The notes beneath the pieces are model-generated. The model did no database searches, was not told the DNA's origin, and saw nothing but the letters and a program-made list of their open reading frames with translations. The translations under genes were made by a program, and so were the position numbers. Positions 1-64,000 of a stretch of DNA of 64,000 nucleotides are shown piece after piece; position 1 is the first letter of the stretch; the number at the start of each line of letters is the position of its first letter. Source of the DNA: an uncultured Acidimicrobiia bacterium (GTDB taxonomy: Bacteria > Actinomycetota > Acidimicrobiia > Acidimicrobiales > AC-14); contig CAWIIV010000017.1 of NCBI GenBank assembly GCA_963836205.1, positions 32,001 to 96,000 on the forward strand, written 5' to 3'.

Positions 1-838
1 CGTCGCTGAAGGCGTGCGGCCCCTGGACAGGACAGAGCCAGTCCGACGGCTCCGGTTCCACGGGGTCGTCGGCCGGAGGGGCCGTCGTGGGGGTGGTCGG
101 GGTCGTCCGCCTGGTCGGGGTGGTCGGTGTGGTCGTCGGGCTGGGCGTGGCCGGCGCGGGGGTGGCGGTGAGGGGGCCGGCGGTGGACTGACCGCTGGAG
201 GATGCCTGCTGCGACCCGCCGCTGGTGGCGGCCGCGGAGGCCGCCCGCCCCTCCGCCTCCTGCCTCTCCGCCGCCTCGGCCGCTTCGGCCGCGGCCCTGG
301 CCACCTCCTCGGTCAGCCGGTCGAGCTCCTCGATGGCGTCGGCCTGGCGGGCGCGGTGGTCCTCGAGGGTCTCGGCGTGGGACTCCTGTTGCCGTTCGAG
401 ATCGGCCTGTTCCCGGCGCAGGTCCTCCCGGTCGGCTCGGAACTGCTGGAGGGCGTCGGTGGAGGCGGCCGCGACCACGTGGCTGTACTGCTGCGCCCGC
501 ACGACGTCGTTGGCGTCGGCCATGCGCAGGATGCGGAGGACCGGAGCCGCCCCGCCCACGTACAGCCGGATGGCGAGCTCGCGGACCCGCTCCCGGGTGG
601 CGCCCACGCGGGCGTCGACGGCGTCCACCCGGGCCTGGACGTGGGCGACCGCGTCCTCCGCCCGGGCGATCGCCGACTCCGCCTCGGCCAGCTCGGCGGC
701 AGCCCGGTTGGCCCGGGCCTGGGCCTCCTCCAGGTCGTCCTCCGGCGCAGCCGACGCCACCATCGGCAGCCACATGAGGGCGACCACGACGACGAGAAGC
801 CGCGTCGAGCAGGCGCGAAACCGTCGGCGACCCCCCAT
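1..838 (-). CDS. Secreted coiled-coil protein, probable M23 family murein hydrolase (3' end runs off the window)
   Basis: Not in the ORF track; translated by hand from ATG 838. Signal-like MGGRRRFRACSTRLLVVVVALMWLPMVASA, coiled coil (EDDLEEAQARANRAAAELAEAES), Pro/Thr linker, then WLCPVQGPHAFSD, typical of the start of an M23 domain. Confidence 0.75.
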   Translation of the reverse strand, partial: MGGRRRFRACSTRLLVVVVALMWLPMVASAAPEDDLEEAQARANRAAAELAEAESAIARAEDAVAHVQARVDAVDARVGATRERVRELAIRLYVGGAAPVLRILRMADANDVVRAQQYSHVVAAASTDALQQFRADREDLRREQADLERQQESHAETLEDHRARQADAIEELDRLTEEVARAAAEAAEAAERQEAEGRAASAAATSGGSQQASSSGQSTAGPLTATPAPATPSPTTTPTTPTRRTTPTTPTTAPPADDPVEPEPSDWLCPVQGPHAFSD

Positions 839-960
839 GACCCGCCCGACTGTAGGCCAGTTATCCACAGGAGACCCGTCAGGCAGGAGGCCCGACCGCC
901 GAGTGCTGCACGGATGCCGCCGTCGTGGATGGCCACGCGGCGATCACCCGCCGGACCTGC

Positions 961-1291
961 CGAGCAGTGGCACATAGGGCCCCCGAAGGGCCCACTCGTG
1001 CCACCTGCTCGCCGAAACCGGGGGCTGCGGCCCCGAGCGAGTGGCACTACCGGGCCCTCGGAGGGACCTCTGTGCCTCTTGCACGCTCGGCCCCGGCAGC
1101 CCTGCCGAGCAGAGGCGCGGCAGATCTCGGGCTGGACTCCTCACCCGCTCGCCGGGGCCGGCGGCTGCCGAGCGATTGGCACGGAAACCCCGTGGAGGGG
1201 GCACTCGTGGCGATCGCTCGCAGGGCTCGGGCGGCGTTTCGAGCGATTGGCACGGAACCCCCGTGGAGGGGGCACTCGTGGCGATCGCTCG
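961..1291. repeat. Cluster of REP-like palindromic units (about 50 bp, about 70 bp period)
   Basis: Five units beginning CGAGC and ending GCTCG. Units 1169-1220 and 1240-1291 are near-identical (GAGCGATTGGCACGGAA.CCCCGTGGAGGGGGCACTCGTGGCGATCGCTC). Confidence 0.8.
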
Positions 1292-1491
1292 CAGGGCGAA
1301 GGCAGGCAGCCCCAAGGGCTTCGGAGTGCTCGGGGCGAGGGGTGGTCGGGCGAGGCCACGCCCGCCGCGCGCGTCGAACGGCCAACCGACCACCCAACCA
1401 CTCGGCTCAAGAACAGCTCCGGCAAAGATCGGCGACTCGACTGCGATAACCCATTCGGTCGCCCGACGGGAGCGGCCGGTACCCTCCTTTG

Positions 1492-2002
1492 GTGACCATC
1501 GCCCGCCTGCCCCACGTGGCGGTCGTCGGCGGCAGCGAGGCCGGCCCGGTCGACCTGAAAGGTGGCCGAGGACCTCGGCCGGGAGTTGGCCACCCGGGGT
1601 GCGGTGGTGGTGTGCGGCGGCCTCGGCGGGGTGATGGAGGCGGCCTGCCGGGGCGCCCGCGAGGCCGGTGGCCACACCATCGGCATCCTCCCCGGCCACG
1701 ACCGCGGCCAGGCCAACCCCCACGTCGAGATAGCGGTGGCCACCGGCCTGGGCGAGGGCCGGAACCTGGTCGTCGTCCGCACCGCCGACGTGGTGGTGGC
1801 GGTCGGCGGCGAGTTCGGCACCCTCTCCGAGATCGCCTTCGCCCTCCGCCTCGGCACCCCGGTGGTGGGCATCGACACCTGGGAACTGGCCAAGGACGGT
1901 CGTCCCGTCGACGCCGTGGTCCGGGTCGACACCGCCGCGGCCGCCGCTGAGGTGGCCGTGGCGCGGGCTCAGGCGATCTTGCGCAGCACCACCAGGGAGT
2001 AG
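1492..2002 (+). CDS. TIGR00725/LOG-like Rossmann-fold protein; apparent frameshift near 1559
   Basis: HVAVVGGSEA in one frame, then VVVCGGLGGVMEAA, TGLGEGRN and GGEFGTLSEIAFA in the next. An extra A in CTGAAAGGTG joins them. Confidence 0.85.
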
Positions 2003-4116
2003 GCGAGCAGGCCCACCTCGTCCCCGGCGGGGAAGACCACCCCGTCGCGATGGTCGGCGGTGTCGAGCACCAGCTCGAACGACGACGCCCAGCCCTTGCC
2101 CGGCAGGCGGAACTCCACCGGGTTGGGACCGTTGAGCAGCACCAGGAAGCTGTCGTCGACGATCTGCTGGCCCCGCGGTCCCGGCTCCGAGATCTCGTCG
2201 CCGTTGAGGAACATGCCCAGCGCCCGCACCGTGCTCTCGGCCCACTGCCGTTCGGTCATCTCCCGGCCGTCGGGACCGAACCAGCCGATGTCGGCCAGGC
2301 CCGCTTCGCCGAGCGGCCGGCCGTGGATGGGACGGCCTTGGAAGAACCGCCGCCGCCGGAACACGGGATGGTCGTGCCGCAGCCGGAGGAGACGCCGGGT
2401 GTAGTCGCGGAGGTCGGATGCGGCCGGGCCCAGGTCCCAGTCGACCCACGACAGGGGGTTGTCCTGGCAGTAGCCGTTGTTGTTGCCCCGTTGCGTGCGG
2501 CCCATCTCGTCTCCCGCCACCAGCATCGGCACCCCCTGCGAAAGCAGGAGCGTGGCCAGGAAGTTCCGCTGCTGGCGGGCCCGCAGGGCGAGCACCTCGG
2601 TGTCGTCGGTATCGCCCTCCACCCCGCAGTTCCACGATCGGTTGTCGTCGGACCCGTCCCGGTTGTGCTCGCCGTTGCCCTCGTTGTGCTTCCGGTCGTA
2701 CGACACCAGGTCCCGCAACGTGAACCCGTCGTGGGCGGTGACGAAGTTGATCGACGCCGACGGCTTGCGGGCGCTGCCCTGGTAGAGGTCGCTCGACCCG
2801 GTGAGGCGGTAGCCCATCTCGGCCAGGCTGGCGCCCTTCCCCCGCCAGAAGTCCCTCACCGCGTCCCGGTACTTCCCGTTCCATTCCGTCCACAGGACAG
2901 GGAAGTTTCCGACCTGGTAGCCGCCCTCCCCCAGGTCCCACGGCTCGGCGATGAGCTTGACCGCGGACACGACCGGGTCCTGGTGGATGAGGTCGAAGAA
3001 CGAGCTCAGGCGGTCGGCCGCGTGCATGCCCCGGGCCAGAGCGGAGGCGAGGTCGAAGCGGAAGCCGTCGACGTGCATGTCGGTGACCCAGTAGCGCAGG
3101 CTGTCGAGGATGAGGTGGAGGACCTCGGGGTGGCCGGCGTTGAGGGTGTTGCCGCAGCCGGTGAAGTCGACGTAGCGGCGCTGGTCGCCCGCCGCCAGCC
3201 GGTAGTAGGAGGGGTTGTCGATCCCCCGCAGGCTGAGGGTGGGGCCGAACTGGTCGCCCTCGGCCGTGTGGTTGTAGACGACGTCGAGGATGACCTCGAT
3301 GCCCGCCGCGTGCAGGGCCCGCACCATCGACTTGAACTCCCGCACCTGCTCGCCCCGGGTGCCGGACGACGAGTACTCGGTGTGGGGGGCGAAGTAGCCG
3401 AGGGTGTTGTAGCCCCAGTAATTGGTCAGGCCCCGACGGAGCAGGTGGGGCTCCGACACGAAGTGGTGGACGGGCATCAACTCCACCGCGGTGACCCCGA
3501 GCCCGACCAGGTAGTCGATCACCGGCGGGCTGGCCAGGCCGGCGTAGGTGCCCCGCAGGCGGGGAGGGACGTCGGGGTGGAGGGCGGTGAACCCCTTGAC
3601 GTGCAGCTCGTAGATCACGGTGTCGTGCCACGGGGTGCGGGGATGGGTGTCGTCGCCCCACGGGAAGAGGGGGTCGGCCACCACCGATCGGGGGACGTGG
3701 GCGGCCGAGTCGCGCCGGTCGCGCTGGTCGTCGGAGCCGCCCGTGCTGTGGCCGAAGACGGCCTCGTGCCAGTCGAGGCGGCCGTCGATGGCCAGGGCGT
3801 AGGGGTCGACGAGGAGCTTGGACGGGTTGAAGCGCAGGCCCCGCGCCGGGTCCCATGGGCCCTCGACCCGGTAGCCGTAACGCTGGCCCGGCATCACCCC
3901 GGGGAGGTAGCCGTGCCACACATGGCCGTCGACCTCGGTCAGGGGAAGGCGCAGCTCGACGCTCGCCGGGAGCCGCCCGAGAGACCCGCTCAGAGCGTCT
4001 TCGTCGAAGAGACAGAGCTCCACCGAGGAGGCGCGCTCGCTGAAGAGGGCGAAGTTGGTACCCTGGCCATCCCAGGTGGCTCCCGGAGGTGACGGGTTGC
4101 CAGGCCAGAGCTCCAT
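1969..4116 (-). CDS. glgX: Glycogen debranching enzyme
   Basis: GH13 motifs NYWGY, DVVYNHT, DGFRFDLA, IAEPWD, TAHDGFTL. Confidence 0.97.
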   Translation of the reverse strand: MELWPGNPSPPGATWDGQGTNFALFSERASSVELCLFDEDALSGSLGRLPASVELRLPLTEVDGHVWHGYLPGVMPGQRYGYRVEGPWDPARGLRFNPSKLLVDPYALAIDGRLDWHEAVFGHSTGGSDDQRDRRDSAAHVPRSVVADPLFPWGDDTHPRTPWHDTVIYELHVKGFTALHPDVPPRLRGTYAGLASPPVIDYLVGLGVTAVELMPVHHFVSEPHLLRRGLTNYWGYNTLGYFAPHTEYSSSGTRGEQVREFKSMVRALHAAGIEVILDVVYNHTAEGDQFGPTLSLRGIDNPSYYRLAAGDQRRYVDFTGCGNTLNAGHPEVLHLILDSLRYWVTDMHVDGFRFDLASALARGMHAADRLSSFFDLIHQDPVVSAVKLIAEPWDLGEGGYQVGNFPVLWTEWNGKYRDAVRDFWRGKGASLAEMGYRLTGSSDLYQGSARKPSASINFVTAHDGFTLRDLVSYDRKHNEGNGEHNRDGSDDNRSWNCGVEGDTDDTEVLALRARQQRNFLATLLLSQGVPMLVAGDEMGRTQRGNNNGYCQDNPLSWVDWDLGPAASDLRDYTRRLLRLRHDHPVFRRRRFFQGRPIHGRPLGEAGLADIGWFGPDGREMTERQWAESTVRALGMFLNGDEISEPGPRGQQIVDDSFLVLLNGPNPVEFRLPGKGWASSFELVLDTADHRDGVVFPAGDEVGLLAYSLVVLRKIA

Positions 4117-4168
4117 GACGGGTAGCTAAGCCCACGGGGGCACGCAACCGCACGGGGAGGGGAACTTT

Positions 4169-4657
4169 TTGGCGAGCAACCCGGCGCAAGGACCCGGCGG
4201 GCTCCAGGGACTGGCAACGCGGTGGAACCATCTGGCTCGGCCGTGGCGGGTGAACGTGGCCCTCTACGGCCTCACCGCCTTGTCGCTCATCGCCCTGTTG
4301 TTCGAGCTGGTCTCGGGGGGCGACCCCGCGCCGTCGGTCAACCTGGCCAGCCAGAATCCCACCACCACCATCGCCACCTCGTCGGTGCCGACGACGAGGC
4401 CGAGCACCACCACCTCCACGTCGGCCAGCTCCACCACCAGCACCACCCAGGCGGTGACCGTCACGACCAGGCGCCCGGTGATCACCGAGCCCGAGCCCGA
4501 ACCGGAGCCCGAGCCCGAGCCGGAGGAGACGACCACGACCAGCGAGGTGATCGAGGAGACGACCACGTCGTCGATCCCCGAGGAGACCACCACCATCCCC
4601 CCGGAGACGACGACCTCGGTGGTAGCCCAGGAACCCACCACGACCGCGCCCGCGTAG
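4169..4657 (+). CDS. Membrane-anchored Thr/Pro/Glu-rich hypothetical protein
   Basis: One TM segment, then a low-complexity T-rich and (EP)n tail. Confidence 0.7.
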   Translation: MASNPAQGPGGLQGLATRWNHLARPWRVNVALYGLTALSLIALLFELVSGGDPAPSVNLASQNPTTTIATSSVPTTRPSTTTSTSASSTTSTTQAVTVTTRRPVITEPEPEPEPEPEPEETTTTSEVIEETTTSSIPEETTTIPPETTTSVVAQEPTTTAPA

Positions 4658-4678
4658 TTTGAAGCCGAGGATCGCACC

Positions 4679-5317
4679 ATGGGCATGAACCCGGAAGACT
4701 TCTGGCACCCGCAGCCGGACTACGGCTACGACGACGAGTACGCGCCCGCGTGGTGGCATTTCCGCGCCCGGTGGTCGTTGATGCCCAACGCCTACCGCCT
4801 CAACTCGGTGCTCTACGTGCTGGGCGCCGTGTCCCTGGTGGTGCTCCTCCTCGAGCTCACCATCGGTGGCGGTGACGGGGGCGACACCGACCTCGACTCC
4901 GCCAGCAGGGTGGCAGCCGTGCCTACCAGCACCACCACCACCACCATCCGCGCCGCCCGCACCACCACCAGCCGGGTGGTGCCGAGCAGCACCACGTCGA
5001 CGGTGGCCCGGTCGACACCCACCACCCGCCGGACGGCGACGGGGGGCGGTGGCACCGGGGGCGGGACGACCCCGGCCCCGGCGCCGCCCGCAGCGTCCGA
5101 CGACGAGCCCGGAGACACCACCCCGCCGGACGGCGTCAGCGACACCAGCCCGCCCGACACCACCGAGCCCACGTCGCCGCCGAACACCTCACCGGCATCG
5201 ACGTCACCGACCACGCCGCCGACGACCTCCGATGACGGACCCCCGCCCACCCTGCCACCCATCACCCGGCCCGACATCACCTTTCCCACCTTCACCATCC
5301 CGACCCCCAGGAGGTAA
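4679..5317 (+). CDS. Membrane-anchored Thr/Pro-rich hypothetical protein, paralog of the upstream gene
   Basis: N-terminal TM segment similar to 4169..4657; T/P-rich tail. Confidence 0.7.
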   Translation: MGMNPEDFWHPQPDYGYDDEYAPAWWHFRARWSLMPNAYRLNSVLYVLGAVSLVVLLLELTIGGGDGGDTDLDSASRVAAVPTSTTTTTIRAARTTTSRVVPSSTTSTVARSTPTTRRTATGGGGTGGGTTPAPAPPAASDDEPGDTTPPDGVSDTSPPDTTEPTSPPNTSPASTSPTTPPTTSDDGPPPTLPPITRPDITFPTFTIPTPRR

Positions 5318-5323
5318 CGCCCA

Positions 5324-5518
5324 ATGGACCTCGGCGACCTGGCCAAGAAGGCCAAGGACCTGGCCGAAGAGCACGGCGACAAGCTCGACGGCGTGGTCGA
5401 CAAGGTGGCCGACGTGGCCAAGGACCGCATCGACGGCCACGACGACCAGATCGACTCCGCCGCGTCCAAGGTCAAGGGCCTCCTTGGCCAGAGCGACCCC
5501 AAGGACCCCGAGGAGTAG
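5324..5518 (+). CDS. Small MT0933/Rv0909-like (antitoxin-annotated) protein
   Basis: 64 aa, KAKDLAEEHGDKLDGVVDKVAD...HDDQID pattern; RBS AGGAGG. Confidence 0.75.
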   Translation: MDLGDLAKKAKDLAEEHGDKLDGVVDKVADVAKDRIDGHDDQIDSAASKVKGLLGQSDPKDPEE

Positions 5519-5547
5519 ACCCCGCCGCCGTCGCGGGCAGAACCTGG

Positions 5548-6408
5548 TCAGGGCGCCGGTTCGTCCGCGGCCGCGAGGGGACGGGTGCCGCCGCGGCGGC
5601 GGGCGTCGACCACCGCCAGGGCCGCCACCGCCAGAGCCGGCACCCCTACGACCCCGGCCAGCCCGAGGGGGAGGGCGAACCGGCCGTGGGCCGCGCTTCC
5701 CACTCCGGCGTAGACCACCGCCAGGCCGACGTTGGCCAGCCCGCACACCGCCGCCGTCCGGCCGACCGGAGCCCGAGCCGCGCCGGCCAGCACCACCGCC
5801 GCCTCGCTCAGGATCGGCACCGGGCGGGTGAGGAACAGCGTGATCACGCCCGGACGGCTGCCCGCCCGGGCCCACGCCCGCCGATCCCGGCCGACCACCC
5901 GTTCGACGACGGGCGCGCCGGCCAGCCGACCGATCAGGTACCCGAGCACGTTGCCGAGGCACAGCCCGGCGCCGATGGCGGCGCTGGCGGTCACGAAGCC
6001 CAGCCGCTGGCCGGCGACGGTGGCCAGGACGCTGGACGGCACCGGCAGCACCGTGTCCAGCCCGAGGAGGGCGACGACCAGCCCGGCGACCCCCGCGGCA
6101 CCGGTCGTCGACTCCAGCACCCGTTCGGCCCACGTGTCGACGCGGGTGCCGAGGAGCAGGATCGGAAGGGAGCAGAAGACGACCGCGCCGGCGCCGATCA
6201 GAACCCATCGCAGGCGAACGCGGTCGGGCGGGCGGCGCCCGATCGGAGCCGACGATCGCACGTCGCCGCCGGTGGCGGTCAACTGTCCCGGTCCCGTCGG
6301 CGGGTTCAACGTCCGTGCACCGGTCCTCCTCGGACATGCACCGAACTCCAGTGGAAATGTAGCCCCGGGCCCTTCGCGCCGGCCTCGGACGCTCGACGAC
6401 GAGTGCAT
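5548..6408 (-). CDS. DedA/VTT family membrane protein (true start probably downstream of 6408)
   Basis: DTVLPVPSS, GYLIGR and LTRPVPILSE motifs with multiple TM segments. Confidence 0.8.
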   Translation of the reverse strand: MHSSSSVRGRREGPGATFPLEFGACPRRTGARTLNPPTGPGQLTATGGDVRSSAPIGRRPPDRVRLRWVLIGAGAVVFCSLPILLLGTRVDTWAERVLESTTGAAGVAGLVVALLGLDTVLPVPSSVLATVAGQRLGFVTASAAIGAGLCLGNVLGYLIGRLAGAPVVERVVGRDRRAWARAGSRPGVITLFLTRPVPILSEAAVVLAGAARAPVGRTAAVCGLANVGLAVVYAGVGSAAHGRFALPLGLAGVVGVPALAVAALAVVDARRRGGTRPLAAADEPAP

Positions 6409-6606
6409 GAAAGCGGGGGGCTAGCACCCGCGCCGCGGTGACGTGCCTCCACCCTTTTCTCGTCGCCGGTCCCTTGCGACGATGTCGCGGTCCTGCGGCG
6501 GAGGGTACGGAGATCGTTCTCAACGAGGAGGAGTCCCCGATCCCGAAACACCATCCCTGTCCTGCTTCCCGCCCGGGCCGCGGTCCGGGCGCCGGGCGGT
6601 GAGGAG

Positions 6607-8199
6607 ATGAAACCCACCGCACGTATCCCCAGCGTCGCCGTCCTCGTCCTGAGTTGCCTGGCGTTCGCCACCAGCCTCATCGTGGCGACGGCACCGGCGG
6701 CCTCGGCGCTGAGCACGGTGACCCTGCGGGTCGTGATCGAACGGGTCGACGAGCAGGGCTGCACCGACAACCTCAGCGGCTCCGACTTCTACGGCCAGAT
6801 CGACATCGAGGGCCAGGCCTTCGACTTCGGCCGGATCGACGGCGAGGACACGATCACGCCCAACTGGACGGCGGAGAAGGTGCTCGACGCCAACACGGTG
6901 TCGTCCGCCACGGTCGTCATCCGGGTCGCCGACTACGACACCTTCCTGAAGTTCGGCGACGACGTCTGCGACATCAGCCGCAACGACGGCACCGATCTCG
7001 ACCTGGAGATCCCCCTGTTCCCGTGCTCGGTCACCGGGGACGCCACCGGCAGCTGCGCCACCTCCATCGACACCGGCGGCAGCGGTGGCGGCCAGGGCGA
7101 CGTCGACTTGCGGTTCCGGGTCGAGGTCGACCTGCCGGCGTCCACCCCGGGGCTCACCGTGCGGTGCACCCACGCCCCGCTGTGGCCCCAACCAGGCGAC
7201 AACGTCACCATCACCGTCGAGTCGTTCGACGGCTCGGTGCAGGTCGGAGACACCCAGGCGGACACCTCGAGTGGGGCCGCGCCGCCCCTCGTCGACCACA
7301 CCAAGATCGCCGATCACGTCGAGATCTGGGTGGGCGACCGGACGGGTCCCGACGTCGACCTCACCAACAAGACCACGGCCACCTTCGTGGTCAACAACGT
7401 CGCCGCCGGTGACCTCCTCTACAGCTGCCGGGTGCAGGACGACGGCGACACCGTCTTCACCGGCTGGCGGCGAACCCGGGTGGGTGCTCCCGCCGAGGGC
7501 AACGCGGTGCCGGTCATGTTCCTCGGAGAGCGGGCCAACCGGGCCGACATCGTCTTCATCCCCGACATGGACAGCTACACCGGGGCGACCGACCCCACCT
7601 TCCTCAGCGATGCCGCCGATGTGATCAAGGGTGCCTACTACGGCCAGGACTACTTCCTCACCAACCAGCAGAACATCAACTTCTGGCTGGCCGACCAGAC
7701 CGGTGACGCCGACCGGGTGGCGGCGCCCACGCCGGCCGATCCGAGCAACACCAACTGCGTGCTCACCCTCCCCGGCAACTGGGGCGACTACAGCTGGCGG
7801 GACAGCGGTGCCATCCTGCACCGCGACACGTTCCGGGACTGCGCCAACAGCGGTGTCTTCTCGACGGAGCCGACATCGCTCGGCACCGTGTTGCACGAGT
7901 CGGGTCACTCCCCGTTCGGGCTGGCCGACGAGTACTGCTGCGACGGCGGCTACTTCGAGAACGGTCCGAACCCGAACATGTTCGACTCGATGGCCGAGTG
8001 CCAGGCCGACGCGCCGGGGCTCGGGCGGATGGCTTCCGCCTGCCGCACCGTCACCGACCCCGGGCCACCGTCGGTCAGCTGGTTCCTCTCCGAACCCACC
8101 CCGAACGACCTCATGAACAGCGACCGCCGACCACCACAGGCGGCCGACATTCGACGAATGAACTGGTTCATGGACAACTGCCGGGCCGGAAAGTGCTGA
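6607..8199 (+). CDS. Secreted zinc metallopeptidase (M64-like) with an N-terminal C2-like domain
   Basis: Signal peptide; TVLHESGHSPFGLADEY zinc motif; RBS GAGGAG; many Cys residues. Confidence 0.75.
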   Translation: MKPTARIPSVAVLVLSCLAFATSLIVATAPAASALSTVTLRVVIERVDEQGCTDNLSGSDFYGQIDIEGQAFDFGRIDGEDTITPNWTAEKVLDANTVSSATVVIRVADYDTFLKFGDDVCDISRNDGTDLDLEIPLFPCSVTGDATGSCATSIDTGGSGGGQGDVDLRFRVEVDLPASTPGLTVRCTHAPLWPQPGDNVTITVESFDGSVQVGDTQADTSSGAAPPLVDHTKIADHVEIWVGDRTGPDVDLTNKTTATFVVNNVAAGDLLYSCRVQDDGDTVFTGWRRTRVGAPAEGNAVPVMFLGERANRADIVFIPDMDSYTGATDPTFLSDAADVIKGAYYGQDYFLTNQQNINFWLADQTGDADRVAAPTPADPSNTNCVLTLPGNWGDYSWRDSGAILHRDTFRDCANSGVFSTEPTSLGTVLHESGHSPFGLADEYCCDGGYFENGPNPNMFDSMAECQADAPGLGRMASACRTVTDPGPPSVSWFLSEPTPNDLMNSDRRPPQAADIRRMNWFMDNCRAGKC

Positions 8200-8212
8200 G
8201 GGAGATCACACG

Positions 8213-9505
8213 ATGAAACTTCGACACACCTTCGCCGTGGTCGGCGCCCTCGCCGCCACCCTCGCAGTCGCCTCGTTGCCGACCTCGGCCACGATCGTCG
8301 ACGACACCAACCCGGCCACCGCGCCGCAGCCCGAGTACGACTACGCCGACACCTCCAAGTCATTCCTCGTCGACCTCCAGTTCGGAGACAGCTCGGCGAC
8401 GCTGGTGCAGGCCGCAGTCGGCAACGAGCGCTCCTACTCCCATCTGGGTGACCCCCCGTTGCTCCGGGTGTCGCTCACCGACGAGGACGGTGCCGCCGCC
8501 GGTTCGTTCAACGCCTGGGACCCGCGCTGGGTCCTCGACGAGGTCCCCGGCGGTGGCGAGCGGTTGGTCGTCCGCCCCGGAGCGGGCCAGATCACGACCG
8601 CCTTCGACGGTGACGTGGCGACGATGCTCGTCCACGACCAGGTGGCCGGCACCGACCTGGCCACCGTCGACCTGCGCCCGACCGTTCGGGAGTTCTGCAC
8701 CGACCATCCTGACGACCCCGAGTGCGTCGAGGCCGACCTCGTGGTCACCTCGACCACGGCGACGGGTGACCCGCTCGGCGTCGTGGGCCAAGCCGTGCCC
8801 GTGACGGTTGCGGCGACAGTTGCCAACCTCGGACCCGATGGGCCCGTCGACGGCGACGTGACGCAGACGGCGGTCGCCTCCGCCGGCGCCACCGTCACCC
8901 CCGGGAGTCAGGCCATCGACGCCGACGGGCTGGCGGTGGGCAGCCCGGTGACCCTGAGCAGGCAGTACTCGGTCACCTGCGACACGCCGGGGGCCAAGAC
9001 GGTGGAGGTGACGACGTCGATCGTGCCGGAGAAGGCCAAGGTCGTCGATCTCGTCGCCGCCAACAACAGCCGGTCGGCGAGCTTCTCCGTCGACTGTGCG
9101 GTGCCGGTGACGTTGAACGTGAAGCCGGGCAGCCTGCGCAACCCGGTGAACATGAACAACGGCGCCATCCCGATGGCCGTCCTCACCACGCAGGCGGGCG
9201 AGTACGGCAACCCACTGGCCTTCGACGCCTCCGCCATCCAGGCGTCGACGGTGCGGGTCGGTTCCCGGACCGATCTCGTGGCCACGAACACCGGAGCCCC
9301 CGAGACGCACGGCAAGGTCCACCTCGAGAAGTCCCTCGAGCTCGACGAGACGACGAAGGATGGCGATCTGGACGCGGTGCTCCACGCCCGGTCGTCGGAG
9401 ATCCCGGTGGTGTCGACCACCACCGAGCTCTGCGTGCGGGGCCGCTTCGGCCCCGGCTCGGGCACCACGTTCTTCGGCTGCGACCACGTGGAGGTCGTCC
9501 CCTAA
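8213..9505 (+). CDS. Secreted beta-rich protein (CARDB/DUF11-like Ig domain plus C-terminal domain)
   Basis: Signal peptide; ADLVVT...VANLGP...DLVAANNS Ig pattern; begins 13 bp after the peptidase gene. Confidence 0.7.
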   Translation: MKLRHTFAVVGALAATLAVASLPTSATIVDDTNPATAPQPEYDYADTSKSFLVDLQFGDSSATLVQAAVGNERSYSHLGDPPLLRVSLTDEDGAAAGSFNAWDPRWVLDEVPGGGERLVVRPGAGQITTAFDGDVATMLVHDQVAGTDLATVDLRPTVREFCTDHPDDPECVEADLVVTSTTATGDPLGVVGQAVPVTVAATVANLGPDGPVDGDVTQTAVASAGATVTPGSQAIDADGLAVGSPVTLSRQYSVTCDTPGAKTVEVTTSIVPEKAKVVDLVAANNSRSASFSVDCAVPVTLNVKPGSLRNPVNMNNGAIPMAVLTTQAGEYGNPLAFDASAIQASTVRVGSRTDLVATNTGAPETHGKVHLEKSLELDETTKDGDLDAVLHARSSEIPVVSTTTELCVRGRFGPGSGTTFFGCDHVEVVP

Positions 9506-9529
9506 CGCCGACCGACCTGCTCTGACAAA

Positions 9530-9576
9530 GGCTCACGCGCTCTCGGAGCTGTTCGCCGAGAGCGCGTGAGTCTTTT
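9530..9576 (+). terminator. Intrinsic terminator hairpin
   Basis: CTCACGCGCTCTCGG...CCGAGAGCGCGTGAG stem followed by TCTTTT, between convergent genes. Confidence 0.8.
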
Positions 9577-9675
9577 CACGGTGGTTGGGCCTCTGCCCCG
9601 GAGGACTCATGGAAGGCTCAACGCACATCGGGCGCGACCCGAGGTGGCGCCGCCGGCCTGATGGCAGGACCGTGC

Positions 9676-9888
9676 TCAGCGGGCACTCGCGTGATGGAGC
9701 CACCGCATCGTCCAGTCGTGACGGAACGCGGCGTGCAGCTCCGCCTGCGAGAACGCACACCCAAGCTGGCTGGCGAGCTCGATCAGCTGGCTGAGTGACG
9801 GCGCCGGCCCCCACGACTCGATCTGCTCCTGGACGTCTGGGCGCCGGCGCACCAGATGAAAGAAGTCGAGGGCGTCTTGGATCGGCAT
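9676..9888 (-). CDS. Nif11-leader-like small protein (70 aa)
   Basis: MPIQDALDFFHLVRRRPDVQEQI...LIELASQLGCAFSQAEL matches the Nif11 leader pattern. It is the tail of ORF 9676..10914 and starts 8 bp after the cyclase stop. Confidence 0.75.
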   Translation of the reverse strand: MPIQDALDFFHLVRRRPDVQEQIESWGPAPSLSQLIELASQLGCAFSQAELHAAFRHDWTMRWLHHASAR

Positions 9889-9896
9889 CCCTCGCG

Positions 9897-11932
9897 TCAC
9901 CGCCTCACACGGGCACTGGTGGCGAGTGCAGCCGCTACCGCCGCGGTCGTGAACACGCGGTTCTGGTCGAGCGCGTCGATCGTCCGCTCCTGTCCGGCCC
10001 CGACAAGCTGTCCGGGCATGGGCACGCGAAGGCGCGCCGAGGCAGGCCAGCTTCCGTCCACGTGTTGCGCGCCCAAGAGCCACCGCACCGCCCGCGCCTC
10101 GTCCGCCCCGAACGTTGTCTCGTGCCCCAGGATTCGCAGGCACCACGCGGTCGCCCACGCCGACGGTTCTCCGTCGACGCTGTGGACCGCGCCCGATGCG
10201 GTGAGCCGGGTCCGCGCCCAACCGGCGGCAGTGGCGCGCGAGGCGGGCAGCACGTCGGCAGCGAGTGCGGTCGTGTACTCGTCGTCCCACCACCAGTAGC
10301 TCTGCCAGTTGCCGGCGTCGCCCTGCTGGCGGCCCAGGTAGTCGACGGTCACCGGGCCGAGGAGCGGCGCCGCGGCGGCGGTCACGCAGTCGTGCGTCGC
10401 CTGCCAGCCCGCGAACGACGCGTCCTCCGGCAGGCGCGTGAAGCGCCGAATGGCGTCTCGCTCGGCGTAGGTCGTGATACCGCCCTCGGCCGAGACGTGC
10501 CCGGCGAGAAAGGCGTAGGCCGCAGCGACACGTCCGTGATCGAGGACACGAAGGCCGCCGGCCAGCCGCAGGGCCCACGCGGTGCTGTCGGCGTCGGCGG
10601 GCGTCAGCCGGTTGTAGCCCCAGCCCGGCTCGTCGGGGCGCCGGCGGAGCAGCGCCTCCCACGCCCGTCGGGCCGCTCGGCAGGTCTTCTCGCCCGGCGC
10701 CTCCAGCAGGCAGGCGCCCACGAACGCGGTCACCCACTCGTCGCTCGGACCGGCCGGCAGGAGGAAATCGGACCAGCGCCCCGTGTGCGCCTGCCGGGAG
10801 AGCAGGAAGTCGATCGCACCGGATAGCGCCTGGGCGACCGGGCGCTCCGAGCTCCCCGAAACGGCCGCGTGAGCCCCCGGGCGAGGCGTCCGCCAGACAT
10901 GCCCCGCACCCCAATACCCCTTGGCGACAGCCTGCTGCCCGGCGACCGTGAGCTTGACGTGGGACAACTGGCGCTCGGTCGTGGAGAAGTGATCAGCGGG
11001 GGCGGCGAGTGTCGCCGCGATCCACGCCGCCGGCCACTCCCCGGGCGCTTCGGGCGGGGTCAGCACACCAGGCACGTCAAGCAACGCTGCCGCATTGGCG
11101 GCCGTGCAGAGCCCCTCAGCCGTGAGTTCTTCGAGGAGCTCGCGCCAGCGGGGCTCTTGCGGCGGCTGGATGGCGAGCACACATTCCAGGCCGAGGTGCG
11201 GGTAGACGACGGGGCCGACGTCGAGGCAGACGGTGACCCGGTCGACGCGGTCGTACGCCCACCCGGCCCAGTGCTCGACGGCCCCCAGCGGGCCGTTCCA
11301 GCCGACCGCCTCCAGGAACGGGGCGAGCTCGTCGAGCCGTAGCCGCTTGACGTTCACCCGCACGGCTTCGGTCGTGCGGCCCAGCATGGCGCCGAGAAAG
11401 CTCACCGAGGCGCCCGTGGGGCACGCGGCAAAGCAGCCCGCCAGGCTGTCGGCCAGAGCTGGCGGCCACGGCGCAGGCAGCAGGAGCGCGAGGGCGGCCT
11501 CCGCCACTGCTTCACCGTCGGCCTCGGGGACGGAGAGGAAGACCGATGGGGTCAAGGCGGGCTGAGGGGCGGGGTCGAGGTCGTGCTCCAGGAAGACCTC
11601 GGCGATCCCGCGGTGCACCAACGTCGTGGGGTCGGCCCAGGCCGCGCTGAAGCGGTGGAGCCGCGCCCACGCGCCATCACCCACCCTCGCCGCCGGCTGG
11701 GTCGCGAGCAGAAAGTCACGGAGCAGCGCGGGCTCTCCGTCGTCACGCCGAATGCACTGCTGAAGCTCGATCGTGGGCGCGGGGTCGGCCAACCGGCACT
11801 CCAGGGCGACCCGTGGGATGGGCGCCAAGCGCCGGGTCAGGTCGGCCAGGTTGCGTCGATTGACGGGCGTGTCCCAGGCTGCCGGGAGGGCAGGCAGAGT
11901 GTGGGCCAGTAGTCCGCCAGCGCCGCGGTCAA
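9897..11932 (-). CDS. Two-domain protein: putative prenyltransferase (N-terminal) fused to a class II terpene cyclase/squalene-hopene-cyclase-like domain (C-terminal)
   Basis: C-half has QW-type repeats (FLLSRQAHTGRW, YLGRQQGDAGNW, WLLGAQHVDGSW) and GWGYN..TPADADSTA (DxDD-like). The N-half assignment is inference. The start is either ATG 11966 or TTG 11932 with a 1-nt deletion near 11908. Confidence 0.75.
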
Positions 11933-12948
11933 CCTCGCAGCCGCCCCATCTCGGCCAGCATCGCATCGCAGATGCGGGGGAGGGCCGCCAAGCTGTCGGG
12001 TCGTTCCACCGTGCGGACCGGCGTCACGCCCACCAGGTCGGCCAGGGTCGACAAGCGCTGGGCGTCGATCGTGGGGACGAGCCAGGCCGGAGTGAGGAGC
12101 TGGGCGACCACGTGCGGCACGGCTGCCGCTGGGGAAAGGGCCGTGACCCGGGGCTCCTGCAGCAGTTCGGCGCGCGGGGGCAGCAGGAAGATGCCTGCCA
12201 AGGGGATCGGCGCGGCGCCGGCGGAGTGATCCGCGCCCTCGGCGAAGGAGACGACTCCCTTGTCCTCGAGTCGCTCGTAGTCCACCCCGGGGAGCTCGGG
12301 CGAGCGCGGCCAAAGCGGCGTCGCGACCACCTCGGGGATCCCGAGCGCCTCCCGGGCCTGAGGCATCAGCCGGATGGCAGGTATGCCGGGGAAGATGACC
12401 CAGCCGCGGGCCTCCCGGGCGAGGACGGCCACGTCGTCGCTGATCGCGGCGCAGCCCCGCTGGATCAGCGCGGTGACGGTCGTGGATTTGCCCGCTCCCT
12501 GCACGCCCGCAACGACGAAGGCGGCGCCCCGCCACCCGATGACACCGGCATGGAGCGCAAGACGTCCGAGCCGGGACAGCAGGTAGCCCATCACGGTGCT
12601 GAGCAGGAGGGTGGAGACATGAACTGGCGGGATCTCCTGCGTCCAGGTGACGACGACACGTGTCCCGGCGGGTTCGACGTCGAACTGGACGTGATGGCGG
12701 CCGTACCCGAAGCGGAGTCGGGTCCAGCCCTCCGTATACCCAGGAGCAGCTGAAACCGTCAACCACCCGCCGGTCTCCTCGACGATCGTGCGCGACCCGG
12801 GCGCCGTCGGGTCTCCTTCGGCAGCGACTCCGGCCCAGTCGACGACCACGTCCGGTGACCCCGTGCGCACCGCGCGGAGGCCCGACGAATGAAGGGGGAC
12901 GTTGCACTCCAGCGTCAACCCGTAGACCGCGTAGCGGTACGGGCCCAA
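11929..12948 (-). CDS. HPr-kinase-like lasso peptide kinase
   Basis: LHAGVI, P-loop GVQGAGKST and ISDDV; N-terminal YRYAVYGL; directly downstream of the precursor. Confidence 0.88.
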   Translation of the reverse strand: MGPYRYAVYGLTLECNVPLHSSGLRAVRTGSPDVVVDWAGVAAEGDPTAPGSRTIVEETGGWLTVSAAPGYTEGWTRLRFGYGRHHVQFDVEPAGTRVVVTWTQEIPPVHVSTLLLSTVMGYLLSRLGRLALHAGVIGWRGAAFVVAGVQGAGKSTTVTALIQRGCAAISDDVAVLAREARGWVIFPGIPAIRLMPQAREALGIPEVVATPLWPRSPELPGVDYERLEDKGVVSFAEGADHSAGAAPIPLAGIFLLPPRAELLQEPRVTALSPAAAVPHVVAQLLTPAWLVPTIDAQRLSTLADLVGVTPVRTVERPDSLAALPRICDAMLAEMGRLRG

Positions 12949-13128
12949 CTACGAAGCGTAGATGTCGGCGCCGCCGCCGCCGTCGAAGTTCGGCCCTGCC
13001 GCGTTGGTCAGGGTCAGATCGCGCACGCTGCCGTAGGACCGCACCGTCGGTGGCTGGTAACGCTTCCTCGTGGGAATCTCGGCGTCGCCGTGGGCGCCGT
13101 CCGTTGATTCATCGGCCGAATGCGGCAT
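12949..13128 (-). CDS. Lasso peptide precursor (59 aa)
   Basis: Hand translation: MPHSADESTDGAHGDAEIPTRKRYQPPTVRSYGSVRDLTLTNAAGPNFDGGGGADIYAS*. Leader motif YxxPxVxxxGxxxxxT, RBS GGAGG, C-terminal Ser. Confidence 0.92.
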   Translation of the reverse strand: MPHSADESTDGAHGDAEIPTRKRYQPPTVRSYGSVRDLTLTNAAGPNFDGGGGADIYAS

Positions 13129-13171
13129 TCACGCCTCCAGGTGCGAGCGATCCGCCGACGGCCAAATGATG

Positions 13172-14953
13172 CTACTTCGCGCCGGCGCTGCGGTGCCAGC
13201 AGCGCCGGTGGCGCAGCCAGTACGCGAGTTCGACGGGTGGACGCTGCTTCGCCCAGATCTCTGCTTGCACAACCGCGGACGCACGTTGCACGGCGCCAAG
13301 CCAGCGCGAGTCGACGTGGCCGGCCATCTCCGGCGCGGCCAGAAGGTCGATCTGCCAGCCGGGCACGCCCGACTGCCTCTGCTGTTCGAGGGTCACGTTT
13401 CCGGGCATCACGGTCTTGGGTCGCGTGCGTACGCCCTCCGGCAAGCGCTCGCCCATGGCGACGCGCAGCAGGCGCTTGTCTTCGAGCCATGGCACCGGCG
13501 GGATGGCCAGCACGAACTCGAGTAGGCGCAGGTCGAAGAAGGGGAAGCGGATCGAGAGGGGGCGACCGTTGTAGCCGGCGTCCGACCACGCGAAGAGCGC
13601 TCTCCAGAGCGGCGCACCGGCCATGCCGGCCTGCTCGCGCCGGGACATTTGCCGGAGGAGAGTGGCGCGGTCGGCCAGGTCCAGGTCGCGGGCCCACTGC
13701 CCGTTGACCCAGGCCGGGAGTGGGTCGGGCTGACGCAGTCGCCGCCGCTCTCGACCGCTGTCGGCCAACCGGCGCAGGGGCCATTTCCAGGAACCGTGGC
13801 GCAGCGCGGCCCGGACGCGGGGCCACGACAGCTCAGGCGGCGCGAGGAGTGGGTCGCCGCCGTACCCCGTCAGCAGCACCGGGGCGAAGGCTGCGGTGCG
13901 CCGGCAGACCTCCTCCATAACCCACAGCGTGGCGGCTCCGGGTTCCGGCGGCACCCAGGCGGGCTCGGCTGGGGGCTCGGCGCGCAGGTACGTCTCGCCG
14001 TTGAGCAGCTCGACGGGAAAGCCCGAATGAGCGGCCACCTGCGCCGCCAAACGGCCTTCTTGGTCGTGGATCAGCGTGGGGTACTCGATGGAGAACGCCC
14101 GCAGGTCGAAGGGCTGACCGTTCGCCTTGAGTCGACGGTGGGCGGTCACAGCGATGCTCGACGAGTCCATCCCCCCGCTCAGCTGGCTCCCGGCGCGTTG
14201 GGTGCGCAGGCGGTCCCCCACCGCCTGGTCGAAGAGCAGCCGGAAGTGCTCGGCGTACTCCTCCGGCCTGCGGTACCGGAGGGGGCGAGCAGGCCGGGGC
14301 AACCTCCAGTAACGGTCGACGCGCAGCCCACCTCTGTCGCAGGTGAGCTTGTGGCCTGCGGGCACGCGCCGAATGGCCGAGTACCCGGTGGCCGCGTCGT
14401 CGAGCGTCACCTGGAACAGGGCGACCTCGGCCAGAGTCTGTTCGTCGAGGGTGTCGGGGACACGGGGATGGAGCAGCAGGCTGTGCAGGGTGTTGCCGAC
14501 GAGCAGGGTGCCGCCGGGTTGCGAGTAGAAGAGTTGGGCCACGCCGAGCTGATCCCGTGCCGCCAGGAGGCGCTCCTGGCGCCCGTCCCACAAGACGAAG
14601 GCAAAGTCACCGATCAGGTGGTCCAGGCACTCGTCGCCCCACACGAGGTAGGCGTGCAGGATCAACTCGACATCGGTTGCGCCCGCCGAGACATCGCAGC
14701 TCCGTTCGCGCAAACGCTGGACGAGGGAGGCACGCCCGTCGATGCGGGCATCGGCTGTGATCCACACACCACCGCCGAGGCTGCACGGCTGGCATTCCTG
14801 TTCGGACTCGACGCTGGTGCGGAAGAGCGTGTGGCCGAGCCCCACGTGATCGTCCGCCCAGACGTTCCGGGCATCCGGGCCACGAAAGGCCATAGCGGCC
14901 GTCATTCCGGTGAGCAGTGCAACGTCGAGGGGGGCGCCGTCGGAGTTGAGCAT
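13172..14953 (-). CDS. Lasso peptide cyclase (asparagine synthetase-like, C protein)
   Basis: RGPD, ITADARID, GDFAF, ARDQLG, LSGGMDSSS, LLTGYGGD, RFPFFDLRL and RPK motifs. No N-terminal Cys; flanked by the RRE and precursor genes. Confidence 0.92.
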   Translation of the reverse strand: MLNSDGAPLDVALLTGMTAAMAFRGPDARNVWADDHVGLGHTLFRTSVESEQECQPCSLGGGVWITADARIDGRASLVQRLRERSCDVSAGATDVELILHAYLVWGDECLDHLIGDFAFVLWDGRQERLLAARDQLGVAQLFYSQPGGTLLVGNTLHSLLLHPRVPDTLDEQTLAEVALFQVTLDDAATGYSAIRRVPAGHKLTCDRGGLRVDRYWRLPRPARPLRYRRPEEYAEHFRLLFDQAVGDRLRTQRAGSQLSGGMDSSSIAVTAHRRLKANGQPFDLRAFSIEYPTLIHDQEGRLAAQVAAHSGFPVELLNGETYLRAEPPAEPAWVPPEPGAATLWVMEEVCRRTAAFAPVLLTGYGGDPLLAPPELSWPRVRAALRHGSWKWPLRRLADSGRERRRLRQPDPLPAWVNGQWARDLDLADRATLLRQMSRREQAGMAGAPLWRALFAWSDAGYNGRPLSIRFPFFDLRLLEFVLAIPPVPWLEDKRLLRVAMGERLPEGVRTRPKTVMPGNVTLEQQRQSGVPGWQIDLLAAPEMAGHVDSRWLGAVQRASAVVQAEIWAKQRPPVELAYWLRHRRCWHRSAGAK

Positions 14954-14970
14954 GCCGACGATCCTCCCCT

Positions 14971-15038
14971 CCCGCTCATCCGCTAGGCCCGCTCATCCGC
15001 TAGGCCCGCTCATCCGCGAGGCCCGCTCATCGGCTAGG
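14971..15038. repeat. 17-bp tandem repeat x4 at the RRE/cyclase junction
   Basis: CCCGCTCATCCGCTAGG x2, CCCGCTCATCCGCGAGG, CCCGCTCATCGGCTAGG. Confidence 0.95.
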
Positions 15039-15312
15039 TCCGTTCGACGTGGATCAACCCGAGATCGGCGAGTTCATCGAGCATCCGTTCGAGGTCGCGG
15101 CGCAGCGTCGTCTCCTCGACCTCGTACTCGCTCAGCAGAGCCGCCACGATGGGATCGAGGGTCCGGTGCTCCCGCAGCAGTTGCCAGACGCGACTTCCGA
15201 CTTCGTCCAAGCCGTAGTAGCGCTCGGTGCCCAGGTGAAGGAGGACGGTCTCCTCCCCGAGCTGTTGGTGAAGAACGGCGTTGGGGACCGTGATCTGCTC
15301 GGGAAGACTCAC
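15034..15312 (-). CDS. PqqD-family RiPP recognition element (lasso B1)
   Basis: ETVLL...YYGLDEVGSRVWQLL...EYEV...DL...L...GLI; 92 aa; GTGA overlap with the upstream gene. Confidence 0.95.
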   Translation of the reverse strand: MSLPEQITVPNAVLHQQLGEETVLLHLGTERYYGLDEVGSRVWQLLREHRTLDPIVAALLSEYEVEETTLRRDLERMLDELADLGLIHVERT

Positions 15313-16703
15313 GAAAACGTACCTAGCACCGTGAAACGTTCGAGGTTCTCTCCTCCCGCCACCACGACGTCGCCGCTGTGAAGCCAGGCGTGAGCCTCCA
15401 GCTGCGTCTCCCCGTCCTTGGCGACGCCCAGAGAGAGGGTGCTGGCAATCCCCCGGCGTCGCAGCATGTATTTGCCCGCGAGCGCCTCAGCCAGGCAATG
15501 GCCGCGCCAGGGCACGCGCCGGCGCATCCTCTCCAGCGCCCACGCGACGCGCTCCCGGTCGGCGAGCGTCGCGGCGTCGTTCTGACTGGGGGTCTCACCG
15601 ACCCGTTGGCGGAGGGCGCGGGTAAGCCAACGAAAGGGCAGGGCGGCAACACCCAGTCGCGCCACCGCCAGGCACACAGCTGTGTCGAGGAGCAGCAAGC
15701 GGTTGCTGCCGGCCACCCGTCGGGCCACGACGAACCGAGCTGCGGGGCCGATCGACGTGGCCAACCCCCGCCAGTAGACGGCGTAGCCGGCGACGAGGGA
15801 CGGCGTCTGGGCTGACACGTAGCGAACCTTGGCCGGGGATGGGATGAGGGTCCACCGCACGATCCGGACCTTGTCACGGATGGTGGGGGCCGTGCGCAGG
15901 CGGGAGAGTGACATCACCCCTCGAGGCGCCCACGGGCGTTTGCGGTGGTAGGCAGAGTCGGCAAATGCCATGTGAGGAAGGCCGAGGCGGCCGGCGAGAT
16001 CCACACCCTCGGGGAGCCGGCGGAGGCTCAACCCGACGACGCCGGCTATCCCGAGCCGCTCCGCCAGCTGGACCACCTCTTGCCATCCTTCGAGTGGCAG
16101 CGCATCGAGGGCGCGGCGGAGGTCCTCCGCAGTGTGAAGGGTGAACCCGTGCTGCATCGCATGCACGACGATGTGGAGCGCAATGCCGATGCGGTCGAGG
16201 ACCCGCACCTCGACGCCGCCCACCAGCATCGCTTCACACCGGGCGTCGAACGCATCCCACAAGAGGCTGTCCGGAACGTTCAGGTCCGGGATGTTGCGAT
16301 GGAGGTCGACCTTGCCGCCTGGACGCGCCCCCGAGTCCGGAGCACGGGTGAAAGGGCTCTCGACGGCCTGGGTGCTTCGCTCCCAGGGGTGGAAGTCCTC
16401 GAGCAGCTCGGTGAATCCGAGCGACCGAAGCACCGAGCCCGCGTTGACGAACTGCGACGGCGGGACCAGGAGGTCGGTGTCGCGGTACAGGCGACCCCCC
16501 GCCGGGTAGAGCCAGCGTGCGATCGACGGGCCTTTGAGGAGGATCGCGGGGATGCCGGCATCGTCGAAGGCGGCGATGACCTCGCCAGTCACGCGATCGA
16601 CGTAGAGGGCGCAGGCGGCGTGCAGCGCCGTCTGGTCGGGCCTCGCGTCCGCGACGGCGCCGTCGGATTGCCCCACCAGGGCCGAAGCCCCGCCACGCGC
16701 CAC
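15309..16703 (-). CDS. Nucleotidyltransferase fused to lasso leader peptidase (B2); start uncertain
   Basis: N-terminal ILLKGP...RLYRDTDLLV...VDLH (NTP_transf_5-like). C-terminal CLAEALA...LGV...AHAW transglutaminase-like Cys/His motifs. Single reading frame. Confidence 0.85.
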   Translation of the reverse strand: MARGGASALVGQSDGAVADARPDQTALHAACALYVDRVTGEVIAAFDDAGIPAILLKGPSIARWLYPAGGRLYRDTDLLVPPSQFVNAGSVLRSLGFTELLEDFHPWERSTQAVESPFTRAPDSGARPGGKVDLHRNIPDLNVPDSLLWDAFDARCEAMLVGGVEVRVLDRIGIALHIVVHAMQHGFTLHTAEDLRRALDALPLEGWQEVVQLAERLGIAGVVGLSLRRLPEGVDLAGRLGLPHMAFADSAYHRKRPWAPRGVMSLSRLRTAPTIRDKVRIVRWTLIPSPAKVRYVSAQTPSLVAGYAVYWRGLATSIGPAARFVVARRVAGSNRLLLLDTAVCLAVARLGVAALPFRWLTRALRQRVGETPSQNDAATLADRERVAWALERMRRRVPWRGHCLAEALAGKYMLRRRGIASTLSLGVAKDGETQLEAHAWLHSGDVVVAGGENLERFTVLGTFS

Positions 16704-17095
16704 GCCGAATCGTATCGGCTGACAGGGAGGGCCTGCGAGATTCGCGAACTGCGGTGCGGATCCGTCGGACACCCCGGAGGACACCGCGACGTGAGAGGGC
16801 GGCAACGGTTCCCCGCCACTTGCCTCGGCGAGGTTGCGCTGCCGCCGGCTGGATGTGATGCAACAATCGAGGGGCGGTCGGGGGACCGCATCGCTGAGCA
16901 CACGCGAAAGGAGTGGGCGTCCGTGATTCCCGGCCAACGCTGACGTCACTGAACGACGTGGTGGTTCCGCTGAGGGGGTAGCACGCCGGGGCCGACGAAG
17001 GCAGCGACGGTCAACGCCTCCGCAGCAGAGCGAGGGTCGTGCAGGTTCCGGAGCCGCAGGAGCCGCGTCCGAGGAATGGGCCGGCGGGGCAGTCG

Positions 17096-17176
17096 TTTCA
17101 ATGCATTCCACACGGAGCCGCAACGCCCTGACCAGCACTCTCGCGCTGAACAGGGGGGTGCCCGGGGTGGGATTCG
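17096..17176. repeat. Degenerate direct repeat of the tRNA-Leu 3' end and its downstream flank (att-like)
   Basis: TTTCAATGCATT.CACACGGAGC.GCAACGCCCTGACCAGCACT.TCGCGC...GGGGGTGCCCGGGGTGGGATTCG matches about 18646-18725. Confidence 0.9.
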
Positions 17177-17569
17177 CGAACTCTCACCGGGACTGATTTT
17201 CGCTGTGTTGCAGAGTCCGCCTCGTAGGCTCTGACCAGCACTTTCGCGTTTCCGAAGCCTGGCCGTGCCGTCCCGTGGTGGCTGATCTGAGGGAGTTTGT
17301 GACCAGGCTTTTGACCAGCGAGGCGCCAAGTCCGCCGTCTCGCTAGGGCCTCAGCGGCCTTCCTGGACCCCTCTACCTACCCGACGGGTCAAAGACCGCG
17401 ATCTGGCGGCCGCCGAGGGCAGCCTTGACGGCCCGGGCTCGCGTTCGCCCTGGAGGCTTTCGACAACTACAAGCCCGGGACGTTCTTCGATGCCGAGGGT
17501 GGCTGCCCTCATCGACGAATCGAGGATCTAAATGGCCGGCCTCGGTTGTTGCACCTCGATCAGAGAGCC

Positions 17570-18130
17570 TCACAGCGTGGCCGGGCGAAGGGCGGCGACG
17601 GACTCGTGAAGGCCGACGATCGCGAGCCCGTCGAGCACCTCGGTGGTGGTCATCGGCGGGTTACGCAAGGCGGCAGCCTGCTGTTCGATCACGGCGGCCA
17701 CCGCCTCCAGATCGGCGTGGATCAGTCTGAGGATGAAGTCATCTGGCGATAGAACGGTGATGCTGGGTGGGACGGCAGCCGCTGGGAAGTCACCCAGGTT
17801 CGATGTCACCACGATGTCGGCGCTGGCAACTATGGCGGCGGCGACTACCTGTCGATCGGACGGGTCGGGCAGGTCGAGCTGTTCGATCAGGTGCTCGTAG
17901 TCCCGGACGATCGCATCCGGAACGGCGACGTTCACGAGGCCACGGGTCCGGTCGAGGCGTTCGGCAGGAAGGTCCGGTCGGTCGGCGAGGAGGTTGCTGA
18001 AGCACTCGTCGAGGATCTGCTCGGTCCAGAGCGCCTGGTAGTGGCCTGCGATGGCGAGGCGGAGGAGAAAGTCGCGCACACGGGCGGGGTAGAGCACGTT
18101 GGCGTCCAGCACCGCCACTGGGCGGGCCAC
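17570..18130 (-). CDS. PIN domain protein (PIN_3-like putative toxin)
   Basis: VLDANVLY, ILDE, LPDPSDRQVVAAA, IVVTSNLGDFP. Confidence 0.9.
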   Translation of the reverse strand: MARPVAVLDANVLYPARVRDFLLRLAIAGHYQALWTEQILDECFSNLLADRPDLPAERLDRTRGLVNVAVPDAIVRDYEHLIEQLDLPDPSDRQVVAAAIVASADIVVTSNLGDFPAAAVPPSITVLSPDDFILRLIHADLEAVAAVIEQQAAALRNPPMTTTEVLDGLAIVGLHESVAALRPATL

Positions 18131-18132
18131 GG

Positions 18133-18543
18133 TCAGTACAGGCCCAGGTCCTGCGCTTCGGCGGCCAGGTCGGCGACCGCTTGGAGGCGTCGGGCCTGGT
18201 CGACCTCCCGGTAGAGGAGCACGTCGGCCAGCTTCATACGCCGCCGCGTGCCGACCTTCCGGGACGGGATCTCGCCTCGATCGACGAGGCCAACCACGTA
18301 CGGGCGCGACACGTTGAGCAGGTCCGCTGCCTGCTGGGTGGTGATCTCCTCATCGTCAGCAATAACCCGAACGTGCTCGCCTCGTCGTACGTGATCGAGC
18401 ACATCGGCCAGCACTAACACGGCCGATGCGGGCAGCTCGATGGGCTCACGGTCCGGACCGCTCGGCAGCACCACCACCCGACCACCGCGCAAGGCGACGG
18501 CCGCTGCGGCTGCCTGTTCGGACTCTGACAGGACACTCGGCAT
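18133..18543 (-). CDS. Excisionase-like HTH DNA-binding protein (putative antitoxin)
   Basis: ITTQQAADLLNVSRPYVVGLVDRGEIP..KVGTRRR and a C-terminal EAQDLGLY; typical partner of PIN_3 genes. Confidence 0.88.
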   Translation of the reverse strand: MPSVLSESEQAAAAAVALRGGRVVVLPSGPDREPIELPASAVLVLADVLDHVRRGEHVRVIADDEEITTQQAADLLNVSRPYVVGLVDRGEIPSRKVGTRRRMKLADVLLYREVDQARRLQAVADLAAEAQDLGLY

Positions 18544-18707
18544 CCCGACAGGATACGAAATAAACGAAGCGAACGAAACAAGCGTGAGGATTTCCGTCAC
18601 GAAACAGGCGCATGATTGTGACCAAACTCGTGACCACAACGGTCATTTCAATGCATTTCACACGGAGCGGCAACGCCCTGACCAGCACTTTCGCGCCGCA
18701 CAGGGGG

Positions 18708-18794
18708 TGCCCGGGGTGGGATTCGAACCCACACGGCCCATGCGGGCCAAAGGGGTTTAAGCCCTTCGCGTCTGACCAGTTCCGCCACCCGGGC
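18708..18794 (-). tRNA. tRNA-Leu (anticodon TAA)
   Basis: GCCCGGG acceptor stem, anticodon arm AAGGG-CTTAAAC-CCCTT, long variable arm, GGTTCGAATCC T-arm; CCA not encoded. Confidence 0.95.
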
Positions 18795-18808
18795 CGGCGG
18801 CGCTCACG

Positions 18809-19297
18809 CTAGCCGTCGAGGTCGAGGGCGTAGCCGAGAAGTTGGATGTCGCCGTCGACGACGAGGTCGCGGTCGGGGCGGCGGTGGAAGCCCTCCCGTT
18901 GGTAGAGGTGCTGCGCAGTGCGCATCGACTCGGCGGTGTGGAGGGTGACCTCCCGCTTGCCGTCGGCGCGGGCCTGATCGATGCACGCCCGGACGAGACC
19001 GGTGCCGATGCCTCGGCCCTGGGCCTCGGGGGTGACGGCCAGCATGCGCAGCTCGGCCTGATCGGGACGGTCGATGGTGGCCAGCCGGCCCGGTCGGCCG
19101 ACGTAGGTGATGCCGCCGAGCACGGTGGCCTCGTCGTCGACGGCCACCAGCACGAGCGACTCGTCCAGCCGGCCCCGGACGTCGGACAGCTCGGCCACGT
19201 AGTCGTCGGGCAGGGTCCCGAACACCTCGATGTAGACGTCGAGCGTGATCCGGCCGAGGGTGTCGGCCTCGTGGTCGCGGATCGGGCGGATGGTCAG
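18809..19297 (-). CDS. GNAT family N-acetyltransferase (start uncertain, possibly CTG)
   Basis: ELRMLAVTPEAQGRGIG and AQHLYQREGF. The frame extends upstream to TIRPIRDHEA. Confidence 0.88.
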   Translation of the reverse strand: MTIRPIRDHEADTLGRITLDVYIEVFGTLPDDYVAELSDVRGRLDESLVLVAVDDEATVLGGITYVGRPGRLATIDRPDQAELRMLAVTPEAQGRGIGTGLVRACIDQARADGKREVTLHTAESMRTAQHLYQREGFHRRPDRDLVVDGDIQLLGYALDLDG

Positions 19298-19608
19298 GCC
19301 GCCGATGCCTCCTCCTCCCCGAGCACGCTCGCCAGCAACGCCGCCCGTAGCTCCGACGGGTCGCCCGCAGCCGACCGGTTGGCGGCCAGGACGCCCTCGA
19401 CCATGTCGGTGACCACCGCATCCAGGGGCCGGCCGTGCACCCGGACGGCGACCACCGCCGCCCCGTCGGGTCGGCGCCGGATGCTGCGCTCGGCTCCGGG
19501 GAGGCGGGGCGGGCTCCGAAAGCCGGGCACCGCCAGCCCTCGCCGGCGGGCCTCGACGCCCAACCGGCGGGCGGCGGCAGCGAAGCGAACGGGGTCGGCG
19601 GGCACCAT
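19294..19608 (-). CDS. Hypothetical protein
   Basis: PGFRSPPRLPGAERSIRR...DMVEGVLAAN; coding-like and coupled to the GNAT gene. Confidence 0.65.
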   Translation of the reverse strand: MVPADPVRFAAAARRLGVEARRRGLAVPGFRSPPRLPGAERSIRRRPDGAAVVAVRVHGRPLDAVVTDMVEGVLAANRSAAGDPSELRAALLASVLGEEEASAA

Positions 19609-19667
19609 CAGCGTCCAGGATGGCACCAGGGTGTGACAGCGGTCGCCAAACACGTCAGGCTAGGGAC

Positions 19668-20480
19668 ATGACCGAGCCCGACGAGGACCGCCCCGGCGGC
19701 CCGGACACACCGCCGTCCGCCACCCCGACCCCGCCGGCCCACAGCCCCGGATCGGAGATGCAGGGCGACGACACCGTCGTCCTGCCCGCGACCGCCCCCC
19801 CACCGTCGGCTCCGGCGGCGCCCACGCCGCCGCCCGCACCGGCCCCCGTCCCTCCGCCGACGCCCGTGCCGGCCCCGTCGTCGACCCCCGCCCCGATGGT
19901 CACGACCGCCCCGGCGCCTGTCGCCAGCGCCCCCGCTTCCCCCGACATCCTCGACGACGACCTCGACGACTTCGACGACTTCGACGACTACGGGGCCCCC
20001 CGATGGGTGAGCCTGGTCACCGTGGTCGGTGCCGGCCTCATCGGCGTGGTTGCCCTCCAGGTACTGTTGAGCCTGGTCGAGGGCGTGAGTGTGAAGGAAG
20101 GCCAGAAGTTCGGCGTCCCCGACGACCTCCTCCACCGCCTCGGGTATCCGTTCGGCAGCCTCGGCTCAACCGCCATCTTCTTCGTCCTCCTCGGGGTCAT
20201 CCTCCTCGCCCTGCCGGCGATCCTCGGCGAGGAGGTCACCGACCGCCAGTACTCCATCGCCGGTGCCGCCACGCGCACCGCCCTCGTCGTCGGGGTGATC
20301 ATCGGCCTCGGCAGCCTCCTGGCGGTGCGGGGCAGCCTCCACGAGTACTCGGCCAAGAACGTCGCCGTCCCCGGCTACGTCCAGATCCAGTTCGTGAGCT
20401 TCATGCTGGCGACGGTGGCGGCGTCGGCCCTCACCGTCTTCGGCGCCATCACCGCCTTGGCCGCCCGCGACGAGGGCTGA
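19668..20480 (+). CDS. Membrane protein with Pro-rich N-terminus
   Basis: Pro-rich and acidic N-terminus followed by four TM segments. Confidence 0.75.
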   Translation: MTEPDEDRPGGPDTPPSATPTPPAHSPGSEMQGDDTVVLPATAPPPSAPAAPTPPPAPAPVPPPTPVPAPSSTPAPMVTTAPAPVASAPASPDILDDDLDDFDDFDDYGAPRWVSLVTVVGAGLIGVVALQVLLSLVEGVSVKEGQKFGVPDDLLHRLGYPFGSLGSTAIFFVLLGVILLALPAILGEEVTDRQYSIAGAATRTALVVGVIIGLGSLLAVRGSLHEYSAKNVAVPGYVQIQFVSFMLATVAASALTVFGAITALAARDEG

Positions 20481-20490
20481 CCGCCCGCAG

Positions 20491-21465
20491 GTGATCGAGG
20501 GGACGCCGGGCGGCTTCCCGCCCACGCCGGCCCAGCAACGCGTCCTCACCGACCTCCTGGCGCTGGGGCAGCCCCGGCCCCGCTTCGACCCCGACCTCGG
20601 CCATCACCTCCGCCGCCAACTGGAGACGGCCCTGGGCCCCGTGGCCGACGCCCTCCCGGTGGAAGAGCTGTTGGTCGGGAAGCGTCAACTGGGCCAGATC
20701 CACGCCTGTGAAGCCCACTGGCGGGCGGAATGGGAAGAGTCCGGGTTCGACTGGTCGGCCCGCTCTGCGGTCGGCTCGGTGGTGCACAAGGCCATCGAGC
20801 TGTCGATCTCGTCCCGGACGGAGACGATCGCCCTCGATCTGGTCGACCACGCGATGGCCACCCTGGCCGAGGACACCCGCCGGGCCAGTCCCCGGCCCTG
20901 GCTGCTGACGGCGACGCCGCTGGAGCTGGCCGACCTCCGGGGGCGGGCCCACGACACGGTGGTGAAGTTCCAGGAGTGCTGGCCCCGGCTCCAGGCGGCG
21001 TGGGCGCCCCGCACCGAAACCGGCATCGGTGCCGAGCTGTGCGCCAGCCGCATCGTCCTGTGGGGGAAGGTCGACCTCGTGCTCGGTGTGGCCCGAGGCG
21101 ACGAGGCCCGCTCCCTCATCGTCGACCTCAAGACCGGCCGCAGCTACCCCGGGCACCTCGACGACCTGCGCTTCTACGCCCTGGTCCAGACGCTGCGCAT
21201 CGGCGTCCCCCCGTTCCGGGTGGCCAGCTACTACCTCGACACGGCCACGTTCCACGGCGAGGACGTCACCGTCGAGATGCTGGCGGTCGCGGTCCGCCGC
21301 ACCGTCGACGGGGCGACGAAGATGGCCCGCCTCCTCGAGCGGGACGAGCCTGCCGCCATCTCCCCCGGCCCCACGTGCACGTGGTGCACCCTCCGCCTCC
21401 ACTGCGAGGGCCCGGCGAGATACCAGGCCAGCCGGGCCGACCCCGACGACGACCTTCCCCTCTGA
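20491..21465 (+). CDS. PD-(D/E)XK nuclease family protein (AddB/Cas4-like)
   Basis: GSVVHKAIE, GKVDLV, IVDLKTG, LRFYAL, C-terminal CTWC.....C and an N-terminal Cys. Confidence 0.85.
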   Translation: MIEGTPGGFPPTPAQQRVLTDLLALGQPRPRFDPDLGHHLRRQLETALGPVADALPVEELLVGKRQLGQIHACEAHWRAEWEESGFDWSARSAVGSVVHKAIELSISSRTETIALDLVDHAMATLAEDTRRASPRPWLLTATPLELADLRGRAHDTVVKFQECWPRLQAAWAPRTETGIGAELCASRIVLWGKVDLVLGVARGDEARSLIVDLKTGRSYPGHLDDLRFYALVQTLRIGVPPFRVASYYLDTATFHGEDVTVEMLAVAVRRTVDGATKMARLLERDEPAAISPGPTCTWCTLRLHCEGPARYQASRADPDDDLPL

Positions 21466-21471
21466 CCGCTC

Positions 21472-21598
21472 CGAGCGATCGCCAGGAACGCCCCCTCTGC
21501 GGGGGTATCCGCGCCAATCGCTCGACCCCGGCGCCACTATCCGATCGAGCGATCGCCACGAACACCCCCTCAGAAGGGGTACTCGCGCCAATCGACCG
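21472..21598. repeat. Two REP-like palindromic units, same family as 1169-1291 in inverted orientation
   Basis: GAGCGATCGCCA.GAAC.CCCCCTC...GGGGTA..CGCGCCAATCG resembles the reverse complement of the 1169-1220 unit; lies between convergent genes. Confidence 0.85.
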
Positions 21599-21606
21599 GG
21601 AGTCAG

Positions 21607-22137
21607 TCAGTCGTCGCCGAGGGACGAGATGATCTCGGAGGCCTCGCGGAAGCGCCAGCGGGTCATGCTGCCGGGGAAGTCGGCCAGGTCCCAGGCGAAG
21701 ACGACGATGGGCTCGACCGCGTAGAGGTTGTCGGCGGACGGGGGGAAGTAGCCGTCGTACTTCGGCTTGTACGACTCCTGCAGCTTGGCGAACAGGGTGG
21801 CGCCGGGGACCGCGGTGCGGGCCAGGCCCTCGATGATGACGACCTGCTCGCCGCTGATCAGGTGGATGACCACGGCCGGGTTCTGGCGCAGGTTGCGGCC
21901 ACCGCGGGTGGTGGGGGCGGTCTCGAAATAGAGGACGTCGTCGACGAACGCGCCCCAGTAGGGCACTGCGTGGGGCTCACCCTTGGGTCCGGTGGTGGCC
22001 ACCCAGTACATCAGCGCCCGCGACAGCCGCTCGGTGACGTACTCCCACGCCAGCATGCCCTCCGGCTCCTCCGGAACCCCGTAATCGGGGATGTGGGGGC
22101 GGCTGCGGATGGGCGACGACGGGCTCATCTCCGTCAT
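21607..22137 (-). CDS. Pyridoxamine 5'-phosphate oxidase-like flavin/F420-binding protein
   Basis: YWVATTGPKGEPHAVPYWG, RNLRQNP, VIIEG; ATGA overlap with mazG. Confidence 0.85.
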   Translation of the reverse strand: MTEMSPSSPIRSRPHIPDYGVPEEPEGMLAWEYVTERLSRALMYWVATTGPKGEPHAVPYWGAFVDDVLYFETAPTTRGGRNLRQNPAVVIHLISGEQVVIIEGLARTAVPGATLFAKLQESYKPKYDGYFPPSADNLYAVEPIVVFAWDLADFPGSMTRWRFREASEIISSLGDD

Positions 22138-23537
22138 TCTCTCCCAGTCGGTTTCGCGAATTGCCACAGCCCGGTGACCGTAGCCGGGTCGAGGGTGCCC
22201 AGGTCGAACCCACGCTCGGCGGCGGCCCGTTCGGTGGCGATGAAGCGGTCCCGGAACCGGGCGGTGGCCGACCGCAGGGCGGCTTCGGGGTCGATGCCGC
22301 CCCGGCGGATGCGGTCGACGGCCTCGAACAGCAACCGCCCGGCCGCCTCGGCGTCGGTGACGGGGGCCGACGCCTTGGCCGGGGCGTCGCCGTCCGCCTG
22401 CTCCACCGGCTCCAATCCGACCGAGTGAGCCTTGCGCTGCACCTTGTGGGCGTAGAGCAGCGACGGCAGGTCGGCCGCGATCCCGTCCATCATCGACGCC
22501 CGGCCCTTCTCCGCCTGCTTGATCTGCTCCCAGTTGCGGATCACCTCACCGGTGGTGGCCGCGGCAACGTCGCCGAAGACATGCGGATGCCGGTGGACGA
22601 GCTTGTCGTGGATGCCCCGGGCCACGTCGGCGAGGGTGAAATGTCCCTCCTCGGCGGCCAGGGTGGCGTGGAAGACGACCTGGAACAGGAGGTCGCCCAA
22701 CTCCTCCTCCAAGTGCTCGAAGCCCTCGCCCGCCTCGACGTCGAGCGCCCCGATCGCCTCCAACACCTCGTACGTCTCCTCCAGCAGGTGGCGGGTGAGG
22801 GTGGCGTGGGTCTGCTCCCGGTCCCACGGGCATCGCTCTCGCAGGGTGCGCACCAGTTCGGCGAAGCGGGCCACCTCGCCCGCCACCGGCGCCGCCAGAA
22901 CCGGGATGTACACCGACGTGAGGTGGTCGGGGTCGACCTCCCGGTCGAGGTCGTCCCAGGCCACCGTGCGCACCGACTCGTCGGGCAGGCCCAGCCGGCA
23001 CAGGACGACGACCTCCGGCCCGTCGTCGACCGCCAGCTTGATGTCGGACAACACCGCCTTGGAGTCGCACTGGGCCACCAGCAGCGGCCCCCGCTCGCCC
23101 GCCGCCTCGACCGCGAACCGGTGCCCGTCGACCAAACGGACCCCGGCCGCCACCGGGTCGATCCCCACCCGGGCCCAGGCCAGGTCGGCGAACGACATCC
23201 CCGGCACCAGCTCCACCGTCACCCGGGGGTCGGCCAGCAGCAGCTCCACCGTCCGCTCCGCCACCAGGGGCGACCCCGGCACCGCGTACAACACCTCCGA
23301 CGAATCCCCGTCCCCCGCCGCGGCCACCAGGGCCTCCACGATCGCGGGGTAGACCTCGTCGACCGTCGACGCCCGGTCGTACATCCGGTCGAAGGAGGCC
23401 ACGCCCTCCCCGAGGGCGACCGCAGCCGGGTGGCGGACGGTGCGGAGGAAGCGGCGCCCGGGGGGCACCCGGTCGATGGCCGCCACCGCGGCCACGGTGA
23501 GGTGGTCGGGCCCGGCGGGACCGAGGCCCACCACCAC
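22134..23537 (-). CDS. mazG: Tetrapyrrole-methylase-like/MazG nucleoside triphosphate pyrophosphohydrolase (YabN type)
   Basis: VVGLGP, YAVPGSP, CPWDREQTH, EETYE, EELGDLL, RHPHVF. Confidence 0.92.
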   Translation of the reverse strand: MVVGLGPAGPDHLTVAAVAAIDRVPPGRRFLRTVRHPAAVALGEGVASFDRMYDRASTVDEVYPAIVEALVAAAGDGDSSEVLYAVPGSPLVAERTVELLLADPRVTVELVPGMSFADLAWARVGIDPVAAGVRLVDGHRFAVEAAGERGPLLVAQCDSKAVLSDIKLAVDDGPEVVVLCRLGLPDESVRTVAWDDLDREVDPDHLTSVYIPVLAAPVAGEVARFAELVRTLRERCPWDREQTHATLTRHLLEETYEVLEAIGALDVEAGEGFEHLEEELGDLLFQVVFHATLAAEEGHFTLADVARGIHDKLVHRHPHVFGDVAAATTGEVIRNWEQIKQAEKGRASMMDGIAADLPSLLYAHKVQRKAHSVGLEPVEQADGDAPAKASAPVTDAEAAGRLLFEAVDRIRRGGIDPEAALRSATARFRDRFIATERAAAERGFDLGTLDPATVTGLWQFAKPTGRE

Positions 23538-23569
23538 GACCCTGCCGCCTGGACCCGGCGTGGCGGGAC

Positions 23570-24616
23570 CTACGGGTTCGATGGGGCCGGTTCCGAGGGC
23601 ACGGGCTCGGGCTCCAAACCCGCCCCGCCCGTCGGCGTGGCGCCGCTCTCCGGCGGGACCACCCCCGGCGAGCCGCCCGTCTTGCGGAACGACCCGTACT
23701 TCGGGTTGATCTCGATGCGGGCCTTCTGCACCGTCTCCTGCAACAGGGCGAGGACCTTCTCCTGGCCGGCGTCGGTGACCTTCTGCCGGGCGGTCGCAGA
23801 CACCTGGTCGTAGGGGGCCACGTCGCGCTTGGTGACCTTGATCAGGTGGTAGCCGAACTCGGTCTTCACCGGCGCCCCCACCTCGCCCACCGGCTGGGTG
23901 AACACCGCCAGCTTGAACTCGGGGACGAAGTTGGTCTCGGGCGTGATGTCACAGCCGAGGTCGCCGCCCGTGGGCTTGGACCCGTCGTCGATGCTGTCGG
24001 TGCGGGCGATGGTGGCGAAGTCCTCGCCTGCGGCCAGCCGGCCCCGCAGCTCGTTGGCCTTGGCCTCCTCGGTGACGAGGATGTGGCTCACGCAGGCGGT
24101 GGAGAAGTCGTTGGGGTTGTGGTCGTAGTAGGTCCGGGCCGCCTGCTCGGGCGTGCCCAGCTCGTTGACCGACAGGGTGAGCAGGTCGAGCTCGGCCTGC
24201 CGGCGGACGAGGTCGTCCTGATAGCCCTTGGGGAACTTGTTGAACACCTCTTCGCCGCTGAGCTGCTGCACCACCAGCGCCTTGGCCGCGGCCAGGTCGT
24301 CGGCGCCCACCGACAGCTTGCGCCGGGTGAGCTCGGTCTCGATGAGGGTGTAATAGATCTGGCGGGTGAGGGCGAGGGCGGTGAAGGCGGAGTCGAACGT
24401 GCCCTGGCCGCTACCCCGCACCGGCTGGCGTTCCTCGACCAGCTTCAGGTAATCCTCGTTGGCGGCGATCGAACGCAGCTCGCCGACCAGGGTGTCCTCG
24501 CTGATCCGCTGGCCGTCGACCTTGGCCGCATACGGCGAGACCGAGCTGCAGGCCGCGGTGACGACCAGGGCGACACCGACGACGGACGCGACAAAGGCAG
24601 TTCTCTTCGTTTTCAC
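23570..24616 (-). CDS. Parvulin-type peptidyl-prolyl isomerase lipoprotein (PrsA/SurA-like)
   Basis: Lipobox TAAC, SHILV, GGDLG, FGYHLI; GTGA overlap with mfd. Confidence 0.9.
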   Translation of the reverse strand: MKTKRTAFVASVVGVALVVTAACSSVSPYAAKVDGQRISEDTLVGELRSIAANEDYLKLVEERQPVRGSGQGTFDSAFTALALTRQIYYTLIETELTRRKLSVGADDLAAAKALVVQQLSGEEVFNKFPKGYQDDLVRRQAELDLLTLSVNELGTPEQAARTYYDHNPNDFSTACVSHILVTEEAKANELRGRLAAGEDFATIARTDSIDDGSKPTGGDLGCDITPETNFVPEFKLAVFTQPVGEVGAPVKTEFGYHLIKVTKRDVAPYDQVSATARQKVTDAGQEKVLALLQETVQKARIEINPKYGSFRKTGGSPGVVPPESGATPTGGAGLEPEPVPSEPAPSNP

Positions 24617-27600
24617 GGTGCCACCGACACTACTGGCGCCGGCTCGTCGGGAACCAACAGCCGCAGCAGCTGGACGACCGCCCACACCGGGTCGACGCCC
24701 CGGGCGAGGGGTGCGACCAGCTGCTGGAGGTCGTCCTTGTAGACCGCGTCGCGGGCCTTCCGCTGGAGTCGGATCTGCTGGCTCATGCGCAGCTCGAGGG
24801 GCGAGATGCGGGCCGTCCCCCGGGCCACGGTGACCTCCCGCACCCCCGTGCGCACGCACTCCGCCCGCAGCCCGGCCACCCCCAGCAGGGCCTCGGCGGC
24901 CGGAGGCATGGGGCCGTAGCGGTCGAGCCACTCGGCCCGGATGTCGTCGACCTCGGTCTGGGTGGTGACCGCCGCCAGCCGCCGGTAGGCCTCCAGCCGC
25001 TGCTCGCCACCGGTCACGTAGTCGGGCGGGAGGTGGGCGACCACCGGGATGTCGATCTTGATCTCGGCCGGCTGGCGGACCTCCTCGCCCTTGAGGTCGG
25101 CCACCGCCTCGCTCACCATCTGGACGTAGAGGTCGTAGCCGACGGCCGCGATGTGCCCGGACTGGTTGGCGCCGAGGAGGTTGCCCGCGCCCCGGATCTC
25201 GAGGTCGCGCATGGCGATCTTGAACCCCGATCCCAGCTCGGTGTGCTCGCCGATGGTCTTGAGCCGCTCGTACGCGGTCTCCGTCAGCGACCGCTCGGGG
25301 GGGAAGAAGAGGTAGGCGTAGGCCCGCTGGCCGGCCCGGCCCACGCGGCCCCGGAGCTGGTGGAGCTGCCCCAGGCCCATCATGTCGGCCCGGTCGACGA
25401 CCAGGGTGTTCACGGTGGGCATGTCGATGCCCGACTCGATGATCGTCGTGCAGACGAGAACGTCGTACTGGCCTTCCCAGAAGTCGAGGACGATCCGCTC
25501 CAGCCGGCCCTCGTCCATCTGCCCGTGGGCCACCGCCACCCGGGCCTCAGGCACCAGCTCCCGCAGCCGCTGGGCCACCCGGTCGATGTCCTGCACCCGG
25601 TTGTGGACGAAGAAGACCTGTCCCTCACGGAGCAGCTCCCGGCGGATCGACTCGCCCACCGCCCGCTCGTCGTAGGGGCCGACGTAGGTGAGGATCGGTT
25701 GGCGTTCGGCGGGGGCGGTGTTGAGGATGGTGAGGTCGCGGATGCCGGTGAGGCTCATCTCCAGGGTGCGGGGGATGGGCGTGGCCGTGAGGGTGAGCAC
25801 GTCGACGTCGGCTCGAAAGCGCTTGATCGCCTCCTTGTGGGTGACGCCGAAGCGCTGCTCCTCGTCGACCACCAACAGCCCCAGGTTCTTGAACGTGATG
25901 TCGTGGGACAGGAGCCGGTGGGTGCCGATGACCACGTCGACGCTGCCGTCGGCCAGCCCGTCGACCACCTTCTTGGCCTGGCCCGGCGTGAGGAACCGGG
26001 ACAGGACCTCCACCCGCACCGGGTAGCCGGCGAAGCGTTCGGAGAAGGTGCCGAAGTGCTGCTGGGCGAGCAGGGTCGTCGGCACCAGGACGGCCGCCTG
26101 CATCCCGTCCTGCACCGCCTTGAACGCGGCCCGGATGGCCACCTCGGTCTTACCGAAGCCCACGTCGCCGCAGACCAGGCGGTCCATGGGGCTGTCGTCC
26201 TCCATGTCGGCCTTGACGTCGCGGATGGCCTTGAGCTGGTCGGGCGTCTCCTGGTAGGGGAAGGCGTCCTCCAGCTCCCTCTGCCAGGGGGTGTCGGGGG
26301 GGAAGGCGTGGCCCGGGGCGGTGACCCGCTGGCGGTAGAGGGCGACGAGCTCCTCGGCGATGTCGCGGACCGCGACCCGGACCTTGGCCTTTGTCCGTCC
26401 CCACTCGGAGCCGCCCAGGCGGTTGAGGGTGGGGGTGTCGCCGCCGGTGTAGTGGCGGACGGCGTCGATCTGGTCGGACGGGACGTAGAGCTTGTCGCCC
26501 CCCCGGAACTCGAGGAGGAGGTAGTCGCGCTCGGCCCCGCCCATGGCCTGCTTGACCATCCCCGCGTACCGGCCCACGCCGTGCTGGTGGTGGACGACGT
26601 AATCGCCCGGGTTGAGGTCGTCGAAGAAGCCCTGGGCGTCGGTGCGCCGGGGCCTCGGCGCCCGGTGGGCCCGCCGACGCCCGGTGACGTCGCTCTCGAC
26701 GAGGACGGCGAGCTTGACCTCGGGGAGGACGAAACCCCGTTCGAGCGACTGGACCTGCACCCGGCTGGAGCCGGGTCTGGCTGCGGTCGCACCCTCGTCG
26801 ATCACCGGGAGGGCGACGCCCCCCTCCCGGAGCATGCCCGCCAGGCGGGCGGCGCTGCCCTTGCCTTCGGCCGCCACCACCAGCTGGTAGCCCTTGCCCA
26901 CCAGGTCGGCCACCTGGCGGGTGAGGCGGTCGGCGTCGCCCATGACCGGGTCCCAGCCCCGGGACTCGATGGTGGTGACGTCGGGGCCCTCGGCGGCGCC
27001 GGTGACGGTCCAGGCCGGGGCCGGGGTGTGGGCCAGGAGGCGGTCGAAGGGGAGGTGGAGGCGGGGCCACTCCCGGTCCTTGGCCGCCCCCCAGGTGGTG
27101 GCCAGGCTGGCGGCCAGCGACGCCTCCTCGTCGAGCAGGTCGGCGGCCCGGTCGCGCATGCGGCGGGGTTCCACCAGCAGGACCAGGGCGTCGGGTCCGA
27201 GCAGGTCGAAGAGGGTGTGGTCGCCGGCGGTGAGCCACGGCAGCCACGACTCCATGCCCTCGAACACGGCCCCCTCGGCCAGCCGTTCCCACTGCTCCCG
27301 GCCCCACGGCTCGGCGCCGACCAGCTCCGCCGCCCTCGCCCTCACCTCCGCCGTGGGCAGGAGCTCGCGGCTGGGGAACAGCTCCACGCAGTCGACGTCG
27401 CCCGTCGAGCGCTGGTCGGTGACCGAGAAGCGGGTGAGGCGGTCGACCTCGTCGCCCCACAGGTCGATGCGGACGGGATGGGCGCCAGATGAGTTGTCGG
27501 TGGACGGGAACACGTCGACGATCGACCCTCGCCGGGCCACCTGGCCCCGGTGCTCGACCTGCACCTCCCGCCGGTAGCCGACGGCGACCAGCCGCTCGAC

Positions 27601-28077
27601 CAGGTCGACGGGGTCGAGGCGGTCGCCGGGCTTGACGATGACGGGCTCGACGTCCTCCACGTGGGGGCCGAGGCGCTGGACGAGCGAGCGCACGGGGGCG
27701 ACGAGGACGCGGGGCATGCGGGAGCCAGGCTGGGTGCCCGAACGAATTGGCTGGCGGAGGCGCCACATGGCCCGCAGCCGGCGGCCCATGGTCTCGGTGC
27801 TGGGACTGACCCGCTCGAACGGGAGCGTCTCCCAGGCGGGGACCACGTCGACCTCGTCGGGGCCGAGGAAGGCCCGCAGGTCGTGGGCCAGGCGCTCGGC
27901 GTCGGGGCTGGTGGGTACGGCGACGACCAGCGGGTGGCGTCCGGTGAGCCCGGCCAGGCCGGCGATGGCGAAGGCCCGGGCCGGCTCGGCCACGGCCAGC
28001 ACTGCCGACGACACGCCCGCCAGCCCTGACAGCCCCGGATGGCGGCGCAGGAGAGGCGGAAGGTCGTGCAGGGTCAC
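24613..28077 (-). CDS. mfd: Transcription-repair coupling factor
   Basis: GDVGFGKTEVA, DEEQRFG, TATPIPRT, QLRGRVGR, RDLEIRGAG. Confidence 0.98.
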   Translation of the reverse strand: MTLHDLPPLLRRHPGLSGLAGVSSAVLAVAEPARAFAIAGLAGLTGRHPLVVAVPTSPDAERLAHDLRAFLGPDEVDVVPAWETLPFERVSPSTETMGRRLRAMWRLRQPIRSGTQPGSRMPRVLVAPVRSLVQRLGPHVEDVEPVIVKPGDRLDPVDLVERLVAVGYRREVQVEHRGQVARRGSIVDVFPSTDNSSGAHPVRIDLWGDEVDRLTRFSVTDQRSTGDVDCVELFPSRELLPTAEVRARAAELVGAEPWGREQWERLAEGAVFEGMESWLPWLTAGDHTLFDLLGPDALVLLVEPRRMRDRAADLLDEEASLAASLATTWGAAKDREWPRLHLPFDRLLAHTPAPAWTVTGAAEGPDVTTIESRGWDPVMGDADRLTRQVADLVGKGYQLVVAAEGKGSAARLAGMLREGGVALPVIDEGATAARPGSSRVQVQSLERGFVLPEVKLAVLVESDVTGRRRAHRAPRPRRTDAQGFFDDLNPGDYVVHHQHGVGRYAGMVKQAMGGAERDYLLLEFRGGDKLYVPSDQIDAVRHYTGGDTPTLNRLGGSEWGRTKAKVRVAVRDIAEELVALYRQRVTAPGHAFPPDTPWQRELEDAFPYQETPDQLKAIRDVKADMEDDSPMDRLVCGDVGFGKTEVAIRAAFKAVQDGMQAAVLVPTTLLAQQHFGTFSERFAGYPVRVEVLSRFLTPGQAKKVVDGLADGSVDVVIGTHRLLSHDITFKNLGLLVVDEEQRFGVTHKEAIKRFRADVDVLTLTATPIPRTLEMSLTGIRDLTILNTAPAERQPILTYVGPYDERAVGESIRRELLREGQVFFVHNRVQDIDRVAQRLRELVPEARVAVAHGQMDEGRLERIVLDFWEGQYDVLVCTTIIESGIDMPTVNTLVVDRADMMGLGQLHQLRGRVGRAGQRAYAYLFFPPERSLTETAYERLKTIGEHTELGSGFKIAMRDLEIRGAGNLLGANQSGHIAAVGYDLYVQMVSEAVADLKGEEVRQPAEIKIDIPVVAHLPPDYVTGGEQRLEAYRRLAAVTTQTEVDDIRAEWLDRYGPMPPAAEALLGVAGLRAECVRTGVREVTVARGTARISPLELRMSQQIRLQRKARDAVYKDDLQQLVAPLARGVDPVWAVVQLLRLLVPDEPAPVVSVAP

Positions 28078-28131
28078 CCGACGAGGGTACCGGCGGGTCC
28101 GCGCCTACTCCGGAGGTCGCGAGGGTCGCGA

Positions 28132-28596
28132 TCAGCGCAGCGGCCGCGGTGCGTCCACCAGGATCCCGCCCGGTCGGGTGAGGTCGTCCACCAGCCAGAG
28201 GCCGGCTGCGAACCACCACAGCGCGGCCAGGACCAGCACGACGACGGCTGCGACCACGAACCAGGCCGGGCCGCCGCGGGGATGGGGGACGAAGCGGGGA
28301 TCGGCCCGCCGGCCGAGGAGGGGGAGGGCGTAGAACCGCCCGAGGGGGCCGAAGACGATGCCCGCCCCGCTGGTGGCGGCGATGGCAAGCTGACCGGTCG
28401 CCCAGGCGACGCCCACCGCCAGCTGCCCCACCGAGACCAGGCCCAGGGCCAGCTGCCCGATCGCCAGCCCGCCCCGGGCCAGCTGGCCGACGGCGATCAC
28501 GCCGGTGGCCAGCTCCCCGATGGCGACGATGCCCGTGGCGTTGGCCCCGATGGCGATCACCCCGACCGGCTGCACCCCCACGGCAAGCACGCGCAC
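28132..28596 (-). CDS. Membrane protein with GxxAxG repeats
   Basis: Repeated GVIAIG/GIVAIG/GQLAxG units and a C-terminal TM segment. Confidence 0.7.
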   Translation of the reverse strand: MRVLAVGVQPVGVIAIGANATGIVAIGELATGVIAVGQLARGGLAIGQLALGLVSVGQLAVGVAWATGQLAIAATSGAGIVFGPLGRFYALPLLGRRADPRFVPHPRGGPAWFVVAAVVVLVLAALWWFAAGLWLVDDLTRPGGILVDAPRPLR

Positions 28597-28641
28597 GGCG
28601 GGCAGCGTACGGCGTTCGACTGGGGCGAGTGACGGCTCGGC

Positions 28642-29766
28642 TCAGCCGGGAAGGGCCGGAGTGGCCGGCCGGGCCGTCTCCGCGAGCACCAGGTCGACCA
28701 CGTCGATGAGCCGTCGGCGACGCCCGAAGGCCCTCCGTTGGCGGACGGCGCCCGTGCCGCCGGTCACGACGCCCGCAACCAGCGCCCGAACGCGGTCCCA
28801 GTCCCCGAGGTCGATCAGCGCCGGTCGGACGACGTCGAGGAGGCGGCCGACCATCTCTCCCGCCGGGCGCGACCGGCAGCCGTCCAGGTCCACCAGCGGA
28901 CCGTCGAGCCCGAAGCGGGCCGCCTTCCACATCGCCGCCCGACGCAGCTCAGGCCGGGTATCGGCCCATGGCTGCCCGTCGAGCGCCTGACGGTGGCAGG
29001 TCACGACCAGGCCCCGGACCAGGCCCGCGGTCATGACCGCCTCGTCCACGGTGAGGTTGGCATCGGCGACCCGGAACTCGACAGTGTCGAACTTGGCCGA
29101 GGGCCGGACGTCCCAATAGATGCGGGCGGGATCGTCGATGGCGCCGGTCGCCAAGAGCGAGCGGACCAGATCCTCGTACTCGGAACGATCGGCGAAGGTG
29201 CCGGGCGTACCGGCCATCGGCCACCGCTGCCAGACCTCGGTGCGGAAGCTGGCGTAGCCGCTGTCGGCGCCCTGCCAGAACGGAGAGTTGCCGGTGAGGG
29301 CGAGCAGCGTCGGCAGCCACGACCGGGCCCGGTTCACGACCTGGATGGCCACCTCGGGGTCGGCGATGCCGACGTGGACGTGGCACCCACAGACCAGTTG
29401 CTCGTGCGTGACCAGCCGGTACTCGCGCTCCAGCCGCAGGTAGGCGGGCTTGGGGGTGACCCGGCTGGCCTCGTCGTCGAAGCCGAGGGGGTGGGTGCCG
29501 CTCGAGGCGATGGCGCAGCCCGTCGCCCGGGCCGCGTCCGCCACCGCCCGTCGCAGCCGCCCGGCCTCGTCCGCCACATCGTCGAGCGTGCGGCAGATGC
29601 CAGTGCCGGTCTCGACCTGGCACAGCTGCAGTTCAGGACCCACCTCCCCGTTGCCGGTCGGCACCGCTCCGGGGACCACGTCGCCCGCCGCCGGTCGCAG
29701 CCGGCGGGACTCGAGGTCGACGAGAAAGAACTCCTCCTCGACGCCGATGGTGAAGTCGTCGGGCAT
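28642..29766 (-). CDS. Carboxylate-amine ligase / glutamate-cysteine ligase (GCS2, YbdK family)
   Basis: TIGVEEE, GCHVHVG, NSPFWQG, YWDVRP, TVEFRVAD. Confidence 0.93.
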   Translation of the reverse strand: MPDDFTIGVEEEFFLVDLESRRLRPAAGDVVPGAVPTGNGEVGPELQLCQVETGTGICRTLDDVADEAGRLRRAVADAARATGCAIASSGTHPLGFDDEASRVTPKPAYLRLEREYRLVTHEQLVCGCHVHVGIADPEVAIQVVNRARSWLPTLLALTGNSPFWQGADSGYASFRTEVWQRWPMAGTPGTFADRSEYEDLVRSLLATGAIDDPARIYWDVRPSAKFDTVEFRVADANLTVDEAVMTAGLVRGLVVTCHRQALDGQPWADTRPELRRAAMWKAARFGLDGPLVDLDGCRSRPAGEMVGRLLDVVRPALIDLGDWDRVRALVAGVVTGGTGAVRQRRAFGRRRRLIDVVDLVLAETARPATPALPG

Positions 29767-29803
29767 CCCCGGCGATGTTCCCCGACACCGGCCGGGGGAA
29801 CCG

Positions 29804-30412
29804 TCAGGCGGGACGGGGCGAGTTGAACCGGAGCATGGCCGCAGCCGCGCCCTCGCGGAAGAGCAGGTCGACCGCGTCCGCCGCCTCCTCCACCGCCACG
29901 TCGATCTCCGTGCGTTGGGCCTTGCCCAGGCGGCGCAGGACGTAGTCGGCGCCGTCCTGGCGCCCCGGCGGCTTGCCGATCCCGATCCGGACCCGCACGA
30001 AGGCGCCCGAGTGCAGGTGATCGCGGATGGACTCGAGCCCGTTGTGGCCGGCCGTGCCCCCGCCCTCCTTCACCTTCACCCGTCCCGGGGGCAGGTCGAG
30101 CTCGTCGTGGACGACCACCAGCCGCCCGAGGTCACCGTCCACCCCGTAGCGCCGGACCAGGCGGTTGACCGACTCCCCCGACAGGTTGACGTAGGTCTGG
30201 GGAAAGGCCAGGGCCAGCAGCCGCCCGTCGACGCGGGCCTCGCCCACCAGCGCCCGCTCCTTGCTCTTGCGCAGGACGGTGCCGTGGCGGGACGCCAGCG
30301 CGGACACGACTTCCGCCCCCAGGTTGTGGCGGGTGCCGTCGTACTCGGGGCCGGGGTTGCCCAGGCCGACGACCAGGAGGTCGGCGGCCTCACCCGTCCG
30401 AGGGGGTGGCAG
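29804..30412 (-). CDS. pth: Peptidyl-tRNA hydrolase (start non-canonical or uncertain)
   Basis: LVVGLGNPG..Y..TRHNLG upstream in frame; HDELDL, GHNGL, RIGIG, DYVL. Confidence 0.95.
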   Translation of the reverse strand: MPPPRTGEAADLLVVGLGNPGPEYDGTRHNLGAEVVSALASRHGTVLRKSKERALVGEARVDGRLLALAFPQTYVNLSGESVNRLVRRYGVDGDLGRLVVVHDELDLPPGRVKVKEGGGTAGHNGLESIRDHLHSGAFVRVRIGIGKPPGRQDGADYVLRRLGKAQRTEIDVAVEEAADAVDLLFREGAAAAMLRFNSPRPA

Positions 30413-30415
30413 GGC

Positions 30416-31048
30416 CTATCCCTCGGTGGTGCCACCGGCGGACGCGTCGTCGGCGTCGTCGGCGGCTTCCTCTGCCTCTTCCTCGACCGCCAACCTCGTC
30501 GACTGGCCCAGGACGACCGGCTCCTCGCCGTCGACGTCGGTGGTGACGCCCTCCGGCAGCTTGAGATCGCTGACCCGGATGGCGTCGCCGATCGTGAGGT
30601 CGGTGATGTCGACCTCGATCGAGGACGGGATGTCGGCCGGCTTGGCGTGGATGGTGAGCTCGAAGAGCTGCTGCTCGACCATGCCGTCGGCGTGCTCGAC
30701 CCCGAGGGCCTCGCCCACCAGGTGGACGGGCACTTCGACGCTCACGATCTCGTCGCGGCGGACGATCACGAAGTCGACATGGGACACCGACCGCTTGAGG
30801 GCGTCGCGCTGGAGCTGGCGGGCCATGGCCAGGTGCCGGGTGCCGTCGACCTCGAGGGCGAAGAGGGCGTTGAGGCCGGCCTCGTGGGCCAGGGCCGCCC
30901 GCAGGGCCTTGCGGTCGACGCTGATCGGTTGGGGGTCGATGCCGTGCCCGTAGAGGACGGCCGGGATCTTCCCTTCCGTCCGCAGGCGCCGCGCCGCCGC
31001 GCTTCCAGTGGTACGACCAACTTCGGCAACCAGCGAGACCTCAGCCAT
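30416..31048 (-). CDS. rplY: 50S ribosomal protein L25/Ctc
   Basis: RRLRTEGKIPAVLYG and HVDF; lies between prs and pth. Confidence 0.96.
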   Translation of the reverse strand: MAEVSLVAEVGRTTGSAAARRLRTEGKIPAVLYGHGIDPQPISVDRKALRAALAHEAGLNALFALEVDGTRHLAMARQLQRDALKRSVSHVDFVIVRRDEIVSVEVPVHLVGEALGVEHADGMVEQQLFELTIHAKPADIPSSIEVDITDLTIGDAIRVSDLKLPEGVTTDVDGEEPVVLGQSTRLAVEEEAEEAADDADDASAGGTTEG

Positions 31049-31098
31049 AGACCGTCGAGTCTACGTGGTCGGGGCGGGACCCCCGGCCGGGCGATCGC

Positions 31099-32106
31099 TC
31101 AGCTCTGGTTGTCGCCGCCGAAGATCTCGGACACCGACGTGTCCTCGAAGACGGCGTCGAGGGCGTCGGCGATGATGCCCGCGACCGACAGGACCTCGAT
31201 CTTGTCGATGCGGCGGTCGTCGTCGAGGGGGAGGGTGTCGGTGATGACCACCTTGGTGAGCTGCGAGTTCTTCAGCCGGTCGAGGGCGGGGTCGGAGAGC
31301 ACGCCGTGGGTGGCGATGGCGTGGACCTCGGCCGCCCCGTGGTCGATGAGCAGGTCGGCGGCGGCGCAGATGGTGCCGGCGGTGTCGATCATGTCGTCGA
31401 CCAGCACGCACACCCGTCCGCTCACGTCGCCCACCACCTGCAGGGCCTGGACCTGGCCGGTCGCGCCCCGGACCCGGCGCTTGTGGACCATGGCCAGGTC
31501 CTCGGTGTGGACGTTCTGGGCGAAACGCTCGGCCGTCTTCACCCGGCCCGCGTCGGGGGACACGATCACCACGTCGTCGCCCAGGTTGCGGATGACGTAG
31601 TCGGCCAGGACGGGCATCGCTGTGAGGTGGTCGACGGGGACGTCGAAGAAGCCCTGGATCTGGCCCGAGTGCAGGTCGACGCTCACCACCCGGTCGACGC
31701 CCGCGGTCATGAGCATGTTGGCCAGCAACTTTGCGGTAATCGGCTCCCGGCCGGCGGCCTTGCGGTCCTGGCGGGAGTACCCGTAGAAGGGGCACACGGC
31801 GGTGATGCGCTTGGCCGAGGCCCGCTTGGCGGCGTCGATCATGATCAGCTGCTCCATGATCGAGTCGTTCACCGGGCCGCAGTGGGTCTGGATGATGAAG
31901 GCGTCGGAGCCGCGGATCGACTCGTCGAACCGGCAGTAGATCTCGCCGCTCGGGAACTGGGAGAGGTTGGCTTCCCCCAGGTCGACGCCGAGGTGAGCAG
32001 CGATGTCGCGGGCGAGGCGGGGGTGCGAACGGCCGGCGAACAGCTGCAGCCGCTTCTTGGGGATCAGCTCCATGTGGCCCAGCGGTCGCTCAGACTCCGT
32101 CGTCAT
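31099..32106 (-). CDS. prs: Ribose-phosphate pyrophosphokinase
   Basis: YSRQDRK, DLHSGQIQGFF, SPDAG, DDMIDTAGT. Confidence 0.98.
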   Translation of the reverse strand: MTTESERPLGHMELIPKKRLQLFAGRSHPRLARDIAAHLGVDLGEANLSQFPSGEIYCRFDESIRGSDAFIIQTHCGPVNDSIMEQLIMIDAAKRASAKRITAVCPFYGYSRQDRKAAGREPITAKLLANMLMTAGVDRVVSVDLHSGQIQGFFDVPVDHLTAMPVLADYVIRNLGDDVVIVSPDAGRVKTAERFAQNVHTEDLAMVHKRRVRGATGQVQALQVVGDVSGRVCVLVDDMIDTAGTICAAADLLIDHGAAEVHAIATHGVLSDPALDRLKNSQLTKVVITDTLPLDDDRRIDKIEVLSVAGIIADALDAVFEDTSVSEIFGGDNQS

Positions 32107-33202
32107 CGCCTCCCCGGGCAGTGTAGAAGGCGCCGGTGGTGGCTCCGGGCGGAATATGGGCGCCCGGCGAGATCGACGCGAACGGTCCGACGATGCTGGA
32201 CGCCCCGATCTCGGCGTCGTGGGCGACCGTGTGCTCGACCGACGCCCCTTCCCCCACCACGCAGTCGATCAGGCGGGTGTGGGGGCCGACCCGGGCGCCC
32301 CGGCCCACGACGGTGCGGCCCTGGAGCACGGTGCCGGGGAGGAGGGTGACGTCGGCCGCCAGGTGGACGGCGGCGTCGACGTAGGTGCTGCGAGGGTCGA
32401 CCATGGTGACCCCGGCCCGCATCCACCGCTCGTTGATGCGGTGGCGGAGGACGGCCTCGGCCTCCGCCAGCTGGGCCCGGTCGTTGACCCCGACCGCCTC
32501 CGAGGGGTCGTCGGCCAGCACGGCCATGACCTTGTGGCCGGTGCCGTGGAGAACGGCCACCACGTCGGACAGGTAGTACTCGCCCTTGGTGTTGTCGGGG
32601 CTGATGCGGCGCAGGGAGGGGGCGAGCAGCCCCCGGCGGAAGCAGTAGATCGACGTGGCCACCTCGTCGATGTCGCGCTCGGCCTCGGTGGCGTCGGCGT
32701 CCTCGACCACCCGGGCCACCCGGCCGTCCTTGCCCCTGACCACCCGGCCCATGCCGCTGGGGTCGTCGGGGCGGGCGGTGAGGAGCGTGGCCGCGGCGTC
32801 GCTCTCCCGGTGCTCGAGCACCAGATCGCCGAGGGTGGTGGGCCGCACGAGGGGCGTGTCGCCCGGGAGGACAACGATGTCGGCGTCGTCGAGATCGGGA
32901 TCGTCGGGGAAGGCGGTGAGCGCCACCGCCAGGGCGTCGGCCGTGCCCCGGGTGACGCGCTGCTCGACGAAGTCGATGACGAGGTCGGGTGGGCCGTACT
33001 CCTGGAGGGTCTTGGTGACGGGCTCGGCCCCGTGGCCCACCACCACGACCGCCCGCTCGACGTAGAGCTCGGACAGGGCGTCGAGGACGTGCAGGAGCAT
33101 CGGCCGCCCGCACAACGGGTGGAGGGGCTTGGGCAGCGCCGACCGCATCCGGGTGCCGTGCCCGGCCGCCATGACCACCGCGCACAGCGGACGCACCCTC
33201 AT
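32090..33202 (-). CDS. glmU: GlmU-like UDP-GlcNAc pyrophosphorylase with a short C-terminal beta-helix
   Basis: MAAGHGTRMRSALPKPLH, GEYYLSD, GVNDRAQLA; 370 aa; lies between tRNA-Gln and prs. Confidence 0.88.
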   Translation of the reverse strand: MRVRPLCAVVMAAGHGTRMRSALPKPLHPLCGRPMLLHVLDALSELYVERAVVVVGHGAEPVTKTLQEYGPPDLVIDFVEQRVTRGTADALAVALTAFPDDPDLDDADIVVLPGDTPLVRPTTLGDLVLEHRESDAAATLLTARPDDPSGMGRVVRGKDGRVARVVEDADATEAERDIDEVATSIYCFRRGLLAPSLRRISPDNTKGEYYLSDVVAVLHGTGHKVMAVLADDPSEAVGVNDRAQLAEAEAVLRHRINERWMRAGVTMVDPRSTYVDAAVHLAADVTLLPGTVLQGRTVVGRGARVGPHTRLIDCVVGEGASVEHTVAHDAEIGASSIVGPFASISPGAHIPPGATTGAFYTARGGDDDGV

Positions 33203-33231
33203 GCCCCAAGTTCTACCCCGAATGGGGCCCG

Positions 33232-33303
33232 CTCGGGGGCCAGGATTCGAACCTGGACCTGGGGCTCCAAAGGACCCAGTGCTGCCGATTACACCACCCC
33301 CGA
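33232..33303 (-). tRNA. tRNA-Gln (anticodon TTG)
   Basis: TCGGGGG acceptor stem, GTGTAATCGGCAGCAC D-arm, loop CTTTGGA, CCAGGTTCGAATCCTGG T-arm. Confidence 0.93.
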
Positions 33304-33465
33304 CTCGCACCCCAGGCTACCGGCGGCCAATCCCGCCGCCGCTTGGGCTGCCGAGTGTGCAGGAACGTCGGTATATCCGACGTGACTGCACACTCGGAGG
33401 GCAACTGGTTCACGGTCCGACGAATTACCCAGGCAGGGGGGTTGTCCGTTAGCCTGACGCCGCTC

Positions 33466-33564
33466 ATGGGATCGCTCATCAAGAAACGCCGCAAGCGCAT
33501 GCGGAAGAAGAAGCACAAGAAGATGTTGAAGGCCACCCGCTGGCAGCGTCGCGCCGGCAAGTAG
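33466..33564 (+). CDS. 30S ribosomal protein bS22 (AURKAIP1/COX24 domain)
   Basis: MGSLIKKRRKRMRKKKHKKMLKATRWQRRAGK. Confidence 0.93.
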   Translation: MGSLIKKRRKRMRKKKHKKMLKATRWQRRAGK

Positions 33565-33587
33565 TAGCGACCCGGTAGAGCCTTTCC

Positions 33588-34412
33588 TCAGCGTTCGGCG
33601 GCGGCGGCGGCGGCCAGCCGGCCCCAGGCGATCACGTCCAGCTCCTCCGGGCGTGCCTCCGGGTTGACGCCGGCGGCGGCAAATGCGGTGGCCGTCACCA
33701 CCCCGGCGAGCGACCGGCGCAGCATCTTGCGGCGCTGGCCGAAACCGGTGGCCACCAGCCCGAACAGGGCCCCGGGCTCGACGTCGGGCCCCACCGCGGG
33801 CACCTCCCGCCGCTCGATGCGCACGAGGGCCGACTCCACGTTGGGCACGGGGACGAACACGTTCGCCGGCACCAGGCCCGCCACCGCCGCCGTCGCCCAG
33901 TAGGCCACCTTCACCGACACCGCCCCGTAGGCGTCGTTCCCCGGCACCGCAGCCAGCCGCTCGGCCACCTCCCGCTGCACCATGACGAGCATCCGGGAGA
34001 TGGCCGGGACGTGGTCGAGCAGGTCGGCCACCAGGGGCGTGGCCACGTTGTAGGGCAGGTTGGCCACCAGCACCCACGGTCCGTCACCGAGGAGGGCGTC
34101 CCAGTCGAGGCGCATGGCGTCAGCCTCGATCACGGAGACGCCGGCCGGCTCCACCAGCGACCGCAGCACCGGCACCAGGCCCCGATCCACCTCGACCGCG
34201 GTCACCGCCGCACCCGTCTCGGCCAGGGCGAGGGTGAGCGATCCGAGGCCGGCGCCGATCTCGATCACCCGGTCGCCGGGTCCGACGGCGGCCAGGCGGG
34301 CGATGCGGCGCACCGTGTTGGGGTCGGCGACGAAGTTCTGCCCCCGGGCTCGGCTCGGGCGCAGGCCGTTCTCCTCCAGCAGCCGGCGGATCTCGGGGCG
34401 GGACAGCGTCAC
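33588..34412 (-). CDS. rsmA: 16S rRNA dimethyladenosine transferase
   Basis: GQNF, EIGAGLGSLT, ANLPYN, MVQREVA, QRRKML. Confidence 0.97.
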   Translation of the reverse strand: MTLSRPEIRRLLEENGLRPSRARGQNFVADPNTVRRIARLAAVGPGDRVIEIGAGLGSLTLALAETGAAVTAVEVDRGLVPVLRSLVEPAGVSVIEADAMRLDWDALLGDGPWVLVANLPYNVATPLVADLLDHVPAISRMLVMVQREVAERLAAVPGNDAYGAVSVKVAYWATAAVAGLVPANVFVPVPNVESALVRIERREVPAVGPDVEPGALFGLVATGFGQRRKMLRRSLAGVVTATAFAAAGVNPEARPEELDVIAWGRLAAAAAAER

Positions 34413-34440
34413 GCCCAGAACTATCGCCTGCCGAAGGCTC

Positions 34441-35163
34441 CTACCACTCGATCGTCACGTCGATGAGGCCCGCCTCCGGTGCCGCCAGCTTGGCGAAGGT
34501 GTCCATCGACAGGTCGATGAGGCGGCCGGTGGCCAGCGTCGGCCCGCGGTCGTTCACCTTGCAGAAGGCGCTCGCACCGTTGGAGGCCCGGACGACCTTC
34601 ACCATGGTGCCGAACGGCAACGTGCGGTGGGCGCACGTGTTGTCGGGCGCGTTGAACCACGAGGCGATGCCCGCGTCGTTGTGGCCGTAGAGCTTGGCCG
34701 TGGACGCGACCGTGCTCGGCGGGGCGGGGGGCGTGGTGGTCGTGGCACCGGGGGCTGCGGGGGGCGGCGTGGCCGAGAGGGTGATCGACAGCATCGTCGT
34801 CACGGGGGCGGGCGCGACCGTGGTGGCCGGGACCACGGTGGTGGCGCTGGAGGTCGGGATCGTCACCCGGGCCGTGGTCGAGGGCGCGGTGGAGACGGGG
34901 ACGGTCGTGGTGGCCGTGGCGGCCTTGGCCGGAACGGAGGTTTGCGACGCCGCCTCCCGGGCCAGAGCGTCGAGGGAGATCGACCGGGGCTGGGCGCCGG
35001 CGGCGGGCGCGGCCTCGACCCTGATCGTCGTGGGGACGACCGCGGCGGCCAACTCGGTTGCGGGCGCGGCGACGACGGCGACCGGATCAGCCGGTGCCGG
35101 CTGGGGGGCGTTGCGGATGTAAACGATGCCGACGACGATCATCACGCCGCACAGCGCGAACAT
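34441..35163 (-). CDS. RlpA-like (double-psi beta-barrel) lytic transglycosylase
   Basis: GIASW, AHRTLPFGT, VNDRGP and RLIDLS after a TM segment and Thr-rich linker. Confidence 0.85.
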   Translation of the reverse strand: MFALCGVMIVVGIVYIRNAPQPAPADPVAVVAAPATELAAAVVPTTIRVEAAPAAGAQPRSISLDALAREAASQTSVPAKAATATTTVPVSTAPSTTARVTIPTSSATTVVPATTVAPAPVTTMLSITLSATPPPAAPGATTTTPPAPPSTVASTAKLYGHNDAGIASWFNAPDNTCAHRTLPFGTMVKVVRASNGASAFCKVNDRGPTLATGRLIDLSMDTFAKLAAPEAGLIDVTIEW

Positions 35164-35313
35164 CTGCGCGGGCGGTACAAGGCCCCCATCCGGCGTAGTC
35201 CTCAGTTCCCCACCCCAGTCGTCATGTCTGCGCTCGCCCGGTCAAAGTGGTTCGTCGGAAGGTGCGTGCGGCGACCCCGGGACCTTATGGGGTGGGTTTT
35301 TGCGGTCGCAAGC

Positions 35314-36066
35314 TCACTTAGAGCGAGATTCCCCAAACACGTCCCGAGCGTTTGCCCAGGTTGTCTCCTCGATCTCCACAACCGGCACACCCCGGGCGGC
35401 GGCGACCGCCGCGCCCACGAGGGGCACCAGGGCGGGCTCGTTGGGCCGCCCGCGATGGGGGACGGGCGTGAGATAGGGGGAATCGGTCTCCACCAGGATG
35501 CGGTCGGAAGGGGCCAGGGCGGCTGCGGCCCTGAGGTCGCCGGCCGACTTGAAGGTGACGATGCCGCTGAACGACAGCCACGCCCCCAGGTCCAGCGCCC
35601 GGCGAGCCTCGGCCGGTCCGCCCGAGAAGCAGTGGAAGACGATGGGCACCCGGGGGCCGGCCAGCAGGATCTCGAAGGTGTCGTCCCATGCGTCCCGGGT
35701 GTGAACCACCAGGGCCAGGCCTCGCTCGGCGGCCAGGTCGATCTGGGCGGCGAAGACATCCCGCTGGACGGGCCGGGGGGAGTGGTCGTAGTGGTAGTCG
35801 AGGCCGCATTCGCCCACCGCCACCACCTCGGGGGCGTCGAACAGAGGGATGATGCTGTCCACCTGGAGTTTCGCGTCGTGGGGGTGCAAACCGACGGTTG
35901 CACCAACCCGACCGGGATGGCTCCTGGCGATGGCGATGGCGGCGGCCGACTGCTCCGTGTCGGTACCGATACAGATCATGTAGGTGACGCCGGCGAGCAC
36001 GGCCCGGTCGATCGCGTCGGCCGGGACGCCCTCATACTGGAGGTGGCAATGGCTGTCGCACCACAT
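35314..36066 (-). CDS. tatD: TatD family hydrolase
   Basis: DSHCH, GLHPH, GECGLDY, HCFSG, ETDSPYL. Confidence 0.95.
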   Translation of the reverse strand: MWCDSHCHLQYEGVPADAIDRAVLAGVTYMICIGTDTEQSAAAIAIARSHPGRVGATVGLHPHDAKLQVDSIIPLFDAPEVVAVGECGLDYHYDHSPRPVQRDVFAAQIDLAAERGLALVVHTRDAWDDTFEILLAGPRVPIVFHCFSGGPAEARRALDLGAWLSFSGIVTFKSAGDLRAAAALAPSDRILVETDSPYLTPVPHRGRPNEPALVPLVGAAVAAARGVPVVEIEETTWANARDVFGESRSK

Positions 36067-36080
36067 GGGCGTTCGGCCCG

Positions 36081-37604
36081 CTACTTGCGGCGGGGGAAGA
36101 GCGGGGGACCCTTCTCCACCGGCAGGCCCCCCGGGTAGCCGCCCCAGGCGGCAGCCTCGGGGAGTCGTTGGTCGGCCGGTGATCCCGCCAGCCCCAGCCG
36201 GCGCCAGATCTCGGCACTGGCGGTGGGGATGGCGGGCGAGACGAGCACGGTGACGATGCGCAGGGCCTCGAGGGCGTCGCCCAAGACCGCGTCGACCTCG
36301 GGGCCGGGCTCCGCCTTCCAGGGCTCGGCCACCTCCAGGTGGGCGTTGGTCTCCCGGATCAGGCGCCAGACGGCCTCAAGTGCCTCCGACGGGGCCAGCC
36401 GATCCCACGCCGCGGCCACGTCGACGTACGTGGTGGCGGCGGCCGCGGCCAACGGGCCACCCCTCCGCGGCGCCGGTCCGATGCCGCCGCACTTGCTCCC
36501 GACCACGGTGGCGAGCCGGGACAGGAGGTTTCCCAGGTTGTTGGCCAGGTCGGAGTTGTAGCGGGCTGCCAACCCCTCGCCGGAGAAGTCGCCGTCGAGT
36601 CCGAACGGGGTCTCCCGGAGCAGGTGGTAGCGCACCGGGTCGACGCCGTACTCCTCCACCACCTCGCCGGGGGTGATCTGGTTGAGCCTGGTCTTGGAGA
36701 TCTTCTCCCCGCTCAGCAGCAGCCAGCCGTGAGCCGCCACCCGCCGGGGCGGGTCGAGGCCGGCCGCCATGAGCATCGCCGGCCAGTAGACGGCGTGGAA
36801 GCGGATGATGTCCTTGCCGATGAGGTGGACGTCGACCGGCCACCAGCGCTGGAACTGAGACAGATCGTCGCCGCCCCCGTCATCCAGGCCGTACCCGGCG
36901 GCGGTGATGTAGTTGGGGAGGGCGTCGAACCACACCCACGCCACGGAGTCGGGGTCCCAGGGAAGGGGCACGCCCCACCGGAAGGCGCTGCGGCTGATGG
37001 AGATGTCACGCAGCCCACCGCGGATGAACGACAGCACCTCGTTGCGCCGGCCGGCAGGGATGATCCCCTCCGGGTGGGCGTCGTACCAGTCGAGCAGGCG
37101 CTGCTGGTAGCGGGAGAGCCGGAAGAACCAGTTCTCCTCCTTCACCCGCTCCACCGGTCGGCCGTGGACAGGGCAGTTGCCGTCGACCAGGTCGTCTTCG
37201 GTGTAATAGGCCTCGCAGCTGACGCAGTAGAGACCCTCGTAGGTGTCGCGCTCGATGTCGCCGTTGTCGTAGATGACCTGGAGGAACTTCTGCACCGCCG
37301 CTGCGTGCCGGGGCTCGGTGGTGCGGATGAAGTCGTCGTAAGCGACGTTCAGCAGGTCGGCGGCCTGGCGGAAGCGGGCGCTGTTGGTGTCGGCCAGCGT
37401 CTGGGGGTCGAGGCCCTTGGCCTCGGCCGCCTGCTTGTTCTTCAGCCCGTACTCGTCGGTACCGGTGACGAAGCGCACGTCCTCGCCCAGCAACCGATGC
37501 CACCGGGTGATGGCGTCGCCGAGGACAACCTCGTAGGAGTGGCCGATGTGGGGCGCGTCGTTGACGTACATGATCGCCGTCGTGAGGTAGAAGCGCTCGG
37601 CCAC
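36081..37604 (-). CDS. metG: Methionine-tRNA ligase
   Basis: HIGH, TGTDE, WFDAL, GKDIIRFH, KISKT. Confidence 0.97.
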   Translation of the reverse strand: MAERFYLTTAIMYVNDAPHIGHSYEVVLGDAITRWHRLLGEDVRFVTGTDEYGLKNKQAAEAKGLDPQTLADTNSARFRQAADLLNVAYDDFIRTTEPRHAAAVQKFLQVIYDNGDIERDTYEGLYCVSCEAYYTEDDLVDGNCPVHGRPVERVKEENWFFRLSRYQQRLLDWYDAHPEGIIPAGRRNEVLSFIRGGLRDISISRSAFRWGVPLPWDPDSVAWVWFDALPNYITAAGYGLDDGGGDDLSQFQRWWPVDVHLIGKDIIRFHAVYWPAMLMAAGLDPPRRVAAHGWLLLSGEKISKTRLNQITPGEVVEEYGVDPVRYHLLRETPFGLDGDFSGEGLAARYNSDLANNLGNLLSRLATVVGSKCGGIGPAPRRGGPLAAAAATTYVDVAAAWDRLAPSEALEAVWRLIRETNAHLEVAEPWKAEPGPEVDAVLGDALEALRIVTVLVSPAIPTASAEIWRRLGLAGSPADQRLPEAAAWGGYPGGLPVEKGPPLFPRRK

Positions 37605-37755
37605 GGCGTCAATCTACCGGTGGGGTCCGAGTTGCCCGATTGAGTTCCAGGCGCGCATCACTGCAATCGCGGGCCGGGATTCTGCCGTATGGAAGGATGT
37701 GTCCACCGGCTGGGCCTGTCGGAGCCCGCGCCGTCAACTCCACGGGAGGTATTCC

Positions 37756-38190
37756 ATGCGCCGAGCCGTTGCTGTCGCCACCGCCGCGTTGGCCTTGCTC
37801 GCCTGGTCGGCGGCACCGAGCCGGGCGGCCGTCACGGGCGTCGTGACGACCACGCTCAGGGGCTCCGAGGAAGTCCCGCCGGCCGACCCCGACGGGTTCG
37901 GCAACGCCGTCGTCTCTCTCGACACCGCCAGTGGCCAGGTCTGCTACTTCCTCGCCGTGAGCAACATCGCCCCCTCCACCGCGGCCCACATCCACTTCGC
38001 ACCGCAGGGCGTCAACGGTCCGATCGTCGTCCCCCTGAACCCGCCGACCAGCGGGTTCTCGGCGGGATGCACCGTGGCTGCGCTGCCGATCGTCCAGAAC
38101 ATCCGGGCCAACGCGAACCAGTACTACGTCAACATTCACAACGCCCAGTACCCCGGCGGCGCCGTCCGGGGCCAGCTCCGGCTCCAGTAG
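37756..38190 (+). CDS. Secreted CHRD domain protein
   Basis: Signal peptide; LRGSEEVPP, AAHIH, YYVNIH...PGGAVRGQL. Confidence 0.92.
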   Translation: MRRAVAVATAALALLAWSAAPSRAAVTGVVTTTLRGSEEVPPADPDGFGNAVVSLDTASGQVCYFLAVSNIAPSTAAHIHFAPQGVNGPIVVPLNPPTSGFSAGCTVAALPIVQNIRANANQYYVNIHNAQYPGGAVRGQLRLQ

Positions 38191-38229
38191 TCGACGACGC
38201 GACGGGCGAGCGGCGGCTCGCCCGGACCG

Positions 38230-38616
38230 TCACATGCGCTCGACGTGCACGCCGACCGCGTGGGCCGCGAGCGCGCTGATGTCCGCCATGTCGCCGGTGA
38301 ACACCGTCCCCCCGGGCTCGGCGACGGCCACCACCAGAGCGTCCACGGCTGAGCCTCCGCCCGCCTTCGTCCTCAGCGCGGCCGCTCGCCGAACGAGCGA
38401 CTCAGGCAGGTCGGTTCGCAGGTCACAGCCTTTGATCAGCCGGTTGACGGCCACGTCGGTGCCGGGCCGCCCAGTGACGGACTCGACCAGCACCACCGAG
38501 GGCACGAGGGGTGGCCAGAAACCGGCCCGTTCGAAGGCCCGGATCATCGCCACCGAGCGGGTCGTGCGCTCGGCGAGGCGCGACAGACCGCCGGAGTCGA
38601 GAACGAGTGTCGTCAT
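38230..38616 (-). CDS. PIN domain toxin (VapC-like)
   Basis: LVLDSG, VLVE, SAVDA, TGD..D; ATGA overlap with the antitoxin. Confidence 0.85.
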   Translation of the reverse strand: MTTLVLDSGGLSRLAERTTRSVAMIRAFERAGFWPPLVPSVVLVESVTGRPGTDVAVNRLIKGCDLRTDLPESLVRRAAALRTKAGGGSAVDALVVAVAEPGGTVFTGDMADISALAAHAVGVHVERM

Positions 38617-38861
38617 CCCGCCTCTGCATCTCGTGCTCGCAGGATCCGCGCCGCGACGCCCTCTGCCCGCGCCACCTCCTCGGGTGAAGGCTCGCCCACC
38701 TCGGCCACCAGTTCGTCGAGGTACTCGTGGGTCTCGTCCAAGAGGTGACGGCGCCGGAGCTCGGCCCGGACGGCGACCTGGAGCAGCTCGGATGCAGGCA
38801 GGCGCCCGTCCTTCACCGCCCGGTAGAGGTCGTCGGGCAGGTAGACCTGCATCCTCGGCAT
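38613..38861 (-). CDS. Ribbon-helix-helix antitoxin (VapB/CcdA-like)
   Basis: MPRMQVYLPDDLYRAVK...SELLQVAVRAEL; 82 aa, directly upstream of the PIN gene. Confidence 0.85.
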   Translation of the reverse strand: MPRMQVYLPDDLYRAVKDGRLPASELLQVAVRAELRRRHLLDETHEYLDELVAEVGEPSPEEVARAEGVAARILRARDAEAG

Positions 38862-38890
38862 ACGCCTAACTGTACACACTGGCTTCGCTG

Positions 38891-39730
38891 TCAGCTCAGG
38901 CGGAGGGCGGCCTCGTAGACCTGGCGCTTGGGGACGGCGAGCTCGGCGGTCACCTCCGCCACCGCGTCCCGCTTGGGCATCCCCGCAGCCAGGCGGACCC
39001 GCAGCGCGTCCTCCACGTCGGACTCGGTGGCGGGCTCCCGGGCGAGCGCACCCTCGATGACCAGGACGTACTCGCCCAGAGGTTCCGTCTCGGCCAGATG
39101 GACGGCGGCAGCCGCCAGCGTCCCCCGCCACACGTCCTCGAACTTCTTGGTGATCTCCCGGGCCACCGCCACCCGGCGCTCGCCGCCCACGGCCGCGGCC
39201 AGGTCGGCGACGGTGGCCAGCACCCGGCGGGGGGACTCGAACAGCACCGTCGTCCGGGGCTCTGCCGCCAGCTCGGCCACCCGGATGGCGCGGTCGCGGC
39301 CCTTCCGGGGCAGGAAGCCCTCGAAGCACCACCGGGCGGTGGGCAGGCCGCTCACCACCAGCGCCGCGATCGCAGCCGACGGGCCGGGCACCACGTCGAC
39401 CCGGTACCCGGCCTCGGCCGCCGCCGCCACCAGCCGCTCGCCGGGGTCGGAGATGCCGGGCATCCCCGCGTCGGTCACCACCGCCACCTGCTGCCCGGCG
39501 GCCAGGCGGGCCAGTACGCCGTCGACCTGGGCCGCCTCGTTGTGGTCGTGCACCGCGATCAGCCGGCCACCGGCGGGGACACCGGCCGCGGTCAGCAGCT
39601 GGCGGGTGCGCCTGGTGTCCTCACAGGCGATGACGTCGGCCGTGCGCAGCACCTCCACCGCCCGGGGCGAGAGGTCGCCGAGGTTGCCGATCGGGGTCCC
39701 CACCAGGACGAGGACGCCACCGCCGGTCAC
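38891..39730 (-). CDS. rsmI: 16S rRNA C1402 2'-O-methyltransferase
   Basis: TPIGNLGD, EDTR, DAGMPGISDPG, GFLP, FESP, REITKKFE. Confidence 0.97.
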   Translation of the reverse strand: MTGGGVLVLVGTPIGNLGDLSPRAVEVLRTADVIACEDTRRTRQLLTAAGVPAGGRLIAVHDHNEAAQVDGVLARLAAGQQVAVVTDAGMPGISDPGERLVAAAAEAGYRVDVVPGPSAAIAALVVSGLPTARWCFEGFLPRKGRDRAIRVAELAAEPRTTVLFESPRRVLATVADLAAAVGGERRVAVAREITKKFEDVWRGTLAAAAVHLAETEPLGEYVLVIEGALAREPATESDVEDALRVRLAAGMPKRDAVAEVTAELAVPKRQVYEAALRLS

Positions 39731-40116
39731 TCCTCGACCTCACGCACCTCCAACTGGTCGCCCGGCCGCAGCCGCCAGCGGTCGAACGATCCCGTTTCGG
39801 CCTCGATCACACAACCCGACCGCAGCGACGGCAGGCTGACCCGCCCCGGCTGGAGGCATATCGTCCGCCTGACGATAAGTTCTCGATCACAAAAGGCCAC
39901 GTCAAGGGTGAACTGCATCCCGAACGAGTGCACCGATCGGGCCGGGCGCAGCAGGATCGCCCCCGCGATCCCGGGTCGGCCGAGCAGGCCTCGCGACCGC
40001 TCGGCGAAGGTCGAGGCCACCTCCAGGGCGGCCAGTACTTCCCCATCGCGCAGCAACCAGCCGGTGGTGGCCACGGGCGTCAGGGGCGCGGGCCGCCGGC
40101 GGCGATGGCGGCGCAA
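39727..40116 (-). CDS. DUF192 domain protein
   Basis: ERSRGLLGR, VHSFGM, LDVAF, VIEA. Confidence 0.88.
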   Translation of the reverse strand: MRRHRRRRPAPLTPVATTGWLLRDGEVLAALEVASTFAERSRGLLGRPGIAGAILLRPARSVHSFGMQFTLDVAFCDRELIVRRTICLQPGRVSLPSLRSGCVIEAETGSFDRWRLRPGDQLEVREVEE

Positions 40117-40131
40117 CCGGGAGTAGACGAA

Positions 40132-41208
40132 TCACACATTGAAGCGAATCTCGAGCGTGTCGCCGTCGGCCACCTCGTAGTCCTTGCCCTCCACCCGGAG
40201 CCGGCCCACCTCCTTGGCCTTGTTCCACGAACCGAGCTCGAGCAGCTCGTCCCAACGGATGACCTCGGCCCGGATGAACCCCCGTTGCAGGTCGGAGTGG
40301 ATGACCCCGGCGCATTCGGGGGCCTTGGCCCCCGCCCGGAACGTCCACGCCCGCGACTCCTTGTCGCCCGTGGTGAGGAACGTTCGGCGGCCGAGCAGGT
40401 GGTAGGCGGCCCGGATGACGCGGGGCAGGGCGCCCTCCCCCAGACCGAGGGCGTCGAGCATCTCGGCCCGGTCGGCGGGGTCGAGGCGGGCCGACTCCGC
40501 CTCCAGCTGCACGCTCACGCCCAGGACCTCGGCCGCCTCGCCCAACTCCTCGGCCACCGGCTTCACCAGCCGGTCGGCGTCGTCGAGCTGGTCCTCGCCC
40601 AGGTTGACGACGGCCAGCATGGGCTTGTCGGTGAGCAGGAAGGTCGTGCGCAGCCCCGCCCGCACATCCGCGGCCAGGCCCGACCGGTACAGCGGGGTCC
40701 CACCGCTCAACACCTCCAGGGCCGCCTCCATGGCCGCCACCTCGGGGGCCAGCGACTTGTCGGCCCGGGCCGTCTTCTGGCGCTTGGGCAGCTGCGACTC
40801 GATCGAGTCGACGTCGGCCAGCACCAGCTCCAGCTCCAGCGTGTGGAGGTCGTCGAGGGGATCGGTTCCGCCGACGACGTTGTCGTCCTCGAACGCCCGC
40901 AGCACGAGCACGACCGCGTCGACCTCACGGATGCCGGCCAGGAAGCGGTTGCCCAGGCCCTCGCCGGTGGACGCCCCTGCGACCAGCCCGGCGATGTCGA
41001 CCAGCTCCAGCGTGGCCGGCACCACTCTCTTGGACTTGCTCATTACGGCCAGGGCCGCCAGCCGGGGGTCGGGCACCGCGGCCACGCCCACCGTGCTCTC
41101 GGTGGTGGAGAAGGGATGGGCCGCCACCGGCGCCGAACCACCCGTCACCGCGTTGAACAGCGACGACTTCCCCGCGTTCGGCAGGCCCACGAGGCCAAGG
41201 CGTTCCAC
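40132..41208 (-). CDS. ychF: Redox-regulated ATPase YchF
   Basis: GLPNAGKS, DIAGLV, GEGLGNRFL, AGVIHSD, EGKDY. Confidence 0.97.
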   Translation of the reverse strand: MERLGLVGLPNAGKSSLFNAVTGGSAPVAAHPFSTTESTVGVAAVPDPRLAALAVMSKSKRVVPATLELVDIAGLVAGASTGEGLGNRFLAGIREVDAVVLVLRAFEDDNVVGGTDPLDDLHTLELELVLADVDSIESQLPKRQKTARADKSLAPEVAAMEAALEVLSGGTPLYRSGLAADVRAGLRTTFLLTDKPMLAVVNLGEDQLDDADRLVKPVAEELGEAAEVLGVSVQLEAESARLDPADRAEMLDALGLGEGALPRVIRAAYHLLGRRTFLTTGDKESRAWTFRAGAKAPECAGVIHSDLQRGFIRAEVIRWDELLELGSWNKAKEVGRLRVEGKDYEVADGDTLEIRFNV

Positions 41209-41288
41209 TAGGTGCAATGTAGAAGACCCAGCGGGCAACCCCGCCGCTGGGAGGCCCCGCCGGGCGAGCGGCTACCCTGGGCCCCCTG

Positions 41289-41372
41289 ATGTCGAAGAAG
41301 ACGAACAAGAGGAAGATCCGCTGCCGGCGTAAGAAGGCCAATCACGGCAAGCGGCCGAACGCCGGTCGTTAG
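41289..41372 (+). CDS. 50S ribosomal protein bL37
   Basis: Hand translation MSKKTNKRKIRCRRKKANHGKRPNAGR*; KANHGKRPN signature. Confidence 0.88.
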   Translation: MSKKTNKRKIRCRRKKANHGKRPNAGR

Positions 41373-43473
41373 CGTTCCTCCAGCGGTACCGCCGGCACCG
41401 CCGGCACCCGTCCGAGACGTCGTCGAGGTCCTGCACGGCACCGAGGTCCACGACCCCTACCGGTGGCTGGAGGACGGGGACAGCGAGGAGACCGCAGCCT
41501 GGGTGGCGGCGCAGAACGCCCGCACCCGGGCGGTCCTTGACGCGCTCCCCCAGAGGGAGCCGCTCCACCGCCGGCTCCTCGAGCTGCTTCAGATCGGCGT
41601 GGTGGGCGCCCCCGACGTGGCCGGCGACCGGGTGTTCCACCTCCAACGGGAGGGCGACGCCGACCAGGCCGTCCTGGTGATGCGCAGCGCGGTCGACCCC
41701 GACGCCCCGGCCCGGGTGGTGGTCGACCCCCACGGCCTGGCCGCCGACCACGCCGCCTCCATCGACTGGTTCTCACCGTCTCCCGACGGCCGCCTCCTCG
41801 CCTACGGCGTCTCGGAGGGAGGCAGCGAGCACGGCACCCTGCGAGTGGTCGACGTCGACAGCGGCACCCTCCTGCCCGACGCCATCCCCCACGTCCGCCA
41901 CCCGTCGGTGGCATGGATGCCCGACGGCTCCGCCTTCGCCTACGACCGCCTGCCCGACCCGGCCACTGTCCCCGAGGGGGAGGAGGGCTACTGGGAGACG
42001 GTGTGGTGGCACCGGCTGGGCGACGACCCCTCGGCCGACGATCCCCTGCTCGTCGACGGGCTCGACAAGACGGCCCTGCCGATGGCGGTCGTCTCCGACG
42101 ACGGCCGCTGGCTGGCCCTGCACGTCCACCTGATGCCGACCCGCACCGACGTGATCCTCCTCGACCGCCAAACGGGCGAGCGGACGGTGATGGTGGAGGG
42201 CGAGGAGGCGTCGACCTGGGTCCAGATCGTCGGCGGCCGCATCTACGCCGTCACCAACCTCGGCTCCCCCCGGGGACGGCTGATCACGGCTGCCCTCGAC
42301 CGGCCCCAGCCCGAGCACTGGGAGACGATCGTGGCCGAGTCGGCGGGCGCGACCGGCGCCGTGATCGACGGCTTCGTGATCACCGGCGGCTCGCTGCTGG
42401 TGTCGTCGACCGAGCACGCGGTGTCCCGCCTGCACCGCTACCGCCTCGACGGGACGCCCCTGGGCGAGATCGCCCTGCCCGAGCTCGGCGCCCTCGCCGG
42501 CCTCGACGCCGACCCGACCGTGAGAACCGACGGCGGCGGCGGCGGCGAGCGGGCGTTCCTCACCTTCACCTCGTTCGCCCGGCCCCCGGGCCTGTGGCGG
42601 TGGACACCGGCGGACGGACTCCGCCCGTGGGCCCTGCTCGACTCGCCGTTGGAACCGGGCGCGTTCGTGGCCGAGCAGGTCTTCTACCCCTCGACCGACG
42701 GCACCGACGTGCCCCTGTTCCTCGTCCGGGCGGCCGCCACCGAGGTCGGTCCCGACACGCCGACCCTGCTCTCGGCCTACGGCGGCTTCGCCATCGCCTC
42801 CTCCCCCGGCTTCGCCCCGGGCCTGGTGGCCTTCTGCGAGGCGGGCGGCGTCTACGCCATCGCCGGCATCCGGGGCGGCGGCGAGTACGGCGAGGACTGG
42901 CACCGGGCGGGCATGCGGGCCAACAAGCAGCAGGTCTTCGACGACTTCCAGGCCGCAGCCGACTGGCTGGTGGCCGAGGGCCGCACGAGCCGTGAGCGCC
43001 TCGCCATCCGGGGCGGGTCGAACGGTGGCCTGCTCGTCGGTGCCGCCGTCGCCCAGCGCCCCGACCTGTGCCAGGTCGTCGTCTGCGCCGTCCCCCTGCT
43101 CGACATGCTCCGTTACCACCGGTTCCTGATCGGGGCCCTGTGGGTGCCCGAGTACGGCGACCCCGACCAGGCCGACGACTTCGCCGTCCTCCACGCCTAC
43201 TCTCCGTACCACCACGTCGTCGCCGGCACCGCCTACCCGGCCACCATCGTCACCGCGGCCGAGTCCGACTCCCGGGTCGACCCCATGCACGCCCGCAAGT
43301 TCGCGGCGGCGCTCCAGGCCGCCACCGCCTCGCCCGCCGACCGACCCGTCCTCCTCCGTATCGAGGTCCGGGCCGGCCACGGCGTGGGCAAGCCGGCGTG
43401 GAAGCAGGCCGACGAGGGCGCCGACCTGTGGGCCTTCGTGTTCTGGCAACTGGGGATGGCCGCCGGCGGGTAG
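41368..43473 (+). CDS. Prolyl oligopeptidase (S9A); start uncertain
   Basis: DPYRWLED lies upstream of the track start; RGGGEYG, GGSNGG, DSRV, GHG. Confidence 0.93.
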   Translation, partial: VSVPPAVPPAPPAPVRDVVEVLHGTEVHDPYRWLEDGDSEETAAWVAAQNARTRAVLDALPQREPLHRRLLELLQIGVVGAPDVAGDRVFHLQREGDADQAVLVMRSAVDPDAPARVVVDPHGLAADHAASIDWFSPSPDGRLLAYGVSEGGSEHGTLRVVDVDSGTLLPDAIPHVRHPSVAWMPDGSAFAYDRLPDPATVPEGEEGYWETVWWHRLGDDPSADDPLLVDGLDKTALPMAVVSDDGRWLALHVHLMPTRTDVILLDRQTGERTVMVEGEEASTWVQIVGGRIYAVTNLGSPRGRLITAALDRPQPEHWETIVAESAGATGAVIDGFVITGGSLLVSSTEHAVSRLHRYRLDGTPLGEIALPELGALAGLDADPTVRTDGGGGGERAFLTFTSFARPPGLWRWTPADGLRPWALLDSPLEPGAFVAEQVFYPSTDGTDVPLFLVRAAATEVGPDTPTLLSAYGGFAIASSPGFAPGLVAFCEAGGVYAIAGIRGGGEYGEDWHRAGMRANKQQVFDDFQAAADWLVAEGRTSRERLAIRGGSNGGLLVGAAVAQRPDLCQVVVCAVPLLDMLRYHRFLIGALWVPEYGDPDQADDFAVLHAYSPYHHVVAGTAYPATIVTAAESDSRVDPMHARKFAAALQAATASPADRPVLLRIEVRAGHGVGKPAWKQADEGADLWAFVFWQLGMAAGG

Positions 43474-43482
43474 GACCCCGTC

Positions 43483-43671
43483 ATGGACCAAGACCCGTTC
43501 GACGAAGAGCCGGAAGCCAACGACGCTTCCGCCGACAGCCTGCTCGACCGCATGCGGGGAACGGGGGTCGGCGTGGAGGACCCGAACATCGTCGGCGACG
43601 TCGGTCCGGTCGACATTCCCCCGGGGCCCGATCCCGACAGCGACGGGCTGATCGCGACGCTGCCCGGCTGA
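43483..43671 (+). CDS. Small acidic hypothetical protein
   Basis: 62-aa ORF with an RBS-like AGGA, filling the gap between co-oriented genes. Confidence 0.55.
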   Translation: MDQDPFDEEPEANDASADSLLDRMRGTGVGVEDPNIVGDVGPVDIPPGPDPDSDGLIATLPG

Positions 43672-43698
43672 CGTACTCGTACACTCGCCAGCCACCGC

Positions 43699-44452
43699 AT
43701 GGAATGGACTGGGGACACCCACCGCGTCGACGGCGTGGTCGAGCGCGACTTCGTCGTGGAGGTCGACGGCCGGCGGGTGCCGGGAGTGTTGTGGACCCCG
43801 CCCGATGCCCTGGATGCGAGGCCCCTGGTCCTCATCGGCCACGGCGCCACCGCCCACAAGCGGATCGGCTACGTGACGGCCCTCGCCCGGGAGCTGGTCC
43901 GGGGCCACGGGTTCGCGGCGGTCGCCATCGACGGTGCCGGCCACGGCGACCGGCGGCCGAGCCCGGACGACGACGAGTTGACGATCTTCAGCGAGTTCCT
44001 CACCGAGTGGTCGCGGGACGAGTCCACCGACGACGCGGTGGCCGACTGGCGGGCGACGCTCGACGCGGTGCGGGCCCTCCCCGAGCGTCGGCGACGGTCC
44101 GATCGGCTACTGGGGCCTGTCGATGGGCACCATCTACGGCCTGCCCCTGGCGGTGGCCGAGCCCCGCATCCAGGTGGCGGTGTTCGGGCTCATGGGCCTG
44201 GTGGGGCCGTCCCGCGCCCGCATGGCCGCCGACGCCCCCGCCCTCGTCTGCCCGGTGCTGTTCATCCAGCAGTGGGACGACTCGCTCATCCCCCGGGACT
44301 CCATCTTCGAGCTGTTCGACGCCCTCGGCTCCCGCGACAAGCGCCTGCACGCCTCGCCCGGCGACCACGCCGCGGTCCCCGCCGAGGAGTTCGTCTTCTC
44401 CGCCCGGTTCCTCGCCCGCCACCTGGCCCCGGGCCCTGACGACCTCAGCTGA
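43699..44452 (+). CDS. Alpha/beta hydrolase; apparent frameshift near 44086
   Basis: VLIGHG and AIDGAGHG, then GYWGLSMG, QWDD and PGDH in the shifted frame. Confidence 0.85.
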
Positions 44453-44498
44453 CGGGCGACCTCAGCTGACGGGCGACCTCAGCTGACGGGCGACCTCA
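44441..44498. repeat. 17-bp tandem repeat x3.4 between convergent genes
   Basis: GACCTCAGCTGACGGGC x3 plus GACCTCA. Confidence 0.95.
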
Positions 44499-45062
44499 CA
44501 GAGCGGGCAGGATCCCGAGCTGGTCGGCCAGGAAGAAGAAGGTGCGGGCGAACGGGGAGTCGGCGGTGCGCTGGCGGACGTCGTCCCAGTCGATCTGCTC
44601 CCGCAGCTCACGGGCGGTGCGGATGACGCCCTCGTAGTCGAGGGTGTGCTCGGCCAGGGCCGACAGCTTGGTGACGAGGAGGTCGTCGGCCGTGATCACC
44701 GGCATCGTCATCGCCTCCACCCGCATGACCTCGGCCCGCGTGAGCAGCTCCTCCGAGCCGGAGACGCCCGATGGCCCGTAGATGAGGTCGACCAGGACGT
44801 CGCCGTCCCACGCCTTGACCAGCCAACCCTCGGGCGGGCGGCCGGTGCGCATGCCGGCGTCCTCGAGCGCGGCCAGTGCCCGGTCGGCGTCGGACTCGGC
44901 AATCATCAGGTCGACGTCGTGGTCGCTGGCGCTGCCGCCCCGGGCCCAGGCGGCGAAGCCACCACCCACCGCGAACGGGACGTCGGCGTCACGGAGGGCC
45001 GCCGCCGCCTTCTTCAGGCTCGGCAGCATCGCCACCTCGTTGACGTCACCCTCGTCGACCAT
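44496..45062 (-). CDS. Nucleotidyltransferase family protein
   Basis: GGGFA...DHDVD...WLVKA...LVDLI. Confidence 0.85.
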   Translation of the reverse strand: MVDEGDVNEVAMLPSLKKAAAALRDADVPFAVGGGFAAWARGGSASDHDVDLMIAESDADRALAALEDAGMRTGRPPEGWLVKAWDGDVLVDLIYGPSGVSGSEELLTRAEVMRVEAMTMPVITADDLLVTKLSALAEHTLDYEGVIRTARELREQIDWDDVRQRTADSPFARTFFFLADQLGILPAL

Positions 45063-45071
45063 GGACCAGGG

Positions 45072-45272
45072 CTACCCATCGCCTCCGGCGGTGAAGCGGC
45101 CGCAGCCGGCCGGGCAGCGGGACTCCACGTGGGCGGGAAAGACCTTCACCACCAGCCGCCGGCCGCACACCACGCAGAACCGGGGCGGATCGAGGGGCGC
45201 CAGGCACGTTCCGTCGCAGGCCGGCTGCTCCCGTCCGCAGCCGGAACAGTGCCGCCGGGGGGACGCGGTCAC
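45072..45272 (-). CDS. Biotin synthase auxiliary protein (BsaP-like)
   Basis: CSGCG...C...[18 protein letters not shown]...C; GTGA-coupled to bioB. Confidence 0.85.
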
Positions 45273-46273
45273 CCCGGGGGCGACGGCCTCACCGACACCG
45301 CCACGGGCATCCGGAGGTCGGCGAGCAGCTGGAAGTCCTGCTCGGGGGGGCGGCCGAGGGTGGTGAGGTAGTTGCCGACGATGAGGGCGTTGATCCCGGC
45401 GGTCAGCCCGAGGGCCTGGAGCTCCCGCAGGGTGACCTCCCGCCCGCCGGCGTAGCGGAGGACGACGTCGGGCAGGGCCAGCCGGAAGAGGGCGATCCAG
45501 CGGATGGCCTCCATGGGCTCCACCAGCGGCCGCCCGGCCATGGGCGTCCCCGGGCGAGGATTGAGGAAGTTGAGTGGCACCTCGGTAGGACCGACAGCGC
45601 GCAGGTCGGCCAGCAGCTCCAGGCGCTGGGCGTCGGTCTCGCCCATGCCCAAGATGGCCCCGCAGCACAGCTCCAGGCCCGCCTCCAGCACCCGCCGGCA
45701 GGTGTCGCGGCGCTCCTCCCACGTGTGGGTGGTGACGACCTCCGGGAAGAACGACCGGGCCGTCTCCAGGTTGTGGTTGTAACGGTGGAGGCCGGCGTCG
45801 GCCAGGCGCCGGGCCTGGTCGGCGGTGAGGATGCCCAGGCTGGCGGCCACCTCGAGGCCGGTGCGTTCCCGGATCACCGGGATCATCTCGATCACCCGGG
45901 TCAGGGTGCGCTCGTCGGGACCCCGCACGGCCAGGACGATGCAGAACTCCGACGCCCCCAGCCGGGCCGTCTCCTCGGCCGCGGCCAGCAGCTCGTCCCG
46001 GTCGAGGAGGGGCGTGGCCCGCACCGGCGAGTCGAAGCGGGACGACTGGCTGCAGAAGTGGCAGTCCTCCGGGCAGCCGCCCGTCTTGCCCGACACGATG
46101 CCCTCCACCTCGACCGCGGGTCCGCACCAGGCCAGGCGCACCTGGTGGGCGAGGGCGCCCAGGGCGGGTACCGCCTCCACCGGGAGGGCGGCCAGGCCGG
46201 CCAGCTCGGCCGGGGTCAGGCGCCGGCGCTCGTCGAGGAGGGCGGAGGCGGCCACCGCCAGCGGGTCGGGCAC
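45269..46273 (-). CDS. bioB: Biotin synthase
   Basis: [35 protein letters not shown]. Confidence 0.97.
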
Positions 46274-46354
46274 GGGCCGACCATAGCCAGGTCGATCGCG
46301 TAGGTTGGCCCGGAACCAGTCGAGCCCAAGGTTGCGTCCAGGGAGGACCCACGC

Positions 46355-46651
46355 GTGTCGTACGTGCAGATCATCGAGTTCGTCACCCGCGAGCCCGAGA
46401 AGATGAAGGCTCTGGGTGACAAGTACCTCGCCGACACCGCCGGCCGCAACAAGGTGAAGCGGTCGATGATCTACCACGACCGGGCCGAGTCCCGGCGCTA
46501 CATCGCCGTCGTCGAGTTCGAGAACCGCGAGGACGCCTTCGAGAACGACAACCTGCCCGAGACGGAGGACTTCGCCGACGGCCTGGCCGAGCTGTCGGAG
46601 GTCCCCCTCACCTACCGGAGCCTGGAGCTGGCGCACGCGGTCGTGCCGTAA
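46355..46651 (+). CDS. Small hypothetical protein (dimeric alpha/beta-barrel-like)
   Basis: 98-aa ORF with RBS GGAGG and typical codon usage. Confidence 0.7.
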
Positions 46652-46733
46652 CCGCCAGGGAAGCGCACCAAGTAGTGCAAACGGCCCATTTTTCCCCTCA
46701 AGGCGGGGGGAGCGGCCGCCGATAACGACGAGG

Positions 46734-49700
46734 ATGACGACACGTGTCCGCGGTTCCGCCATGGACGCTGTCGAAGGCGAGCGGGGCAGCCTTCCCGCCT
46801 TCGTCGGCCGCGAGGCGGACATTCAGGAGTTGCAGCAGTCCTGGCGCCTGGCGTCGGGCGGAAAACGCCAAGTGGTGCTGCTCGCCGGCGAGCCGGGGAT
46901 GGGCAAGACCACGCTGGTGGAGCGTCTGGCCCGGGGGGTGGTGGCCGACGGCGGGCGCGTGCTGTGGGGCACCTGCCCACCCGACCCGTCCACCCCGTTC
47001 GCCCCCGTGGCCGAGATCCTGGTCCGGGCCGCTGCCACCGCGCCCCCCGACGTGGTGTCGCGCTACGGGCTCCTGGCCCACATCGCCCCTTCGCTCCGCC
47101 TGCGAGCGTCCCATGTCCCACCCCTGCCCGACGATCGGCGGGAGCTGTTCCACGCCGCGGCCGGCCTCATCGCCGAGTTGGCCGCCCGCACGCCCCTCCT
47201 CCTCGTCGTCGACGACCTCCACCGGGCCCACCGCACGACCGTGCGCCTCCTCCAGTACGTGCTGGCCGCCACCCGCGAGGTCCCCATGCTCGTCGTGGGC
47301 ACCTACTGCGACACGTCGGTCGACCGGGCCCACGCGGTGTCGTCGCTGCTGACCGACCTCTCGGGCGACCCCGACGTCACCCACAAGGTGCTCGACGGCC
47401 TGCCCCGCTTCGCGGTCGACACGATCCTGCCGAACCCGGCCGTCGTCGACACCGTCTGGACGCGGGCCGAAGGCAATCCCCTCTTCCTCACTGAGCTGCT
47501 CCGCCACGTCGGCACCGGACTGCCCACGGTCGACCCCCGCACGCTGCCGGGGTCGGTCGACGCCGGCGTGGCCCGGCGCCTGTCGCGGATGGACGCCGGC
47601 ACCCGCCAGCTGCTGGCCGTCGCCGCCATCATCGGACCCGAGTTCTCCCTCGACACCATCGCCCGCACCGGCGAGGTGCCGCCCGACCGCCTCCTGGCCG
47701 CGGCCGACGAGGCGGTGGCGGAGGAGATCATCGAGCCCGACGGGGAGCCCAACCACTACGCGTTCGTCCACGAGGCGGTGCGCTCGGCTGTCGAGCACCG
47801 GGTCGCGGCCAACCGGGGCGTCCACGTCCACGGCCGGCTGGCGACGGAGCTGGAGCAGACGCCCTCGACCGCCGACGACCACCTCGTCCTGCTGGCCTTC
47901 CACGCCGCCGCCGCCTCGCCCGTCGGCGGGTCGGTCTCGGCCGCCGCCCATGCGGGACGGGCGGGCGACCAGGCCTTCAACCAGCTCGCGTTCGACGAGG
48001 CGGCCGAGTGGTACGGCGTCGGACTGGGCCTGCTCGTCGGCCACAGCCGCGACGCGGCCTCGCTCAAGTGCCGGCTGCTGGTCTCCTTGGGCGACGCCCA
48101 CGACCGGGCCGGCGAGCCGGTGCGGGCCCGCCACTCGTTCCTCGAGGCGGTGGCGATCGCCCGCACCCTCCAGGACCCGGGCCTGATCGCGCTGGCCGAG
48201 GCCGCCGTCGGCCGCAGCCCGTGGCCGGCGCCGGTGCACAAGCCGCTCACGTCGAAGATCCCAGTCGGCACCCAGAACCAGCACCCGTTCCTGATGCCCG
48301 AGCCGCCGCCGGCGAAGCTGCTGCCCCTGGGCGAGCTGCTGGCGGCCGCCGAGCCCCCGCCGTCCCCGACCCGGACCAAGCCCGTGCGCCGGTCGACGCC
48401 GCGGGTCGCCGCCGAGCGGGAGATGGAAGCCGCCGCCCGCCGGGCCGCGGCCGCGGCCGAGATGGAGCCCTTCCTGCCGCCCCTGCCCGACGCGCCCTCG
48501 GCCCCGGCCTCGCGTTCGTCCTCGCCGGCACCGGCCAAGGCGCCGGCCAAGGCCAAGTCGGTCAAGGCGGCCAAGCCCGCACCGTCGGCCAAGGCGTCCG
48601 CCAAGACGGGGGCCAAGCCAGGCACCCGGTCGCGGAAGGCGGCCGCCGCCGCATCGGCCGACATCGCCGACGTCGTCGCCCCCCGCCCGCCGCCGGCCCG
48701 CCGCCGGCCCGCCCCGCCGGCCGCCGCACCGCCGGTAGCACCCAAGCCGGCCATCCCGTTCACGCCCGACGATCTCAGCGAGCTGTGGGCGGACCCCGAG
48801 CCCGACTCCGCCCCCGCGCCGGAGCCCATGGGCTGGACCGACGCCCCGTGGGACGACGACGATCCGACGCCCGCCAGCCGGCGCACCACCGGCCGCCTCT
48901 CCGCCCTCCGCGCCCGCCACAGCCGGCCGTGGGGACCTGAGGACGTCGACGAGCGGCTGAAGGCCAGCGACCAGATCGTCGCCATCGCCGAGACCACCGA
49001 CGACGGTGACCTCGCCATGGAGGGCTACGCCTGGCGCATCGCCGACCGCATGGAGATGGGCCGCCTGTCGCAGGCCGACGAGGACATCACCGCCTTCTCC
49101 AACCTGGCCAACGCCATCGGCGACCCCATCTACCGCCGCGACGCGGCCGCCTACGCGGCCATGCGGGCCCTCCTCGAAGGCCGCTTCGAGGACGCCCGGT
49201 CGGCCCTCCTCGACATGGCCGCCCTGGCCGAGCGGGCGGGCGAGACCAAGGAGACCCCCGGCGGGCGCGACCAGCGCTACTGGATGGCCTTGGAATGGGG
49301 CTCCGACGAGGCGGTGGCCGACGTGGAGTCGTCGCTCAAGGCACTTCCCGTGGGCCGGGCGTGGGCGGCTTCGGTTGCCCTCCTGCTGGCCCGCACCCGC
49401 CGCTACGACGACGCCCACGAATGGCTGGGCAGCATCTCCGAGCACGTCCTGTCCACCCGCCCGTTCGACGGCGAGTGGATGCAGATGGCGGCGTGCGCCC
49501 TCGAAGCGGGCGCCCTCGTCCGCGACAGCCGCATCGCAGCCGTCCTGCTCCCTCTCATCCAGCCCTACGCCGACCGGGTGGTCGTGCTGGCCGGGGGCCT
49601 CGTGTGCCTCGGCTCGACCGCCCGCTTCGCGGGCCTGGCCGCCGCCACCTGCGGCGACTGGGAGCTGGCCGAACGCAACTTCGACACCGCCGTCACCATC

Positions 49701-49892
49701 AACCGCAAGCTGGAGGCCTACCCGGCCCTCGCCCACAGCCAGGCCGAGTGGGGCTGGGCCCTGCTCGCCCAGGGCCGGCGGGCCGACAACAAGCGGGCCG
49801 AGGGCCTCCTTGTCCAGGCCCGCGACCTGGCCGACGAGCTCGACATGCGGCGCCTGGCCGCCGACATCCGGGTCAGGCGGGGCGGGAGATGA
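46734..49892 (+). CDS. STAND/AAA_16 ATPase with helical repeats and a Pro/Ala-rich insert
   Basis: [32 protein letters not shown]; no terminal HTH seen. Confidence 0.88.
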
Positions 49893-50108
49893 TCTCGTCC
49901 ATGCGGTTGGCCGAGCGTTCGAGCTCGACTGCCCGCTGACGGAGGGTGTTGGCCACGAGCGGTGGCCGCCGGGAGGCATGGAGCCGGAGCTGGGACGCCA
50001 TCTGACGGAGCTTGACCGTGCGCAGCGCCCGCCAGTTGTCCGGGCGCGTCGAACCGGGGTCGTCAAACATGGGCGGGCCTTACCCCGTGGGGTCGGTCGC
50101 CAAACCGC

Positions 50109-50306
50109 TCAGCGCCAGTCCTCCTCCTCGTAGGGGGGCGCAGGCTGGTGCTGCTCGATGGCGTCGGGCTCGGGGACCTCGGGGTCGTCGGGCAGGATCT
50201 CGACGGGCAACTCGTCGTCCACGGGGTCGCCGAGGGGCAGGGACTGCTCGAAGGCGTCCGCCGGCGGAGCCTCCGGGTCCGGGACCTGAGTCATCCGATC
50301 GCTCAT
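50109..50306 (-). CDS. Small acidic hypothetical protein
   Basis: MSDRMTQVPDPEAPPADAFEQ...EVPEPDAIEQ internal repeat; RBS GGAGG. Confidence 0.7.
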   Translation of the reverse strand: MSDRMTQVPDPEAPPADAFEQSLPLGDPVDDELPVEILPDDPEVPEPDAIEQHQPAPPYEEEDWR

Positions 50307-50405
50307 CGTGTTCCTCCCTCGTTTGCCCCCAACCGCACGGGGTACGTCCCCGGTGGCCCGGGACCCTAACCCCCGCGGCCCTTCACGAGAACCCACCGAT
50401 GCGCC

Positions 50406-50666
50406 ATGTCCGAGCCCCGAGAACCTGAGCACTACGCCGGCGAGCGGCTCCGCGACGCGCTGGCTGCCGACCCCCGGGTCTCGGAGCTCGGCCTCCAGGT
50501 GCACATCGTGGCCGAGCACGTGTTCGTCACCGGGCAGGTGTCGACGCCCGAGCGGGTCGAGGCGGTGTCGGAGATCGCGGGCCACGTGCTGCCCGACCTT
50601 GTCCTGCACAACGAGCTGACCGTGATCGAGCTGGCCGACGTGCCGGCGGTGGAGAACCTCCCGTGA
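50406..50666 (+). CDS. BON-like domain protein
   Basis: LRDALAADPRVSELGL.V...V.VTGQV...NEL.V. Confidence 0.8.
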   Translation: MSEPREPEHYAGERLRDALAADPRVSELGLQVHIVAEHVFVTGQVSTPERVEAVSEIAGHVLPDLVLHNELTVIELADVPAVENLP

Positions 50667-51442
50667 TCCGGGTGGCCGCGGTCGGCGACGTCCATTTCGG
50701 CACCGACTCGGCCGGCACCTTGCGTCCCCACCTGGCCGACCTTGCCGAGCGGGCCGATGTCTTCCTGCTTGCCGGCGACCTCACCCGGCGGGGGCTGGCC
50801 GAGGAGGCCCAGGTGCTGGCCGACGAGCTGGGCGACGTGCGGGTTCCGATGTTCGCCGTGCTCGGCAACCACGACTACCACTCGCTGCAGGAGCACGCGG
50901 TGGCCAAGGTCATGGAGGGGGCGGGTGTCCGGGTGCTGGAAGGCGAGGGGGTCGTCGTCGACGTCGGCGGCTGCCGGTTGGGAATCGCCGGGAGCAAGGG
51001 CTTCGGCGGTGGGTTCGCGGGTGCGTGCGGGTCGGAGTTCGGGGAGCCGATGATGAAGTCGTTCATCGCCTACACCCGGCACCTGGCCGACGGGCTGGAG
51101 GCGGCCCTGGCCGGGCTGGCCGGCGACGCCGATCTGCGGGTCGCCCTCCTCCACTACGCCCCCACCGACCGCACCCTCAAGGGCGAACGGCCCGAGATCT
51201 ACCCGTTCCTGGGGAGCTACCTGCTGGGCGAGGCCGTCGACCGGGCCGGTGCCGACCTCGTGCTCCACGGCCACGCCCATACGGGCACCGAGCGGGGCTG
51301 GACCGACGGCGGCATCGAGGTCCGCAACGTGGCCCAGCCCTTGATCGGCCGGGCGTACAACGTGTACTGCCTCGGATGGCCACGGGCGGACAGTGACGCC
51401 CGGGGCGACGAGCTGGTCGAGGCCGGCGGCGGCCCCTGGTAG
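50663..51442 (+). CDS. Metallophosphoesterase
   Basis: GDVH, AGDL, GNHD, HGHAH. Confidence 0.93.
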   Translation: MIRVAAVGDVHFGTDSAGTLRPHLADLAERADVFLLAGDLTRRGLAEEAQVLADELGDVRVPMFAVLGNHDYHSLQEHAVAKVMEGAGVRVLEGEGVVVDVGGCRLGIAGSKGFGGGFAGACGSEFGEPMMKSFIAYTRHLADGLEAALAGLAGDADLRVALLHYAPTDRTLKGERPEIYPFLGSYLLGEAVDRAGADLVLHGHAHTGTERGWTDGGIEVRNVAQPLIGRAYNVYCLGWPRADSDARGDELVEAGGGPW

Positions 51443-51443
51443 G

Positions 51444-51491
51444 TCAGGCGCCGAGGCCGATGGGGCAGCTCACGCCGGTGCCGCCCAGGCC
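51444..51491 (-). pseudogene. msrA: Detached 3' end of msrA
   Basis: Minus strand GGC CTG GGC GGC ACC GGC GTG AGC TGC CCC ATC GGC CTC GGC GCC TGA = GLGGTGVSCPIGLGA*. Confidence 0.92.
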
Positions 51492-51536
51492 TTTCGTGCG
51501 CTCACTTCGGCGTCTCAGGAATCCGCCTGGCTCACT

Positions 51537-51950
51537 TCACTTCCAGAGCCCCCGCCCCCAACCTTCCCGGCGTGCGTCCGCGCGCCAGAGACGGAAGTCG
51601 TGAACCTCAGCGATCACCATCACCACCCCCGCGGCGGCGACGAGGACTCCGATGGCACGCACGCCGGCGCTTCCGTTGGCTCCGCCGGTGATGGCAAAGA
51701 GAAGGCCCCCGAGGACGACGAGCACGGTGAAAAGGAAGTAGGTGACGTGCCCGTACCAGAAGTCAGGTCCCGGCCTCCGGGACGTCAGCTTGGACGCTGT
51801 CAACCAGAGCGAGAAGAACGCCACGACCGCGCCCGAAAGCTGAGGGATGGGGGGGCGGTTGCCGCGGAGCGCTGTCGCCACCATCAGGAGGACCACGACG
51901 GCGGCAGCCAACGTCAACCGCCGGATGGCAGATCGGGGTTCCGTGGGCAT
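51537..51950 (-). CDS. Element cargo: small multi-TM membrane protein
   Basis: Four hydrophobic segments. Confidence 0.55.
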   Translation of the reverse strand: MPTEPRSAIRRLTLAAAVVVLLMVATALRGNRPPIPQLSGAVVAFFSLWLTASKLTSRRPGPDFWYGHVTYFLFTVLVVLGGLLFAITGGANGSAGVRAIGVLVAAAGVVMVIAEVHDFRLWRADARREGWGRGLWK

Positions 51951-52009
51951 CGCGTGATCGGGGCGCTGAAGGATATTTCGGGACCGATCTCGGCGGTCCG
52001 GCTGCGGTG

Positions 52010-52333
52010 TCATCGCCAAGGGCCACCAAGCGTCGTCCCGGTCTCGGGGTCTGTGACGCGATGCACCTCGCTCACCGGGAACCAAGGTTCACGTCTGCCG
52101 TCATCGAGTGCGACAGAGTGTGTCGCCAAGAGGCCAGCGTCGGAAACGATGAGGGTGCCCGTTCGGTCCACCGGAAACCGAAAGCCAGACAGAATCGTCA
52201 CCCTTTGACCATGGAGGGAGCTCAGGACCCTCCAACGGTCACGCTCGTCGAACTTCCACCGTCGCCCAGCGACGGCGGCCCAGACGAGGAGAGGCACCAA
52301 CACCGCCAAGAGGATCCAGCCGCGCACACCCAA
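52010..52333 (-). CDS. Element cargo: membrane-anchored hypothetical protein
   Basis: N-terminal TM segment plus a small beta-rich domain. Confidence 0.5.
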   Translation of the reverse strand: MGVRGWILLAVLVPLLVWAAVAGRRWKFDERDRWRVLSSLHGQRVTILSGFRFPVDRTGTLIVSDAGLLATHSVALDDGRREPWFPVSEVHRVTDPETGTTLGGPWR

Positions 52334-52390
52334 GTTCTACGCTCGGAACCGTTCTCCGAAGGGTTGACCGGGGGCAACCGACGGCATGGC

Positions 52391-52748
52391 TCAGTCGTTA
52401 TCGACGAACAGCAGCAACCGGTCGCCCTTGGACATGAACTCGATAGCCGACAGCGGCAATGACCGCTTGGTCTCCCAGGTCCAACTGGGGTCGAACGCCC
52501 TGCTCTCCAGCTCGCCCCAGCATGCCCTTCGCGTCTCTGGAGCGATCCACTCGAGATCTCGACTCGCCTGCGCTATGGCCACCGCCACGGTGGGATCGCC
52601 GAAATAGCGCCTCAGTGCGCTCGCGATCTAGATCCTCGGCGCGGGGTTCCCAAAGACGGCCGTCGCGATCCCACAGTTTCCAGCCGGCGTTGCGCGCCGA
52701 CGCCCACTGTGGATTGAGAAGCCGGTTGACGTTGCCTTTCTGGCCCAT
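52391..52748 (-). CDS. Element cargo: hypothetical protein; apparent frameshift near 52603
   Basis: Removing one T joins ...ERTEALF to GDPTVAVAIAQ...LLLFVDND. Confidence 0.45.
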
Positions 52749-52880
52749 GGTCGTCCGAGTCTCGCGCTGGGACGTTTGCGACAGGTGTCCTCCTTCGGCG
52801 GCCAGCAGCCGGGCGAGTGAGGTCAGACGCGCAGGGAGCATCCGCGTCACGGAGATTTCCGTGTCTTACGATCCTGTCTC

Positions 52881-54242
52881 GTGATCTGGGCGGCGGGGGT
52901 TGATCGTGCGGCAGTGCGGGCCTCGGGCACATGGCTGGACGACCGCTTCGGGCCCGGCACCACGCAGGCTGTCCTCGAGGGCCTGGACCGCCGGGCGGTG
53001 GCCGATGACCACCCGGTGGTTTTCGACGAGGGCCAGCCACTGGAGGCGTTGAACGTCTTCCTGCGGGACTCGCCCTACGCGCCCTCGACGGCAACGCAGT
53101 ACGCCGGCGACCTGACGATGCTCGCCCGGTTCCTGGACGCAGGCAGAGGGGTCGGGCTGTTGGAGTGCACCTCGGACGATCTGACCGATTTCCGGCGGGC
53201 CAGGACGGCCGCGGTCAGCAACGTGCGTTGGGAGCGGCAAGCGGCGGTGATCAAGACCTTCTACCGCCGCCAGATGGCGGTGGGCACCATGGCGACATCG
53301 CCGGTGATCCGCTGGCCGGATGCCGACGGCCGGGACGCCCTAGCCGTGCCGATCAACCGACACCGCCTCGTCGCCTACCTCAGTGCCGCCGAGTACCAGC
53401 AGTTCAGACGCCACGGGCTGGCGGCGGCCGGCCAGCGGCCGGGCGCCCGCGACTGCCTCTATGCCGACCTGCTGGTGGAAACGGGGTGCCGGCGGGCGGA
53501 AATCAACCGCCTGTCGTGGCTCGACGTCCCCGACCGACTCCCGGCCGGGAACCCGTTCCTGATCTGGGTGGTCGGCAAGGGCGCCAAGCAACGGCAGGTG
53601 TACATGACCGGGGCGACCCTGCGCCGGCTCATCAATTACCGGTTCGGGGTCCGGGCTGAAGTCGTCGAGGCTCGCCAGGGCCTGCTGGAGCGCCGGGTGG
53701 CCAGCGGCGAGCTGGTGATGTGCGAGGCCGCCTCGCCTGACGGGAGGGGTCGGGCGCGGTTGGCGATCGGGAGTGGCCGGCCCCGGCCCACGGTCGACAT
53801 CGATGAGATCACCCTGCGCCGACTGGTGCTGCGGACCCCGGACGGGACGGTCGACCCGGTGGCGCTGTTCGTCTCCGAGCGGGAGGCTCTGATGCCCCGC
53901 AAGGAGCATTGGAACAAGTCGTTCGCCCAGGCCAACGAGCGTTGCGCGGTCGGCACCAGGAGGCCCGTTGCCGATGCGGGTTCATCCCCATCTCCTTCGA
54001 CACACCTTCGCCGTGCACGCCCTGAGCACCTACATCCGCCGGATCGCCTCCATCCCACAGACGTCGACGGAACGGATCTGGAGGACCCCCGCCTGTTCGT
54101 GCAGCGTCTACTCGGGCACACCAGTCCCACGACCACCGCCCGCTACCTCGAAGCGGCGGTGCGGGAGCGGGGCGAGGTCCTGCCGGCGCTGGCCGAGATG
54201 AGCGAGGCCCTGCTCGGTGATTCCGTGGGCGACGGCCCCTGA
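52881..54242 (+). CDS. Tyrosine recombinase 1 (two compensating frameshifts at about 53960-54055)
   Basis: TGCRRAE, GKGAKQR, HPHLLRHTFA (shifted frame), LLGHTS..TTARY. Confidence 0.9.
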   Translation: MIWAAGVDRAAVRASGTWLDDRFGPGTTQAVLEGLDRRAVADDHPVVFDEGQPLEALNVFLRDSPYAPSTATQYAGDLTMLARFLDAGRGVGLLECTSDDLTDFRRARTAAVSNVRWERQAAVIKTFYRRQMAVGTMATSPVIRWPDADGRDALAVPINRHRLVAYLSAAEYQQFRRHGLAAAGQRPGARDCLYADLLVETGCRRAEINRLSWLDVPDRLPAGNPFLIWVVGKGAKQRQVYMTGATLRRLINYRFGVRAEVVEARQGLLERRVASGELVMCEAASPDGRGRARLAIGSGRPRPTVDIDEITLRRLVLRTPDGTVDPVALFVSEREALMPRKEHWNKSFAQANERCAVGTRRPVADAGSSPSPSTHLRRARPEHLHPPDRLHPTDVDGTDLEDPRLFVQRLLGHTSPTTTARYLEAAVRERGEVLPALAEMSEALLGDSVGDGP

Positions 54243-56148
54243 TGCCGAAGCGCTTCGCTCACTCGGAAATCGAGAAGTCACCCGACGATGAGGCAGCCCC
54301 GTCGGTCACCCCGATCGGGCTCATCAAGGTGCATGCGGAGAAGCCGGGTGGTCAGGTGGCTGCCACCACCCTCGACGTGAACCGCTACCGGTGCCGGCGC
54401 CTGGCCCGCGAGCTGGGCGAGGAATGGCAGCGCTGGGCGGGCCTCACCGCCACCCGCTACGGCGGGGTCCGCGATCACTACGAGGCGATCAACGACCTCC
54501 TGCTCTTCTGCGACCGCAGTGCCCCCGAGCCCGACGTCATGGACAGCGCCGGCCTGAGCGTTGATGTGCTCGATCGTTGGGAGGATGACATGGCGGGCCG
54601 CTATTCGGCTCGGTCGGACATCCCCGGCAAGCGCGCCAGTCAGCTGTTCCGATACCTACGAGCCATCGAGGAGCGGACCCCGGGCCGCCTCGATCCCGCC
54701 GTGGTGAAGCGCCTGACACAACCTCCGACCAGGCCGAACAGCGCTTCCTATCGTCCGGTGGCCGACTTCACCAAGGGCGAGCTGGACCGTCTCATCGTCA
54801 CCGCCCGGCGCACCGTCCGCTCCACCGAGCGTCGGATCGCCGAGGGTCGTCGCCTCGTCGCCGAGGGCGGTGATCCCAGGCTGACCGGACCCTGGACGTG
54901 GCCCAACCTGGTGTGGCTGGCGGCCCGGCAGGGGCTGACAGTGGAGCTGATCCGAGCGCACATGCCTCGGTGGTGGGCGCAGTGGGATGAGTCCGTTCGG
55001 GCCGTCTCCTCGGCGGACGAGGGCGGCCGCGGCAAGCTCGGAGCCGTCGTCGCGCTCGCCTACCGCCACGTCTTTCCACATCCCATCGACCTCATGGGGC
55101 ACTTCGTGCTTCTCGCCCTCGACACCGGAGCTGCCCCCGAATCGATCAAGGACCTGACCGTCGACGACGTCGATGGTCGCTGCAGACCGTGTCGTCGAGG
55201 TTCGCCTGACCAACCTCCGGGCCCACCAGGAGACGACCCGGCGCTTCGCCGATCCCGGCCCTGACACTCCCGAGCGGGACCGGCTGAAGGACACGGGGAC
55301 GGTGCTGCGATCCCTCCTCGACGTGACCTCTGCCACCCGATCGGCGTCTGGCCTGGGCCAGCTGTTCGTCGGCGGCATCGTCCATGTCCGCTGGGAGGGC
55401 GTCCGGCTCGGCCTGATCAATTGGAACAACTTCCCGTTGAAGCAGTGGATCGTGGACAACGACCTTGATCGCCCCGCCACCAGCACCAGGCACAAGGGCT
55501 CCGGTGAGCTCACCCTCGAGCTGCCGGCGCTGTCCAAGCCCTGGGACCTGCGCCGGCTTCGCAAGTCGACCCTCGCTCACCAGGCGCTCCACCATCCCAA
55601 CGAGATGGCGATGTGGCGCGACAACACCCTGGCCGTGTTCCAGGACCACTACGTCGTGGGTTCGACGGTGCTGATGACCCATCTCGGCCAGCTCGTCACC
55701 CGAGCGGCGGATTCGCTGGCGGAGGGCGTGCGACGGTCGGCGGGCTACACCGTCATCCACCTGTCGGCCCAGCCGGCGCTGCACGCAGGGTCGGAGGAGG
55801 TCGCCGCAGTGCTCAGGGTCGGTGTCCACGACCTCGGTCGCCTCGCCGAGGGCCAGCTCGACGTCGACGGCGGGATCGCCGCCTGCAAGAACGCACACGC
55901 CTCGCCCTTCGCCGGACCCGGCGAGTTGTGCCGGGCGGCGAAGATGGGCCTGTGCCTCACCTGCCCCAACGCCGTCTTCACCGTCGAGCATCGAGCCGGG
56001 CTTCGCCGCTTTGACGAGGAGGTCATCGAGAATCACCGGCGCCACCTCGCTCCGCCGGCCTTCGCCCAGCGGTGGCTGCCGATTCGGCTCCTGGCGCGCG
56101 ACGTCCTCGCCCAGCTCGACGACGTCCGCGCCGGTGCCGTCGAGGTGA
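54242..56148 (+). CDS. Tyrosine-recombinase-like protein 2 (frameshift near 55170; boundary with gene 3 inferred)
   Basis: LALDTGAAPESIKDL, DLRRLRKS, DHY, C-terminal Cys cluster (CKN...C.....CLTCPNA); TGATG coupling. Confidence 0.65.
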
Positions 56149-58233
56149 CGAGCCTCGCAGCGCACGCCGAGGCTCCACGGCCGTCGCGGTGGGCGGCCGA
56201 CACCCCCATCTACCCCGGTGGCCAGGCGCAGTTCGGTGAGCTGATCTGGGATCTCAACGATCAGCGCCACAACGTCAACCGAGACGCGTCCCATTTCGTC
56301 TGCCGGTTCGACAAGCTTCCCGAGAGCTGGCAGCTGCTCGCCCGCGAGATATGCATGTGCCAGGTGGACGTTCGCACGGTCCGCTGCGAGCTGGGCATCC
56401 TCCGTCGCCAGCCGGCGGCCCCGAGAACGATGTGCGAGCTGACTATCCGCATCCGGACAATGGCCCAATGGTCGACGGCATCCGGGCTGGGCCCGCCGTC
56501 GACCTGGGACCAGGGCGACTGCGACGGCTACGTCCGCCACGTCGCCGGTCGGCAGGGCCATCAGAGGAGCATCCAGCAGGCCGCCGAGCTGGTCCGATTG
56601 CTGTGGTCGCTGGGGCCGCTCCTCACTGACGGGGGCCTTGGTTTCGAGCCCTGGCCAGGCGTGGCCACCCCCGACGTCATCAAGCTCCTCGGCTTCAGCC
56701 CAGCCACCTTGGCGCCCGGCTGCGCCACGCCGGTGCTTCCTCTCGAGGCGTTCGTGCCGGTCATGACCGCCGCCTTCGCGTACTCAGAAGTCTTCGCCGA
56801 CGACATCCTCGCCGCCTGGCAGATGCGAGAGCTCGGTGACCCCAACCTCGGCGCCAAGGGGCCACGGGCGTTGGATCTCATCCGTTCATGGGCGGCCGAG
56901 CCCGATAGTCGGGTGCCTCTCCTGGGCGAAGCTGCGGCTCAAGAGGCGACCCGGCGCCCAGGCTGCTCGAACATCGGTCCTGGGGACCCCAACTGGTCAA
57001 TGGTCGCCCGCCTGACCGGCGTCCAGGTGAAGGCGTTCATGCCCAGCTACGCGTTAGCACCCCAAACCCGGGCCGTGGTCCAGGGGATGGTCGATGACGG
57101 CCGGATCATCGCCGGCGGCTTCTACGCCCCTACTGCCCGGATCGAATGCGCCGCCGGGTCGTTCCGACCCTGGCGGCCCGCCTACTCGACCTTCAAAGAG
57201 GTCCGAGTCGATCTGGCGGATGCTGCGCTCCGCCGCCGCCATCGTGCTCCTCGCCCTCACCGGCATGCGAGATTCGGAGTGCCAGGATCTCCAGCGCGAC
57301 GCGATCCACGAGCACTACGGGTCACAGGCGCTGCGGACGCATCGCTTCAAGCAACGGTTCGGTGCCGAGCCGGTGTCATGGTGGGTGTCGGACGAGGCCC
57401 TCAACGCCTACCGGGTGCTCGAGCAGCTCTCCGAGCACCCCACCCATGTCATCGCCTCGCTCTCGACGCTGGAGGGCACCCTGCGCGCCGGGGCTCGGAT
57501 GCGATTCGGACCATTCGTCCAACAGGTCAACGCCAACCGGATCCACACGGGTTTGCCCGAGATCCCGGCTATGGAGCAGTTCTCGCCCCAGGTGCTACGG
57601 GAGACCTTCGCCTACTACCTCGGTCGCTCCCATGAGCTCGGCGACATCATCACCGGCTACCAATTCGGCCATGCCAAGGCGACCGTCACCGCCGCCTACC
57701 AGCGTTACCGGCCGGAGGACTCCTGGAACGAGGCCTTCCGGCGGGGCAAGCTCGACGGGGAGGTCGCCCTGCTCAACAGCCTGGCCGACTTCACCGGCGA
57801 ACCCGGCTCGGTCGTCGGCCGCCACGGTGACGAGCTCCGTTCGGACGCCTTGGAGCTGAGGGCCACAATCCTCACAGACCCCGCCGCTGCCCGGCGCATC
57901 GCCGCCCACCACGCCGAGACCTGGCACCACGGTGACACCCTCAGCTGCCGGTTCGATCGGTCGACTGCGGTGTGCCACAAGATGGCTGCAGCGGCCGGCA
58001 TCAACGACCCTGCCGACGGCCCGCTGCACGATCTGTGCATAGGCAGCGGCTGCGTCAACGTCCACTTCACCAGCCGCAACCTCACCGCTCTTGAACGTCA
58101 GCGGACTGACATCGCCGCTCGCCTGGCCGCGGCGACGGGCGGCTCAGTCGCCCAGATTCAAGCCCAAGAGGAACTCACCCGGGTCAACGAGATCATCGCC
58201 CAGCTCCAGCCCGGGACCAGCAAGGAGGACTGA
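56145..58233 (+). CDS. Tyrosine recombinase 3 (frameshift near 57215)
   Basis: LTGMRDSE, PQVLRETFA, QFGH....T..Y and a C-terminal Cys cluster. Confidence 0.78.
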
Positions 58234-58661
58234 TGGCGAGACCGAAAACGGGAATCGATCCCACCACCGAGCGGTCGATCCAGGAGGCCATCGCCCGTCT
58301 GGCCGCCGACCCGGCACTGCCCCGCACCAGAGCCCACCTCGCCACCCTCGCCGGTGTCGGCCGGGCAACGATCTACCGAGGCTTCGAGCACCGCCCCCAC
58401 CTGCGGGAAGCGTTCGCACGGCTCGTCGGCGAGGAACCTGCCCCGACGAAGGACACCGCCGACGAAAGCCTCGTGCGGGAGCTGCGCAAGGACAATCGAG
58501 AGCTCCGCAGGCTCCTCGATGCAACCGCCACCACCATCGAGCACCTCTTGCGCGAGAATGCTGCCCTCCGGGCGCGGCAACAGGTGGCATTTGCTGATCG
58601 ATCGACGCCAGAGGACCTGTCGAATGCCTCGGTCTGCACCAAAGGCGCTGGGATGCGGTAA
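58233..58661 (+). CDS. HTH plus coiled-coil protein (TnpC-like accessory)
   Basis: LATLAGVGRATIYR HTH, then a coiled coil; TGATG-coupled to recombinase 3. Confidence 0.78.
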   Translation: MARPKTGIDPTTERSIQEAIARLAADPALPRTRAHLATLAGVGRATIYRGFEHRPHLREAFARLVGEEPAPTKDTADESLVRELRKDNRELRRLLDATATTIEHLLRENAALRARQQVAFADRSTPEDLSNASVCTKGAGMR

Positions 58662-58671
58662 CAGTTGAGCG

Positions 58672-59220
58672 GTGGACTGGTGGAGAAAGCTTGATGATCT
58701 CGACCGGCGCTTCGGGGCCCGAGCGGCCCACACGACTGACTGGGAGGAGCGTCGGGTCGTTGCCCGGCGATTCCCGCTGCGGCTGACCGCTCTATCGGTG
58801 TCGCTCGTTGTCGTGCCAGCGATGGCCATCCTTCTCTTCCAAACAGTGCGGAACCAGCTAGAGGACAACCGCGTCCGGGCAGCGCTCGATCGGGACGGCG
58901 GGCTGGCGGTCGGCACCGCCACCGACTTCAAGGGTCCTAACCGCTGGAACGTCTTCCCTGACGTGATGCGCGTCGAGTTCACGACGGACACGGGACAGGC
59001 GGTCAGGGCGTCGGTGCCAGTGAGCCACCTCCCTGAGCAGAAAGGTGCGCGCGTCGAGGTCCGCTATGTGCGCACCACCCCTTCGGTCGCTCGAGTGCCA
59101 GGCGACGAGACGCCTCATCGCGGCCGGTGGATCCTCATCGCTGTCGCAGGACCCGTGTTTTCGGTCCTGTTCGTCGCGTTCATGGCGTTGACGGGCGGGC
59201 GCTCCCAAGGCCTCGCCTGA
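58672..59220 (+). CDS. Element cargo: DUF3592-like two-TM protein
   Basis: TM - VEFTTDTG...VEVRY....PS.AR - TM. Confidence 0.65.
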   Translation: MDWWRKLDDLDRRFGARAAHTTDWEERRVVARRFPLRLTALSVSLVVVPAMAILLFQTVRNQLEDNRVRAALDRDGGLAVGTATDFKGPNRWNVFPDVMRVEFTTDTGQAVRASVPVSHLPEQKGARVEVRYVRTTPSVARVPGDETPHRGRWILIAVAGPVFSVLFVAFMALTGGRSQGLA

Positions 59221-59236
59221 GGGGCCATGACGGGCG

Positions 59237-59887
59237 CTAATCCGAGAGAGTAAATGGTTCTTGATCCGGCACCAGGCTACGAAACAGGCCGCAGTAGCCG
59301 TTGGGGTTGGCGGCCAGGTACTGCTGGTGGTAGTCCTCGCCGTAGTAGAAGGCGGGCGCTTCCCGGATCTCGGTGGTGATCTCGCCGAGGCCGGCCGCGG
59401 TCAGGCGCTCCTGGAACATGTCGCGGGACTCGTGAGCCGCCTTGAGCTGGTCCTCCGAAGTGGCGTAGATGGCGGACCGGTACTGGGTGCCGACGTCGTT
59501 GCCCTGGCGCATCCCCTGGGTGGGATCATGGGACTCCCAGAAGACCTTGAGCATGTCGGCGTAGGTGGTACGGGCGGGGTCGAAGACGACCAGGACCGCC
59601 TCGGTGTGCCCGGTGCGGCCGGAGCACACCTCCTGGTACGTGGGGTTGGGCGTGAAGCCGCCGGCGTAGCCCACGGCGGTCGTGTACACGCCGTCCGCCT
59701 GCCAGAACTTGCGCTCGGCGCCCCAGAAGCACCCCATGCCGAAGATGGCCGTCTGGAACCCGTCCGGAAACGGTGGCCGGAGGGGGGCGTCCTTCACCAG
59801 ATGGCGGGCGGGCACCGGCATCTCGGTGGTGCGGCCGGGCAAGGCCTCGGCCTCGGGGGTCATCCGCGTCTTCTGCCTCGAGAACAT
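59237..59887 (-). CDS. msrA: Peptide methionine sulfoxide reductase A with an element-derived C-terminus
   Basis: [28 protein letters not shown] and NGYCGL, followed by the non-homologous [15 protein letters not shown]. Confidence 0.96.
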
Positions 59888-60167
59888 CGAACAAGTATGC
59901 CGGGCTCCCGTGGTTATGGAGGGGCCGCGCGCAGGCACGTCGCCGACGGTCTCGTGGGCCGTCGATCCAGCGCCAACTCGCACCTCGATCCGGCACGACG
60001 ATTTGGTGATCCGAAGGATTCGTGCATCCGAATCGTCGTAATTCGGCACATTTCAGCCTGTTTCACAGCGATTTGAGTGATCCAACTGCCGGTGGCTGCG
60101 GCGCAAACGCAGGACGGCCGCCGAGGACCGCGTTTCAGTTTGTGAACGGGGGGTTAGGAACCGAGCC

Positions 60168-61430
60168 GTGACCACGGGGTGGGGTCCGAAGCGACACCGC
60201 CTGGTTGCCGCCGCCCTCGCCCTGGTGACCGCCGCGTGTGGCGGGGGAGGTGACGGCGGAAGCGGAGGGACACCGACCCTCAAGTTCTACGTGTTCAAGG
60301 AGCCGGGTGGGGCCTTCGCCCAGGCGGCCCAGACGTGCACCGAGCAGGCCGGCGGGCGGTACCGGGTGGTGCTGGCCGACCTTCCGCCTAGCGCCGACCA
60401 GCAGCGGGAGCAGCTCGTCCGGCGCCTGGCCGCGGGCGACAAGGACATCGACATCATGGGCATGGACGTCATCTGGACGGCCGAGTTCGCCGAGGCCGGG
60501 TGGCTGCTCCCGTGGGAGGGCGACGCCGCGACCAAGGCCACCGACGGCACCATCCCCGCCACCATCCAGACCGGCACTTACGACGGCAAGCTCTACGCCG
60601 CCCCCTACACCACCAACACCCAGCTCCTCTGGTACCGGAAGGACCGGGTGCCGACACCGCCGACCACGTGGGCGGAGATGGTCGACATGGCCGAGAAGAT
60701 CGGCGACGGCGGGCGCATCCAGGTCCAGGGCAACCGCTACGAGGGACTCACCGTGTGGTTCAACTCCCTCCTGGCGTCGGCCAAGGGCAGCGTCCTCAAG
60801 GCGCCCGACGAGGTCGACCTGGCCACCGAGCCCACCACCAAGGCGCTGGAGGTGATCCGGCGGGTGGCCACGTCCCCCGCCGCCGACCCGACCCTGTCGA
60901 CCGCCCAGGAGGACCAGGGCCGCCTCGCGTTCGAGTCGGGCAGCTCCGCCTTCATGGTCAACTACACCTTCGTCTGGCCCAGCGCCCAGAAGAACGCCCC
61001 CGACGTGGCCGCCAACATGGGCTGGGCGCCCTACCCCCGGGTGCTGCCCGACGAGCCCGCCCACGTCACCCTGGGCGGGATCAACCTGGGCGTGGCGTCG
61101 ACCTCGCGCCACCCCGACCTCGCCCTCGAAGCCGCCGCCTGCCTGCGCTCCGCCCCCAACCAGATCGTCGCCACCGAGAAGGGTGGGCTCGCCCCCACCA
61201 CCGAGTCGCTCTACGACGACCCCCAGGTGCGCGCCGCCTTCCCCTTCGCCGACCTGTTCCGGGAGACGATCCAGCAGGGGTCGGCCCGGCCCCAGAGCCC
61301 GGCGTACAACGACATCTCCCTCGCCATCCAGCGCAACCTCCACCCGCCCCGGGGCGTGAAGCCGGCCGACGACGTGAAGCCCCTCCGCACCGCCATCGAG
61401 AAGGCCCTCAAGTCGGGCGGGCTCCTCTGA
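60168..61430 (+). CDS. Sugar ABC transporter substrate-binding lipoprotein (LpqY/trehalose-maltose-like)
   Basis: Lipobox TAAC; DVIWTAEFAEAGW, NTQLLWYRKD, YEGL. Confidence 0.92.
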   Translation: MTTGWGPKRHRLVAAALALVTAACGGGGDGGSGGTPTLKFYVFKEPGGAFAQAAQTCTEQAGGRYRVVLADLPPSADQQREQLVRRLAAGDKDIDIMGMDVIWTAEFAEAGWLLPWEGDAATKATDGTIPATIQTGTYDGKLYAAPYTTNTQLLWYRKDRVPTPPTTWAEMVDMAEKIGDGGRIQVQGNRYEGLTVWFNSLLASAKGSVLKAPDEVDLATEPTTKALEVIRRVATSPAADPTLSTAQEDQGRLAFESGSSAFMVNYTFVWPSAQKNAPDVAANMGWAPYPRVLPDEPAHVTLGGINLGVASTSRHPDLALEAAACLRSAPNQIVATEKGGLAPTTESLYDDPQVRAAFPFADLFRETIQQGSARPQSPAYNDISLAIQRNLHPPRGVKPADDVKPLRTAIEKALKSGGLL

Positions 61431-61431
61431 C

Positions 61432-62388
61432 GTGACGACCACGGTCCCCCCCGCCACCCGCCCCCTCGACGTCGAGCCGCCCGAACCGGCCCGTCGTGGC
61501 GGGCATCGCAGCATGCGAGCCCGGTCCGAGCGCCGCCTGGGATGGATGTTGTGCGCCCCCGCGGTGATCGTCATGCTGCTGGTCACCGCCTACCCGATCG
61601 TCTACGCCATCGTCCTTTCGCTCCAGCGCTACGACCTGCGCTTCCCCGACCAGGCCCAGTTCGTGGGCCTCCGGAACTACACCGACGTCCTCACGTCGAG
61701 CCTGTGGTGGTCCGACCTGGCCACCACCCTGGTGATCACCGCCGTCTCGGTGGCCATCGAGCTCGTCCTGGGCATGGGCCTGGCCCTGCTCATGCACAAG
61801 GCCGTCTTCGGCCGGCGGACGGTGCGGGCGGCCATCCTCATCCCCTACGGCATCGTCACCGTGGTCGCCGCCCTGGCCTGGCGGTTCGCCTTCGACCCCA
61901 CCACCGGGTTCGTGAACGAGCTGCTCAACACCGACCGGTCGTGGTTCGCGGAGCGGGCGGCGTCGCTGTTCGTGATCATCATCACCGAGGTCTGGAAGAC
62001 GACGCCGTTCATGGCCCTGCTCCTTCTCGCCGGCCTCACCCTCGTGCCCGAGGACCTCCATCGGGCGGCCCGCGTCGACGGGGCCACCACCTGGCAGCGC
62101 TTCACCAAGATCACCCTGCCCCTGATGAAGCCGGCCATCCTCGTCGCCGTCCTCTTCCGCACCCTCGACGCCTTCCGCATCTTCGACTCGGTCTTCGTGA
62201 TGACGGCGGGGGCCAACGGCACCGAGACGCTGTCGATCCTCGGGTCGAACCAGCTCTTCAACCGGCTCAACCTGGGGATCGGCTCCGCGGTATCGGTGCT
62301 GATCTTCCTGTGCGTGATCGTGATCGCAGTGCTGTTCGTGAAGGGGTTCGGGGCCTCGCTGGCCCAGCAACGGGGGGAACGCCGGTGA
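61432..62388 (+). CDS. Sugar ABC transporter permease (SugA-like)
   Basis: [27 protein letters not shown]. Confidence 0.93.
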
Positions 62389-63215
62389 ACCGGACCAAGG
62401 TGGACAAGGCGTTCTGGGCCGCGGGCACGGTGATCGTCGTGCTCTACGCCCTGGTCCCGGTGGCCTGGATCGCGTCCCTGTCGCTCAAGCGGTCGACCGA
62501 CCTCACCGACCACAGGTTCGTCCCCCGGTCGTTCACCCTGGAGAACTACCGCAACATCTTCGACGACGGGCAGTTCACCGCCGCCCTCCGCAACTCGATC
62601 GGCATCGCCCTCATCGCCACCGTGCTGGCGGTGGGCCTGGCCATGTTCGCCGCCTACGCCATCGTCCGCCTCGACTTCCCGGGCAAGACGGTGGTGCTCT
62701 CGGGCGCCCTCGCCATCGCCATGTTCCCGCCCATCTCCATCGTCGGCCCGCTGTTCAACATGTGGCGGTCGCTCCACCTCTACGACACCTGGCCGGGGCT
62801 GATCATCCCCTACATGACCTTCACCCTCCCGCTGGCGATCTGGACCCTGTCCGCCTTCTTCCGGGAGATCCCGTGGGACCTCGACAAGGCGGCCCGGGTC
62901 GACGGGGCCACCCCGTTCCAGGCCTTCACCAAGGTGATCGCCCCCCTCGCCGCGCCGGGCGTGTTCACCGCCGCCATCCTCGTGTTCATCTTCGCCTGGA
63001 ACGACTTCCTGTTCGCCATCTCCCTCACCTCCACCGACCGGGCCCGCACCGTGCCCGCGGCGCTCGCCTTCTTCAGCGGCGAGTCCCAGTTCGCCCAGCC
63101 CACCGGTTCGATCGCCGCCGCCGCGGTGGTCGTCACCATCCCCATCATCGTCATGGTCCTTGTCTTCCAGCGCCGGATCGTGGCCGGGCTCACGACCGGC
63201 GCGGTCAAGGGCTGA
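62385..63215 (+). CDS. Sugar ABC transporter permease (SugB-like)
   Basis: GTG start at 62385; [32 protein letters not shown]. Confidence 0.93.
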
Positions 63216-63335
63216 GGAGGAGGTTCGCCCAATGAGCGAGCATGCGAGCGAATCAATGTGGAGCGCCTGCGACGGCCGAAGGCCGGCGCACGCCGAGGGT
63301 TTCGTCAGCGCAGCGTCCGTCAGGATGGTGCGCTG

Positions 63336-64000
63336 ATGGCCGAGATCGACCTGGTCGGCGTCACCAAGCGGTTCCCCGACGGCACCACCGCCGTCAAGGA
63401 CGTCACCTTCACCATCCACGACGGCGAGTTCTTCATCCTGGTGGGGCCGTCGGGGTGCGGGAAGTCGACCCTGCTCAACATGATCGTGGGCCTGGAGGAG
63501 ATCAGCGACGGCGAGCTCAAGGTCGACGGGACGGTCGTCAACGACGTCGACCCCAAGGACCGCAACATGGCCATGGTGTTCCAGAGCTACGCCCTCTATC
63601 CGCACATGACCGTCCGGGAGAACATCTCCTTTCCCCTGCGGCTGGCCAAGATGTCCGACGCCGAGATCGACAAGCGGGTGGACGAGGCGGCCCGCATCCT
63701 CCAGCTGGGCGAGCTGCTCGACCGCAAGCCGGCCAACCTGTCCGGGGGCCAGCGGCAGCGGGTGGCCATGGGCCGGGCCATCGTGCGGGAGCCGGCCGCG
63801 TTCCTCATGGACGAGCCCCTGTCCAACCTCGACGCCAAGTTGCGGGTGCAGACACGCACCGAGATCGCCCGCCTCCAGAACCGGCTCAAGACCACCACCG
63901 TCTACGTCACCCACGACCAGACCGAGGCCATGACCCTCGGCGACCGGATCGCGTTGATGCGGCGGGGCGTGGTGCAGCAGCTGGGGACGCCCCGCGAGCT
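63336..64000 (+). CDS. Sugar ABC transporter ATP-binding protein (SugC-like; runs off the window)
   Basis: Hand translation: [38 protein letters not shown]. Confidence 0.95.

What the first reader, a model, noticed from the sequence alone, without database searches (positions are those of the whole stretch)
9676..16703. Lasso peptide cluster coupled to a prenyltransferase/terpene-cyclase fusion: candidate terpenylated, phosphorylated lasso RiPP
Seen: seven co-oriented, tightly spaced genes in the order NTase-B2, RRE, cyclase, precursor, kinase, an about 680-aa protein with QW repeats and a DADST motif, and a Nif11-like protein. The kinase abuts the precursor stop, and the terpene-cyclase gene overlaps the kinase stop. 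Established: paeninodin-type clusters use such kinases on the C-terminal Ser. Fused prenyltransferase-class II cyclase maturases are known from cyanobacterial RiPP pathways. Inference: this operon may attach a cyclised isoprenoid to a lasso peptide (candidate acceptors Phe or Tyr, or the phospho-Ser), a combination I do not know to be described. No exporter or isopeptidase is visible.
Basis: partly seen in the sequence, partly recalled or inferred. Interest (0 to 1): 0.92.

Follow-up and report, generated by a model that had tools for sequence, protein, structure and literature searches.

The report
Lasso peptide operon with terpene-adding enzyme
This is a gene cluster for a knotted "lasso" peptide that also carries a kinase and a two-part enzyme that probably attaches a lipid chain and folds it into rings, a predicted but still uncharacterised kind of peptide-terpene hybrid.

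Summary
Seven co-oriented minus-strand genes (9676-16703) encode a nucleotidyltransferase-B2 protease fusion, a PqqD RRE, a lasso cyclase, a 59-aa precursor ending in Tyr-Ala-Ser, an HprK-like kinase, a 689-aa protein and a 70-aa Nif11-like protein.

The 689-aa protein is a prenyltransferase-cyclase (PC) fusion.
- Its N-domain model hits ABBA aromatic prenyltransferases in every listed Foldseek row.
- Its C-domain is a homologue of the class II terpene cyclase MstE (profile E 3.5e-90), and the catalytic Asp is kept.

Co-occurrence with lasso genes is strong. Of 60 two-domain homologue loci from many phyla, 55 carry the kinase (52 directly upstream), 51 the lasso cyclase and 53 the Nif11-like gene. 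None of 20 cyclase-only loci carries any lasso gene.

Of 40 precursors, none has Trp, 39 end in Ser and 35 have Tyr in the last four residues.

The Nif11-like protein has no conserved core. It is predicted to dock on the P domain (ipSAE 0.68, best control 0.00).

My reading: a phosphorylated lasso peptide that receives a cyclised polyprenyl, most likely on the conserved Tyr.

PC maturases are known (NctPC and ChrPC, Hubrich 2024). As I recall, lasso association was predicted there. No product is known, so this is a new variant of a known kind.

The parts
15309..16703 (-). Fusion of an NTP_transf_5 nucleotidyltransferase domain with the lasso leader peptidase B2 (transglutaminase-like). The ORF is open up to 17138. 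The start near 16703 is inferred.
   Evidence: PF14907 E 1.3e-23, PF13471 E 7.8e-27. NF033537 lasso_biosyn_B2 E 9.6e-29, above its cut-off. 92% identity to the L001 homologue begins at ORF residue 138.
15034..15312 (-). PqqD-type RiPP recognition element (lasso B1). It overlaps the B2 stop by 4 nt.
   Evidence: PF05402 E 4.1e-21. It also hits the lasso PqqD NCBIfam models, below their cut-offs.
13172..14953 (-). Lasso macrolactam synthetase (C), asparagine-synthase-like.
   Evidence: PF00733 E 1e-26 plus GATase_7 and GATase_6. NF033535 lasso cyclase E 3e-81, below its cut-off.
12949..13128 (-). 59-aa lasso precursor. The inferred 19-residue core is residues 41-59, with a Thr1-Asp9 ring and a C-terminal Tyr-Ala-Ser.
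   Evidence: NF033521 lasso_leader_L3, 22.4 bits against a cut-off of 19. Aligned precursors from 39 other ORFs. The cleavage site is inferred from Thr at -2, the only Thr kept in L003.
11929..12948 (-). HprK-related peptide kinase. It is expected to phosphorylate the C-terminal Ser.
   Evidence: Weak HprK hits: PF07475 E 8e-4, TIGR04352 E 3.7e-8. H133, G151-x-G-K154-S-T and D171-D172 are at least 96% conserved across the window kinase and 55 homologues. This matches the His-Lys-Asp-Asp motif described in PMC9266682.
10881..11891 (-). P domain of the PC fusion (residues 26-362): an ABBA-fold prenyltransferase barrel.
   Evidence: AF2 pLDDT 94.0 with five alpha-alpha-beta-beta repeats. All listed Foldseek matches are ABBA prenyltransferases; 39 are at E <= 0.001, best 8day E 2.5e-6, TM 0.40-0.58, identity 7-17%. 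Invariant E31, E102, D104, H311, K313, K324 and Y326 in domain numbering.
9897..10850 (-). [quoted passage not shown]
   Evidence: phmmer to MstE E 6e-51. Family profile E 3.5e-90 over MstE 13-363. Foldseek 6sbb E 6e-21, 37% identity. MstE D109 aligns with invariant D460.
11890..11932 (-). Family-conserved TTG start (11932, overlapping the kinase TGA) and the site near 11893 where the window lacks one C relative to four relatives. The full ORF is kept from ATG 11966.
9676..9888 (-). 70-aa Nif11-domain protein without a recognisable core. Proposed accessory subunit of the P domain.
   Evidence: PF07862, 23.7 bits against a cut-off of 23.8. 21 of 33 family members hit PF07862 and 21 of 33 hit TIGR03798. 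The only invariant residue is R62. Predicted complex ipSAE 0.68 against a best control of 0.00.

Best explanation
The operon makes a paeninodin-type lasso peptide that is decorated at its C-terminal end.

Proposed steps:
1. B1, B2 and C cut the leader and close a nine-residue Thr1-Asp9 macrolactam (inferred from the families).
2. The HprK-like kinase phosphorylates the terminal Ser. This is established for relatives and inferred here.
3. The nucleotidyltransferase domain may add a sugar to that phosphate, by analogy with pseudomycoidin PsmN.
4. The 689-aa PC enzyme uses its ABBA prenyltransferase domain to put a farnesyl or geranylgeranyl chain on the conserved Tyr two residues before the terminal Ser.
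5. Its MstE-like domain, with Asp460 as the acid, protonates the distal double bond and cyclises the chain.

The 70-aa Nif11-like protein is not a second precursor. I read it as a leader-like module without a core that docks on the P domain around Trp311. Its invariant Arg62 may help to hold the phosphorylated C-terminus.

Shown here: gene content, folds, homology, conserved residues, co-occurrence and precursor motifs.
Inferred: every chemical step, the acceptor, the chain length and the order of events.
For: Folds and homology:
- The P domain is an ABBA prenyltransferase fold.
- The C domain matches MstE at E 3.5e-90.
- D458 and D460 are invariant in 25 sequences.

Co-occurrence in 60 two-domain loci, taken from the 80 kept of 131 relatives found in 185,579 species genomes:
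- kinase in 55 (52 directly upstream on the same strand)
- lasso cyclase in 51
- RRE in 52
- Nif11-like gene in 53
- 0 of 20 cyclase-only loci have any lasso gene

Precursors (39 HMM-found plus the window, n = 40):
- 39 end in Ser
- 35 have Tyr in the last four residues
- 40 have Tyr in the last 15
- 0 have Trp in the last 22

Tyr persists where Ser or the kinase is missing. The L006 core ends in Tyr-Val-Pro. The kinase-less, lasso-less L014 has a 76-aa peptide ending in Tyr-Thr-Pro beside its PC.

The kinase keeps H133/K154/D171/D172, which is the motif needed in lasso kinases according to PMC9266682.

Precedents:
- NctPC has an ABBA P domain plus an MstE-like C domain, and cyclises geranylgeranyl on Trp (passages of PMC13290415).
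- MstE's own substrate is a polyprenyl hydroxybenzoate, a phenol like Tyr (entry titles).

Nif11-like protein:
- R62 is the only invariant residue; there is no Gly-Gly site and no conserved nucleophile.
- The model supports binding but does not show it. Score 0.68, best of 3 controls 0.00. The mark was reached by 58 of 80 solved complexes and by 2 of 110 mismatched pairs. The runs agree in at least 88% of contacts, and the partner's pLDDT is at least 85.
- The interface includes invariant P304 and W311. Two PCs with no Nif11 neighbour (L046, L064) lack the Trp-Pro motif.
- A lanthipeptide prenyltransferase, MppC, binds the structured part of a Nif11-like leader through Trp and Phe side chains (passages of PMC12715784).

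Cytochrome P450 genes, common terpene tailors, lie in 17 of 55 kinase+PC loci. One was checked by Pfam; the rest were assigned by BLAST clustering.
Against: - No product, mass or transcript was seen.
- P-domain similarity to known prenyltransferases is structural only: 7-17% identity, no Pfam hit.
- Both characterised PC enzymes act on Trp, and no Trp exists in these cores. Tyr as acceptor for this enzyme class has no precedent that I saw.
- A near-terminal Tyr may instead be a kinase or B-protein recognition feature. As I recall, paeninodin, which has no PC, also ends in Tyr-Asp-Ser. I could not check this.
- The strict kinase-PC adjacency fits the phosphate as acceptor equally well.
- MstE's substrate-anchoring Arg337 falls in a stretch that is variable and poorly modelled here.
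- The position of MstE Tyr157 is Phe in the window.
- In this assembly the conserved TTG start is out of frame because of a 1-nt gap. If that gap is real and ATG 11966 is not used, the enzyme would not be made.
- 11 further precursors were found with a pattern that required a terminal Ser and a nearby aromatic residue. They cannot count toward the motif statistics.
- Only 80 of the 131 relatives were examined.
Confidence: 0.55

Rival explanations
1. The PC enzyme does modify the lasso peptide, but the acceptor is the kinase-installed phosphate on the terminal Ser. This would give a phosphodiester-linked (cyclised) polyprenyl, much as the nucleotidyltransferase of pseudomycoidin decorates the phosphate with hexose.
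For: The kinase lies directly upstream of PC in 52 of 60 loci, and in relatives the two genes overlap as TTGA. 39 of 40 precursors end in Ser. The phosphate is a proven attachment point for further groups in pseudomycoidin (passages of PMC9266682 and PMC6993621). Class II cyclases such as drimenyl- and copalyl-diphosphate synthases, which appear among the structural matches, work on phosphate-linked prenyl chains.
Against: All structural neighbours of the P domain listed alkylate carbon, nitrogen or oxygen of aromatic, guanidine or imidazole groups. None known to me uses a phosphate. L014 keeps PC and a peptide with a near-terminal Tyr without any kinase or terminal Ser. The L006 core ends in Pro. 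The closest cyclase relative, MstE, acts on a phenol-linked chain.
Confidence: 0.15
2. The Nif11-like protein is itself the substrate of PC. It would be a second RiPP with an unusually conserved core, prenylated on the invariant Arg62 or the frequent Trp59. The lasso peptide would be modified only by the kinase and the nucleotidyltransferase.
For: 21 of 33 members hit the Nif11-leader precursor model TIGR03798. The gene sits beside PC in 48 of 60 loci. It is predicted to bind the P domain. Known PC enzymes act on Trp. An arginine bis-prenyltransferase (DciF, 9lwv) is among the structural matches of the P domain. As I recall, Hubrich 2024 lists Nif11-like precursors among predicted PC substrates.
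Against: There is no Gly-Gly type cleavage site and no variable core. The Trp is absent from all sphingomonad members and is replaced by Phe, Tyr, Cys or Met in others. The predicted contacts are those of a folded helical unit on the surface (residues 10-35 and 48-67), not a tail in the barrel. This reading does not explain why PC almost always travels with a lasso cyclase, a kinase and a Tyr-x-Ser precursor.
Confidence: 0.12
3. PC is not a peptide maturase here. It makes a small-molecule meroterpenoid, or is inactive (frameshifted start), and its place in lasso clusters reflects co-regulation or a shared function rather than shared substrate.
For: MstE and most ABBA prenyltransferases act on small molecules. 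Four two-domain loci with ample flanks (L014, L046, L064, L079) have no lasso genes. The window has a 1-nt gap after the conserved start. Stand-alone P-domain proteins of about 350-380 aa are common among the best 150 of 4226 representatives.
Against: The kinase-PC-Nif11 order is kept across Acidimicrobiia, cyanobacteria, Bacteroidota, sphingomonads, Acidobacteriota, Nitrospirota and candidate phyla. No small-molecule pathway genes recur with it. A full ORF with all invariant residues remains in the window.
Confidence: 0.08

Closest known systems
NctPC and ChrPC, bifunctional prenyltransferase-terpene cyclase RiPP maturases (Hubrich et al., Chem 2024; seen only through passages of review PMC13290415)
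   Same: The architecture matches NctPC: an ABBA-barrel prenyltransferase domain fused to an MstE-like cyclase domain, encoded in a RiPP cluster. The proposed logic is the same: prenylate, then cyclise.
   Different: Those enzymes act on Trp of proteusin-type or other precursors. Here the partner is a lasso pathway whose cores have no Trp (0 of 40) but a conserved Tyr-x(0-2)-Ser end. The enzyme is locked to a kinase and to a Nif11-like protein that lacks a core. Sequence relatedness of the P domains could not be tested because no NctPC sequence was on hand.
MstE, monodomain class II terpene cyclase of merosterol biosynthesis (PDB 6sbb and others)
   Same: The C domain aligns over the whole MstE chain (profile E 3.5e-90; 37% identity in the structural alignment). 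The catalytic Asp109 corresponds to invariant Asp460 in the D-A-D-S/T-T motif.
   Different: MstE stands alone and cyclises polyprenyl dihydroxybenzoates. Its carboxylate-binding Arg337 lies in a segment that is shorter and variable here.
Paeninodin- and pseudomycoidin-type phosphorylated lasso peptides (reviews PMC8498205 and PMC9266682; paper PMC6993621; passages only)
   Same: Split B1/B2, an HprK-like kinase with the H-K-D-D residues, a precursor ending in Ser, and a nucleotidyltransferase-family domain as in the pseudomycoidin cluster.
   Different: Those clusters, as described in the passages read, have no prenyltransferase, cyclase or Nif11-like gene. Here the nucleotidyltransferase is fused to B2, and no exporter lies by the window's cluster.
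MppC, a leader-dependent lanthipeptide prenyltransferase that binds a Nif11-like leader (PMC12715784, passages)
   Same: A beta-barrel prenyltransferase that engages the structured part of a Nif11-type module through aromatic side chains. Here the predicted interface includes invariant Trp311.
   Different: In MppC the Nif11 module is the leader of the substrate itself, and leader supplied in trans gave no activity. Here it is a separate 70-aa protein with no core.

Membership tests
Lasso peptide biosynthetic gene cluster (split-B type) | Asparagine-synthase-like macrolactam synthetase (C) | tested here: met
   PF00733 E 1e-26. NF033535 E 3e-81, below that model's own cut-off.
Lasso peptide biosynthetic gene cluster (split-B type) | PqqD-like RRE (B1) and transglutaminase-like peptidase (B2) | tested here: met
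   PF05402 E 4e-21. NF033537 E 9.6e-29, above its cut-off. The catalytic triad of B2 was not examined residue by residue.
Lasso peptide biosynthetic gene cluster (split-B type) | Precursor with a lasso leader, Thr at -2, and Asp or Glu at core position 7-9 | tested here: met
   NF033521, 22.4 bits against a cut-off of 19. Thr39 is at -2 and Asp is at core position 9, by reading the sequence and the aligned relatives. The cleavage site is inferred.
Phosphorylated (paeninodin-type) lasso peptides | HprK-like kinase with conserved His-Lys-Asp-Asp, and a C-terminal Ser on the precursor | tested here: met
   H133, K154, D171 and D172 are at least 96% conserved across the window kinase and 55 homologues. 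The motif is as given in PMC9266682. The precursor ends in Ser. Kinase activity was not tested.
PC-type RiPP maturases (NctPC-like) | ABBA prenyltransferase domain fused to an MstE-like class II cyclase domain | tested here: met
PC-type RiPP maturases (NctPC-like) | Trp in the core as prenyl acceptor | tested here: not met
   0 of 40 precursors have Trp in the last 22 residues. Hence a variant, not a plain member.
PC-type RiPP maturases (NctPC-like) | Sequence homology of the P domain to NctPC | not testable with these tools
   No NctPC sequence was available, and the paper was not held. A Tolypothrix PC-like protein (L057) shares only the C domain with the query.
MstE-type monodomain class II terpene cyclases | Catalytic Asp (MstE D109) in the D-x-D-T/S-T motif, and the alpha/alpha toroid with QW motifs | tested here: met
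   D460 is invariant. The alignment register was fixed using the Y157F variant chain. TM normalised to the target is 0.83.
MstE-type monodomain class II terpene cyclases | Arg337 anchoring the substrate carboxylate | tested here: inconclusive
   It falls in a 14-residue MstE insertion opposite a variable segment with pLDDT below 50 (residues 651-660).
ABBA aromatic prenyltransferases | Ten-stranded barrel of five alpha-alpha-beta-beta units, with basic and Tyr residues lining it for the diphosphate | tested here: met
   DSSP pattern and Foldseek. Invariant H311, K313, K324 and Y326, with nearly invariant R172 and R178 (domain numbering), lie on strands. Their position inside the barrel was not measured. 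Prenyl-donor binding was not tested.
Nif11-type RiPP precursors (N11P) | Nif11 leader domain | tested here: met
   21 of 33 members hit PF07862 (best E 5.5e-12) and 21 of 33 hit TIGR03798. The window protein scores 23.7 bits against a cut-off of 23.8.
Nif11-type RiPP precursors (N11P) | Gly-Gly type cleavage site followed by a core peptide | tested here: not met
   The alignment of 33 shows only 15-25 residues after the domain, no Gly-Gly, and one invariant residue, R62. It is therefore not filed as a precursor.

The most novel reading that the evidence does not exclude
A three-part C-terminal tailoring machine that travels with lasso pathways.
- The kinase writes a phosphate on the terminal Ser.
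- A Nif11 leader module that has lost its core serves as a trans-acting subunit. Through its invariant Arg it presents that phosphorylated end to the prenyltransferase barrel.
- The neighbouring Tyr then receives a polyprenyl chain that is cyclised into a bulky terpenoid.

This would be the first terpenoid-bearing lasso peptide, the first Tyr-directed PC enzyme, and the first case of an orphaned RiPP leader kept as an enzyme subunit. The bulky group might also act as the steric lock for cores whose tails look too short to hold a lasso (for example, inferred 13-residue cores with 4-residue tails in proteobacterial loci).
Probability: 0.3. Interest if true: 0.85.

Novelty: new variant of a known kind. 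Interest (0 to 1): 0.65.

Why it matters
Peptide-terpene hybrids made by fused prenyltransferase-cyclase enzymes were first reported in 2024, for two Trp-directed enzymes.

This locus belongs to a widespread, phylum-spanning lasso branch of that chemistry that has no characterised product. It appears in 55 of 60 examined loci and patchily in the window's own family (6 of 41 genomes).

The comparative data give sharp, cheap hypotheses:
- which residue is modified (Tyr17);
- why a kinase is always there;
- what the small Nif11-like protein does.

If they hold, the system offers a way to hang cyclised terpenes on short C-terminal tags of peptides. It would also show how a RiPP leader can be recycled into an enzyme subunit.

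The P domain also belongs to a large family with no Pfam model: 4226 representatives at E <= 0.001.

Tried and rejected
Checks that settled something:
- Pfam and NCBIfam give almost nothing for the 689-aa protein (TED_complement 23 bits; squalene cyclase E 0.07). The fold and PDB searches were needed.
- I considered a LanC-like or protein-prenyltransferase-beta reading of the C domain, because of the spacing of Asp, His and Cys. I dropped it once MstE matched at E 6e-51 with the catalytic Asp aligned.
- I considered the Nif11-like protein as a Trp-bearing second precursor. I rejected it as the main reading because the Trp is not conserved and there is no core.
- No recurrent polyprenyl-diphosphate synthase turned up among neighbour families present in 5 or more loci.
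- No ABC exporter lies by the window's cluster, although the relatives L003 and L004 have one.
- I looked for precursor-like peptides near the PCs that lack lasso genes. L014 has one. Nothing convincing was found in L046, L064 or L079.
- The protein atlas gave only sub-0.9 leads to prenyltransferase families.

Literature:
- Ten searches found no held paper that describes a prenyltransferase or terpene cyclase in a lasso cluster.
- The library lacks Hubrich 2024, Harris 2024 and Zhu 2016. This is therefore not a claim that nothing is in print.
- Supplements are closed. Those of Hubrich 2024 may list these very clusters.

Full report
**What is there.** The window is about 70% G+C. Between 9676 and about 16703 the minus strand carries seven genes. 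In order of transcription they are:

| Coordinates | Gene | Evidence |
|---|---|---|
| 15309-16703 | NTP_transf_5 nucleotidyltransferase fused to lasso leader peptidase B2 | PF14907 E 1.3e-23; PF13471 E 7.8e-27; NF033537 E 9.6e-29 |
| 15034-15312 | PqqD-type RRE | PF05402 E 4.1e-21 |
| 13172-14953 | Asparagine-synthase-type lasso cyclase | PF00733 E 1e-26; NF033535 E 3e-81, below cut-off |
| 12949-13128 | 59-aa precursor | lasso_leader_L3, 22.4 bits against a cut-off of 19 |
| 11929-12948 | HprK-related kinase | weak HprK hits |
| 9897-11966 | 689-aa protein | see below |
| 9676-9888 | 70-aa Nif11-domain protein | start read; 23.7 bits against a cut-off of 23.8 |

- The open frame of the first gene runs up to 17138.
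- The kinase start abuts the precursor stop.
- The 689-aa ORF overlaps the kinase end.
- Ten flanking ORFs show a VTT membrane protein, a PIN/HTH pair, a GNAT and a PD-(D/E)XK nuclease. None is an exporter or isopeptidase.

**The 689-aa protein.** Family libraries are nearly silent on it. A search of 5.8 billion proteins gave 62 relatives, mostly unnamed. With an alignment of 25 sequences, AlphaFold2 gave a confident two-domain model (pLDDT 87.8).

C domain:
- Against the PDB, the best matches are all entries of MstE, the monodomain class II terpene cyclase from Scytonema (E 6e-21, 37% identity, TM to target 0.83).
- By sequence alone, MstE is hit at E 6e-51. With the family profile it is hit at E 3.5e-90 over the whole chain.
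- I fixed the numbering with the Y157F variant chain. MstE's catalytic Asp109 is then the second Asp of its D-A-D-T-T motif. It aligns with Asp460 of the D-A-D-S-T motif, whose D458, D460, S461 and T462 are invariant in the 25 sequences.
- MstE Arg337, which holds the substrate's carboxylate, lies opposite a short, variable, poorly modelled stretch.

N domain:
- Modelled alone from 37 sequences (pLDDT 94.0), it is five alpha-alpha-beta-beta units.
- Every listed Foldseek match is an ABBA aromatic prenyltransferase. Examples are DMATS1, 5- and 6-DMATS, MpnD, TleC, NphB/Orf2, AmbP1/3, LimF, PagF, PatF and DciF. There are 39 matches at E <= 0.001, with TM 0.40-0.58 and identity 7-17%.
- Acidic, basic and Tyr residues on its strands are invariant.
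- A profile of this domain finds 4226 representative proteins at E <= 0.001. The best 150 include both fused (about 650-750 aa) and stand-alone (about 350-380 aa) forms.

**Does it belong to the lasso pathway?**
- A scan of one genome per species (185,579 species) found 131 relatives. The best 80 were kept as loci.
- I called stop-to-stop ORFs and searched them with iterated profiles of each window protein.
- Sixty loci have both P and C domains. Of these, 55 have the kinase (52 directly upstream on the same strand), 51 the lasso cyclase, 52 the RRE, 28 B2, 22 the nucleotidyltransferase and 53 the Nif11-like gene (48 within 2.5 kb of the PC end).
- They come from Acidimicrobiia, other Actinomycetota, cyanobacteria, Bacteroidota, sphingomonads and other Alphaproteobacteria, Acidobacteriota, Nitrospirota and candidate phyla.
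- The misses are mostly loci cut by contig ends. Four loci with ample flanks (L014, L046, L064, L079) truly lack lasso genes.
- None of the 20 loci that match only the cyclase domain has any lasso gene.
- Within the window's own lineage the gene is patchy: 6 of 41 genomes including its own, all in one family. One of the six, G008, is unpublished.

**The precursors.**
- Thirty-nine precursor ORFs were found by profile. With the window that makes 40.
- 39 end in Ser, 35 have Tyr within the last four residues, all 40 have Tyr within the last 15, and none has Trp in the last 22.
- The commonest endings are Tyr-Ser and Tyr-x-Ser.
- Eleven more, in sphingomonad and related loci, show the same ending. 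They were found with a pattern that demanded it, so I do not count them.

Two loci are telling:
- L006 has a lasso-type leader, a core with no Asp or Glu, no cyclase in the locus, and ends in Tyr-Val-Pro.
- L014 has PC but no kinase and no lasso genes. A 76-aa peptide 860 nt upstream ends in a Gly-rich stretch and Tyr-Thr-Pro.

Tyr thus stays when the terminal Ser, the kinase or the lasso itself is gone. For the window I infer the cleavage site from Thr at -2, the only Thr kept in L003. That gives a 19-residue core with a Thr1-Asp9 ring and Tyr17-Ala-Ser19.

**The kinase and nucleotidyltransferase.**
- Across the window kinase and 55 homologues, H133, the P-loop with K154, and D171-D172 are at least 96% conserved.
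- Review PMC9266682 (passages) says lasso kinases need a His-Lys-Asp-Asp motif. It also says they phosphorylate, sometimes several times over, the C-terminal Ser of the linear precursor. In pseudomycoidin, a nucleotidyltransferase homologue then adds hexose to that phosphate.
- PMC6993621 (passages) adds that such bulky C-terminal groups may help keep the lasso threaded.

**The Nif11-like protein.**
- 21 of 33 family members hit Pfam Nif11, and 21 of 33 hit the NCBIfam Nif11-leader model.
- After the domain come only 15-25 residues, with no Gly-Gly site. R62 is the single invariant residue.
- The frequent Trp is missing in sphingomonads and is replaced elsewhere. I therefore do not file it as a precursor.
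- A complex prediction with PC supports binding but does not show it. The score was 0.68 and the best of 3 controls 0.00. That mark was reached by 58 of 80 solved complexes and by 2 of 110 mismatched pairs. The counts hold only roughly, because my own alignments were used. The runs agree in at least 88% of contacts, and the partner's pLDDT is at least 85.
- The interface is PC residues 49, 81, 303-328 and 360-362, including invariant P304 and W311. On the partner it is residues 10-35 and 48-67.
- PCs with no Nif11 neighbour (L046, L064) lack the Trp-Pro motif there. The sample is small.
- There is a published parallel. The lanthipeptide prenyltransferase MppC binds the structured nucleus of a Nif11-like leader through Trp336 and Phe340, and needs that leader in cis (PMC12715784, passages).

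**Reading.**
- The best-supported account is a paeninodin-type lasso peptide, phosphorylated on Ser19 and perhaps glycosylated on the phosphate.
- PC then attaches a C15 or C20 prenyl chain to it and cyclises the chain by protonation from Asp460.
- Tyr17 is the most likely acceptor. It is the one conserved aromatic residue. MstE's own substrates are polyprenyl phenols. Tyr persists without kinase or Ser.
- The invariable kinase could mean that the phosphate is a recognition handle, possibly read by Arg62 of the Nif11-like subunit. It could also mean that the phosphate is itself the acceptor, which is the main rival.
- P450 genes in 17 of 55 kinase+PC loci fit a terpenoid that is further oxidised. 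One was checked by Pfam, the rest by BLAST clustering.
- All chemistry is inferred.

**What is known.**
- Review PMC13290415 (passages) describes NctPC as an ABBA prenyltransferase fused to an MstE-like cyclase. It puts geranylgeranyl on Trp and cyclises it. ChrPC has a different P fold. Both are from Hubrich et al., Chem 2024.
- That paper was not held.
- I recall that its abstract predicts cyclic isoprenoid units for proteusin, Nif11-like and lasso peptides. If so, the association is already in print as a prediction.
- Ten literature searches found no held paper that describes such a lasso cluster or product.
- New here, as far as I can tell, are the kinase-PC-Nif11 triad, the Trp-free Tyr-x-Ser signature, and the reading of the Nif11-like protein as a leader-derived subunit without a core.

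**Cautions.**
- The window lacks one C of a CCC run about 13 codons after the family's TTG start. The ORF survives from an upstream ATG with a different, poorly conserved N-terminus (pLDDT below 50 for residues 1-14). The gap may be an assembly error.
- Only 80 of 131 relatives were examined.
- ORFs were stop-to-stop, and iterated profiles can drift.
- The complex score is a model's confidence, not a measurement.

**Verdict.** It is a new variant of a recently discovered kind, with clear experiments to settle it.

Noticed in passing
window 17092-17166 and 18642-18716; 17570-18639; 18706-18794: A 75-nt direct repeat (87% identical) brackets a PIN-domain gene and an HTH_17 gene. The second copy overlaps the 3' end of tRNA-Leu(TAA). 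It looks like a small toxin-antitoxin insertion just upstream of the lasso operon.
   Followed up: partly
window about 11893 (between 11890 and 11932): Compared with four Acidimicrobiia relatives, the window lacks one C in a CCC run. This puts the conserved TTG start of the PC gene out of frame. It could be a homopolymer assembly error or a real change.
   Followed up: partly
L006 8633-8767 and L014 8885-9115: Two cyanobacterial variants. L006 has a lasso-type leader but a core with no Asp or Glu and no cyclase in the locus, and it ends in Tyr-Val-Pro. L014 has PC with no kinase or lasso genes, next to a 76-aa peptide ending in Gly-rich Tyr-Thr-Pro.
   Followed up: partly
55 kinase+PC loci (e.g. 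L041 636-2021, L053 1-459, L011 12176-14164, L060 389-1573, L053 1534-3231): Further recurrent neighbours: cytochrome P450 in 17 loci, SAM methyltransferase in 11, ABC transporter in 9 (including the relatives L003 and L004), JmjC in 7 and carbamoyltransferase in 7. One representative of each was checked by Pfam.
   Followed up: partly
P0061, P0062: Two proteins of about 600-640 aa join a class I methyltransferase to about half of the query. P0062 matches the whole P-domain profile at its residues 28-350.
   Followed up: no
P-domain family (alignment A2): The prenyltransferase-like domain has no Pfam model hit yet finds 4226 representative proteins at E <= 0.001 (1839 at E <= 1e-30). Many are stand-alone forms of about 350-380 aa.
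   Followed up: partly
window 6607-8199 and 8213-9505 (+ strand): Two large ORFs with signal-peptide-like N-termini and no Pfam match lie convergent to the operon. The first contains an H-E-x-x-H-like motif.
   Followed up: no
L041, L049, L050, L053, L058, L060 precursors: Many proteobacterial cores look only 13 residues long if cut after the conserved Thr-x. That would be a nine-residue ring and a four-residue tail ending in Tyr-Ser, which seems too short for a self-locking lasso.
   Followed up: no
L057 8915-11008 (Tolypothrix tenuis PCC 7101): A 697-aa protein shares the MstE-like C domain (42% identity) but has a different N-terminal half that my P-domain profile does not detect. No lasso genes are nearby. 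It may be another type of PC fusion.
   Followed up: partly
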